Positions 1 to 64,000 of a DNA stretch of 64,000 nucleotides are shown here, in pieces. Source of the DNA: Eledone cirrhosa (Eukaryota); contig OZ024740.1 in the NCBI GenBank assembly GCA_964016885.1, positions 185,690,001 through 185,754,000 on the forward strand. Reading direction: 5' to 3'. The position numbers were made by a program, and so were the translations under genes. The number at the start of each line of letters is the position of its first letter. Position 1 is the first letter of the stretch. The notes beneath the pieces are model-generated. The model made no database searches. It saw only the letters and a program-made list of their open reading frames with translations, and had not been told where the DNA came from.

Positions 1-298
1 ATAAACTCACAAGGAAATTAGTTGTTAGGGATAATAATATCGTATAATGATAATCATGTTACAATAGTATCTTTTGCTGTAATTATGAATTGTAAAAAAA
101 GTAAAAGTAACACGAAATTTATCTACACACTTGTATGTTATTATTTAACTCTATAATGATGCTCAGCTGGTTTCTCATGTAACTCACGTATATGAAGGCG
201 TTAATTTCCGGTTCCAACCTTTGAGATCATAATATCCCTGAATGTAATTTTATTGAATACGCGCCCACTTATAATAGTGATTAACAATACTATCGTAT

Positions 299-368
299 AT
301 GTGTGTGTGAGTGTGTGGTCTGTGTGCGGTGTGTGTGTGTGGATGTATATATTTGTGTGTGTGTGCGT

Positions 369-410
<42 letters not shown>
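299..410. repeat. (GT)n/(GC-GT) microsatellite
   Basis: Directly visible dinucleotide run; source of the spurious CVCV/HTHT ORFs. Confidence 0.95.
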
Positions 411-411
<1 letters not shown>

Positions 412-747
412 CGGGTTTATGTGTATATAGACGGAGACATGTTCAAGTGGGTAGGAACTTCTTTTCGCAACCACGATGTCATTGCTTCTTGCCTTAGTGT
501 GTGGTATGTTAGGGGTCATTTGCCATGATCCAAGCTGAATCTAAATCTAGTAGGTGAAATTGGATAGATGAACATTGCATTTTTGGATTTCGTTGGGTGT
601 ACCCAACCACTTTGCACACTTATTTCAAGTTGGCCATTCACGTGTTTGATGCTCATACATCATTTTCGTGGGTATGTCCATCAACATATATGTTGATGGT
701 ATATATATATATAATAATGTTGATGGTATATATATATATATGTTGAT

Positions 748-795
<48 letters not shown>

Positions 796-1119
796 CGTAG
801 AGAGATGTCGAAAGATTACGATAACGACAAAGATATAATACCAAAAAACTAAGAAATATATGGATGTATGTTAAACAGAACACAATTTGTTTGAAACACA
901 GAAATCAAACATCATTTACAATTCTAAGTATGCTCTTTTATATCTAGATTTATTCAGCATTTATGAAACAATTGTTTACAAGTTATTTAATATGTTCTAT
1001 GGATTACATGAGAATTCAACCAATATCTGTCAATTGAGAATACTTCATATATTAAAATAAATAATCACCATATCAACAAATGATTTAAGGTTTTGCTGTC
1101 ATTATCGAAGAAGCACGTC

Positions 1120-1300
1120 GCCTAGAGATAAGGGTGTTGATTTTCCAATAATAAGGAATTGAGTACCGGCAATAGCTGGGCGATTAAATCTGAGATGATT
1201 GGCGTCCTCTTCAGGGGGAAGACATCAACTCTCAGTCGCTATTGAACACAGGATAAGCGCCGGTTTGATGAACCTCCGGGCTCGCGCAAGACATTTTTGT
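1120..1300 (+). mobile_element. Degenerate SINE body/3' part
   Basis: gagtaccggcaa...gatgattggcgtcctcttcaggggg...ggataagcgccgg...gggctcg resembles the central/3' part of metazoan tRNA-SINEs (recalled, not searched). Confidence 0.4.
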
Positions 1301-1959
1301 CATTATTGCCTTCTTTTCAATCTGATCACTGCATGGGTATTTGCTTTTCTTATTAAATGGAAATAATTGTTTTTTCATGTTGTAAGAGACACCATCTGTA
1401 TATTGCCAAGCGATTGCTTAAAATCGGAATGCTTGAATAGATCAGTGTTAATGCAATATTTCAACAAACAGAGAATTAACCTGTCTGATGAAATCTAAAT
1501 ATTTCTTAATCGTCGAAATATGCAGGATAAAGATTCTGTGTAACATACACAATAAAACTGACTGTTAAGAAACATACCAATCACAAGTAGCTGATTATCT
1601 TTTTTCCTATCTAGTTAAAAGATTTCTCTTACCGTATTGGAGATCAATATCTCCTCTATGGCAATTGTAATATGACAGTATAAAAACAGTGTTAAAACGA
1701 TATCTCAAAATGATACAGGCCTCTTGTGATGAACTGCATTTTCTCCATTACGTTCGGGGAGCTTGGCTTAGGTGGGAATTATATGAAATATGCACATGTC
1801 TATACATATATTTTAAACATCAATCAAGCAGAATAGTAATTTGCCTTTTCTTATTGTTCGAGATCATTCACAGCGTAGATGCAGGATAAAGTGATGTAGA
1901 TATAAAATCACTTTTCTTAATGGTTTTCTTCTTTCGGCAAACCAACACATTTTGTTTCC

Positions 1960-2320
1960 ATTATTATAATACAGAGGTTGACTTTGCCTTTCATCCTTAC
2001 GGGGTCGATACAATAAAGTACCAGTAATGCACTGGGTAATTGCTGGCCTTGTGCCTAAAGTAGAAACAATTATTATAATACAGAGGAGGGCAGTGGAATA
2101 GCAGTATCGATAGAGGGTCGGACGCTTTGCTTTGCAGCAAAGAGTTACGGCCCTTTATGGTCTGAGTTCAAATCCCGCCGAGGTTACTTTGAATTTCATC
2201 CTTACGGGGTCGATAAATAAAGTACCAGTCACGCACTGGGGAACCGATTTAATCGACTTTCCCCTCCCCCAAAATTGCTGGCCCTGTGCCTATATAAGAA
2301 ACCATTATTATAATACAGAG
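1960..2320 (+). mobile_element. Two tandem copies of the main tRNA-derived SINE (3' half + near full length)
   Basis: Core ttgactttgcctttcatccttacggggtcgata...aaagtaccagt and B-box gagttcaaatcc. The 17-mer attattataatacagag occurs three times (1960, 2069, 2304) as TSDs. Confidence 0.9.
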
Positions 2321-3412
2321 GTATGGAGACATTGAAAGTTCATAGACAAAACCATATATCTTGAGAGATATTCGAAAATCACTTATGGGCACTGTGACGA
2401 ACTGCAATTGTTCGAGTGGGTGTTTATGGGTTGTGACAGTTAATAACATAGACACAGATATTGGAATATAGAATGGGATATAATACCAAGAAATAATTTC
2501 ATTGTATTATATAAATGGAAGAAGACGCGAATAACATATTTAATATTCTCCTCAAAGTGTAATGATATTCAATGGAGTGAGTGACGTTTTCAAGAAAATA
2601 AGCAGATTATCCAGTTCAGTTGCAATGATGACGGTAATTGATCCGTTGAGAAGAAACATAATTCTGTGAAAATTCTCTTGGAACAGAAACTAAGGGAATT
2701 TAGAAGAGAATTATATTATCTGTCCTCTGACGTGAACAACAATATTCTAACAAATGATTATTCTAACAAATAATTGCGTTGGCAAGAAGGTGGTAATGAA
2801 ATAATAGTACGTGTATGCTGAGAGCATCTAGAAAACTATAATCTACATATAACATACATTAACTTTCGGGACGATTTTGATGCTAGTTTTCACTATTTGA
2901 ATCAGAAAAGTATCGGTTTTCTATTATAATAAACAGGTTCGGTGAAATATTGAGTTGCAAAGATATCGAAAATTGCTAAGCATACTGAATCAGAAGAATG
3001 TATTTTTACCAAACACAACGGAGAAAATATACAAGGATATTCTACATATAAGTCGTAGTATAATTATCAAGAGTTTTCGAATCTCCTTCTAAGGCCATTG
3101 GTATAATTTTTTGTAATTGCAAGCGAATTCGATATTAAGGTTCTTAACTATATACTTACGAAATGTACAATAACTCTGCATGCTGGTCGATACAACGAAA
3201 ATATAAGAAAAAAATAGCAGCTCTGCATTTATATCATTTGTAGAGGCATTAAAAAGTACATATATGCAGTATAATTTTGCTGTAAGTATACAAATTTATG
3301 GTATTACATTTCCCATTTTACCTATAACTGTAACCAATGCATTACTTTACAAATAAAATCATTCAGATTTTAATAAAGCTTAGTCCAGTTATTCACAAAA
3401 GTGTCTGCAAAA

Positions 3413-3515
3413 ATAATTGTTTCTACTTTTGACACAAGGCCAGCAAATACCCAGTACATTACTGGTACTTTATTTTATCGACCTCGTAAGGATGAAAGGA
3501 AAAGTTAACCTCGGA
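3413..3515 (-). mobile_element. Main SINE family, 3' half
   Basis: Reverse complement of the core and tail (aattgtttctact...ggatgaaagg...aacctcgg). Confidence 0.85.
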
Positions 3516-3600
3516 ATAGTTTTTGTTTACGAAAATTCTACTCAACATTTTGTTTCCTTTAGTCTCTTATTATTATGATAATTATTTTTGGAACTTTCAA

Positions 3601-3930
3601 CGGGCGGTCGATTGGGAGAATTGTTAGAACGTCGGAATAAATGTTTAGCGGCATTTATTCCGCCTCTTTATATCCTGAGTCAACTTTGCCTTTCATGCGT
3701 ATCTAAATTAGAAACCCCTATTAGATCCTTGAATTTACAGAATGGTTAAAGTGATTTTTCATATTTAGTTACAAATCTTTACGTTCTCATTTCAAATCTG
3801 ACTCAGGCTATATTTGCCGTTCGGCCTTTACCATTAATGTATTTAAGCACCAGACAATTGTTGGATTCGATGTAGTCGACTGCCCCCACAAAAAAAAACC
3901 ATATATTTCTTTCTCTCTAAATTATAAACA
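3601..3930 (+). mobile_element. Older degenerate copies of a related SINE
   Basis: ggcggtcgattgggagaattgttag...gagtcaactttgcctttcat, followed by a second decayed copy. Confidence 0.55.
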
Positions 3931-6019
3931 ACTAGCCGAAAAACGACTCTTCGGGTGGTTTTCTGCTAACATGTGTAGACGCAACTATACATGCATGTAT
4001 GTATATGATACATCAAATAAAATCGTATTTGAGAATATGCACAGAAATTGAAGAGAGACTGTGTTACACTCTCTTTCAGTAAAGTAATCCATGATACATT
4101 AAAAAAAGACGATTTTATATATAAAATGCATTACGGTGAAATGTGATGGAAACGAAAATGGAGAAAATTTGCGACAGAAATACAAACGTTATGATATAAC
4201 GATGCAAATATGTGAACGTTTATATAAGCGATATAATATAACGTCCGTTATATCATAACCGGAAGAATTGACATTTAAAATTTTTCAAAAAAGTGAATCT
4301 TAAAATATGGATTCATTATATATAAGATTATTTATGTTTAATCAACGGCTACGAAATTCAGTACATAAATTATGTAATATTCATACATCATTTATTGAAA
4401 GTAATCCAACTTATTTTACTAAAGGGATAAATATATATATATATTTATATATTCAAGACACAATCCCGCACTCCTCCTTTTATTATATTATGATTATTTT
4501 TATCACCATCATTGTCATTTTTATTGTCATCATGATCATTTTCATTAAGAATATCATCATTATTATTGTTTTTACGGATATATCTATTTTAAAGATATTT
4601 AAGGGTGTTGTCACGGCAATAAAACTCCCTAATAAATGATCGGTTGTATTCTAGCTCATGGTATAAATCTGATGCACTGTTTTATGAATTTTCTGTTCCG
4701 TAATTGTTTTTGGAATGTGATATGGGTTAAAATTTAAAATAAATCAAGCAAAGGAGATTATTTCTAGAGAAAATCTCATGAATTATTTTATCGCCTGCCA
4801 AGCTAACAGTTAGTTAAATTGCATCTTTTCTCTTAGTTTTTGTTTTAGCTATAATTGCATTAGACAAGAAAAGAACAATCGGAACAACCAAAGTAACTTA
4901 AATGTAAAACAAATGAATAATCTTTGGAAGGTATGCTGCCCTTTAATCATCACTATTTAAAATTTAACTCCCACAAATAAGGGCATTTAAAAAATGGTAA
5001 TATTTTCCCATTATAAATTAGTTTCAACTATAAGAGTTTATATGTGAATTTAATCAGTAACGACACGTTACTATTCATTGCAAGAAATATTTTTAAATAT
5101 TTAGGCTGAAGCATCTAAATTAAGAAACACTAATTAAGTTTAAAAGTCATAGTTTTAAACGACCATCTCCTCATTTCTAACCACCTGGCCTGATTTAAAA
5201 ACAAAAATTTAAAAGGTATGATGAATTCTAATCTGTAAATTTCCTTAAGCTGAATTTGTAATATATATTTACTAAGGTGATTCAATAATTGTAAGCACAC
5301 TGTTATTCGAACGGTACTATATTGGGACAATGTTTGACAGACCTGGAAGTGTGAAATGATTAATTTTATTCAAATAAGTCTCGATGAAAACTGGAAGTCT
5401 TTATGTTTCTTATAAACAATATGAAAGACCTTTGGATTTACAAATCCATAAAAAATCCCGTACGTTGATTTAAGTAGTATTTCAGATTTACTCTTTAATT
5501 ATAAGCGATGTCAAACATGTTTGATCACGAATTTAGAAGTATACATCCGAGAGTGTCAAAAGCACAGTAGTGTTTTGTGATGATCCGGTCAATATTGTTA
5601 ATGTAATTAGATGATCCTGTAGTCGCATCGCAAGTAAGGGAATCATCTTGCCGAATCAATTAGGGCCTGTTGTCCTGTTTAAATGCTGACAGTTTTTATA
5701 GTCTCTTCGGTGTATGCACAAGATTATTTAGTCTCTTGTGGCTAGTTCCGATATATGTATAGAAGCACAATTAGATGATAGTCGTTCGTTGTATCTTGTG
5801 CTTTTACTGCATATTAATCAACACATGCTTCATAGAGCTGTACAGCTAAATTCAAAACCTACTGCGTTATAATCGATGGGATTCTTCTCTCTTGGACCAT
5901 GATTATTCAACTGTGGAAATGAATGTAATTAATGTTTGGTGTTGAATGATCCAATGATTTGTATGGTAGTATTCCAACACATAAACACAAACGAATAAAC
6001 CACCCGCCAATAGAAATGT

Positions 6020-6140
6020 AAACTATCCAGTGCATTTCCACAGTGTTCGTCTACCGAATTTCAATCACAAAGCCTGAGTTGAATAGAGTCTATTGTAAAG
6101 TCACTTGACCATCATGTAAGGTGGTAGGATCGAAATCGTG
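6020..6140 (-). mobile_element. Degenerate second SINE family (octopus-type tRNA SINE)
   Basis: ttcgtctaccgaatttcaatcacaaagcc...ctattgtaaagtcacttgacc is similar to the reverse complement of 60255-60410. Confidence 0.5.
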
Positions 6141-6651
6141 TTATAATCATTGCGTAAAGTATATTTGCATAATATTTAAAAGAACCCTGAACAAAATTCC
6201 AGACGGTATGTTTTACAGTGATAACGTGCCACCACTCGCGTAACATATTTTATCTGCGTTAGTATGCATGGATATGAGACATGTATCTATTTGAAAAACG
6301 GAATACAAATGAGCAGATTTATTTCAAAAAGACTTTCTCTAAGATATGTCTTGGTATTCGAAAGATATAATCTTTTCTGATTGGCATCCGGTACATATTT
6401 CATCACTGCTTCATCAGTAAATGAATAGTTACCTCTACGCACATGATTTATACGCCCACATACACTCCTACGCATAACTACCTCCCCTATCTACCTACCT
6501 ACACACCTACCTACCTACCCACCTATCTACATACATACATAAATGATGATGGCTGCCCCCTCATTATCGAGTGCGGCCATTGCACGGACAAAAATTATCT
6601 TAGATAAAAATAAATAAATAAAATAAAATAAATAAGTAAATAAATAAATAA

Positions 6652-6700
<49 letters not shown>

Positions 6701-6827
6701 GAGAAGTGAGGTTCTATACAAAACAGTGGGAATAGAGAAAAGCTGAAGTTGGAAATAGCACGGGAGATATGTTTAAGGGTCTGTTTTTCTTTTTGGATTC
6801 GTCAAAGTATCATTATTGAAAAGATAG

Positions 6828-7009
6828 CGGTGGATTGGCAGTATCGGTGGAGGGTCGGACGCCATGCTTTCCAGCATAGTTACGTCCCTTTACGATCTGA
6901 GTTCAAATCCGGCCGAGGTTGACTTTGCCTTTCATCCTTACGGGGTCGATAAAATAAAGTACCAGTAATGCACTGGGTAATTGCTGGCCTTGTGCCTAAA
7001 GTAGAAACA
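6828..7009 (+). mobile_element. Full-length main SINE with 16-bp TSD
   Basis: A-box tggcagtatcgg, B-box gagttcaaatcc, core and tail present. TSD attattgaaaagatag at 6812-6827 and 7010-7025; the empty site is visible in the right arm (~7937-7956). Confidence 0.93.
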
Positions 7010-7110
7010 ATTATTGAAAAGATAGTGTTAGTAAAAATATAATGTTATTATAAAAAGGGGATCAATTCTTTTTTGAAATCTTTTTTGTGGAGTATATAAA
7101 GTGAATGGAA

Positions 7111-7153
7111 AAATTACCGGTTTCGATGTATTAAAATACATCTTGTCAAATTC
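7111..7153 (-). ncRNA. Minimal type-I hammerhead ribozyme motif (U3-A8 core variant)
   Basis: Minus strand: gaat-TTGACAA-gatgtatt tt aatacatc-GAAA-ccgg-TA-attt. 8-bp stem II, palindromic stem III ACCGGT, GUA site. A more decayed mirror copy lies at 7811-7853 (+). Confidence 0.65.
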
Positions 7154-8027
7154 AGTGAAAAAAGTTAATCAAAAAGGGAATAAAAAAAGTGTTTAAAATT
7201 AAAATTAAAATCAAAAACGAATGTTTGAGCAAAATTTCCTCTGAAAAGTTTCCTTCGAATGAGGCCAAGTTGTTTTTTTTAATCTAGTAGTCAATAGTTC
7301 AAAAGGGGGTAGGGGGTTGTAGGAGCTGATTCATTCTGGAAATCCTTTGGATTTAACTTTTGCCAATCTTCGGAATTTTCAAGATAAAATAACTTTTTCT
7401 TAATTCCCTTCTACAAAAGTAACTTTAACAGACAAACTGTAAAAACACACACACAACAAACCCACACATATATACGCACACATATTTATGCATACATATA
7501 CGAACACACTCACGTGTGTACTGTTATATATATACACTCTGACACTCTCTCTATACATGTGTGTGTGGGTATGTACACATACCAACCTACCACAGTAGTC
7601 AGCTCCTACAGAAGCAGTCAGCTCCTACAACCCTCTACCCCCTTTTGAACTATTGACCACTAGATTAAACAAAGCAACTTGGCCTCATTCCATGCAACTT
7701 TTCAGAAGGCATGATGGAAGACATTTTACTCAAACATTCGTTTTTGATTTTAATTTTAATTTAATTTTAAACACATTTTTAACTCCCATTTTAATAAACT
7801 TTTTTTCACTGAATGTTACAAGATGGATTTTAATACATAGAAACTGGTAATTTTTCCATACACTTTATGTACTCCATAAAAAAAAATTTCAAAAAAGAAT
7901 TGTCCCTCTTCTTTTAATAACACTATAATTTTAATAACACTATGTTTTCAATAATGTCCCGTCCCTTTGACGTATCAAAAAAGAAAAACAGACCCCTAAA
8001 CATATCTCCCGTGCTATTTCTAACTTC

Positions 8028-8161
<134 letters not shown>

Positions 8162-8260
8162 TTGAATAATAAATTTGAAGACTAAAATCCAGAGAGAGCT
8201 CGATAAGGATAAATGTATATCAAATATATAAGAATCGTAGAGCAAATATTTAATAAAATA

Positions 8261-8336
8261 ACAGATTAAATTTAAGCAAAGAATCGCTGCTTTCACCCAT
8301 AACGGGATCTTCTGAAACTAAAAAAGTCAATCTCTG
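8261..8336 (-). ncRNA. Hammerhead-like motif in the PLE pseudo-LTR (CAGAAGA core)
   Basis: Minus strand: agttt-CAGAAGA-tccc gttat gggt-GAAA-gca gcgattctt tgc-TT-aaa..., with distal pairing gattg/taatc. Partial copies at 11945-11989 (+) and 12004-12061 (-). Confidence 0.55.
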
Positions 8337-8936
8337 AACGCAGAAGTAAATATTTCAAAAAACGTTGCAACCGAAAGAAGACAGGAAGACGATACTTTGG
8401 TTCTTGAAAACATTCCCTGGCAAAGAACGGATAAAAACGAAGATAATACGTCATTAATTGGAGAGGAGAAAACGATAACACGCAAAGACAAAACCACGTT
8501 TATGGTATAAATGAAGTCGTAGAATAATATTCTATTAGTTGGTTCGTGGAGACGTTCTCTGGCAATGAACGGAAAACACGAAGATAATACGTCATTGTGT
8601 GGATCGTTGAGAACAATTAAACGCAAAGACAAACCGCGTATATGGTATAACTAAAGCCGTAGACTAAAGTTCTATTTAGGAAACCGAATGATTCTCGGCT
8701 TCAGAGTTAAGAAAAAAGTAAATAAATTGCAAAGGTAATGAAATTAGATATGTACATGCACGCATCCATATACGTACATACAAAAGCATAAGCGAAAACA
8801 CCCGCAAAAAAAAAATGGGTATGCAAATACAAGCACGTACACAAAGAAAAAGAAAAAAAACACGCATCCACATACAGAACACACGCAATGCCTGTACACG
8901 CACACATACGAACGTATGAACCAAATACGCATAAAC

Positions 8937-9013
<77 letters not shown>

Positions 9014-9199
9014 CATATAATTATATAAAAGTATATAAATATACTCACATAAATACGTATATAACGCGCGTACACATACCTACATGTAAATACACATATG
9101 TACACAGACGTACGTCAACCAAAACACAAAGGACACATATACACACACCCTACATACATACAAACACGCATACTCACACAGACGCAGAACTCGCGTATA

Positions 9200-10910
9200 G
9201 CGCAGTACTAACCATCAACTGCTACATAATGCTGTTACTAAGGATTCCCGTAAATCTAATCGGAGCGTCATTAATGAAATCAACGATGCCGGGTTTAAAA
9301 TAACTTCTGATCTAAACATCCTGGACCGAACTGAACTTCTGGACCCTATTTCTCCCCACTTAACCCTGAAGGATCACAAATCCAATTTGCCGAACAACCC
9401 CTCTATTCTGCTTATTAATCCTACGAAGACCGATTTAGGTAGACTTAGTAAAAGGATTTTAGGTAGAATTATACCCGAAATTAGGAGTCTGGCCCCTCTT
9501 GCACAGTGGAACAATTCCTTCGCGGTGGTTGATTGGTTCAACGGCATATGCAACAAGGAACATTGCCGTTTTATCCAATTCGACATCAATAATTACTACT
9601 CCTCCATCACTTTAACACTCCTACATAGAGCTATCAATTCCGCTAAAACACTCACAGGATTTCGAAGTTGATTAAGTCGGTGATTAATTTCGACGCCTCA
9701 ATTTGGATTAAACAATCTAATAGTACCCAATTAGACGTGAATATGGGCGCCAGCGATTCTGCGGTGGTTACTGATCTTATCGGCCTTTTCCTTCTTTACT
9801 CTATCAAGGAAGAACTTCCCAACGTGGGCGGTGGTTTGTATCGTGATGACGGTCTTTTGATCATGACAAAACGGACCACGTGCTTGCGACAGGTCCAGAA
9901 AAGAACTCACAGTCTTCTTTAAAGGCTTCAACCTCTCCATACAGGTTGAGGCCAACCCATCGGTCGTTAATTACCTCGACGTTACCCTCAATTTGTCGAA
10001 TGGCTTTCACTACCCGTATAGAAAGCCGAATGATACGCTTAATTACATAAGTAAGCATTCTACCCATCCTGACAGCATAATCAAGAACCTGGTAAGAAAC
10101 GTTTCTTTGAGGCTTTCCCGTCTATCTACAAACGAGCATATTTTCAACGACCATTCCACATATTACAATGAAGCTCTTGCTCGGAGTGGATTTGTCGATA
10201 AAGTACCTTATACAGAGTACGAGAATAGACCTAGGAAAAATAGATCCCGAGGCATTATATGGTATAACCCACCATATAATATGGAGATGGCCACACCATT
10301 AGCTAAAATATTTCTCTTCCTTTTAATGAAGCATTCCCCCAGCACATAAATATAGTAACATTTTTTATAGAAATACCATTAAAATGTCTTACTCTACCAC
10401 TCCTAGCCTTGCCCATAACATCACAGCTTCAAATTTAGCTAAATTACCTAGCCGTCGGAACACGTGCAACCCTGTGGCTAGTACTAACTGTAATTGTAGG
10501 AATCGGGTCGACTGCCACCATCCGGGAAATATCTCTCTAGTAACATTGTCTACAAATGTAAGGTTAAAACACCCACGTCTCGTAGGGCCTACATAGGGTT
10601 AACCGTCAATAGATTCAAGCAGCGTCTTTACATGCACACCCATTCTTTTATTAACCCTTTAAAATGAAATATGACGTCACTTTCAACTTATATCTGCAGT
10701 CTAAAAGACAACCACACCCAATATAAGTTACACTGGGAGTTCCTAGCTAGGGCTAGATCGTATAACGGAAATAAAAGACCATGTGACCTCTGCGCCGCTG
10801 AGGCCCTGGAAATAGTCTACGCCAAAGCCCACATCTTAAACAAAAATCTGAGGCAAGTTCAGCTTGTAAACATAAATCGCACAAAACCTTCCTGTATTGC
10901 AGCCCCACAA
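9200..10910 (+). pseudogene. Frameshifted Penelope-like reverse transcriptase + GIY-YIG endonuclease
   Basis: LTLKDHK..NNPSILLINP, FIQFDINNYYSSIT, MGASDS, GGLYRDDGL, YLDVTLNL, YRKPNDTLNYISKHSTHP, IIWYNPPY, CNCRNRVDC, NIVYKC..YIGLT..FKQR, CDLCAAEALEI; several stops and frameshifts. Confidence 0.92.
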
Positions 10911-11602
10911 TATGCCCTAATGGATATTACGAACTATACGCAGATTGTTTACGTCTTGATGTGGTAGCTAAGTATATGATATGTTTATACCATTACTTAT
11001 TTGTAAAGGTAAGTATATATTACCTGTATGTTTTGTGAAGGTACGTAAACTTTCTCGTACGTATATTTGCTTGTATATGTTATGGCGTATATATTATATA
11101 TACTGGTACATGTGCATATGGTTATGTGTATACGCGAATTCTGAGTCTATGTGAGTATGCGAGTTCGTACACATGTAGGGTGTGTGTATATGTGAACTTT
11201 GTGTTTAGGTTGACGTACGTCTGTGTACATATGTGCATTTACATGTGGATATGTGCGTGCGCGTTATATAAGCATTTATGTGTGTATATTTATATACGTT
11301 TATATAATTAAATGTATACACACACACACACATATATATATATATGTTTGTATATATTTTTATGTGTATTTGGTGTATACGTTCGTGTGTGTGCGGGTAC
11401 AGGCGTTGCGTGGGTTCTGTATGTGCGTGCGTGTTTTTTTATTGTGTACGTGCTTGTATTTGCATACCCATTGTGTGTGTTTTCGCGTATGCCTGTGTAT
11501 GTACGTATATGGATGCGTGCATGTATATATTTAATTTCAATTACCTCTGTAATTTATTTACTTTATTCTTAACTCTGAAGCCGAGAATCATTCAGTTTCC
11601 TG

Positions 11603-11884
11603 AATAGAATTTAAGTCTACGACTTCAGTTATATCATATACGTCATTTTGTCTTTGCGTGTAATTGTTCTCAACGATCCACATAATGACGTATTATCTTC
11701 GTGTTTTCCGTTCATTGCCAGAGAACGTCTCCACGAACCACGTAATAGAATATTAGTCTACGACTTCATTTATACCATAAACGTGGTTTTGTCTTTGCGT
11801 GTAATTGTTTTCACCGCTCCAATTAATGACGTATCCTTTTCGTTTTTATCCGTTCTTTGCCAGGGAATGTTTCCACGAACCAAA
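11603..11884. repeat. Two ~141-bp tandem units inside the pseudo-LTR (mirrored at ~8395-8680)
   Basis: aatagaat..gtctacgacttca..gtctttgcgtgtaattgtt..aatgacgta..ttgccag..ccacgaacca occurs twice. Confidence 0.85.
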
Positions 11885-13293
11885 GTATCGTCTTTCTATC
11901 TTCATTCGGTTGCAACATTTTCTGAAATATTTACTTCTGCGTTCACAGATTGATTATTTTAATTTCAAAAGATCCTGTTAAGGGTGAAATATATATTAAA
12001 ATAACAGATTAAAGTTTAAGCAAAGAATCGCTGCTTTCACCCTTAACATGATCTTCTGAAATAAAAAAAATATATATATATATATTCATATCAACAATTA
12101 ATTGTGCTGCGATCGAATGTGGCTTTTTATCCCACCAGATGATCTAAAATACATACATACATATATTATATACAGTAATGGATATATAATATGTAGAGAC
12201 ATTTAATGTAATATGTAATAATAAATTATATATACATTCATAATTAAATATTTAAATTAATAGCATGTATATAAGGGACTTTTAACACAATATAATAATA
12301 ATAAAGTATATTTACATTTATAATTAAATATATAAATTAATAGCATTTTATATAAGGGATTTACTTTTAACACAATGATGTATATTACACAAATGATCTA
12401 ACTATTTGGACATGTAAACAGCTATACAATTTTCCATAACATATATTTTGTCCAGTAAGGAATAGATAACAATCTAATGAGACCTTTAATGTATTATAGG
12501 AAAATACACTATATTTAAAATTAAGTATAAATATATAACATTATGTAATAGAGATTCACTTGTATCACATTATAATGTGTATTGGAGCAAATAATTTAAA
12601 TAATTAAATAATTGAATTTAATCAGGTAGTTACCTCCCCTTACGCATTAGCTCCCCTTAATCTTAAATATCATACTCACTTCCAGAAATTAAACCGTTGG
12701 AAAAACTACCTGTTGAACAACTCTAATCAATGAAAAAGAATACAATAAGACCAATTTACAATCCATTGCTGTAACTAACTTAAAACATTCAATATAAAGA
12801 TTAACTAAAATATAATTCAACATATGTAATGGAAAGGACTAAAATAACTTTGATTTTCTCAACACACACAAATTCGAACACTATCAACATATTACATCCG
12901 CCATAAATGTTAATACATTAACATATTTGCTTACCATACAGTATTTATTTATCTATATATGCATAATACCTTTGCTTATTTCCTTCTCATATATATGACT
13001 AACGCATGTGCACTTTCTACACGCTTGCATATCTACTGCTAATGTACTCTTGCTTTCTCAATGTTTCTTTCTCAATGCCTCTTTAATTATTAGACTATTC
13101 TCTTGTATTATTTGTTTCATGTATTCCACTCTGTGCTTTTAATTTGAATTTGAATTATTGTACAATTCTCGTATAATATATGTCGCATCCAGTACACCCT
13201 GTAAATACGAAACTGTTGCTCACACCATCAATATATATGTATCTATATGATTGTTCAGTTGAATAGGATGTTAATTATATGTACAAACATTGA

Positions 13294-13348
13294 TAATGCT
13301 CCGATGAATCCAAACGAAAGTCTGGAAGAAACGATTGTCAGCTATTAA
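13294..13348 (+). ncRNA. Hammerhead-like motif (CCGATGA core), probable solo PLE pseudo-LTR
   Basis: gct-CCGATGA-a tcca aacgaaagtc tgga a-GAAA-cgattg-TC-agc; near-palindromic stem III, GUC site. Confidence 0.6.
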
Positions 13349-16300
13349 ATGATTTGAACACAACTTTGATAATTGTCTAATCTATTTTCCTGCTCTGTAA
13401 AACAACTGAAGTTCTTACAATGTTTTATTTCTCTTACTGGTAATAAGGTAGTAGGAAATTTCTGACCGTTCCTGTTTATAGTTGTTTATAGTATATACAT
13501 AACTATAAATAGTATTATTATTATTATATACATACATATATTGATACATACATATACGAGGATAGCTGCAACTCGATTTCAAGGAATACCATAGCTTGAT
13601 ACATAATCATGAGCATCACGTATGTGGCTTTTTGGTCTTGCTAGGGACTTGCCTATGGCCAGCAATAATATGCATCGAAGCATTGTCATATATCCAGTGA
13701 TGCCTGTGCTTGAATCGTTTGTAAGTGAAGAAAGGCTTTGCACGCGCTCAATACCACTCTCTAATTGAAAGCATTTACATTGACAGCATTTACCTAAAAA
13801 AAACTAGTGTACATCATTGGATGCAAACGAAGTCCCAGGTTTTATATCAGAGTGACCTTCTCCGATGTCTTAATGAAGACTAAGAATCTTTGCTTGACGA
13901 AAAAAAAAAAAGAAAAACCTTTATTAGAAATCCGTTGACTCTCCTGAATTATTCCGCCCTTTGGCGGATTTTGTTTTTCATGCTGCGGAGTGTCAAAACT
14001 CACCCTCCTCACTCTACATACAACCATCCATCCATATATTCATTCATAAATGCTTACACACACACTATCCAAGTCTATAATTTGACACTTCCCTGGTTTC
14101 CCTCAGTTGGGCAAATTCGTACACCACACCCCTTCTGGCGAAGCGAAAATTGTAATAACAATATAGCTATCTATTTATATTTTTGTAATATATATCACTA
14201 CTTCATATGTAAATAAAAATGAATTTTAATGAGTATACCTATTACAGATATACTTTGATAAATATCAATTATAAGTAAACAACATATACGATAAATTATT
14301 GATATGTGAAGTAAAACTGAAGATTTTATAACATTGTGTTTGGGTTTATTGCTAATGGGGTCATTATGAAAATTGCTTAAGAGAAAATATTGTCTTGATT
14401 ATAAAGATAGGTATCATCTGATACTGTAATATGAAATAATTGAACTGTTCGTTATGGCTTCTCTTCGCGAGACTCACCTTTCAATTTGATAGTATGTTTA
14501 AGAATTTCTTAATATAAATGCTTTTCATTTAGTAACTGAAGTCTGTTGAAATGCAATTATATTTCCCGTTATCTCAGTATCAGATATAGATAATAATTTG
14601 TGATACATTGACGAGTAACTAGGTATCTGCTGCGACCAAGGTTTAACAATGTTAGCGAGAGAATTCATGTTTCATTAACATAACCTTGTATATGTTTCAG
14701 GTGTGAGGTATAAACATACCATTAACAATTTGCTTACGTCATCCTATTTCATCAGGTTATATTGCTACATTATATCTGCTGGTGCTTCTTAAGTGTAAGG
14801 TGCAATCAAAGATAGAGAAGGTGAATATTTCTACTTATGGTTCATATTATGCCAGTGGGGTTACACTTAATCTCAAATAATGATACAGTACATATGCATC
14901 TTATTATATTTTAATACCAAATAATTCATATATTAGTTATGACTTCCCATAAGGTGATTACTGTTATATTAGGTAGTACGCTTATACATTGCCATCAGAA
15001 ATGAGTTCAGGTGATCGTGTTAATTCCTCAGGTAAATACAAACTAAACATTGAACAGATTAGTAGCGCACATAGCTCAAAATATCGACAATTCTAGCAAT
15101 TGATGCGTGTTGAGATTGCTTGTAACACTGGGTTTAAAGTTATATTATATATAATAGGGAAGAGAAGGTTCGTCTAATATAGAACGAATTTCAGGATATA
15201 AATATAAATTTGCGTGCCTTCAACGTCTCCAAAGGAGCGAAAAGGTTTCTACATATCGATTTTAGGTATACACGTATGGTCATGTATGTTTAGGCGTTTG
15301 TCTGTGGAAACTTGTGCATGTGTTTGTGTGTGTTATTAGCCTAAACGTTTGAATCTGTCATATTATTATGGGGACTACTTATGCTAGTTACTATATCTTT
15401 GATGTATATATACAGCACAGGAAATCTACATGCTTGTATGGTTGACTTCCTTGTGATGTACTATAAAATACAGGTCCCTGAAGTGAATGTCACATTACCT
15501 TCCAGCAGTAGCATCTTGTTTCGTCTCAGTTCTAAATATCTGAATTGCAAACAATTAGTGAATCACTTCGTAATATCCGTTTAAATAAGATTCAACGCTA
15601 ATATCAAATATTCAGTGGCGTGAGTTCCTGATGCGTCTTAAGTTCAGACGGAAATGCTTTCAGATTTTCAAGTGAGAATATATGAGAGTGTGTATATATT
15701 CTGTTAATCTCTCATTCCAGGTTAAATGTTTAAATATATATATAATTGGTTCAGATATTACCATAGTTTCGTAAGAAAAATTACAGCTATATTGCAATCA
15801 ATTATTTTTTGTTCTTGATGTGTTCCTGAATCGCCGAAAATACAGTCCATTAATATTGACGGACAGAATTCACCGAATTAATATGAATAATAAGCATCAC
15901 ATATTTATATATTCATATACAGCAATTATTTGTTTCCAGGATTTATAAAAACACATCAGCCGTCAGTTAAGATTTACTTTAATTCAAGTTATTACATGTT
16001 CTTCGTTGCGGGCTGATTTACTTTAGTTGTCTCAGAATAAAACCTTTTATCAGAACCGCCATCTATATTCTTGTGATGGCTTTATTTAAAAGAATTTAAG
16101 TATGATGCCTGTTGGCATGTTTGTCTTCCTGCTGTCTACAGTTGGCGAAGTACGCAGGCTTATAAGTAAAGATTAGATAAGAATGTTCAAGGATAAACAC
16201 TTAAGCGAGTTATGAAATATTCTGATATATTTCCATTAATAATCTTGTCTGTAAAATATTGTTAAGGAAGTTTCGTATACGAGTAGAAGCACATAGCCTT

Positions 16301-18269
16301 TGGGATTTGGAACTAAGTCCACTAGCTAATACTCCTGGTATTTACATACATCTGCCTGCATGTGTATGTATTATATTTACAAATAATATACGAATATCAG
16401 TCAGCAATATCTATTTCATTAATACATCATACATGGCAGAATCGGCTAACTCAATGATGGCCGATTACTTTCTTTATTAATATAAATAAAAGGTCGAGTG
16501 AGGGCATATGCGACCAAATTCCTATATGCTGATATGTAAATACGGAAAAAAATATGGATAGTAAAATAAAGCGATACAAAGAAAGTATGACGTATGTGGA
16601 CAATATAACTACTGGAATACGAAACTGAATCTAAATGTACTCAGGATTGTAATGCTCTAATAGTAGTATATATTCGGATTATATTTCAATATATTATTTA
16701 TATATGGCTAGCTAACATCATTGTGTCTATAACTTGATTATGTACTAAATCCATTCTTAACTGAAGCCACGTTATTTCATATACACTCTTGATACCCTTG
16801 AGAAATAATCGACGTAAGAATATTGCACTTACTATTATGAATCAGAGACCTATACACACAAATGGATATTTGATTTGTTTTCATCAAGAATACTGCATCA
16901 AGTTTAATCAGTAAGTTAAATATAGTATGTATAAAATGTTATGAATATATACACGTGAGAATATGAAATTGTTGTTGGTTATTTTAATGGTGTGGGTTAT
17001 TTTAATTCAATGCAGCTTTCTGATGACAGATAAGCACTACAAATTATTTAGTCTGAAAAAGGGTTTCATAACAAATGCATTCTTATATTTTAATCCTACA
17101 GCAATATATGAAACAGAAATGAGTGAAATAACATAATTACAAATTACTCTTCTAAGAATAATCAAATAAATGTTTTTTTGTCAATGCTTACAATGGCTGA
17201 TTAGATGAAAATCCCTATATCATATAAACATTCAAGCAAGTGCATAACGGTTACCAAAATACTGAAAAATCAAACTAAATTCTATATACCAAATACACCT
17301 TGAGTGAGACTGCAATTTTACAAACTGGATTTCTATTCGTAACAATCCACTTAACAATGTTAAATTAGTTTGATATTGGCCAATGAGCTAAAGAATAATT
17401 ATATAATTCCTGTTTGGAAATTAACGTATATGTATCTATTTATTCACCACACTGTATAACTGCACCTCACATATTTTTAGTTTAGTGTTGTATATTTACT
17501 TCACTTCCTTTTCATACATTTAAGAACCTCTGTTAAGTCACACACACAAGGATCTATTAATTCTTAACAGACGAATCCTATTGATATAGAGAATCATGGC
17601 CTTATTTTTGATGACCACATCACTCATCAAATTCAGACAATGTTCATACTTTATTCAAATAAATGGACCAGTAAATATCGAGGCATGTGCACTTTAGTTG
17701 TTTGTATTCTTTCGCTATTTTTATTATTTTCATGAATATACAGTCCCTGGTATTACTCTTCCTCCTTTAGATATTATGTATATTTTTGTTTACAGATATA
17801 GATTAATATCGGAATTGAGTGATAGCAGATTATATTGTTAAATGTAGAAATAATTAAGGGATGAAGAGAAATAAGTATATTTTATGGATGTAAAATATGC
17901 ATTCGGTATATAAGCATACCTCTAACATGTATATTTATTTGAATTAACATACAAATAAGTGAGGTATTTTTTCACTTGTTTCTTTCCTTTTACACATTAT
18001 AATTTAATTAAAAATCCTAATAACTAAATAAAGTGGAATTCACTAAGAAGATATCACGTGATATGCCTAGCATTTAATACTTCCAAATTAACATCAATTC
18101 AACCGCAGACCTAAGCAATCAATCCAGAAACTCTGTCTTACTTTACTACATAATAATTCAACGACGTCATCCATTCCCAATATTCTGTCCAAAATGTATT
18201 TCGACTTATTGATGTAATCAATATATATTATTGGTTAAGTTCAATATTCATATATAACTGACCTATGAG

Positions 18270-18520
18270 ATATATTTGTTGATGGTGGTCTAGAAGAGGG
18301 ATCTCTGGCCGTGGCCTTCACATGCAATCTGAAATCGGTGGAATTGACGTTGTCGAGGCTTATTTCGAATAAATGCAACTTAACGACTTCAGGAAAAGAA
18401 TATCATTTCAGAAGAATGAGAGGAGGGAAGTAGTTAGAACGAATTGACAGTAAGAAGACAATATCGATGACAAGACGAGACATCGACGAACAAAGACGAG
18501 CATTTCAAGAGTACCCAAGT
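18270..18520 (+). pseudogene. Highly decayed Tc1/mariner-type transposase C-terminus
   Basis: Across frameshifts: WSRRG..WPS..NLKSVELTL (cf. WIGRG..WPPRSPDLTPLDF), LNDFRKRI, DEHFK (cf. GGHFE). Confidence 0.4.
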
Positions 18521-19249
18521 AAAAGTGAGACTTACTAGTTCTGACAAACAGAGGCAACATATGGACGTAAGCGGAAGAAGTACAATACTCTAATGATTCT
18601 CTGTTTAATCTTGCGATATATTTTAACAAACTATTTCAGCACTGTGATCCTGTGCAATATCTAACATACATCGTTTAAATATATGCATCTTCTGAGTTTA
18701 GATTATGTTACATATAATTCCCAAAGTATGTATGATGGCATCAATAGCGTTGCATGATGACCAACACTATTAATTGAATTCAGTAATGTAAACCCAAGTT
18801 TATTCTCACATATATCACTAATACTTATCTGAATATAAGATCGACACGCACATTTATCGAATTGTAGTATTATTGTCAGTTTTGAAGTTATAGATTACTA
18901 AATTAACCGGCTGCACTGAAGAAACAGTTAATTTCTCAGAGATAAATATGATTATAAGTGTCAAATAAAGACTGTAGAATAGATTGGGCTTCTCTAATAT
19001 TTCAATCCAACTATAAATCTTGAATAATTCTTTTAATACCTATTGTCGCTAAAAATACAAAATAAAATTCAATTGGATTTCTAGTTATTTTAATTAGTAC
19101 AACCAACACTCATTGGATATATATGCAAAAGATTTAAGATATATGTTAATGTTGTTTTAGTATTTCAATATATTATTTTACTCTCAAAACGTTAATGCCA
19201 GAAGCAATAAAATCATCAGTTGAAATCTCGCCGAGTTCAATTTCCTTAT

Positions 19250-20440
19250 CATCCTTCATCCATGCCAGCCTCTTTGCATCGTCCAAGGTGACGTCGAGCC
19301 TCTGGAGATTTTCTGTGATGGCATCTAGCTCTTTCAGTCTGTAGTTGCTGCGTCAAACGAGAGTAAAGTTTTGGTAGCAGGATCTGGCGGCATATGGAGG
19401 ACATGTCCGTACAAGTGCATGCCGCAGATGGCTATGAAGAGAAAGGCTCTGGGCTGATGTCTCCACAAACACAACACTTTGTTGGAAACGTGGTGATATA
19501 TTCCGATGTTCTCGATAGTCTTCAGGCCTTTGCTATAGAAGCTGTCTGTCCTATTTACCATGGTCTTTCTGGGAGGCCACGCTTCTGCTCCATATATGAG
19601 AACAGCGAAGAGGGACACAATGTAGATACGGAGCCTCGTCTTCCGAGACATAGAGCAATGGCACCAAGGAGGATTTTTTAGGGAGTGCATGACCTCGACA
19701 GGCAGAACTCAACTGCGGTTAATTTCTGAGGCCATGTCTCCTTTGTTGGTGACTGTCCATCTCACGTAAATGAAGGAGCTGACGAACCCCATGACGTCGG
19801 GACCAATATGAAGTGGGGGAGGATCACTGCCAAAGCCGACATGCAACAGCTTGGTCTTGGCTCAGTTCACCTGAAGATCAGACTTTGCTGATTCCTCTTC
19901 GTCAGTTCGTCCCTGAGCAGATCGATCGAATTGCTGAAAAGGGTGCTGTCGGCCATACACTGTGGGCTGGTAAGTTGGTAGTTCCCGAAGGTATCACCAG
20001 AAGCTCGCTCACGGGCCTTGGACATCAGATAGTCGATGACACAATTGAAGAAATGGGGGTAAGTACACAACTCTGTCTGACTGTTGTTGGGGAACAAGTC
20101 GAATTATTTCCCGTTCACCAGCATGCAACACTCGGCACTGCTATAAAGCCTTCGGAACAGGTTAGCGATGTTGGGAGGCGAGCCGATGAGCTTGAGAATT
20201 TTCCAGAAGAATGCATGGTCGACCATATCCAATGTAGCCTTGAGGTCGACGAAAGCGATGCAGAGGCGGTGATGTCAGTGGAACTCATGAGATCTTTCAA
20301 TAATGACACGATGTCCAGAAATGTGATCGGCGGCAGTTCGATTTGGCATGAAACCGTCTTGATATGGGCAAAATCTGCTTTTAATGGTGAGAAAGGCACG
20401 GCCGAAGAAGATCATGGTGTAAAGCTTTCTAGGAGTGTGA
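19250..20440 (-). pseudogene. RTE-like LINE RT/C-terminal fragment
   Basis: FVDLKATLDMVDH-type motif, KTRLRIYIVSLFAVLIYGAEAW, LYGHVLHMPPD; many disruptions. Confidence 0.75.
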
Positions 20441-20454
20441 GAATATGATAGAGA

Positions 20455-20950
20455 ACAATTGACCCCAGTACTAGACTCGTACTTTTATCTCGACCTTGAA
20501 TGGATGAAAGGCAAAGGTGACCTCGGCGGAATCTGAACTCACAGAGCAGAAAGCGGAAACGGACAGGGTGGTGATCTTGAGAAGCGCGCTATATAAACCT
20601 CTATGTCTTTAAATTTATTTAGTAATTATCTCAATACTATTTTAGTAAGTATAATTCATGTCATGCCTTACTGTTGAGTTTTAATTATATGGAAACATAT
20701 TTGGGAAGAGATGTCTTCGTTTTTCTCGAAAGAGCCCAACTAAATAACAATGACAAATATAGTATTCGGATTAGCATGTTTACACTAGTTGCATTAGGCC
20801 TAGAATAATCAGAGTCGTTAGAATGTTGGATAGAATGCTTAGCGGTATTCGTTTCAGCTATCTGAGTTCAAATTCATCTTGGGTCACCTTTGCCTTTCAT
20901 CCATCCAAGGTCAATAAAAAATAGTATGAGTCTAGTACTGGTGTCGACTT
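20455..20950. mobile_element. Two SINE remnants (20455-20545 minus; 20800-20950 plus)
   Basis: ggatgaaaggcaaaggtgacctcggcggaatctgaactc, and ctgagttcaaatt...ctttgcctttcatcc. Confidence 0.7.
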
Positions 20951-22388
20951 TTCCTCTCTATCTTCATCTCACTTCCATCCCCTCACTGTCTATCCTTCTC
21001 TGGAAGAAATCTGCTGTATTCATACCTGGAGAGGAGATGGGCTCCGCTAGGTTTAAAATATATGCTCTAGAAACCCCGTATGTAAATACGGTGCCCCTAT
21101 GTGTCAATCAGTTATAATGGGACTATACTTGAATAATGTTTCTTGTAGAAGTTTAAATGATAGTCGAAACGGAATATCGCATAAGACGTCTTGAATAAAA
21201 ATATGTGTATATACGAATGTGATTATTATGGATTATATTCCCTGATTTAAACGTTTACTTTTTAACGAAAATGAATGCTTTATACCTTTTTATTAGTAAT
21301 AAATTATTACTAACCTTCGTTATTATTACTAACCTTTTTATTAGTAATAAATTATTACTAACCTTCGTTAGTAATAAATAATCGGAAGATAGACCCCCAG
21401 GAAGGGTGCAATAGCAGCAGGATTACTACTACAACCACTAACAATCATTGGTTAGATTGAAAATGAATAGCGTGAATAAGAAACGCCCTGTCCTAATAAC
21501 GATAGTAGCCACATTTCTATGAACAACATATTACAACATTGAATAATCCAACATCTGATATACGTACCTCAAGATGAAGGATATGGTCACGGCTGGAAAT
21601 CATTTTACTTAGCTCTTCTGTAACATGTGTGATGGGTGAATTGAATGACAGCAATATCTAAACCAAGTATATTGTACGTAATATTCTCAACTCATTCGGC
21701 AGCTAATTCCCTGTACGAAAATTGAATTATAGGTAATTAGAATTAATGGATGTTCTCAGAAATATAATGAAATTCTTGCATTAACCTCTTATTTCGGAAT
21801 AACTACGTTTATTTTATAACGTATATATTATAATTGTATATATTATGCTCATGAATAAATAACTGCTTTGCTTACGACCGGACACGAACGTGGATCTTTA
21901 TTACACTTTATGGATTAATAGGTAGTTAATAGTGTTATTTATAGCCGAAGCAGTATTATTTGAAAATAGTCTTTGAACAACACACTCAATCAAACTATTC
22001 CCCACATACTGCTCTCTCCGCTACATACCTTATCTCAAATACAAGAGAACATCAACAGCATGGCAACAGTTTTATAAACTTATTTTATTGCTGCAGGTGA
22101 GAATTCGTCTCAGTTTGCCAAATTCCATTAAAGTTATCAATATTATGTAATTGTTTTCCCTGTATACTTTATCTTCTTCGCTTCATTATACTATGGTTTT
22201 TTTTCAACCTCAAACGTCGATATAATCGATTTTCGTCTTTACTGTTCCTTTCATATTCATCAGAGAATGTTTTAATTCTTTAAAAGCGTGTCACATACAA
22301 GCACTTCTTCTCTATATGTTATTATTCATAAGGGTTCGAAAGTAGGAAAAACATATTTTTTTTAATGTGATTTGATAATGAAAGATAC

Positions 22389-23235
22389 CTTATAGTGAGT
22401 AGCAAACCTATACAGGCCGAGTTGAGATGAAAGTGGCCATAATGCTTGAAATGATATTTCCTCATATTGTTGCTTTAAGTAATATAATGCAAATGCAGTA
22501 CAGAATATCTATATTCTTGTTTTTTCTTTGTTACCAATATGTTTCATACCAGCAGCTTTGAGATACCATTATATTTTGTTACAAGTCTGAGAGGCAATTA
22601 AGGACGAATATGTTCTAACGGCAAATGAATAAAATGAATTTATTTGATACATACGAGAGGTATATCAACATATATACTGATTGAAGGAACAAAAAAAAGT
22701 AGCTGGCTTTGATCTGTAAGTGCGTATGCTCGACCACATTCCAAGAACAAAACATAAAAAACAAATATTAAAATATTTTGCGAAAAAATGAAATAAGGTT
22801 TTTTTCGTTGCAAGTCATCTCCTCAATTACACTTAGAAACTTATGGAAACTTGTCTTCTTGAACATGCTTTGAACGAATATATCAAGTATACTTTTCATT
22901 TCATTATGGGAGATTACTTCCGATATAGGATACAATGACATCTTACGTTCCACGATGATTTTCAACATGGTGGTCTCCTTTGATTTCAGCTTGATGTATA
23001 TTCCTGTGATGATTTCCTAAGTGTATAGGTATGTTTGCATACACATCGCTGTAATTTCCTACAATGTATATATGTCTAGTTTAACAAGTAACATATACAC
23101 ATTCATATATATATATACATACACACACATATATATATATATATATATCGGGAGGTATGGTGTATGTGTATATGTGAGTATATAAGCGTGTGTACACACA
23201 TACATACACACACACTCAAACATATATATACATGT

Positions 23236-23275
<40 letters not shown>

Positions 23276-23971
23276 TCATGTTAATACTACTTTTGTTATT
23301 AATATTACTAGTTATAATTGAGAGTGCTTTTTTTTTCTGATAAGGTACATTGTCGTTATTCTGCTCATATCTAATTACGAATTCTCATTTAAATTTCTAT
23401 CTTAAATCTCTTTCCGATATATCAATAATGAGTATATTTTTAATACACACTGCTAGCACTAAAATAATTAGTTCACACGGAGATATATTAATTACATTTA
23501 CATTTCATTACTTTCATTTATCATTTGTCAATCTTGTATTTTCGAGTATTCAGTAAAGAACGAGACGCATCTTTATTCAATTAACAAACCTTGATTATTG
23601 ATATAAACCTTATACGCAGCCTCCTTATATAAGGCGTGGGCGTTTGTACTGATTGAAACTGTTATGTTTAATTTTCATTCTAAATTAGTCTTGTATCTTT
23701 TTTAGTCGATCAATTACAGTATTTATTTCAATCCAATACTAAATGTTCAACAAAAGAAACACCATTTTTTTTTAGTTATGCACACGCATATAAACAGAAA
23801 GAAAGACACATAGTACACCAAACACAGCAAAAATAAAATAACTGAATATCTATACAAACACTTTCCAACCCCTGCAGAGAGCATCGCACAGCACTGAGCC
23901 TTTTAAACAAATGAATTCTACACTCACGTTCCTCCACCATGGTCCACGCGCAGCTGTATAACATCTGGCTC
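22389..23971 (-). CDS. Candidate short host-gene exons (23971-23928, 23016-22947, possibly 22444-22389)
   Basis: ttag|44 nt|gtgagt, ttag|70 nt|gtaaga and caag|56 nt|gtatct splice in frame to ...ARCYTAARGPWWRNEIITGIYIKLKSKETTMLKIIVEPLWPLSSQLGLYRFATHYK. Product not recognised. Confidence 0.3.
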
Positions 23972-24063
23972 CTAACATTAAGTACGAATAAAAAATGCTG
24001 CCAAATGATATCAGATTAAATGTAGCAAGGACGAATTTTATAGACCGCAGTTTTAACTGCTTA

Positions 24064-24170
24064 AGGCACGTGGCTTAATGGTTAGAGATTTGGTTTCACA
24101 GTCACGGGGTTGCGAGTTCGAATACCGGAGCAAGTGATGAAAGGCATTTTATTTCACGTTGCTCTTTCTG
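24064..24170 (+). mobile_element. tRNA-derived SINE head (pseudo-tRNA)
   Basis: A-box tggcttaatgg and B-box gagttcgaatacc, but no clean acceptor stem. Confidence 0.55.
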
Positions 24171-24529
24171 CCGGGAGGTGCGGCCAGTAGATTACTATCA
24201 GAAATAGAAAGACAAATGGAATTATACTTAACTGGGCCGATTAGAAGTGTTCCAACGCACTCGGTAGGCAAAATATTATTTTGTGAGATTCGGCTTTTAG
24301 TGTAAGCATGTCGATAAACAAAACGAAGGCCCTGCGGGACTACGTACGGTTTATTTCTTTTAATCCAGTTAGTAAAATAAGTTGGATTACTTTGAATAAA
24401 TAATGAATGAATATGGGAGGGTTAAACAAGTATAAGGTTTTATTTATTTATTAACTCTTTATTTATTTATTAACTCTTTTTTTAAAAACTCATATTGTAT
24501 AATGGTTACAGAACGAAAACACTAACAAA

Positions 24530-24845
24530 TATAATTGATTCTACTTTTGGCAAAAGGCCTGCAATTATCCCAGTGTATTACTGGTAGTTTATTTTATCGA
24601 CCCCGTAAGTCTGAAAGGCAAAGTTAACCTCGGTGGGATTTGAACTGAGATATTAAAGGGCCGTAACTCTATGCTGCAAAGCATGGCATCCAACTCTCTA
24701 CCGATACTGCCAATCCACCACCCTTTTAATAATTGTTAAACGTAACGATGAAAGGCAAAGTTAACTTTGATGGGATTTGAACTCAGACCGTAAAGGGACG
24801 TAACTATGCTGGAAAGCATGGCGTCCGACCCTCTACCGATACTGT
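24530..24845 (-). mobile_element. Two main-family SINE copies (24530-24722 full; 24747-24845 5' part)
   Basis: Reverse complements of the SINE at 6828-7009. Confidence 0.88.
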
Positions 24846-24899
24846 CAATTCAATATAATATATACAAAGGAAACGAAAAGGAAAAAAAAGAAAGAGAAA

Positions 24900-25462
24900 A
24901 ATACACAAGCACGTAATACACACATCTTAGACCACATGTAACAAAATGCAGAGGAAAGAGTGGTAAACAAGCCTCTACCAGAGCAAAAGATAGCAATATA
25001 GCGAGGAGCACTGGGATACCTCTCTAATACTTTTTGAGGCATGCCAGCACGCTCGCAGCGTTACCTGGGTTGATGGCGACGCTGAGGTACTGGAACAAGT
25101 AATTGCCCTCATGAGCATCACCAGTTACCTATGTTTGGCGAGCCACCAGTGAAGGTAAGAATCTCGCTGTCCGTAGCCCGACTCCCCCAAAAGTCTCGAA
25201 CGCCACAGGCTGGATATTGTAGTTAGCTGACAGATCACGTTATTTTAGGATTTTGTTCCGTTGAGCTGCGGATGCTGTAGCCCTCGCCTTACCGCTGCAT
25301 CCAGAATGTGAGAAGAAGCAAAAGAGTCACTAACTGTGATATCCCAGGAAAAAGCCTCTTGACCAGGAGCACAGTAAGACCGTCAAGATTTTTCCCATCA
25401 ATTCAGGGCAACCCAGATGGTTCCAAAATTGAGGGGATGTTTGCCCGGGCCAAAGCTCTTAA
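24900..25462 (-). pseudogene. CRE-clade non-LTR retrotransposon 3' fragment (RLE domain)
   Basis: RALARANIPSILEPSGLP*IDGKNLDGLT ... WDITVSDSFA ... PVAFETFGG ... TGDAHEGNYLFQYLSVAINPGNAASVLAC. Confidence 0.8.
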
Positions 25463-25689
25463 GTGGTAATAGGACAGTGTTTGTATGTGCGCGTGCATGA
25501 GTTTTGCGGCGTTCTTAAATTAGAAACACGTGTGTGTGTGTCACTGTGTTTAAGTTAGACGTGACATATATATGTGTGTATCCCTTTCCTTCCTTTTATA
25601 CACACATACATTCACGCAAACACTCATACACATTGCGTGATGGACGAGTGGGCAGATGTCCCTCAAATGTATATAAATGTGAAGGGAGT

Positions 25690-26290
25690 TCTACTGAAGC
25701 AGTTACAGAAGTTCAAGTATCTTGTAGCCGTGTACATGAGTGATGGAATGCAGGAGGCTGAATTAGGTGCAATAATTGCAAAAGCTGATGCAGTAATGCG
25801 CCAGCCTCAGCATTCAGCAATCAGAAGAAGGGGGTAGGTTTAAAAGCTAAACTTGCTGTCTTCCTGGTATTCCTGACAACGCTTACCGAGGATCATGAAT
25901 CTTGAATAATGTCCAAAAGAATAACATTGCAAATAAAAGTGGGAGAAATGGGATTCCTCCGAAGGGTCTTTGGAGTAACGTTACTCGATAAAGTGCATAG
26001 CTCAGAGACCAGAGAATCACTCCTGGTAGCGCCGCTACTTCTCCGAATTGAGAGATCACAACTCCGATATTATGAACATATGGTTAGAATGTCTCAGTAA
26101 AGAATCGTTGGACACATTTTACAGGCAAAACCAACCGGCAAGAGACCCAGTGGTAGACTCTGAGCAAGATAGTTGGATAACATCCAAGAGCTTGGCTGGT
26201 CACGCTTTGGGATCCAGCTGGATCAGTTAGAGATGTTTGCTACTGACAGACTCGCTGGAAGGAGTGTTTGAGAAGGACTCTGCCCCCACC
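25690..26290 (+). pseudogene. RTE (BovB/Expander-like) LINE 3' fragment
   Basis: QKFKYL, EMGFLRRVFGVTLLDKVHSSETRESL, RIERSQLRYYEHMVRM, PTGKRPSGR, LGWSRFGI. Confidence 0.85.
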
Positions 26291-27074
26291 ACACTCTCAG
26301 AAATAAGTGTGTGAAGAAGATATTGTCAATTTACATTTCAATTTATATATATCTATACGCATACATATTGGCGTATAATACCAATATGCACACCACAGAA
26401 GATAGCAGAAAACCGCCCAAAGGCGGTTTTTCTGATGGTAATGATAAATACTGTTATCAAAAAAATATTTTCTTTTAAATTTTAAGATTGTTTTAAATTT
26501 GAAGTTTTTGTGCAGCATCATTAAATATGTAAAATTGCTATCACCTTCGAAAGTACATTGCAATCTCGTTGAATGGGGAAGAAGCCGCCTCAAGTCTGTG
26601 TTTCGCTATCATCTTACATCAACCAATCAATATTACGTGTAATTCTCATTCACTGTTTTCATTGTAATTAACATATTCGAGTATTTAGTTAAAGACCAAA
26701 TCCATGACAATTAATCGCTTTCTCTATGTCATATTTTGGGAGTAATTACGTGAGGCTTCCAGAAATCACTAAACACCAATTTTATTGCTTGGACATGTCA
26801 TTCATAACTGCTCTCGAACGTTTTTCAAACTTTTAAAGTTTCAGTTATATAACGTTCTCTCGTGATACAGCTGTGTTCGAAGTAGGGCGTGTAATCACTG
26901 CATATAACTTGAATATGATTCGGGTAAATATGTTTCGAATATCAGAAAAAATTCATGCAGGCATGAGTGAGTTGTAAATATCTTCGATTGACTACAATAA
27001 GGTAGCGCATTCGGTCCTTATTTGTTCTATAACCTCGGGTTGACAAGTATATCACCGTATAGGTTTGATGTATA

Positions 27075-27315
<241 letters not shown>

Positions 27316-28574
27316 GAGTAGAGCGATAAAGAGAGGGGGAGAGAGAGGGATCATGTAAACATTATTTTGGTGAATAGGTGAGGAATTGGGGCTCACAGTA
27401 CATGTGAAGTTTGTGGTTTATGTAAAAAACCGCGTTCCACTGTGATCTTATCTAATAATAGCAATACTGTAAAACTCGAGTAGAAGGAAAGCAAATTATC
27501 TTTGAATGTGCCTGTCTGTGTAAGTGGGAGTGTGTATGTGCATGTGAGTATGTGTCTGTATCTGTAACAGCATAGCTTAGTAACAGGTGTATTCAACAAG
27601 TATTCAACCAAATACTCTCCTTTTATATCATTCCAGAATTTACATTTCGCATCTCGTGAGAACTAGGAAAGGAATGAGAGTCAATCTACTGACATCAATA
27701 GGTTTAACAAAAACCTTTATTCTGGAATGCTCTCAGTGTGTTATAAACCATTCATTTTATAAGCGTATTAGCAAATCCTCGTCATCAAGTCTTAGCATAA
27801 GAAAAGCTGTAGTAACTGAAATCTTTCTAACAGTTCAATGAAATTCTTTATGAAAAATATTTCAGTCGTCAAATTATAATTGCTTTATATTCTGTGCGTA
27901 AGACCTCTCTAGAGTTAGCCAAGATAGTGATTTGATTTATACCATGCCTTATAGTGTAAAATGATGTTACACTATGACACATTACGTTATATTTGCTTGA
28001 AGAATATTTCAATAAACGAATCGATTAATGTGAAGGAACGTCTATCCAATTTATTTCATGTTATATCAATAATGTTTTAAGGATATATTTCGATACAAAG
28101 ACAGAAAATATTCACTTCCTTTGCGACAAAATGAATTACTAAAACCTTATCATGTCAAAAAGAACTTTTGAAAAGATTTCTGTACTTACTTAAACTTTTT
28201 AAAAGTATACCTAACATTAAATATTTATGTATGATTTCAACAGCCGTAATTATATATGCTATTCATATATAGAGAGAGCTTCAATGCTCCTACCTCCACA
28301 CCTCTATTTCTATGGCACATGTTCTATTAACTAAGATAATGAGATATAAAATATAAGGAAACAGTATTTTCGTTAAAAAGTAACAGACGTATGGCTATTT
28401 AGTCGCTGTTCATAAAATACCTTCATATTCTTTAGTTGCCTTGTAAATACTAAGTGAACTACTGTAAATAAAATAATTGTATCCTGTTGTAATGTTTCAC
28501 TAAGGTATGTGTGTGTGTGTGTGTCCCTAGAAATAGCATTGCATAAACTAAAGTAGTACATACGATCGAAAAAA

Positions 28575-28690
28575 TCGCGGATCTCTCAGGCTTACCGACT
28601 GAGGGGTGGAGCTGATCAAAATCGGACCAAGTAAACAATGTTTCCATTGGTCTTTCCATTGCTGATAGTATCTATCGGTCAGAAAGAGGA
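28575..28690 (-). repeat. Dispersed repeat, also at 33600-33810 (+) where it is internally duplicated
   Basis: agatactatcagcaatggaaagaccaatggaaacattgtttacttggtcc vs agatagtatcagcaatggaaagatcaaaggaaacattgtttctttggtcc. Confidence 0.75.
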
Positions 28691-29215
28691 ACGTGAAATG
28701 TGCTTCAAACTACTATAATTAGCGTATGAATTAACACAATTTTATTGATTAATTATTGGCCTTGTGCTTAAATCAGAATCCATTGAGTATACGTTTTCTG
28801 TTAGACAAGGGCTTTGGTACGATAGTGTAGAAATGTGTGGAAGTTCATACATGGCAGCTACTGTCGAACAATGAGTACACTATTTGAAATACTTCGCTTA
28901 TCTGAACCTTTCATAAAATCACCATGAAAATGATTGTATGAAAACTATCAGTGTATTTTAAAGTAGTTGATTGACATACCCCTTGTATTAAAATGTTACT
29001 TAAAATGAAACCATCCAAATTATATTAAACAATTGATTCAAATGGAAACGAGCATGCAATCTACTTAGAATTTATTCTATTCTAATAAGCACATATTTAA
29101 TGAAAACTAATATTCATACATCTTCGTTAACGGTGTTGAACACACAAACACACACACACATCACAAGCATACACACACACGCACATACACGCGCACACAC
29201 GCACATACGCGCGCG

Positions 29216-29325
<110 letters not shown>

Positions 29326-29560
29326 AACACAATTAATGCAGGAATTTAATCAAATTCTGAATAAATGAATAGATAATTGAAACGATGCGAATGCCTTCTT
29401 GAAAAAAATGTTCAAATGGAAGAATTATATTTGTTATGTCATTACTTAGGTTATGTTCTGTTATCTGAATTAAGGTATAGTTATTTTCAATAGATATTAA
29501 TACTTCTCTCTATGTACTGAATATTTTATTGTAGCGTGTATGTGTGTTCTACTAAATATA

Positions 29561-29686
<126 letters not shown>

Positions 29687-30112
29687 ATGAATATAAAATG
29701 AAAGTGCTTTTATAAAGGAATTTATTAGGTATTGACATATGTTTCTGTAACAGACGGAATACCTAGTATCGCTGCTTGCGTAATCATATAATGTTAGCAA
29801 GTATTCGATAGCAAATGTATAATCAGTTGTCACTTCTTCAGAGATATTAGATAAATTGGAAAGAATCAGAAAAAGCAAAGTATTTATATTAGTTGTAAGA
29901 AAGGAAGAAGAGAAGGGATAGTATATGACAGATGGCAATTCAATTTGCTGGTAAACAAGTATATAGAAGGTTTTTAATGAGAATACAATGAGTATATGGC
30001 TTATTTTATCTAAATAAGAATTTTTGGGAGTGCCTATTTTAATCTATATTTGACCAGTTGAACAATGGACAGGGCTGGTCGTTTGGTGTAGTAGTATTAA
30101 TACAGATATAAA

Positions 30113-30167
30113 TAAAGTACCAGTAATGCACTGGGTATTTGTTGGCCTTGTGCAAAACGTAGAAACA
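30113..30167 (+). mobile_element. 5'-truncated main SINE with 17-bp TSD
   Basis: TSD attaatacagatataaa at 30096-30112 and 30168-30184. Confidence 0.85.
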
Positions 30168-30429
30168 ATTAATACAGATATAAAGTGTCAAGTATGGAAG
30201 AGAGATATTTTCACTGCTACTGTATAACAACAATTCGGGTAGCCTGCTGGTATATGCATTAGGGAATTGAATTAAGAAATCTCATTTTATCTATAGCAGT
30301 TTATATTAAATGGTAAAGAATAGAAGAGTTGATAGAATTAAGACTAATAGAGAATGTTAATATGTATGTTGACAATCAAACGGAGATGGAGACAGGTGTT
30401 CTATCCTGGTAGCGTTTGTAATATGACAA

Positions 30430-31430
30430 TGTAGATTTCAAGCAATGGTTACAGTATAACAATCGCTCTATTCTGTTATTTAATAAAATATTTTTGGATT
30501 TCATAATACAAAATATTTCCATATGCGCAATTTACCAAATTCGTGTCCTTGGTAATATGCAGGCGTCAAAATTATTATATCCCATTTTATGTTAAATTGT
30601 TGGTTATTTTCGCGCAGCTGCCAAGTCTTGTCTGCGTGTGTTGTTACATAACGTTGGTTTTCATGAAATATCGAGTAACGATGTCTATAATGGCGAGATT
30701 TGAAGGAGGTAGCTGTAGACCCCACATAGTACCACTTCCGGCTACCCAATTCGATGGTACATTTGTATATGATGTTGCGTTCAAGACACTGATTGTACAA
30801 CGGACACATTCCTGGTTGGACACAGTTTCAGTTATAATTATGCGTTGTTGTATTACCATGGATGGGTTGATGAGGTTGCTTATGCAGGACGGATGTTGTT
30901 TGTTGTTCTGTGATGTTATAGCCGATGTTTTACGTGTATTGTTATGTGTTGGAAGGCGTTTATACAACCGTTTTGCGTTAAGCTTTTTTATATGTTGTTC
31001 AATATTAGGGGCGGTTGAATATGAAAGTCGAATAGTGTTAGGGTTTAAGATTTTATTATATTTATGTGATGTTGGAAAATGTTTTTTAACTAATGGAAAG
31101 AATTGTGAGGGTAGATTGGTTTTAATAGAGTTGTTATAGACCGGTTTGTACCATATATACGCTTTACATCGCCTTCTGTTTGGTGGTGTGCGAGTATTAG
31201 TGTGTCTATTGCGGTAGTGTATGTATGGTGGTGAGTCTATGCTATTTCTACCTCTATGAGTTTTATTTTGGGTGTTTTGGTGATCGTCGACTATATACTG
31301 TATATTATCTAGGTATCCAGCCTTCCTAAGTCCATCATCATAATATTCGGCATGCTCTTTGAAGGTTTGCTGGTTGGACGACAGGCGGGAGATTCTAAGG
31401 GAAATATTTCTAGGGATGGATTTAATCATA
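30430..31430 (-). pseudogene. PLE RT thumb + GIY-YIG endonuclease fragment
   Basis: IKSIPRNISLRISRLSSN..YYDDGLRKAGY, IWYKPVYN, KKHFP..TIRLSYS, CPLYNQCLERNIIYKC..YVGSTATSFKSRH, FNIKWDII. Confidence 0.9.
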
Positions 31431-31685
31431 CATATGATTATACATTTGATTATACATTTCATTATACATTTGATTATACATTTGGTATCGAATACTTGCT
31501 AACATTATATGATTACGCAAGCAGCGATACATACGTATTCCGTATGTTACAGAAACATATGTCAATACCTAATAAATTCCTTTATTTAATATTCATCTTT
31601 TCAACATTTTCTCCGGAATATCATTTATACTCGTTGAGCAAACCTAGACGTACGCTGTTCATCTCTAACGTGACTTGAAATTGTA

Positions 31686-31729
<44 letters not shown>

Positions 31730-31920
31730 AGGGTGTTAAAGTTTGCTTGAAGCATTGTGAAATGTGTAAAATACGTAGTTAAGAAAGCCACAACAATGCA
31801 GAGGGAAATCTCGAGGTAGGAAGTGAAAGATAGATAGGAAAAACAGGTGAAAGTGAAAATTAAGAGAGACAAAGATGAAAACAAAACAAAGGTAGAAGGG
31901 TTACCGTAGTGGAGATTTAA

Positions 31921-31956
31921 TCCCAATATTTCGGGCTCACGCCCATCAACGGGGGA
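31921..31956 (-). ncRNA. Minimal hammerhead-like motif (CCGTTGA core)
   Basis: Minus strand: tccc-CCGTTGA-t gggc gtga gccc-GAAA-ta-TT-ggga, inside a ~290 bp unit between (TA)n tracts (31729-32022). Confidence 0.5.
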
Positions 31957-32021
31957 AGGTTCCAAAAGGGGGGGAACAGGCCAAGCGGAGAAAGTTGCGA
32001 TGTCGTTAAGACAGGAATGCC

Positions 32022-32087
<66 letters not shown>

Positions 32088-32163
32088 CGAAGGAAATGTG
32101 GTAAGGAACCAGGTGGACCATAACGCACCAAAGTACTCAATACTTGAGGTAGTAGAGTGGGTA

Positions 32164-32281
32164 ATAGGAACCAGTAAGACCCCGACAGCTGAGCTCAAGC
32201 CGTTTCGACGGCTAATTCTGGGTCCAGAATTAGCCGTCGAAACGGCTTGAGCTCAGCTGTCGGGGTCTTACTGGTCCCTAT
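32164..32281. repeat. Near-perfect hairpin (58-bp arms, 2-nt loop) containing the 3' half of a hammerhead
   Basis: One mismatch between arms; GAAA-cggcttgagctcagctg-TC-gggg on each arm; related sequence at 54728-54765. Confidence 0.9.
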
Positions 32282-32304
32282 ATATATATATATATATATA
32301 TATA

Positions 32305-32371
32305 CAGGTTGTAACCGTAGATTGAATCTATACATATATATATATGGAGTCAATCAACGGTTACAACCTGT
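32305..32371. repeat. Second short hairpin around a TA tract
   Basis: acaggttgtaaccgt...acggttacaacctgt arms. Confidence 0.8.
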
Positions 32372-34092
32372 TTTTATTCTGTATTATATAGTTTTTATAT
32401 CACACACACTTCGGGCCAATCGACCATCGCAACTATATGTTTTATTGAAAATATTCCATGATAGTCTAAATAGTGCGTTATATAATATTATTTCATGAAC
32501 GAATTTAAAATTTAGTCTATCGTGAGCTAATATTTTATTACATTACACAATATTTAAACTGTACTAAATCGCTATGGAATATTCTCGTCTCTATTATTTG
32601 TTGAATGCGCATCTGCTTTATAATTGTATCTTTATTCCTGTTATTGATTTCCATTTTTTATATAAAAAAGGTCATTAAAAACAAGAAGCCTCTGCATACT
32701 CTAAAGCATAACATCAGGTATAAAACATGCAAAATGGATATATGCCTGCATATATATGAATCATTCCTCAAGATATGTGATATAATATATGATAAAGTGC
32801 CCAGTGAGAAGACAAAGAAATTATCTATAGAATATATTTGAAAACATTCTATGGTAGTTATTATTCTTATAAAGGAAAGCCATATGCAAACTATACTTGA
32901 ATTGAATCACCCCATAACAGCTGTTAGCCGAGAACATAAAACAATTCAGATTCATAGATTTTATGAAAAGACATAGGATTTAGATGAGATGCGGATTGCA
33001 AAAAATATTGTATATAATATTTGAATGACATTTAAATTGGTTAAGTTTTATTCAACAATTATGTTTATTTTGGATAACATCATACAACAGTATGTTACAG
33101 TACCACATTTCTGAATTACAGAAGCAATTCTATACACAACTACACATTTTTGAATAAGTCTCATTATTTCCCAAATGTTCATGTAAAACAAGAAACTCAT
33201 AAATAATTGAAGAAATATTGAATGTATTCGCCGTTTAAATAAATATTGTGAAGGGAGTAAAATTTTATGTAAATTCGTATTGGACTGCAATTTTGATTTT
33301 CAAGTACATTTTAAGCAGAGAGTTTAAAATGTTATTTCAAACATGGGAGAGCATACTTCAAACTGATGTAAGTTTCATAGTAATTCGGAGATTCATCTGA
33401 TGTTTCATATTTAACTGATCCTTTCAACCTAAACACATTGATAATGATCGGTTCTGCTTTAATAAACAAATATAATGAGTATTTAAAAACTGCTGGTAGA
33501 TTATTTAATTTTAGTAAATCGAATGTCCTGCATACTGAATTCTTGAACAACGTTTCTATAGTGAAGCTCATCCAATATTATTCAAAAACTGTGGTACTTC
33601 TCCTCTTTGGCAGTACGATAACAACTCTGGACAAATTCCCATGTCAGGTGCGGCCGACAGAGAGTACCAGCAATTAAAAGACCAATGGAAAACTGTTTTA
33701 CCCCAACCGATCTCATGATGGACTCCTTTCTTCTGCCAGCAGTTGCCACCGGCAGATAGTATCAGCAATGGAAAGATCAAAGGAAACATTGTTTCTTTGG
33801 TCCATTCTAACTATCGTTATCTTTCTGTTTTAGCAGAAATATGATGAACGGCCTCCCAGCTGCGACCATCTAGACTGTTTGTTAGGACTTAATGACCGAA
33901 GGAATGTATTTATCCCATATATTCTCCTTTTACTTTTAATGTTAATTTTGACTTGAAGGGAAATTTGACTACTATTAATTCAGATATTAAAAATTGTTTT
34001 TTGACTAGCCAATTTGAACTCCCATTTCTATTTTTTCCAAGCAGCTCATGGGTTCGAAAAATGTGAGGAAATTACCTTACCATATGTCATAT

Positions 34093-34241
34093 TGATAATT
34101 GTTTCTACTTTTGGCTCAAGGCCAGCAATTACCCAGTGTATTACTGGTACTTTATTTTATCGACCCAGTAAGGATGAAAGGCAAAGTCAACCTTGCTTTA
34201 GTTGGTTGATTGTTTATGTGTTGTTGTTGTTTTTGTTGTGT

Positions 34242-34323
<82 letters not shown>

Positions 34324-34396
34324 CGTTGTTGTTGTTTCTTCTTCTTCTTCTTCTTCTTCTTCTTCTTCTTCTTCTTCTTCTTCTTCTTCTTCTTCC
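34093..34396 (-). mobile_element. Main SINE 3' half adjacent to (TTG)n(TTC)n microsatellite
   Basis: SINE core reverse complement at 34093-34195; trinucleotide runs at 34216-34396. Confidence 0.85.
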
Positions 34397-35704
34397 TGAG
34401 AGGGTCATGGTGGCCTCTTATTCTGAGGAAGAAGTGAGCGAAGAAGAAGAAGATATTTCGTGAAAGGTTGTTTGGTGTATTCGTTAATGATTGTTACAAC
34501 TATTGTAAATTACAAATTGGGAGCTCTGTAGAAAAGATCAGATTATACTTCGTGAAAGAAGTCTATATATTCAGTGTTGATACCGTACTACAAAACATGA
34601 GTAGTAACTCGGTGATTTTATGATAATGTATGTACCAATTATATACAAATAATATACAATCTCAAATGACAGAATAATAGCATGTTAAGCCTACAAAAAT
34701 CAATGTTTAGACCTTGTATTGTGAAATACACTCCAGGATATTTCAACCAAATTTAAATTAAGAAAATAAATCTATTTTTACCTTCAATTAGTCGATTGCT
34801 TGATGTAAAAAGTTTGAAGTTTGTTTTAAATCCCATTTTCTAATAGAACAGATCATATAGTTAAGTATGCTTGCAATTATACATAAATCCTCAGCAAATA
34901 GTGCGATTACGTTCAGTTCCATTAGCATTATTGATGGCATTTCCGAGAGGAAAACAGAGTTATATGTAAAGCGTATTCATAAATTCACAATCAATATTTC
35001 TATATATTTACAGTTGTGTGAGAATCTCTCTATTCATCAATGTTGAACATATGTTGATATAAGCTCGATTCCCTATCAAACGCCAATCGAAAGCTATGAG
35101 CAGGTTGTTTGTACTTAATTATATTTACTAAGAGACACTCCTAATATTTTCTTTGGTGATAGTCGTTACCTGTCTCTTTTCTCTGCACTTAACCTCACGT
35201 TTACTGTTATTTCATAAGCAGATACCATTAGGAATATGACAATCCTTAACATAAACAGGCTGGCAACAAAATATTAGTATACATTTTCATGATCACTCAC
35301 ATGTATATAATTTAACTATAGAATTGCTAATATATTTAACTAAGTTATACCTACACATCGAAGCCCAATTACTTATGCACTTTAGCCACATTTAATATTC
35401 ATTACATGAAGCCAGACTATACTCTTTCATGTGAATATTATATTATCTATGTTATAAAACTAAAACGGTTGTCCGCTTTGCTTCACTGATGCCTTGATAT
35501 GCGCAGTGCACGCACATTCTGGAATGTTTTCGATCTCAACCTTATATAAAGAATACATATTGCGTGCGTACGAGTCGTGTATTCACTTACTACATGTTTC
35601 GTATAATATATAAGATATGTAATATTATATTCCGATATATACGTTGATATGCAATTTAAATAGTAAAAGATGATGTAACAGACACACACACACGCACACA
35701 CACG

Positions 35705-35750
<46 letters not shown>

Positions 35751-37211
35751 ATGGGAGAGAGAGAGGGAGGAGCGAGATATATTAACGGCGCTGTGGCTCT
35801 CTCTTATAAATGTTTCATCGCTTACATTTATCACAACTATTTCCCCTTCTTAACTCATTCTCGTGTACTTTCTCTCCTTCCCGCCTTCCTCTCTCTCACC
35901 TCGCCACGTGACCTATGTTTCTTCCATCGTTCAGCTCTGTTCTGCTTCAATGGTTAGATGTATGAAACTGACGATGCACTTAATCTTGTATTATTTCACT
36001 CAGCTTTCTTATTGTAAACTCGTTTTTTGTGGACGTCTACATTCTAAAGACTCATATAAAGATATCGTATAGTTATATATTTTTGCTTTGGGATTCCTCA
36101 GGTATATATTTCGTTCCATCCTCAATGTAGTCAATCCAATCACCTTAAATGGGATTATATTATCAAACCAAGACCTACTCATAGAATTAAATTAGTTAAA
36201 ACATGTTAGAACATTCTTTCTGAAGGGTAAGGATGTTTCAGGTACTGAACCAAAATTCTAACTCTTTGCTTCATTTATTCGTCTTTCCTATATTTTATTA
36301 ATGCTGCTCTACCCATTAATACTTTTCATGGCACTTCCAGACGTATATCGGGGTTTGTTTCTATCAGTTGCCAGCACGTCACTAAGGTCTTTTCTATTCC
36401 TATAGAAAGGAGTGCTGTGATAGTCCCTCGTAGTTTTTGTCACAACAAAACTTAATCAATGCCGGGAAGAAAAGAGAGAAAGGAGTACCGTCTGCATGTC
36501 TGAAATGTTACTGGCTGAAGAGAAGATTTGACCTCCGTGGGATTTACATTCAGATTGCATAAGATCTGGGACAAATATCACAAGGCTTCGATATTTTTTT
36601 GAATTCGTCAATCTCTACAGATATTACTGTTCAAAAAATGTTAATCTCCACACATGGACATTTCCCTTATTACCTAGAAGGCAGCGAATTTATCATATTC
36701 ACTAATCTTGAAACACAAACCCGTGCAATCTATTCGAAAGCAAATAAATAATCTCCGGGTGAGTTACAACTAGTTTTCGTATAACTGTACACAACTGATA
36801 TACGGTACACCTCCTACACCTCCTGCTACTTGACACTCGTTTTTCTCACAATAACACTCTGAAAGTAACCTTTCCGTTGGAACTTAATCTCATGCTTGAT
36901 ACACACAGAATTCGCACGAGAGCTAACCTCTTTCTTTGCCGATAATTTCATGGGAAATTCCTTCAACATTAAACGGAGCTGTGTCTGAGAGATTCAACTC
37001 TGCAAGATGAAAGTCTTTGAATTACAAATGAAATTAGACATTCAATGCTACATACATATACTTCACATGTATTCTATTGAATAATGTATATTTTCATATT
37101 TACATCGATGCTTCCTTTTGCGTTGCATTTGTCTCATTCGTTTGATGTCACGTGTTTGTTTACGCTTAATATGCTTACTGATGATTTTGTTTTCAAATAT
37201 GTTGTAATATT

Positions 37212-37340
37212 TTGTTTACAAACACACCGAGCATTATAATAAATGTTCGGTAAATTCATACGTACATATATATATGTGTGCATGTATGTATATATATACA
37301 TACTACTGTACGTCTGTATACATATATGTATGTACGTATG
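37212..37340 (+). mobile_element. Dispersed partial copy of the 420-bp hammerhead repeat family at 57563-58407
   Basis: tttgtttacaaacacaccgagcattataataaatgttcggt...catactactgtacgtctgtatacatatatgtatgt is the reverse complement of 57570-57697. Confidence 0.85.
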
Positions 37341-39649
37341 CATACTCATATGTAATAATTTTATTGTTGGTATATGCACGCTTAGGCATATTTGCACATA
37401 CACAATTTATTTCAGAGGTTTACCAAAATGCAACTCGTCACACTTATAATCTATCTCTATCTTGTATTGCACTGGTTTATGATGTCTTTCAACCATCAAT
37501 GCAGCATAGTCACATCGCCTAAGAATAGACATTTGAGGAATATATTTCTATCTTTGTTTTGAGAAAATGTTTGAAATCCTTATGGGGAGATTATTGTTTG
37601 ATACTCATCCCATCTACAGACACACTAAAGAAATACATGTATTTTGTCCATTAAACAACCTCTCTCTGCAAAGGATATATGGCACCTTTTTTTTGCCAAA
37701 TTAAACATCATAAATATAATTTAGAACATCATAAATATTAGAACATTCGGTCATGTGGCAGTAGATTATAAAGCCAGATAAGAATTTTAAATAGTGAGTG
37801 TTTCTTAAATTTCTTGGTGAATCTATATCATTTAATTTCGTGATTTTGCATGTCTTTTCTTGCCAAAACATTATTGCGCTATATATTCCTTTAACAACAC
37901 ATTTTGTGTAAGTGAATTATATTTTCTCTTGTCATTTATTGTATGATCCAACAAACAGTAATACTTACACCAGAAATGCACAGGTGGTCACATTGCATGT
38001 TGTTAATTGTAATCGATGCCGGATAGTTTATGTAGATTCCATTCTATAAGTAGTAAGGTGACATTAAGTTTATGTAATGTACATAAAAAGAAATTTTAAT
38101 TTCCACGGAGATTTCCTTGCTTGAAACTTGATAGACAGCCGTTTTGTTTACACTACAAATTTAGATTGCCTAACTTTTAAAATAACGCACAATACATTCC
38201 TTAACGAAACCACATGCTCTGTTTAAGAGTAAACACTAGCATATAAACTGTTAAAGATAATTTCCATGTCAATAGATACCATTTGTTCATCATTCATACG
38301 AGTAACTGAACCTATCTGTTCATGTAAACTGTATGGGGGAAAATAAGCATTTAAAGTATAAAAATATCAAGTAACGCAAATGTTTATCAAATGAAAGAGA
38401 TTTATTTCCTGCAGACGAATTCGCACAAGACCAAACTAAAGACAACTCGTTTCTAGAGAATGGCATTCTAATCCTGACAATAACATTGCTTTGTATCTCT
38501 TACTACAGTTTTACAATGTGTTGTTTATTTTCTAAGATAGTTGAATGTGATTTGCTAGAAAATTGACGACTATTTCTAGAATGGCGAAAGATAGCATAAA
38601 TGTCCCTCTCTATATATATACTAGATACGTTTGAAATAATTCGATTAAACAATTCTGTAATACTGTAAAAATTGTACAGATTTCTATTCAAGAATCGCTT
38701 TGTAGAAATTCATTTTATCATGCCATAATGTACAATGAAATAAGTCGGAGATTATCTCCTTCCTATGATATATATGCTGGATTCTGGTGCTTCATATTAA
38801 CAGAATTCTTACTGACCATTTAAATACTTATTTCTTTACTTGTTTTGTCAGCTAAACCTATAAGTAAAGAAATATCGGAAAATTTAATTTTACCTAAGAA
38901 CGAGTATTGATTTTCTGTCAGACTAAAATAAGATGGGAGTAAGACAATAATTGAGAATGCAATGCTGTAAAATTGTTATTTCCCATGTTTACGTTTGTCA
39001 GCGGTGTAAGGGCTTTGTCTAACGGCATTCGTTTTTATAGATATATTTTAGCTTCAGTAAACAAGGTTTGTGCTCCCGTATATTTTAATGACGCGTTGTT
39101 GGAGTGGGGGTATTCAAAGCCTGTTAGCAGAATATATCCCCGTGGTTTCATAGAACTTGGCGGTAGTAACAATGTTATTAACTCTGTAGCTATATGCTTT
39201 ATCTGATGTGTGAGAGATTGCGCATGTAATTATATGTACATAAATACATTTGGTTTTCACTGAAATGGCACTGGATTGAACACCGCTTTCTTCTGCATGG
39301 TCCTAAGTCTGTGGAGCATTCTACTTTACCTTTCTAAGCCTAGCTTCCTTCATTTCGTATCTAAGAACAGTTCTCATGATTTCTCCTGGCAGTAAAATTC
39401 TCACTTTCCATATCAATAACCACCTCCTCCGTTTAAATTTATTCATCCTTTACTAGCTTCTAGCCAAAGCAACAATACGATTTTCTCTCTGACCCTCCTC
39501 GTAGGAAGAAAAATGTCCGAAGTTCTGTGATTCTTCATTAATCTTAGCATCTCGATACATCTAACTCTTCTTTAAATTCTGTTTTATGCTGATGATATGA
39601 TAAAGCGTAGCTACTGCATACTGTTATGTGTTAATTTTGGTGACAATAA

Positions 39650-39835
39650 AAAAATGTACCCAGTACATCCTGTAAGATGTTTGGCCTTAGGCAGGACATC
39701 CAGGCATAGAAACCACGCCAGATAGGGAATGTATGAGTAGCATGGCTTGGTTCTGGTTCTTCTGATTCCGAACCATAACAAGATCTTCAAACCATGCCAG
39801 CGTGACCATGACATGTTGATGATAATGATATGCAT
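39650..39835 (+). mobile_element. Degenerate SINE 3' part with (GAT)n tail
   Basis: tacccagtacatcctgtaag..ggccttaggcaggacatccag..ccatgccagcgtg..gatgataatgat. Confidence 0.5.
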
Positions 39836-40277
39836 AATATTGCGGTCTCAATATGTAAACTAAACCATTAATTTTGTTGTTTTTTTTAAATCAACGCAGA
39901 CAACCTAGAAAAATACCCGATTACTTCCTCCCGCTTATTCCAAACTCATTCATATTATTTGCGAGATTAGACACATGTGTATGACCGTAGCTTTCGCATA
40001 GCACATTATTCATAAAATTGTGTGTATCATATATTTCCTATAATATTATGATAGTTTGATTATAGCACCTCATTGGAATAACATGTTTGTAAGTAATATT
40101 TCTTTGCAATAATATAATTATTATTCCATCTCCCTTACAATAATTTCACTATTGTATTTCCACGGAGAATTGCAGGTATTGTACAATCTGATTATACTAT
40201 TCTCCTCATCAGCACTGGATCACTGTGTTTCTCTTAAGATACTATAACCATTATTATGATATTTTCCTTATGCTTCA

Positions 40278-42370
40278 TTATCATTATATAATATTGGATG
40301 GATTGGTAGTATCGGTAGAGGGTCGGACGCCATGCTTTGAAACATAGAGTTACGACCTATTACGTTATCAGTTCAAAACCCGTCGAGGTTCATTTCACTT
40401 CGCCTTTCATCCTTACGGGGTCGATAAAATAAAGTACCAGTAATGTACTGTGAAGAATGCTGGCCTTGTGCTAAAAGTAGAAACACTTAGTATTATAAAC
40501 GTTAAGATTATCAATATATGAAACCTTACATATTACCCTTGAGTTGATTCGTGTGTACGTATGGCAGAATGTGTGTATGTCTATATCCGTGTGTGTGACT
40601 ATATGTGCATGTGTGTGTATATACGCGTGTATCAGGAACCTGTCTACACACATGTGTATGTGTATGTGGGTGTGTGTTTAAACGGGTGCCTACACACGGC
40701 ACCACGACTTGTGTCGGACACACATTATAAAGCATGTCCGTAGTCAACTGACTGACCTAGGGCAGAAAATACTTTAACTGAAGACTGCCACTTCAAAGAA
40801 ATTAAGAACCCATTCGACGCCACAAACATTCTTTTTTTTTTATTTTCATTATACTTATATTATCTTACTAACATCTATAACTTTACTCATTTACTTCTTA
40901 TTCTCTACTTTTTTATTTTTATCTCTAATATTCTTTTTCATTATTTATAAGTTCACATCCCGCCGTTGTTAACTTTGCCTTTCATCCTGATGGTAAAATA
41001 AAGTACCAGTAATGCACTGAGATAATTGCTGGCCTTGTGCTAAATGTAGAAAACCGACTGTTTTCAAACTTTACACATGTAATACTTATATTTCAGGGAG
41101 TGTTCTCAGCAAAAATAAATTTGAAAGTTTCTATGCCCTAGGGACCACATTAAGCGATTTAACGATCTCTCTCTATAATTCTTGTTTTTTCTCTTTTTAG
41201 ATAGATACATACATATAACGTCGCGCCCTTATAATATCTGTCTGTATGTCTGACTGTCTGCATTACGTCACTTCCCTGAGCATGTATGTGTGTGTGTGTG
41301 TGTGAGTTTGAATCCCTAACATTCGAGAAGTACCCTACCGATTATTTTCAAACTTTACATGTGCATTATGTTTCAGGGTTTGTTATGCACATTTCAACTT
41401 TGTTATCTCCTAGGGCCCGCATTAGGTGAAAAACTGCGTTTTTTTAAACATTTTTAGGGGTTTTTTGAGGCGTTACGTCAGACCGAATTCCTTGAAATTG
41501 TAATTATGTATTAGTCAGTCTCTTCTTCATACCGTAAGCAAAGAAAATCCAACTTTCATATGGCCTAGGGCCCGCATTAGGTGAAAAACTTCATTTTTTC
41601 AGCTTCTTAGGGCTTTTTAGAGGCGTTCCGTCTAGCCGATTTTCCCGAAATTTCAAGGCATATTGTGCACATAAAAAATAATCATTTTCCTGATCCCCTA
41701 GGGTCCGCATTTTTACTGCTTCATCGAGGAAAATATTAAAGATTATCCACCATCAGAGTATTCGGTTTATTTTCTTTACATATTGTCCAGGCATGCAATT
41801 TCTCCACGATTAGGTCTATTGGCGGCTCGCGTTCCAAAATACCTTATCTCGTGCAACGCTGGGTACCACTGCTAGTTAATAATATATTTTCACTTTCTAT
41901 TATTTATTCATGATTTTTTTTTTTGTTTTACATTTATTGTAACACTTTTACTTCGTCATGTTTTTTGTTTTGATTTTTTTTTCATCACACCATGTTATAT
42001 TATAATTTCTGTTTGATATTACATCCCTTTCCCTACATGTTACTTCTCACCCTTTCCCCATTTTTCCTTGTTTCCTTTTCTCTTGCACCTCCCATTCACT
42101 CTTACCTCCTATCCCTATCTATCAACCCTTACTTATCTACGGTAGTCAGGATCCCTACACGTTTTTTGTATGTATACACACGTATTATATATATTTTTTT
42201 ATATATCTGGATTATATTTAAAACGTTGGGTGCTGGTTTGGCAGTATCGGTAGAGAGTCGGACGCCATGCTTTGCAGCATAGAGTTACGGTCCTTTACGG
42301 GGTCGATAAAATAAAGCACCTGTAATGCACTGTGATGATTGCTGGCCTTGTGTCAAAAGTAGAAACATTT
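40278..42370 (+). mobile_element. Main SINE copies at 40278-40490, 40955-41055 and 42228-42370
   Basis: Each matches the head, core and/or tail of the 6828-7009 copy. Confidence 0.8.
41057..41875 (+). mobile_element. Non-autonomous Helitron-like element with internal tandem subrepeats
   Basis: 3' end cgtgcaacgctgggtaccactgCTAG|t; internal (TCTG)n and repeated ctagggcccgcattaggtgaaaaact / accgattattttcaaacttt. 5' boundary uncertain. Confidence 0.6.
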
Positions 42371-42405
42371 GTATTTAAAAGGCTGTCTTAAGTGCTACCG
42401 TCAAT

Positions 42406-42482
<77 letters not shown>

Positions 42483-43111
42483 TAGGATCGACAGTTAACA
42501 GATTGTTGTTACTCTGACTCTCGGACGATTCAATTAATACTGATACGTAACATTCTCAATAAGAATCAGACATTTTTTGTTGTTTTTCTTTCAAAATATT
42601 TACAGCAGATATTCCAGCCTGAACCATCAAGCGTTGAGATAACATCAAAGCGTCTGTACGTCCGACGAGCAGGCACGATAGCGTCTGTATTTTTGAGACG
42701 GCGCGATAGCGTCTGTACGTCCGACGAGCCGACGTGATAGCAACACAAATGAGTGGCAACATACAACTGGTGGAGAAACAAAACTTTACATCAATTCATC
42801 AATAAAGCATTGTTCTAATTCTATATCTGTAATATTTCAATTCTTATCTCTATTTTGGTGAGAAAAAAAACAACCCCAAACAAATGATATCATTGTCAAA
42901 CAAATCATCGATCTAATTTTCGTCTTTGAAATCGCTATTATGGTTATTGATAGTTTTATTAATTATTATTATTATTATTATTATTATTATTGTTTTTTTA
43001 CACGCAGAAATGCCCATTTGTACCGCCCTGTATTGTCTTGTGCTGTCCTTAATGTCTACTTTATGTAAACCCTTGTGGTTAATAAAGAAAGCATTATTAT
43101 TATTATTATTA

Positions 43112-43285
43112 AGGCGGTGGATTGGCAGCATCGGTAGAGGTTCGGATGCCATGCTTTGACGTATATAGTTACGGCCCTTGCCATTCTGAGTTCAAATTCC
43201 GCCGAGGTTAATTTCGCCTTTCATCCTTACGTGGTCGATAAAAAAAAGTACCAGTAATGCACTGGGTAATTGCTGGCCTTGATCC
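43112..43285 (+). mobile_element. Full-length main SINE whose (ATT)n tail abuts the R4/Dong array
   Basis: A/B boxes, core and tail present, then (ATT)n to 43360. Confidence 0.9.
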
Positions 43286-43360
43286 AAAAGTAAAAACAAT
43301 TATTATTATTATTATTGTTATTATTGTTATTATCATTATTATTATTATTATTATTATTAT

Positions 43361-46215
43361 TTGCATTTATCTTGCTTTATGTTTATACGAGTTATCACCA
43401 AGTCACAACCTGTGACCTCAAGAGACAACAAGGTCCGCCATGTTCAAGAAAGAACATACATATTCACACATGCATCCTTAGTGTTTAGACTTGTGATGTA
43501 CTTATATTGACAGGATCTTCCTTAGTATATGGGCAGTTCCCATTAGTACTATCTTTTGTATTTCTCCTATACGCGGGTTTCCTGGGATTTGCGATAAGTA
43601 GTCGTTAGACCCCTTAGGTATCATTCCCAGAGCGCCTACAACCACTGGTATTGTTTTAGTTCTCAATTTCCACATTTTTCCAATTTCTATCTCCAGGTCC
43701 TTATACTTGCTCAATTTTTCAAATGTTTTTATAGATACATTCTTGTCTATTCTGTTCAACTGTTATATTTTCCCATGTTTGTTCTTCAAGGTGAGCTGTT
43801 TCTTTCATTTGTCTGTCTATCCATGGGGCATGTATGTTATGAACTTTTTCTTCGGCCCAGATCTTTTCCCAGAATTCTTGCACTTCCTCCTTGGGTGGTA
43901 TTGATTTAGCAGTTATTGTTGACTTACCAATTTTTCTGTAGAAGTTTCTTTGGTTGTTTTTGAACATATTATTGTCCTTATAGAATCTAGATCGTTTTTC
44001 AAAGCGCCTTATACGAGCAGCTTTGGCCGACACTTTTTTCTTGATTGTTTCTATCAGCATGTCTATGTCACATGTTGATCTTATACTGTACTTTTTTTTC
44101 AATTTTCTAAGTTTAGTTTGTTTAACATGTTCACCTACTTTATAGTTTGTTAAAATTTCTATGTCAGATCGGAGAAGGTTTATTTGGCGATGGATGTTAT
44201 CTTGCCAAGTAGATTTCTTGTGGGAATTCCTTTGTTTTTACATCTTCACTCCACATAAGTGAGTGGTGACTTTAGTTAATGCATAATAGAGATGATTTAA
44301 ATCAGTAATGTTTAGTTTGTTTGTGATGATAATGTTTTTGAGAATTATGTTAGTCTTGTGTATTATCTTTTGGTTCTGTTTGGAGTTCTGGATCTTAGGG
44401 AGGGTGTCTCGTTCCCCCATGTCAGATTCTTTCATTTTCATCCATTCGATCATAATTTCATCCTTCAAGTTGGCAAGTTCATTCTCATTCATTTCTTTAT
44501 CATTTACGATCTCATTATTTTCATTTGGAGTTTCATCCTGAGCATGCACTCCCTCCACTTTTTCGCTCCTTTCTTTAATTTGTTCTGTTGCCAGTGATTC
44601 CGCCCCAACTCTGGGATTCGAAGTGTTACAGTTTACCTCGTTTTCACTGACACATGCTTCATTTTCCCTTCGCTGACTTTGTGCTACTAGCTTGATCTGA
44701 TCAATTTCTATATCAGTTAGTAACTTTTTTCTTACAATATTTCTTCGTATATTGGCTAGTTTATTACTGTCAATATAGCCTCTGTTTTCGGGATGTTTCT
44801 TTTTCCAGTTGATATATGTTTGCTCTGTATTCGATGTATTTGATGGGTAGTACATGGCAGTGTAGAAAGCCTCAAGGACTTCTTTATTATCTTCCCTTGA
44901 CCATTTTTCTCTCTTTTTCTTTGGATTTCTTGGTGGTGAGCATGGAGGGCCAACAGTAGGAGTATTCCGGTTATGGGAGGTCTCCAGCTCCGAAGTGATG
45001 GGAAGGTTTGAACCATTAGCTGATTTTTCGACCCCAGTCTGGTTCCTCTCTGAGGGACGCGGTCCTTTTTTACCCGGGTGACGGCCGATCCGGTATGAGA
45101 TTTCATCATTAGACATCTACTTTATTTTGTCGCGTTTTATCCTTATCCGCCAAGGGGTAATCTTTTCGTGTTACCACTTCTAGAACGAGTGTCAACCAAG
45201 ACTAGAGGGGTCGTTCTCCCCTAGAGACATGGCTATTCCCCGCCGGCCGCCATCCCGGTATTTCTTGGTCACGGGGTTTTCTTTTTGTTGTTTTTTTTTA
45301 AATTGTTATTATCATGAGTGGTTCCTTAATGTGAGCATTGCGTGGCTTAAGAATGAAATTATTAATAATTGTCTCCACTCCAGGGACAAGGCCAGCAATC
45401 ACCCAGTGCATTACAATAATATAATATACTTTTTGTTGTAGTTGGCTGTTATTGCTGCTGGCTATGTCGGTGGTGGTGCCGGGGCTTTTTATATTGTTGG
45501 TGAGGAAGGGGTGAGCCAGCAGTCCCATAATTGTTGATGTAGACGTTTGTCCGTGGCAAGGTCACCAAGTCAATCTATTTATGTCTTTTGCTAGCCTCTC
45601 TCTTGTCTAGTGCTACCAACACCTTCCCTTTTCTCTCTCAAGTTAACAGGGGAATAGTGTCAGTAGCATTGAATGAGTGGTGGCGGCGATGATGGATGTG
45701 GTGGGGTTGTGGCAGCGGTGGTGTTGTGGTTACTGATATAGTATCTATGAGTTTGTGTTCGTATGTTTAATATATATTTTCATTATATTTTGTCTTGACA
45801 TATTCCCGTAAAATTTGAATTAAACATTTTTTAAAATTTGAGACAATAATAATAGTAATTATTATTATGATGCCGGTGAAGTTGCCGTTATATTTAGTGT
45901 GATGGGATAGGTAGTGTATCAAGTTTCTGGTGTTGGTGAAATTGAAATTGCCGCTGTTCTATATAGTGTAGACAGAGGGTGTTTTGTTCCATTTATAACC
46001 ATTTTCTTTTTTTGAATACAAAATATATAATACAAAATTGAATATTTGAGCGATACAACAATATAATATGGATCCGAAACTTTATGGGACCTCATTCGGT
46101 GCCTTTATGCAACATTTGTGCTAAGAATTGTTCTTTCACAATTGATTTAAATATGTTAAAAATCAAAAAAACTTACGGGAGCAATTTCGTGACGTTCTAC
46201 CACCTCGTGCGTCTT
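43361..46215 (-). mobile_element. R4/Dong-like LINE copy A, internally deleted (RT and CCHC lost)
   Basis: N-terminal ORF 45116-44238 (KKKREKWSREDNKEVLEAFY). The pre-RT region is joined directly to the RLE C-terminus (EKLSKYKDLEIEI..IPVVVGALG..GTAHILRKILSI) at ~43750. Collinear with copy B; (TAA)n tail. Confidence 0.9.
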
Positions 46216-46235
46216 CTTCCCTCTTCTTCTTCTTC

Positions 46236-46293
<58 letters not shown>

Positions 46294-46294
<1 letters not shown>

Positions 46295-49200
46295 GTTGCA
46301 TTTATCTTGCTTTATGTGCATACGAGTTATCACCAAGTCACAACCAGTGACCTCAAGAGACAACAAGGTCCGCCATGTTCAAGAAAGAAAATACATACAC
46401 ACACATGCATCTTTAGGTGTTTAGACATGTGATGCACTTATATTGACAGAATCTTTCTTAGTATATGGGCAGTTCTCATTAGTACTATCTTTTTGTATTT
46501 CTCCTATACGCGTGTTTCCTGGGATTTGCGATAAGTAATCATTAGACCCCTTAGGTATCATTCCTAGAGCGCCTGGTATTGTTTTAGTTCTCAATTTCCA
46601 CATTTTTCTAATTTCTATCTCCAGGTCTTTATACTTGCTCAATTTTTCAAATGTTTTTATAGATACATTCTTGTCTATTGGAATGGACATATCAATTAGC
46701 AGGCATACCCTCTTTTTAAAGTCCTTTAGTATTATATCAGGTCTATTTTCAACTATTTTTCGGTCTGTTTGGATGCTAAAGTTCCACAAGATTGAGATGT
46801 GATATTTTTCAAGTATGGGAGGTGGTTGATGATCTCACCAATTCTTTTGATGGGGCAGGTCAAAATGCTTACACATTATCCAATGTATGTATTGTGCAGC
46901 GCTGTCATGCCTGTTTAGGTATTCCGTTGGAGCTATAAGAATGCACATTGAAATTATATGATCAATGGTCTCTGCTTGTTTTTTACATACACGGCATAAT
47001 GGATTGCATCCATTTTTTTTATTATGCTGGCTTGGTAATTTGTTGTTGTCAGACACTGATCTTGTGCTGATATAATCAGTCCTCCAGTCTCCGATATCAG
47101 TCCAGAGGATGCCAACCACTGATGGGCTAAAGTTTTGTCAACATCAGGATTGTTAGCTCTTTCTGGGTATTTTCCATACAGAGGGTTTTCTTGCCATTTC
47201 TTAGCCAGTTTCTGTAGCAGTTCTTTCTTTGCAGTTACTTTTACCTGCTTTGCTTTTTCTGTGTTTTCCATTTCAGCAGTAGATGTGACTTCTGAAATTT
47301 GTAGTCCATTACTGTATCTTTGTGCATATTTCGTAATGGACTATGATATTTTGTAATGGAGTATGATCTTTTGATGCCTTCCTCTTTCAAAACGAGTTTG
47401 ATCATCCAATCATGTGATTCCCTTAGATATGTAGATAATCCAATTGTTGTAGTTTTCAACGCAATAACTAAGTGGATTAACCCACCTCCTCCTTCTTTCC
47501 TAGGGAGATATAGCCTATCTGTATCTGCCTTAGGGTGAAGCATTCTGTGCATGGTTAAGAATTTTCTAATTTTTGTATCGAGCCTACGAATCTCTGTACT
47601 TGACCAGTTGATGACATTGTAACTGTAGGTTACTACTGGTATGGCAAGCGTGTTTATGGCATCGATCCTATTCCTTGCATTCAATTCTGTCCTTAAGATT
47701 GCTCTTACTCTGCGGTAACATTCTTTCCTTATCCTTTCCCTCATTGTCGAGTGCTCGATTGCGTCTCCTTCACAAACACCTAGACATTTGTAAGTTTCCT
47801 CTTGATCAAGTTCTCTTAACACATTCCCCCGATCAAGGTTAATGTCTTTACTCTTCAGCAGCTTTTCTCTGGTGAACGTTGCTTTGGCGCATTTATCTAG
47901 TCCAAACTCCATTTTAATGTGATCACTGAACTGCTCCACAGTGGATAATAGCCCTTGCAATTGTTCATCATTTTTTTGCAAATAGTTTCAGGTCATCCAT
48001 GTTGAGCAAGTGATTAATGGTTTTGTCATAGACTTTATATCCATGTTTTGTTTCATTGAGCATTTTACTTAATGATATAAGTGCGATTTAGAATAAAAGC
48101 GGTGATAAACAGTCACCCTGAAAATTTCCACAATTAATATTAACTTCTCCAGCTTCCAGTGATTTATTTTTCACTATTCAAAAGTAGTGTCGTTTTCCAT
48201 GTCCTCATACTGAATGACAAAAACCTCCTGACAAAGGGAGATATTTTGACAATGTCTAAACATTTTTCAATCCAACTGTATGGCAAACTATCGAATGCTT
48301 TTTTATAATCTATCCAAGCAATTGGTAGATTTGTTTGTCTATTATGACAATCTTCCAGTATCATTTTGTTAACCAAAAGCTGATCCTTACAGCCATATGA
48401 GCCTAGTTTACACCCTTTCTGCTCATTGGGAAATAGATCATTTGTTATCAGGTGGTCATATGTATATTCAGTTAGGACTGATGTTAAAATGTTATACATT
48501 GTGGTCAAGCAAGTTATCGGTCTGTAATTTTTGGGATTGTTTGTCTCATCATTCTTCGGAAGCAAGAATTTAATGCCGTTATGATGGCATCTTTTCTGGT
48601 TCCTTAACTATTTCATTGTAAAGTTGGGCTCACAGCTCATGAGACTCTGTGAAGGAATTTATCCAAAAATTTGGTATTTTGTCTTTTCTTGTGGATTTCC
48701 ATTTGTTGGTTTTTCTAAGAGCCAAACGCAACTGTTCAACTGTTCTATTTTCCCATATTTGTTCCTCAAAGTGAGCTGTATCTTTCATTTGTCTGTCTAT
48801 CCATGGGACATGTATATTATGAACTTTTTCTTCGGCCCAGATATTTTCCCAGAATTCTTGCACTTCCTCCTTGGGTGATATTGATTTAGCAGTTATTGTT
48901 GACTTGCCAATTTTACTGTAGAAATGTCTTTGGTTGTTTTTGAACATATTATTGTCCTTATAGAATCTAGATCGTTTTTCAAAGCGCCTTATACGAGCAG
49001 CTTTGGTTGACACTTTTTGCTTGATTATTTGTATCAGCATATCTATGTCACTTGTTGATTTTATACTGTATTTCCTTTTCAAATTTCTAAGTTTAGTTTG
49101 TTTAACATGTTCACCTACTTTGTAGTTTGTTAAAATTGATATGTCAGATCGGAGAAGGTTTATTTGGCGATTGATGTTCTCTTGCCAAGTAGATTTCTTG

Positions 49201-51182
49201 TGGGAATTCCTTTGTTTTGTCATTTTCACTCCACATAAGTGAGTGGTGACTTTAGTTAATGCATAATAGAGATGATTTAAATCAGTAATGTTTAGTTTGT
49301 TTGTGATGATAATGTTTTTGAGAATTATGTCAGTCTTGTGTATTATCTTTTGGTTCTGCTTGGAGTTCTGGATCTTAGGGAGAGTGTCTCGTTCCCCCGT
49401 GTCAGATTCTTTCATTTCATCCATTCGATCATAATTTCATGCTTCAAGTTGGCAAGTTCATTCTCATTCATTTCTTTATCATTTACGATCTCATTGTTTT
49501 CATTTTGAGTTTCATCATGAGCATGCACTCCCTCCACTTTTTCGATCCTTTCGGTAATTTGTTCTTTTGTCAGTGATTCCGCCCCAACCCTGGGATTTGA
49601 AGCGTTACAATTTACCTCGTTTTCACTGACACAAGTTTCATTTTCCCTTCGCTGACTTTATGCTAATAGCTTCATCTGATCAAGTTGTATATCAGTTAGT
49701 AACATTTTTATAACAATATTTCTTCGTATATTGGCTAGTTTGTTACTGTCAATATAGCCTCTGTTTTCAGGATGTTTCTTTTTCCAATTGATATATGTCT
49801 GTTCTGTATTCAATCTATTTGATGGGTAGTACATGGCAGTGTAGAAAGCCTCAATAACTTCTTTATTGTCTTCCCTTGACCATTTTTCTTTGGATTTCTT
49901 GGTGGTGAGCATGGAGGGCCAACAGTAGGAGTATTTCGGTTATGGGAAGTGATGGGAAGGTTTGAACCATTAGCTCATTGTTCGACTCAAGTCTGGTTCC
50001 TCTCTGAGGGACGCGGCCCTTTTTCAACGGGGTGACGGCCGATCCGGTATGAGATTTTATCATTTGACATTTACTTTATTTTGTCGCGTTTTATCCTTAA
50101 CCGCCAAGGATTAATCATTTCGTGTTACCACTTCTCGGACGAGTGTCAACCAAGACTAGAAGGCTCGTCCTCCCCTAGAGACACGGCTATTCCCCGCCGG
50201 CCGCCATCCCGATATTTCTTGGTCACGGGGTTTTCTTTTTTGTTGTTTTTTTAAATTGTTATTATCATGAGTGGTTCCTTCATGTGAGCATTGCGTGACA
50301 TAAGAATGAAATTATTATTAATAATATAATATAGTTTTTGTTGAAGTTGCCTGTTATTGTTGTGGGCTATGTCGGTGGTGGTGCTGGGGCTTTTTCTATT
50401 GTTGGTGGGGAAGGGGAGAGCCAGCAGTGCCATAGTCGTTGATGTTTACCGGGTCACTAAGTCAGTATATTTATATCTTTTGCTAGCCTCTCCCTTGTCA
50501 AGTGATACCACCACCTTCCCCTTTCTTTAGTTAACAGAGGGTAGTGGGGGAATAGTGGTGGTAGCAATGAAGGAGTGGTGGCGGTGTGATGGGATAGTGG
50601 TAGCAATGATGGAGTGGTGGCGGCGGTGACTATAGTGATGGCGTTGTCGTTACTGAGTTTTGTTGAATAGACTGTAGTAGTATGCGTTTGTTTGATCTGT
50701 GTATCTATGCGGTTTGTCGCGTATGTTTAATATATGTGTTGACATATTTTCTTAATATTTGAATTAAACATTTTGAGAAAACTTGAGATACAATAATAGT
50801 AATATTATTATGAGATACAATAATAGTAATATCATTATGCTGGGATTGGTGGTGGTGAAATTGCCGTTATCTGGCTGTTGAATTTAGTGTACACAGAGGG
50901 CTGATGGGATAGGTGGTGTATCTAGTTTTTGGTGTTGGTGAAATTACTGTTATTTGGCTGTTCTATATAGTGAAGACAGACGGGTTTTCTTCCATTTATA
51001 ACCATTTTCTTTTTTGAATATAAAATTTATAATACAAAATTGAATATTTGAGCGATATAACAGGATATTATGGGACATAATTTTCTGAGAGCTGAGTCTG
51101 GCGCTTTATGTCTCATTTGTACTAAGAATTGTTATATAATAATTGTTTTAAATATGTTAAAATTCAAAAAGTTACGGGAGCG
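46294..51182 (-). mobile_element. R4/Dong-like LINE copy B, near full length but frameshifted
   Basis: NYRPITCL, EQKGC..GCKDQLL, WIDYKKAFDSLP, FQGDCLSPLLF, MDDLKL, FGLDKCA, CRVC..ETIDHIISMC, RHD, RPDIILKD..LIDMSIP; (TAA)n at both ends. Confidence 0.93.
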
Positions 51183-51212
51183 TTTATTATTATTATTGTT
51201 ATTATTATTATT

Positions 51213-52820
51213 CTTTGAGTCTCAGTCATTGATGTTAGTTAACTGGAAATTTTGTTGAAATGAATATCAAGCCACTACCTGCAGCCTCAGATATTCAGAA
51301 CGTATCGGAGGGTTCTTGCTGTTCCCAGCAAGCATGCCTTTTGAAGCGTTCCAAAAAACGTGAAGGGGCCAATTTTCTTTAACCATCCCTGGAAACTTTT
51401 TCAGATAGTCCCTAGTGCGCCTATGACAATCGGGATCACTTTGACTTCATAGCAGTTCCAACTCCTTTTTACCTCCCACTTTAATCCTGGTATCGGTTAA
51501 TTTTCTCCCTCTTCTTCTCTTGCACTCTCGTGTCGAATGGGCAGGCCACATCCACAATCAGGCACGATCTTTTTTCTTTGTCCAAAACCACCAGGTCAGG
51601 TCTATTGTGTTCCAGTTTCTTGTCCGTCTGTATCCTAAAATCCCACAGCACCTTCACCTGATCGTTTTCTATCACCGACTCTGGCTTATGCTCATACCAC
51701 TTCTCAGAATGTGGTAAATTGTTTATTTTGCATAGGTGCCAGTGGATCACCCTGCCCATCACATAGTGTCTCCAGCCCTTATAGTGAGTCTGGGCTAGGT
51801 GTTTACACTCGGATACAATGTGAGCCACAGTCTCCTCTCTCTCTCCACAGATCCTGCATAGTGGGCTAGCCTCCTCCTTGTAAATGTGGTGTTTCAACCA
51901 CTTCGTTTTGAGGGCCTGCTCCTGCGCAGCCATTAACTTTCCTTCTGTAGCCTTTTTAAGGTCTCCTCTTTTCAACCAGTTCCATGTCTGTGGATCTCTA
52001 AATTCAGTTTTCTCAAAGAAGGTACTATGAAGGGATTTTTCCTGAAGGCTGCTCTTTCTCCTTGATGTTATTTCCTCCTTGGACATCCCCTGGCCTATTG
52101 TCCCCTCCTTCAGTATAGTTCTGAGCATTGGCTCCTTACTATCAGTCACGTATTTGTGTAGGTTGTTTTTCTCCACCTGAACACAGTCCTCTATGCTGAT
52201 AAGACCTCTTCAACCTTCAGATCTCCTTAAGTAGAGTCTATCGACATCACTCCTCTTGTGGAACATATTGTAGATAGTCAATAGCTTCCTAGTCTTCCTA
52301 TCCATTTCTTTTTTTTCAGCAACATTCCATCTCAGAATTCCCGCACTGTACCTAATAGTAGACACAGCTCGGGAATTTACTGCACCTATGGCATTCCTAC
52401 TGTTCAGATATGACTTTAATACGCTCCTTACTCTCCGAAGGTATTCAGTTCTTATCAATTCCTTCATTTTTTTGTTCTTGATGTCATCAGCCTCCAGAAC
52501 GCCCAAATACTTGTATCCTTCCTCAGAGTCAATTTCCTTTATCAGCTCACCTGTTGGTATCTGGATTCCGTTACTTCTGCTCAACTTACACCTCTTCATC
52601 ATAATGACTCCACACTTACTAATACCAAATTGCATACATATATCATTGCTGAAAATACGGACAGTGTCAACAAGCACATCCAACTCCTTCTCACTCTTAC
52701 CGAAGAGCTTAAGATCATCCATGAAGAGGAGGTGATTGATGGTAAGCCCTCCCTTTCCCAACCTGTATCCTGCTCTCATTTTCGCAGTACACTGGTCAGG
52801 GGCATCAGGGCAAGGACAAA

Positions 52821-52821
<1 letters not shown>
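51213..52821 (-). mobile_element. R4/Dong-like LINE copy C, distinct subfamily, 5'-truncated within RT
   Basis: INHLLFMDDLKLFG, FGISKC, YKYLG, CRICGEREETVAHIVSEC, NRPDLVVLD..VDVACP, IPIVIGALG; (TAA)n at both ends. Confidence 0.92.
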
Positions 52822-52864
<43 letters not shown>

Positions 52865-53085
52865 GGGCGCTGGATTGGTAGAGTCGTTAGCGCATCGGAC
52901 AAAATGCTTTGAAATATTTAGTTACGGTCATTTACTTTTTGAGTTCAAATTCCACTGAGGTTAGTTTTGCCTTTCGTGTTTACATGGTCGATAAAATAAA
53001 GTACTAGTATCCCACTGGGGTGATTTAATCGCCTTTTTCCTCTCCTTCAAATTGCTGGCCTTGTGCTTAAAGTAGAAACACTTAT
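52865..53085 (+). mobile_element. Full-length main SINE
   Basis: ggcgctggattggtagagtcg...gagttcaaattcc...ttgcctttc...aaattgctggccttgtgcttaaagtagaaac. Confidence 0.85.
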
Positions 53086-53269
53086 CATTATTATTAGTTA
53101 ATTAACCTTAGATTAAAAAAATAACAGAATCGGAAGTATAAGGTAAATTTACATAAATATATATCAGTAAATGTGAATACACACACACACACACACACAC
53201 ACAACCCCCCCCCCCCATATATATATATATATATATATATATCCGCAATTTTAGAAAGATCTTCTTTAC

Positions 53270-54480
53270 GTGACCAAATAGCTTCATGGTTGTTTTTTTA
53301 ATTATGCACATTATAGGAACTAATTTAGCTGCTTCTGGTAGATCCACACTTCTCATAGAGTGGAGCAATTTGTGGAACCTCATAATATGGTTTTGAAAGT
53401 TATCGATTTCTCTAACCGTGGACGATGCCTTTTGACACATACAAGGCCATAAAGGGCCTCTGAGCTATGGTAATTATATTTCATATGTAGCTGGATCCGC
53501 TTTGACGTTAAAATGTCCTAAATTTCCTTAAAATTTGCCCAGCTAAGCCTACTCTGTAACGAACTGCGAATGAACTAACATACTTGCTATAAACACTGGG
53601 TTGCTAAATTCGATTGTTTTCTCAATTATGTGCTGCAGTGGAATGCTTTGTCCTACATTGACTCTATTAGGTTCATATTCTAAGTAGATGCTATCTAATT
53701 CTAGACTTTGAACTATGTGATTGTGTGTTCCACGTTGATTATAAAATAGGTGGATGAGATCGTATAATGTATCATCAATAGAAGGTGCAATGAAGTTATC
53801 AAAGTAGATATTTTCATAATATTTGACGCAACGCTCTAATATATCGTTGTGGCTGGTCAATAAACTTCCATTGTGGTCAGCTGATATCTTTTGATTTTGC
53901 TTTCAAAGGTAGAGTTTTCACTATTGCATCTTGCATTTATAATAAGCTTTGATACAGACTTTCTAGTTCCAACTGTTCTGAGAAACCAGAATATCGGTAA
54001 CTCAGTTCCAATTGGAAAAACCTTTGAATGGCTAGGTTACTGGGTTGTTGAGATTTGAATTTAGGATTGCTCTTTTGTTTTCGTGGTCATGAGAAATGTA
54101 TTCTGACCTTTGCTCTAACAAATCTATGATCTGATATGTTTGGCACATTAAGAGCAATGCTGTCCAGAATATTTTCAGGAAAATATGACTTGAAAGTATG
54201 ACAATGAAATCGATCTGATTCTTCTTTTTTTCATCTAGGGATGCTCATGTGTGACGCGTCCTTTTTGGTCACAATCAAATAGTTTCTATTTTGTAATATA
54301 CCAGTCGGGAGTTGCTGGTATGGTCCCATACCCTTCCCAGTCATATCATCCCGGACTGCCGATGCACACTCTTATTCGCATGGCAAGTGTCTGACGGTGG
54401 TTCCTTCTGTTCTCGGAACGTTAGATTATACATTTTCTGTCGGTTTCATCAACCTACTCTCCCGTGGTGATTGAGGACAG
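53270..54480 (-). pseudogene. Heavily decayed RTE-like LINE pieces
   Basis: ILERCVKYYENIY, LQHIIEKTIEFSNPVFIA and KLFGHVKK resemble RTE linker, RT and C-terminal motifs. Confidence 0.5.
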
Positions 54481-55062
54481 AATGGATACGTCATTTTTGT
54501 GTGACGTTTATGGAAGTTATGATTCAAGGTAAAACAAATAGGGCTAGGCTTCCGAGGCACTAGCGGAACAGAATCAATAAAAAGTTTGATGAAAATGTAT
54601 ATAAAGTAAGCAACGCCACTAAAAATTGGAAATATTGGAAATAACTATTCATGTTAGTGCGCAATCTACTCCAGGCGTAGAGAGCAAATGATTTATATAT
54701 GTACATTTGTATATATTTGAAAAATTCGAGATCCCGATGGCTGAGCTCCGGCCGTTTCAACAGCTAGATCCGCATGTATATCTATATATACATATATATG
54801 CATATATATGTAAGCGAAATGTAAACGGAAACAATAAATCAAATAACAAAGTACAACGAAGAAATGTATTAGTTTAACGATTGATATAGTAGGAAAAGTG
54901 TCTTTATGATTCGGGCATTAGTCTTTTATCAGAAGATAGAATGAGAACTAAAAGGAATAGAACGGGAAATAGTTTTGAAAGAATGCGCATGTTAGCACTG
55001 TCAGCCACTTGGGGCTGCGTATATATATCCAAACACATACACATTCATACCCCCCCCCCATA

Positions 55063-55200
<138 letters not shown>

Positions 55201-56170
55201 ATTCGTCTGCGTTTGCTATTATGTTAAACGAAGTAAACAGCATGTGTATTGAGTAAGATTTATATGACAAAATTACAGCAATAAGTATATTTACGTTAAG
55301 TTAAGCTATATGTATCTATTTTTAAAGGTCACCATTTTGTGTATTTATATCATATGTTGTTTGATCAAAAGTGTAGAAGTAAGGTATGTGGGGGAGAAGA
55401 TAAAATGTTCAGAAGCATTTGAATATAGAGCCTAAGTATGCACAAGTCTGATAACGTTTTGCAATTATATCTAATTTATTCAACGAAATGTCTGAATAGT
55501 GAGAAATATGATAAACGAGATACTCAGACTGTGCTTAGCGTTCCGTTATTTGAATGAAAATATTGAAAATGGATTTATTGTGTAAGTACATTTTCATTTC
55601 AGTTGGATATTCCTAATCAGAGTTCAATTTATATCCAGAGTTAAGTTATATCCAGAGTTAAGTTATATCCAAAGAAAAATTTCGAAATGAAAATTATTAA
55701 TAATATTTTATTAACAATAAACGAGTAACTTTCAAATGCGGTAGAAATATATAAAGGGGAAATGCTGTCAAATAACACAAAACAAAGTAATGTTTTAACC
55801 AGTATATTTCGACATAATATTTCAGGCATATTACCCTCCCTTGAAATGTAAAATGAAAACATTTCAAGCAACAACGAACACCTCGATTTTCGGCCTGTTT
55901 CACAATCTGCGTTTCTTACGTCTTTTGGCGGTTACGTGTGGCGATACTTATTTACTAAATTCATTATCTTCTATTACATTATATATTTAGATTATATTTC
56001 TCCCTGTGATATTTAATATTTCCATGTCTCAAGAATTGAATATGATACCCTGGTTTCAATCGCCAACAATTTGTTTCGTTTCCGATATAGCATGTCATAA
56101 CAAATTATATTTATTAGGGAATGTTCTTCAAACAATTATTATAAAAAGATATCAATACATCGTTTGCACA

Positions 56171-56212
<42 letters not shown>

Positions 56213-56379
56213 TATATGTTTGTGTGTGTGTGTGTGTGTCTGTGTGTGTGTGTGAATAAATTTCAATTTTCATCTTATTGTAAGTTGGCAGTGCATGTTC
56301 AAAAAGGATAAGTCAACTTACCGGCTTGTTTGTGCTCCACGTATTTAAAGGCCTGGTGTATCACTAATGCCTAATTGAT

Positions 56380-56975
56380 ATCGTTTCTGTTACCAAATAT
56401 GATAAATAAATCCGGCCATGTATTTGTTTTTTGTGTTGAAACAGATATAGTTATATTTGAGGAGGGTCATGTTTTCCTAATATTGCCAGAAAAAATTATA
56501 AACATCACACTCACTGTTTGCTCTGGTTGGGATTCGCGTCAGTATATTATTATATTTCTATTAATAATTTAACTGGCACTCAATGTTTATCATTGATTGA
56601 CCAACAGTTAAAAATATAAATAGAAGTGTAGTTTCTCAAAGTTCTTTCGGCATACATGTCAGAGACATCATCAGTGATAATCATATATCCATGTTTATGC
56701 TGGCCGTGTGGCAAAAGTAGAAACAATTATTTTAATTTAATTTATTTATTTAATGCTGTTGTCTCTGTGCATGCATTTGATAATCACTGATGATGTGTCT
56801 CCTGCAGCTTTATTACTAGTTATTAGATAAGGGTTATTCTGTCAAAGCTCTTTCCTCAAGCTTTCTGTGATCCATGTAATGACTATTTGTTTTTCTTGGT
56901 TCTGTCTCTTCGTCTTTTTGGTCTTATTCCGTTCAATCCATCTTGCCTTTCTGTTGTAAGTTTTATTTGCAAGAC
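56380..56975. pseudogene. Rearranged R4-like LINE relic
   Basis: Minus 56975-56790 reads YNRKARWIE..QEKQIVIT..KAAG (pre-RT region); short inverted segment 56661-56692 vs 56768-56802. Confidence 0.4.
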
Positions 56976-56998
56976 ACCTAAATGTATATAAATATATA

Positions 56999-57089
<91 letters not shown>

Positions 57090-57167
57090 ATTTGTTGGGA
57101 TTCAACAAGCTTAAACATTTTTATAACTATATAAAGCACTCAAGAGTTTAGTGGAGTAAATAGAAAA

Positions 57168-57539
57168 TATATTAATAAATGGAAACTATATTTATAAAAC
57201 CATATTTATTTTATTATACATATTTCAAGGGTCACCAGGTCAAATTATGGTGCGCTTTCATCAGATAAAATACATATTTGTTTTATAAATAAATATTGAC
57301 ATACATGGAAAAATAAATATATAAATAAGACAACCTTAACGGTTGGAGCTTCCTGGATAGACTATCTAGGAAGCTCCAACCGTTAAGGTTGTCTTTTTTC
57401 CCCGATATGTCAATATGTATTTATAAAACAAATCTGTATTTTATCTGATAAAAAGCGCACCATAATTTGCCTTGGTGGCCTTGAAATATGTATAATAAAA
57501 TAAATATGCTTTTATAATATAGTTTCCATTTATTATATA
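57168..57539. mobile_element. Fold-back hammerhead element, family 1
   Basis: Arms are reverse complements around a central 34-bp-arm hairpin (57327-57395, centre 57361); between (TA)n tracts. Confidence 0.9.
57207..57272 (-). ncRNA. Type-I hammerhead ribozyme motif, canonical core
   Basis: tattttat-CTGATGA-aag..cacca..tggtg..ctt-GAAA-tatgta-TA-ataaaata. The mirror copy at 57437-57502 (+) has CTGATAA. Confidence 0.75.
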
Positions 57540-57562
57540 TTGTATATATATAAATATAATTG

Positions 57563-58441
57563 TGTACACGCACATACATATATGTATACAGACGTACAGT
57601 AGTATGTATATGTATATACATACATTCACACATATATATATGTACGTATGGATTCACCGAACATTTATTATAATGCTCGGTGTGTTTGTAAACAAACATC
57701 CCGTATTAAGCCGTAGTGTCTAGCAACCATCGTTGCTCGTTTGTTCAACACTGACAAAGGAATGCTGTACTAGTTTCAAGCTTATTAGCTATCGTCAGCA
57801 ACGTATACCTTCCTGCCAGATTGTTGAACGTATATACTTACGTTATGCATATTAACGGCTGAGTAGCCCAATTTGCATATCGAGTGAGTTAATCGGCCTG
57901 GTGCACCGAAAACGATAAACGGAATAAATGAAACGAAATTTAATTTCCCACTCTTAGTACTGCTGTTACTTAATTATAAGTATGTACACGTACATACATA
58001 TATGTATACATACGTACAGTAGTATGTATATATATATACATACATGCACGCATATATATATGTACGTATGGATATCACCGAACATTTATTATAATGCTTG
58101 GTATGTTTGTAAACAAACATCCCGTATTAAACCGTAGTGTCTAGCAACCATCGTTGCTCGTTTGTTCAACACTGACAAAGGAACGCTGTACTAGTTCAAG
58201 CTTATTAGCTATCGTCAGCAACGTATACCTTCCTGCCAGATTGTTGAACGTATATAGTTACCTTATGCATATTAACGACTGAGTAGCCCAATTTGCATAT
58301 CGAGTGGGTTAATCGGACGGGTGCACCGAAAACGATAAACGGAAAAAATGAAACGAAATTTCATTTCCCACTCTTAGTACGGCTGGTACTTAAATATAAA
58401 TATGTACTAAGAGTGGGAAATGAAATTTCGTTTCATTTTTT
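57563..58441 (-). mobile_element. Tandem 420-bp hammerhead repeat (retrozyme-like), family 2, ending in a fold-back
   Basis: Units start at 57563 and 57983; terminal hairpin at 58343-58441; one HHR per unit. Confidence 0.9.
57762..57804 (-). ncRNA. Minimal type-I hammerhead ribozyme, canonical core
   Basis: gttg-CTGACGA-tagct aata agctt-GAAA-ctag-TA-cagc. The second unit (58183-58224) lacks one A of GAAA. Confidence 0.8.
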
Positions 58442-58473
<32 letters not shown>

Positions 58474-58477
<4 letters not shown>

Positions 58478-59393
58478 AAATAACGAAACGAAATTAAATT
58501 TCGTTTCGTTTGTAACTCACTTTTGTATGACTGACGCTTAAACAATTAAGTTAAAAATGTACATCTACATATGCATACTGAAATACTAGTGTGATATGAA
58601 TACACACACGTATACATATGTAGGTGTACCAAGTCTTTCACTGGTCGCTTTACAGTGAGCGGCCCAGCTATTCTGTATGTAAACACACAGACAAACCGGT
58701 TTTTAGAGTCATACTGGTTTTTCGGGGGAACACCTTCCCCCTATTCTCCAGAAAGCCAGACAAGGAATATTGAACTAGCTTCGTTGTTGTTACAACTCAT
58801 CAGCAATATTTACCTATCTACCGGCCTTTCTGGAGAATTGTAAAAGCACATATCGTTATATGCTTTTACTATGAAAATTAGTAGTGGGCAGACTAATTTG
58901 CATAGAGTGTGAGTACGCACCGGTTCAGCGGAGACGATAAAAACAAATAACGAAACGAAATTAAATTTTGTTTCGTTTCGTTATTTGTTTTTATCGTCTC
59001 CGCTGAACCGGTGCGTACTCACACTCTATGCAAATTAGCCTGCCCACTACTAATTTTCATAGAAAAAGCATATAACGATATGTGCTTTTACAATTCTCCA
59101 GAAAGGCCGGTAGATAGGTAAATATTGCTGATGAGTTGTAACAACAACGAAACTAGTTCAATATTCCTTGTCTGGCTTTCTGGAGAATAGGGGGAAGGTG
59201 TTCCCCCGAAAAACCAGTATGACTCTAAAAACCGGTTTGTCTGTGTGTTTACATACAGAATAGCTGGGCCGCTCACTGTAAAGCGACCAGTGAAAGACTT
59301 GGTACACCTACATATGTATACGTGTGTGTATTCATATACACACTAGTATTTCAGTATGCATATGTAGATGTACATTTTTAACTTAATTGTTTA
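58474..59393. mobile_element. Near-perfect palindromic hammerhead element, family 3 (467-bp monomer + inverted copy)
   Basis: Arms 58539-58960 / 58972-59393 differ at about four positions by eye; direct repeat aaacaaataacgaaacgaaattaaattt at 58474 and 58941; flanked by (TA)n. Confidence 0.93.
59121..59165 (+). ncRNA. Minimal type-I hammerhead ribozyme, fully canonical
   Basis: aatattg-CTGATGA-gttgt aaca acaac-GAAA-ctag-TT-caatatt, within a longer stem ttctccagaaag/ctttctggagaa. The mirror copy at 58766-58810 (-) has GAAG. Confidence 0.88.
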
Positions 59394-59419
59394 TATATAT
59401 ATAATTATATATATATATT

Positions 59420-59484
59420 TCGTTTCTGAATTTGTTTAGCAAGATTCTTTATCTGAAATCGTGTATAACAATATATATATATAC

Positions 59485-59559
<75 letters not shown>

Positions 59560-59623
59560 CGTTTCTGAATTTGTTTAGCAAGATTCTTTATCTGAAATCG
59601 TGTATAACAATATATATATATAC

Positions 59624-59625
<2 letters not shown>
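59420..59625. repeat. ~55-bp direct repeat separated by (TA)n
   Basis: cgtttctgaatttgtttagcaagattctttatctgaaatcgtgtataacaat at 59421 and 59560. Confidence 0.9.
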
Positions 59626-59654
<29 letters not shown>

Positions 59655-60254
59655 CATATGTGTGTGTGTGTTTGTGTGAGAGTATGTGTGTGGGCGTGTG
59701 TGTGCATGTGTATGTGTGTGAGTAGAGAGTGGGAGTGAGAGGGAGACAGAAATAGATTCATGCTTGTGGTTCAATAACGTATATTTTTCAATACAACCAT
59801 TCATTAAATGTGTATTGTTTCATATACACTTATTAGCGTAAAAGGAAGGGGGCTACACACACATACGCGCCCTTGCATATACCTGCGTATTCCTGTGTAT
59901 GCGTATATGTTCATTTTATTTGAAATATCCTGTGAGCTTTTCTACTCTTGATATTCAAATTGTGTATGGGATTTTATGGGAAAAACGTTATGGCTTTTAT
60001 TCTCTATGTATTTAGTTGAAGTCCTGTGGAGCTTACCGTTGCCTTTGATCATGTTGAGAACAATAAAGTAAGCATTAAGGATCTACTCGACACAATTCCT
60101 CCGACTATAAACCACTCCTAAAAATGTGTGGTGTGTGTCAATGTTATCAATTAACTTTCGCTATCTTTAGCCATTCAGTTGTCAAAAATGTAGGAATGAA
60201 TATTCAACAGTCTATTCAATGAAACATATCAACCCCTCTAAATTGGGTACATAC

Positions 60255-60410
60255 ATGGCTGTGTGGCCAAAATGTTACTTCATAGCCACAAAACTCAAGA
60301 CTTTATTACACAGGTTGGCTCTTTTGACAAGTTCATTCTACCGTAGCGTGGCGTCAAACCAATGCTTGTGAATGAAATAGGATAGACAAAAATTATATAA
60401 AACATCCTTT
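60255..60410 (+). mobile_element. Degenerate octopus-type tRNA SINE
   Basis: ggctgtgtgg...ttgacaagttcattctaccgtagc...accaatgcttgtgaatgaaataggatagac resembles a common octopus SINE (recalled, not searched). Confidence 0.5.
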
Positions 60411-61189
60411 GATATATACCCCATGTTCATTGTAGTATAAGTATATATAGCTATATTATGCCACGTGAAATCTAACCATTGCCGTTAATAATGTGGCTAA
60501 TATCTATCTATACACATGACGCTGTGAAAATTGGAATATATGTATTCGATTTCACAATTCAATATGAATTTTAATCAGATAAAATCTTGCCTTTGAGTTA
60601 CACTCACTTTGAAGAGGACATATTATAAATCGTAAAGGAGATACTATTCTGATCGTGGTTATTCTTTGCATTAGAAATGTCAGGCAACTTTTGATGATGA
60701 ACGAAAGAATAGATCACCATTTAACGTCTTGTTAACATGTAAATAAATATATCGAACATTAAATAAGTTTGCTGTAAACTAGCGACACGTCCTTATATAC
60801 GCACACACACACACACACACATACATACATACATACATACATACATACATACATACATACATACATACATACATGGTGGTGGCTGCAAACTCGTTTTCGA
60901 GTACGGCCACTACTTTATATCCATGTAGGAGAACTCCTACCGATGCGCTGAACGAATGTGACTTTTGTCTAGCCAGCGACTTGAAAACTCTGGTACAAAC
61001 ACTACACCTGTGACAATTATTGACACATAGTGCTAGGCCCATGGTACCATGTTACGAAAAGTGCAGAGAGATCTCCAGATATAAAGCAATGCTTGTGCCG
61101 TGAAGCTTTTATAGTGAGCAAAGGCACTGCACAAAGCCAGTTCCACTCTCTTAATCAAGATGATATTTACCAAAAAGAAGAACAAGTCA

Positions 61190-61470
61190 ACATCATTGGA
61201 TACCATCAGAGTTAGAGGTGTTATATCAGAGTTTTCCTTCTCCTAGAATTCTGCCTTGACAAATGCTAAGAGGTCATCTCTCCCAGTGATTTGGGATGGC
61301 CATTGACACTTAAGAGCTCCTTTGCCCTTTGACAGGTTTTGTTTTTAGTCCTGCAGGATGTCCAAAGTCACCCTCCTCACCAAGAAACCTTGGTTAGGTT
61401 GCCAGTTTAGTCGCCAACGACCCGAACATGAGACAGGTTGTACTGGGATACATGTTACCAGTAGCACCAA
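61190..61470 (-). mobile_element. Isolated RTE-like 5' UTR with candidate HDV-like ribozyme
   Basis: Minus strand contains ctaggagaaggaaaactctgat (recalled as an RTE 5'UTR motif) and, upstream, gtcg ttgg cgac taa actgg. Confidence 0.5.
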
Positions 61471-61487
61471 CATACATACAAACATAC

Positions 61488-61536
<49 letters not shown>

Positions 61537-61862
61537 ATGTGTGTGTGTGTACGTTGTGTGTGTCTGTGTGTGTGTGTGTGTATGTATGTATGTAGGTATT
61601 GTATATTGAATAATATATGGCTTGTTTATGAAAAACATTGGAAGACCCTTCACTATAAAATTTAAAGGTTGCGACAAACATTACATACCAATCACAGCAA
61701 AAGCGTATATTACTCTATATACAATAAGTACATTTTTATTCATACCATTATGCCGGAGCTGCCATACGAATTTTCAACTTAAGCATGACCGGCTACCGCA
61801 TGTTAATGAATTTCATCAGCTCATAAACATAAGCAGGAATCTTTAAGATTATATATATATAC

Positions 61863-61996
<134 letters not shown>

Positions 61997-62328
61997 GAGG
62001 AGAGCGGCTGTGTAGCTCCCGGATAAGGTATACTTAAAATTAAGAAGAAAGCATAAACGGGAGAAAGCTCCATCATCAGTTGTCTGCCGGGAGTTCTGGA
62101 TAGCTCTACGCATTAAAGACAAGATACCTCAATAACTAAGACAAGCTATTGGCGAAAAAATGGAGGGAGAGAAAGATAATACATAATAACAGAAGGGAAG
62201 AAAAGAGAAAAACAGCGAAAGAAACGGTCAACAACAAACCGAAGAGAGAAACCCGGAGAAAAGTGTGTGAGCAACTCGAGGAGAGAAAATTAAAGTCAGC
62301 AACAATTACTGAACATAAGTTCTAGATT

Positions 62329-62368
62329 ATGCGGACGAGGAAAAAAGACACGGCTGACTTCCGCAAGT
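62329..62368 (+). CDS. Candidate first coding exon (MRTRKKDTADFRK) of an unidentified gene
   Basis: ATG after a purine- and CpG-enriched leader (62140-62328), ending at a gtaagt donor. No downstream exon identified. Confidence 0.2.
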
Positions 62369-63450
62369 GTAAGTGAGAAAGAGACTGATGATATTCGTTT
62401 ATAAAATATCAATAAGGCCAAATATATTTTTGACCTACAAATTAAAAGTGATTCGCAGATTCATTTCGCCTGGACCCTTTTAATATTAATTGTAAGAATA
62501 AATAGTATTGGAATATAAGTTTCGACGTGCAGAATCATATTGAAACATCTTATTTATTTATTTCTTCATACGTCTTTCTGTTGACGTTTAATACATTTAT
62601 CCACTCATTACTGTACTTTCACTCAGCCTCTATAATTCATTCTCATTGCAATTATTCCGTTTCATTATCTGTTTTCCTCGCTCATTATGCGTCAAGCTCA
62701 TGCATCCTTTTTGTACTATGTCTCTATATTTCCATTGACGATTGCTTTCGTTTTCTGATTCTGCCAAACTTTTTGAAAGTTGCTGCTAGTAGATTGTCGA
62801 GATTCTTGCGTCGAGAAATGATTACTGTAAATCTCCAATCTATCACGTAATCACGTGTATTTCAATTTCAACGTGAACAAAGAAAATAGTTCAAAAAGCA
62901 ATAGATAAACGTTAATGAGTTATATAGTCCAAATTCTGATTTGTACCAAAATAAAGGAATAGAGCAGTCACTTAACATGTAGCTGGAATGTATTGATATG
63001 CACTAAACAGTTTCAACTTCATTGTAAGTGCATTCAATATACTTTCTGAAAAATTATTGTCTCAACATCTTTTTCAACACACTTTCTCAAGCATACATAT
63101 ACAGTCACATATATTAACAACTATTCCTTTATATTTACTACATTTTCTAACTCACGTATAATTTCTTATTTTCTGTAAACTACTATCATATAGCCAAATA
63201 GCTATTCCAATTATGTTTCTTGCTTGAAAATTCTATATCACAATATTTATTAGTATTCGAGAGTATATTTTAGCGCCCGCAGCTTGGAACTTTGATATTT
63301 TTAAGATATCATTTATAATTCTACATTGTTGTGTAGGAAGAATATATGTTGCATGTTACAATTATGTTAGGAGTTATACGTTTGCAACATTTATGATGAT
63401 ATTAAGTGAGTTGGAACAATTCATATATTTGCAGCTGTATCACAAACACA

Positions 63451-63730
<280 letters not shown>

Positions 63731-64000
63731 TATAAAATAGAAAACACAGGTAAGCATTAAGAGAAGGATTTTATCCAGGTATTTACGACCGTTTCATTGG
63801 TAAGTGCAACCTTATATACTGCAAATAGCAGACACTCAATTATAATTGTTGTTCAGAGTCCAAATTTTCAAAATAGTGAGTAAGTTACTCTTAACATAGT
63901 TCTTAATATATAGCGAAAAACATTTTTTTGGAATTGTATTTACTAGTATAGAGTGAGAGGAATTAGAAGGTGAGGGGACAAACGAAATAGTATAGAGAGA

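Follow-up and report, generated by a model that had tools for sequence, protein, structure and literature searches.

The module shared by two hammerhead retrozyme families, here called F2 and F3, is best explained as composite, with two signals side by side in sister families, one belonging to the tail and insertion end and the other resembling a U6 promoter; from the sequence comparisons below, we put the probability of this reading at about 0.55. A preliminary description of the same stretch had proposed a single conserved element, acting as an internal promoter and/or as a recognition site for a helper reverse transcriptase (RT)/endonuclease. Each half of that proposal gains sequence-level support, but the two functions would fall on different parts of the module and take a different form from the one first suggested. 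The result bears on two open questions, the transcription of animal retrozymes and the identity of the enzyme behind their insertion.

Two retrozyme families in (TA)n tracts

Within the window (the whole 64-kb stretch of DNA that was analysed), the F2 insertion consists of a long arm on the minus strand (57555..58391), made of two 420-nt units and a partial tail (period 420, 2.0 copies, 94% matches by TRF), and of a short inverted arm on the plus strand (58404..58447) that contains tail only. Read from the sequence, the 3' end of the long arm is of type A at 57555 (..ACAATTATAT|TA-rich), and the short arm terminates at site B (..TTTCTTTAT|ATAT), an end identical to that of 14 genomic F2 ends. 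A remnant of the (TA)n target (58448..58473) lies between the two insertions, F2 and F3, each of which faces it with its B end. The F3 insertion has a minus arm of one unit plus tail (58474..58965, 3' end of type B, ..ATTTGTTT|ATAT), where the hammerhead core reads CGAAGC in place of CGAAAC, and a plus arm (58966..59393, 3' end of type A, ..AATTGTTTA|TATA), where the core is intact. F3 thus forms a 372-nt palindrome in the window, a 99% complementary inverted repeat centred at 58965/58966, and F2 folds back at about 58392. The earlier observation that both families fold back at or near the module therefore holds for this window, but it does not extend to a general rule, as the inner break points of 18 F3 and 14 F2 head-to-head junctions from 60 loci are spread over the unit, with only two of the 18 F3 junctions lying at the tail palindrome. 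No stop-to-stop frame of at least 150 aa overlaps positions 57400-59500.

Genome searches returned at least 1239 F2 candidates, the best 40 scored being 94-97% identical to this copy, and at least 747 F3 candidates, the best 40 scored being 97-100% identical; the loci studied are these 40 best-scoring candidates per search, and counts drawn from them are biased to young copies. Both families occur as high-copy tandem and head-to-head repeats within (TA)n, in arrays that reach at least six units, as on C5 at a spacing of 468. They have the form by which retrozymes are recognised, that of short (150-450 bp) AT-rich head-to-tail repeats present in many copies and without an ORF, here with units of 420 and 468 nt. 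In four sets of aligned contigs of unknown kind, the variants listed at 10% of depth or more cluster at 59191-59310.

One copy of each family carries a predicted ribozyme with CUGAUGA or CUGACGA, GAAA and a GUH site. The F3 type I hammerhead lies at 59110..59181 (+), with a mutated twin at 58750-58821 (-), and has helices I (AUAUUG/CAAUAU), II (GUUGU/ACAAC) and III (palindrome ACUAGU). Its predicted cut, GUU|C, falls between 59158 and 59159 in the Rfam alignment; a cut at GUC 59172 was considered and rejected, since the Rfam-aligned site gives a perfect 6-bp helix I beside the core. The two F3 hammerheads score 38.6 and 35.3 bits against Rfam HH9, which leaves each of them short of the gathering score of 52. 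The F2 hammerhead (57745..57816, -; CUGACGA..GAAACUAGUA|C, pattern match at 57773-57798) is a weak match to HH9, also below that score (15.4 bits, E 0.17), and in the second F2 unit (about 58165-58235) one A of GAAAC is lost. At Rfam gathering scores the whole window gave no match. Matches to miRNA families appeared at relaxed Rfam thresholds and were discarded as fold-back and TA/CA palindromes rather than genes.

The two families had been described as otherwise different. This description has to be abandoned: as judged from their alignment, F2 and F3 are collinear sister families of one hammerhead retrozyme, with the same order of parts from end to end and an identity of 50% (MAFFT; 59% in another alignment), against 31.5±6.6% and a maximum of 42% in 20 shuffles. 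They have in common the hammerhead core and its palindromic GAAACTAGT. Identity is highest in the octamer box (78%), followed by the tail hairpin with the B site (66%), the next 29 nt (62%) and the hammerhead (58%), the other segments standing at 37-50%. Module and ribozyme are simply the best-kept part of the units. Within F2, box and hammerhead are the least variable parts (0.018-0.019; mean over the unit 0.034) and the CpG-rich tail is the most variable (0.077), yet the tail is among the best-kept parts between the families.

The preliminary description had made its proposal depend on the octamer being more conserved than its neighbours. The box is indeed the best-kept segment between families, but it is no outlier within either of them, 176 of 406 8-nt windows in F2 and 271 of 460 in F3 varying as little as the octamer or less. 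Identical runs of 10-11 bases are themselves not very rare in a 50%-identical alignment of two families, where by rough estimate about 0.1-0.2 are expected of each. No third module-bearing family was found in the 60 retrozyme loci, and the other hammerhead-like families of the same (TA)n tracts (at least five core types) lack the octamer and TTTCGTTTC in the 260 nt upstream.

Such a pattern could result from common descent only, F2 and F3 having diverged from one ancestor and the module having changed less by chance, with motifs that have no role of their own. The homology of the units throughout, the unremarkable variability of the octamer within each family, the limitation of the comparison to two families and the lack of the motifs in the other hammerhead families of the tracts all agree with this explanation. 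Nevertheless, we consider it unlikely, given that the conserved blocks fall on two independent landmarks, the exact boundary of insertions (TTTAT|CGT) and the proximal box of host type-3 genes, the latter correctly oriented and followed by a TATA-like word, and that the part most mutable within F2, the tail, is well kept between families. Should the promoter reading developed below fail, what would be left is a conserved block of an ordinary kind, shared by two sister repeats.

Insertion ends and the tail half of the module

Genomic insertions end at their 3' side at two sites only, A and B, whereas their 5' ends vary in position. In units counted from the base following site B, the 3' ends of 83 F3 matches lie at 465-468 (56), at 394/399 (26) or elsewhere (1), and those of 105 F2 matches at 404-414 (77), at 354-357 (23) or elsewhere (5), so that the two sites account for 82 of 83 and 100 of 105 matches, respectively. 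The same F3 matches start at position 1 in 44 cases and at scattered positions in 39. Junctions with (TA)n beyond were read directly for 20 A and 20 B ends of F3 and for 18 A and 14 B ends of F2, and every A or B end in the examined loci adjoins (TA)n. In two-armed insertions that could be resolved, a tail-less end (A) is paired with a tailed end (B) in 16/16 cases for F3 and 13/14 for F2 (29/30 in total), and this strict rule of one tail-less and one tailed end limits how Penelope-type target-primed reverse transcription can be modelled.

The tail is 58-68 nt long and contains AATTTCGTTTC/TTTCGTTTC..TTTAT|CGT, the B boundary being TTTAT|CGT in both families. In the F3 plus arm, the tail half of the module spans 58964..58997 (+) and comprises the 3' half of the tail palindrome, AATTT(T)GTTTC, a T-run and the B boundary (58990-58997); its equivalents are at 58934-58962, 57912-57940 and 58332-58360, all on the minus strand. 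Among F3 loci the canonical tail junction reads AACGAAACGAAATT T AATTTCGTTTCGTT, and the canonical F3 tail has a 14-bp palindrome directly before B; hairpins are deduced here from palindromes read in the sequence, those of F2 by eye. Allowing up to one mismatch, AATTTCGTTTC occurs 11 times in the window against 2.12±1.39 expected, a count reached by 0 of 100 shuffles, and 10 of the 11 matches lie within 57930-59426.

Because the fixed 3' end B falls within it, the AATTTCGTTTC..TTTAT|CGT half is likely to be a site where reverse transcription by a Penelope-type RT/endonuclease starts or is resolved. Fixed 3' ends, variable 5' truncation, partial tandems and an inverted 5'-truncated neighbour, together with one-ended tail extension and a (TA)n target, are the features by which mobilisation by Penelope-type enzymes is recognised, and all are found here. 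Searching for the helper itself, we compared the retrozyme tail with the 3' ends of seven Penelope-like families, a small sample obtained by inspecting 24 of 10,595 candidate GIY-YIG loci, and found no significant local similarity: the best score was 23, against 20.7±2.7 for shuffles, and higher F2 scores fell in TA/CA-rich low-complexity sequence. One family end (..ATTTCGTTTT.., ..ATCGTCTC.., ..TGTTTTCA|TATA) appeared tail-like by eye and was dropped when its local alignment proved not significant against shuffles. In these seven sampled families no autonomous element with the same end as the retrozymes was found, but with so small a sample a partner may well exist.

The position of the module beside the fixed end B, and of the 14-bp palindrome directly before it, would also suit a purely RNA-level signal, in which the whole module, octamer included, served RT binding, circularisation or stability and transcription occurred by read-through or from an unrecognised promoter. 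To this we give little credence. The copied tail extends no further than B, and the octamer, 33-36 nt beyond it, is therefore never part of the terminal extension; moreover, the match of the octamer box to host promoters would have to be a coincidence.

The octamer box and host type-3 promoters

The octamer ATGCAAAT is present, as claimed in the preliminary description, at 57871-57878 (-), 58291-58298 (-), 58896-58903 (-) and 59028-59035 (+). These are four of the ten copies in the 64-kb window, where the word alone is not enriched (10 observed against 6.85±2.24 expected, with 11 of 100 shuffles reaching 10). The spacings given earlier were likewise recovered: from the start of AATTTCGTTTC to that of the octamer the offset is 62 in both F2 units and 59 in the F3 minus copy, and CTGANGA starts 80 nt (F2) or 100 nt (F3) after the octamer start. 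In the F3 plus copy the first offset is 64, with five extra bases at the fold-back. At 59034, within the octamer, an A>G variant accounts for about 1% of depth in contig set X1 and for 4.27/24.1 in set X6.

Five type-3 promoters of the host (three U6 loci, RNase MRP and the best U6atac) all have an ATG[CG][AT]AAT box starting at -76 to -78 and a TATA at -30. It is the box of 12-18 nt around the octamer that matches the proximal box of these genes, and the retrozyme flanks, T..ATGCAAAT..T(A/G)G, agree with the box of U6, MRP and U6atac. Both a position weight matrix (PWM) and a regular expression find the host pattern, T-ATG[CG][AT]AAT-[GT]AG, in sense orientation as a sequence match. The top sense-strand match of the PWM built from the five host boxes is the octamer in each retrozyme unit, with scores of 16.1 (F3) and 11.7 (F2), and a background of 123,804 positions contains no score as high as 11.7. 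In 560,152 bases the 12-mer expression recovers only F2 and F3 copies, the host U6, MRP and U6atac promoters and one other place.

In the F3 plus arm the box lies at 59024..59041 (+; CTCTATGCAAATTAGCCT), with equivalents at 58890-58907, 57865-57882 and 58285-58302, all on the minus strand. A TATA-like box occupies a conserved place in both families, 34-35 nt after the octamer box as compared with 38-40 nt in the host genes. It reads TATAACGA in F3 (59071..59078, +, 35 nt past the octamer; equivalent at 58853-58860, -) and TATATAC in F2 (57830-57836 and 58250-58256, both -, 34 nt past the octamer). These words are weaker than the host TATA and 3-6 nt closer to the box. Of this arrangement, TATGCAAATT(A/G)G, followed 34-35 nt later by the TATA-like word, is the part that corresponds to the proximal box of the host U6, U6atac and RNase MRP genes.

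The octamer had been attributed to the POU/Oct class used in snRNA and histone promoters. A POU/Oct-bound enhancer of a Pol II promoter of snRNA or histone type, comparable to that of newt satellite 2, would account for the exact ATGCAAAT in all four copies, and a snRNA-type Pol II promoter is indeed cited for that satellite (PMC2220036). The host genes speak against it. An octamer-like word is absent from 24 distinct upstream regions (330 nt each) of U1, U2 and U5 genes, which use a different proximal box, of ATCAGTG type, at about -55. A far-upstream element, TTACCTCCCTTGA, stands at -254 to -271 in 12/12 U1, 3/5 U2, 2/5 U6 and 0/7 U5 genes and is absent from the retrozymes, and the octamer flanks fit the U6/MRP/U6atac box instead. 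As far as these promoters can be compared by sequence, the octamer is no generic POU/Oct enhancer such as serves snRNA or histone genes, and an explanation in those terms appears improbable. The only 7SK match (45.1 bits) has no octamer box. None of 14 singleton U6 matches has the box at -76 to -78, though one has it at -276; these matches look like retro-copies, several of them sitting in TA or other repeats.

The box shared with host U6-type genes is likely to be the built-in promoter of the retrozymes, and octamer box and TATA-like word together are predicted to form a Pol III-type promoter aimed at the hammerhead. The first run of at least four T after the predicted start comes 270-290 nt on, near the end of the element, and runs of five to seven T lie in or near the tail, a pattern that is weakly compatible with Pol III termination. 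Pol III would be halted by these tail runs with the unit still incomplete, and the read-through that is needed has to be assumed.

A possible cycle and comparison with known systems

In the cycle that we envisage, TATGCAAATT(A/G)G and the TATA-like box would fire Pol III-type transcription toward the hammerhead, from a start expected about 22 nt after the TATA-like box (near 59101 in the F3 plus arm, 27 nt before CUGAUGA). Transcription would pass through at least two units, and hammerheads, probably acting as dimers via the ACUAGU palindrome, would cut out unit-length RNA. This RNA, linear or circularised, would be copied into both ends of a (TA)n break by a Penelope-like enzyme beginning at sites A and B, with the AATTTCGTTTC/TTTAT|CGT tail half as the place where copying starts or is resolved. 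Lying ahead of the start that it directs, the promoter would be passed on only by copies longer than one unit, a need that fits the tandem habit of F2 and F3.

A bolder reading, possible in our view although doubtful, takes each unit to be a complete Pol III type-3 gene (U6/MRP box, TATA, hammerhead transcript and T-run) welded to a Penelope-type start site. The upstream promoter would then be inherited through copying of multimeric or circular RNA over more than one turn, from two fixed starts and into both ends of a (TA)n break. Ordinary retro-copies lose upstream (external) promoters. If this reading is true, the elements would be the first known case of a Pol III gene with an upstream promoter spreading by retrotransposition, and a natural record of Penelope-type enzymes priming on both DNA ends. 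The more limited promoter reading, if true, would already explain the high, tissue-wide expression of retrozymes reported elsewhere and provide a compact natural cassette, joining a small-RNA promoter to a self-cutting ribozyme, for cephalopod-type genomes. The locus and its genomic copies offer two testable handles, the rule of paired ends given above and the short box-plus-TATA arrangement, which appears to be of one kind with the host U6, MRP and U6atac promoters.

Metazoan non-LTR retrozymes resemble F2 and F3 in being non-coding and present in high copy, and Penelope-like elements have been named as only the strongest candidate for their helper (Cervera and de la Pena, 2020; PMC7229834). 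The accessible portions of that paper describe neither promoter nor insertion-end anatomy, to which F2 and F3 add two fixed 3' ends, a one-end tail, (TA)n targets and a host-like box. More recently, a phylogeny has been presented in favour of a Penelope-like origin of retrozymes (Li, Clavereau and Pollet, 2026; bioRxiv 10.64898/2026.07.22.740005); by word search, the available text of this preprint does not contain the words promoter, octamer or tail. Among the titles and abstracts surveyed, no report of a small-RNA-type promoter in invertebrate retrozymes was found.

Penelope-like elements share with F2 and F3 the hallmarks listed by Craig et al. (2021; PMC8557442), that is partial tandems, an inverted 5'-truncated copy, a one-end tail and a bias to (TA)n, and in both the hammerhead is of the kind with a small palindromic helix III. 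In contrast to these elements, F2 and F3 have no ORF, and their tail measures 58-68 nt as compared with the 30-40 bp given in the consulted part of PMC8557442.

Two hammerhead repeats cited as having promoters of their own provide further parallels. Newt satellite 2 is a tandem hammerhead repeat with a small-RNA-gene-type promoter, as predicted here for F2 and F3 (Coats, Zhang and Epstein, 1994, as cited in PMC2220036). Its promoter is cited as being of the Pol II snRNA type, whereas the F2/F3 box fits the host Pol III class (U6, U6atac and MRP) and not U1, U2 or U5. The schistosome hammerhead satellite, for its part, is reported to have a Pol III promoter within the repeat (Ferbeyre et al., 1998, as cited in PMC2220036), and in this respect it resembles the candidate promoter of F2 and F3. 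The two differ in layout. The F2/F3 candidate is an upstream box-plus-TATA arrangement (type 3), which a retro-copy would keep only when copying extends beyond a single unit, whereas the schistosome promoter is reportedly of the internal, tRNA-like A/B-box kind.

Two related retrozyme families

Positions 57400-59600, read directly, contain two insertions of repeats whose tails face each other and are separated by a (TA)13 run. The first, on the minus strand, consists of two 420-nt units of family F2 arranged head to tail (TRF 57551-58407, period 420, 94% matches), together with a short inverted F2 piece (58404-58447, direct reading). The second is a head-to-head palindrome of the 468-nt unit of family F3, with arms at 58594-58965 and 58966-59337 that are 99% complementary. 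A preliminary description had proposed that these two hammerhead retrozyme families, regarded as otherwise different, have a terminal module in common, made of AATTTCGTTTC, TTTAT|CGT and an octamer ATGCAAAT. All four copies of ATGCAAAT that it named were found in the window, and AATTTCGTTTC words were in clear excess (11 matches at ≤1 mismatch versus 2.1 expected, a number reached by 0/100 shuffles). The proposed distance from the start of AATTTCGTTTC to the start of the octamer was recovered in F2 (62 nt) and in the F3 minus copy (59 nt), and is 64 nt in the F3 plus copy because the fold-back there adds five bases; the distance from the octamer start to that of CTGANGA is 80 nt (F2) and 100 nt (F3), also as proposed.

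Pattern matching located an intact hammerhead core in each insertion, at 57773-57798 on the minus strand (F2) and 59128-59153 on the plus strand (F3), each sister copy carrying a core change (GAAC in F2, CGAAGC in F3). No Rfam match in the window passed its gathering threshold; HH9 scored 38.6 and 35.3 bits in F3 and 15.4 bits in F2, all below the gathering score of 52. In the HH9 alignment of F3, helix I is a perfect 6-bp stem adjoining the core, helix II has 5 bp and helix III consists of the palindrome ACUAGU alone; the predicted cut follows GUU at 59158. GAAACUAGU is common to both families, whose hammerheads are probably dimer-forming.

In a global alignment F2 and F3 were collinear over their full length (59% identity), and MAFFT gave 50% identity, whereas 20 shuffled F2 sequences gave 31.5±6.6% and at most 42%. 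By MAFFT segment, identity was 66% in the 41 nt that close the unit (the tail hairpin with site B, one of two fixed 3' ends), 62% in the next 29 nt, 78% in the 18-nt octamer box, 58% in the hammerhead and 37-50% in every other segment. Outside the ribozyme, therefore, no stretch is better kept than the module. The shared module is real, but the premise of two different families is wrong, and by these alignments F2 and F3 are relatives.

Variation among copies was used to ask whether the octamer is kept more than its neighbouring bases. It is when compared with 30-nt flanks, the F2 box varying about 2.4 times less (0.0185 vs 0.045) and the F3 box being invariant across copies, but it is no outlier among 8-nt windows, since 176/406 (F2) and 271/460 (F3) of these vary as little or less. 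Copies decay after insertion, so that variability within a family is weak evidence in either direction. More telling is the CpG-rich tail, the most variable part within F2 (0.077), yet among the best-kept between families.

Several other features lie nearby. Beside the A end (the other fixed 3' end) of the F3 insertion is a duplicated 100-nt stretch (59421-59520 and 59560-59659, 139 nt apart, 97% identity), whose copies are separated by (TA)n; read in reverse complement, the stretch is similar to the end of a further repeat inserted in (TA)n (locus L051). A near-perfect 69-nt hairpin at 57327-57395, with arms of about 30 bp, matches several miRNA models at relaxed thresholds (mir-3202 at 42.9 bits, gathering score 90); it is probably no miRNA gene but a fold-back of a repeat. 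Another hammerhead-like core at 56644-56674 on the minus strand, also present at loci L014 and L016, reads CTGATGA..CGAAAG then AACTTTGAG and belongs to a different repeat family likewise ending in (TA)n; neither the octamer nor TTTCGTTTC occurs within 260 nt upstream, and this may be the "family 1" of the preliminary description.

Insertion ends across the genome

The 3.0-Gb host genome holds at least 747 candidate places for F3, the best 40 of which gave 119 matches when scored (97-100% identical), and at least 1239 for F2, the best 40 giving 68 matches (94-97% identical to the window copy). We studied 60 loci from the best-scoring candidates, a sample skewed to young copies because the best candidates alone were scored. 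Units in these loci form head-to-tail runs and head-to-head pairs, always in (TA)n. Counting from the base after TTTAT as position 1, 83 F3 matches ended at 465-468 (56), at 394/399 (26) or elsewhere (1), and 105 F2 matches at 404-414 (77), 354-357 (23) or elsewhere (5); starts fell at the unit boundary or were scattered over the whole unit.

Direct reading of junctions showed that arms stop at one of two sites, A (F3 ..AATTGTTTA|TATA; F2 ..ACATACTTATAT|ATAT) or B (F3 ..ATTTGTTTTTAT|ATAT; F2 ..TTCCGTTTAT|ATAT). Ends followed by (TA)n numbered 20 A and 20 B in F3, plus a few TA-like variants, and 18 A and 14 B in F2, the latter leaving out 59 other site-A rows that are stray anchor matches in the palindromic TA/CA part of the unit. 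In both families site B is exactly the TTTAT|CGT motif of the module, and the 58-68 nt between A and B contain AATTTCGTTTC. At the canonical F3 junction a 14-bp palindrome, AACGAAACGAAATT T AATTTCGTTTCGTT, has this word as its 3' half. Two-armed insertions have one A and one B as outer ends in 16/16 resolvable F3 cases, two further ones running off the locus, and in 13/14 resolvable F2 cases; both window insertions obey this rule. Inner break points are scattered, and only 2/18 F3 junctions, the window's included, lie at the tail palindrome.

The octamer box and host small-RNA promoters

We collected host small-RNA genes from the genome (loci L061-L119 for snRNA) and read their upstream regions, which fall into two clean classes, U1/U2/U5 versus U6/U6atac/RNase MRP. 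In the Pol II class (12 U1, 5 U2 and 7 U5 distinct upstream regions), a box of ATCAGTG type lies at about -55 and a TATA-like word at about -30; an octamer-like word occurs in 0/24 of these regions. A far element, TTACCTCCCTTGA, stands at -254 to -271 in 12/12 U1, 3/5 U2 and 2/5 U6 upstream regions. In the upstream-promoter Pol III class, represented by two single U6 genes, a U6 array, RNase MRP and the best U6atac gene, T-ATG[CG][AT]AAT-[GT]AG begins at -76 to -78 with TATA at -30 (5/5), the two being 38-40 nt apart; the lone, weak 7SK match lacks this box. In a tandem array of U1 genes (L071, C2:180.97 Mb), one U1 gene has an F3 copy with its octamer box about 1.3 kb upstream.

The retrozyme box reads TATGCAAATTAG in F3 and TATGCAAATTGG in F2, some F2 copies having ..TTAGG, and lies on the hammerhead sense strand in both. 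With a weight matrix built from the five host boxes (which score 20-24), the best match per unit is the octamer, at 16.1 in F3 and 11.7 in F2, and none of the other 123,804 window positions on both strands reaches 11.7. Across 560,152 examined bases, the 12-mer expression occurs in F2/F3 copies, in host U6/U6atac/MRP promoters and in one other place only. Judged by sequence, then, the box described earlier as a POU/Oct octamer is not that of the host's Pol II snRNA genes and matches the U6/U6atac/MRP class.

A TATA-like word follows the box, TATAACGA at 35 nt in F3 and TATATAC at 34 nt in F2; these words are weak, and the distances are 3-6 nt short of those of the host. By host geometry, transcription would start about 22 nt after this word, which is near 59101 in F3, with CUGAUGA 27 nt further on, and shortly ahead of CUGACGA in F2. 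Runs of four or more T are absent from the sense strand over the 270-290 nt past the predicted start; beyond that, T runs of 5-7 lie in or near the tail. Box, TATA-like word and T runs fit a Pol III-type gene layout, as a prediction; transcription of the full unit would need read-through of these T runs. Contigs of four runs of unspecified kind yielded no more than a few variant positions.

Comparison with Penelope-like elements and known retrozymes

Penelope-like hallmarks listed by Craig et al. (2021, PMC8557442) include strong 5' truncation, partial tandems, an inverted 5'-truncated copy beside the 5' end and a tail of 30-40 bp at one end only, and Naiads prefer (TA)n as target. F2 and F3 show all of these hallmarks, with a longer tail (58-68 nt). 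Because of this match in insertion anatomy, the module's first half is most readily understood as belonging to the end of the element, where it would likely act as a signal for the start of copying or for resolution of an intermediate. No helper with a matching end was found: the 3' ends of seven families (24 GIY-YIG loci of 10,595 candidates) had no significant similarity to the tail.

As these 10,595 candidates show, Penelope-like copies with a GIY-YIG domain occur in very large numbers. In 19/24 inspected loci (L139-L162) a (TA)n run follows the copy within about 0.4-1.5 kb; the commonest family ends ..CCCTGTTTTCA|TATA. In the window, two adjoining open frames at 51481-52917 on the minus strand weakly match reverse transcriptase (E 3e-4) and zf-RVT (E 1e-3), neither reaching its Pfam cut-off; they represent a decayed element of LINE rather than Penelope-like type. 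Several promoterless U6/U6atac look-alikes (L125, L128, L129, L137, L121) directly adjoin (TA)n or lie within further repeats inserted in (TA)n, which points to retro-copying of small RNAs by the same insertion machinery.

Taken together, the module combines a likely Penelope-type end signal with a predicted promoter box like that of host small-RNA genes. As far as our literature search went, neither the promoter box nor the strict A+B rule was found in print for invertebrate retrozymes. The family itself is of a known kind, the animal retrozyme, for which Penelope-like elements were named the strongest candidate helper by Cervera and de la Pena (2020, PMC7229834); vertebrate retrozymes are argued by Li et al. 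(2026) to derive from terminal repeats of such elements. The predicted F2/F3 hammerhead is of the small kind described for Penelope-like elements and amphibian retrozymes (PMC7229834).
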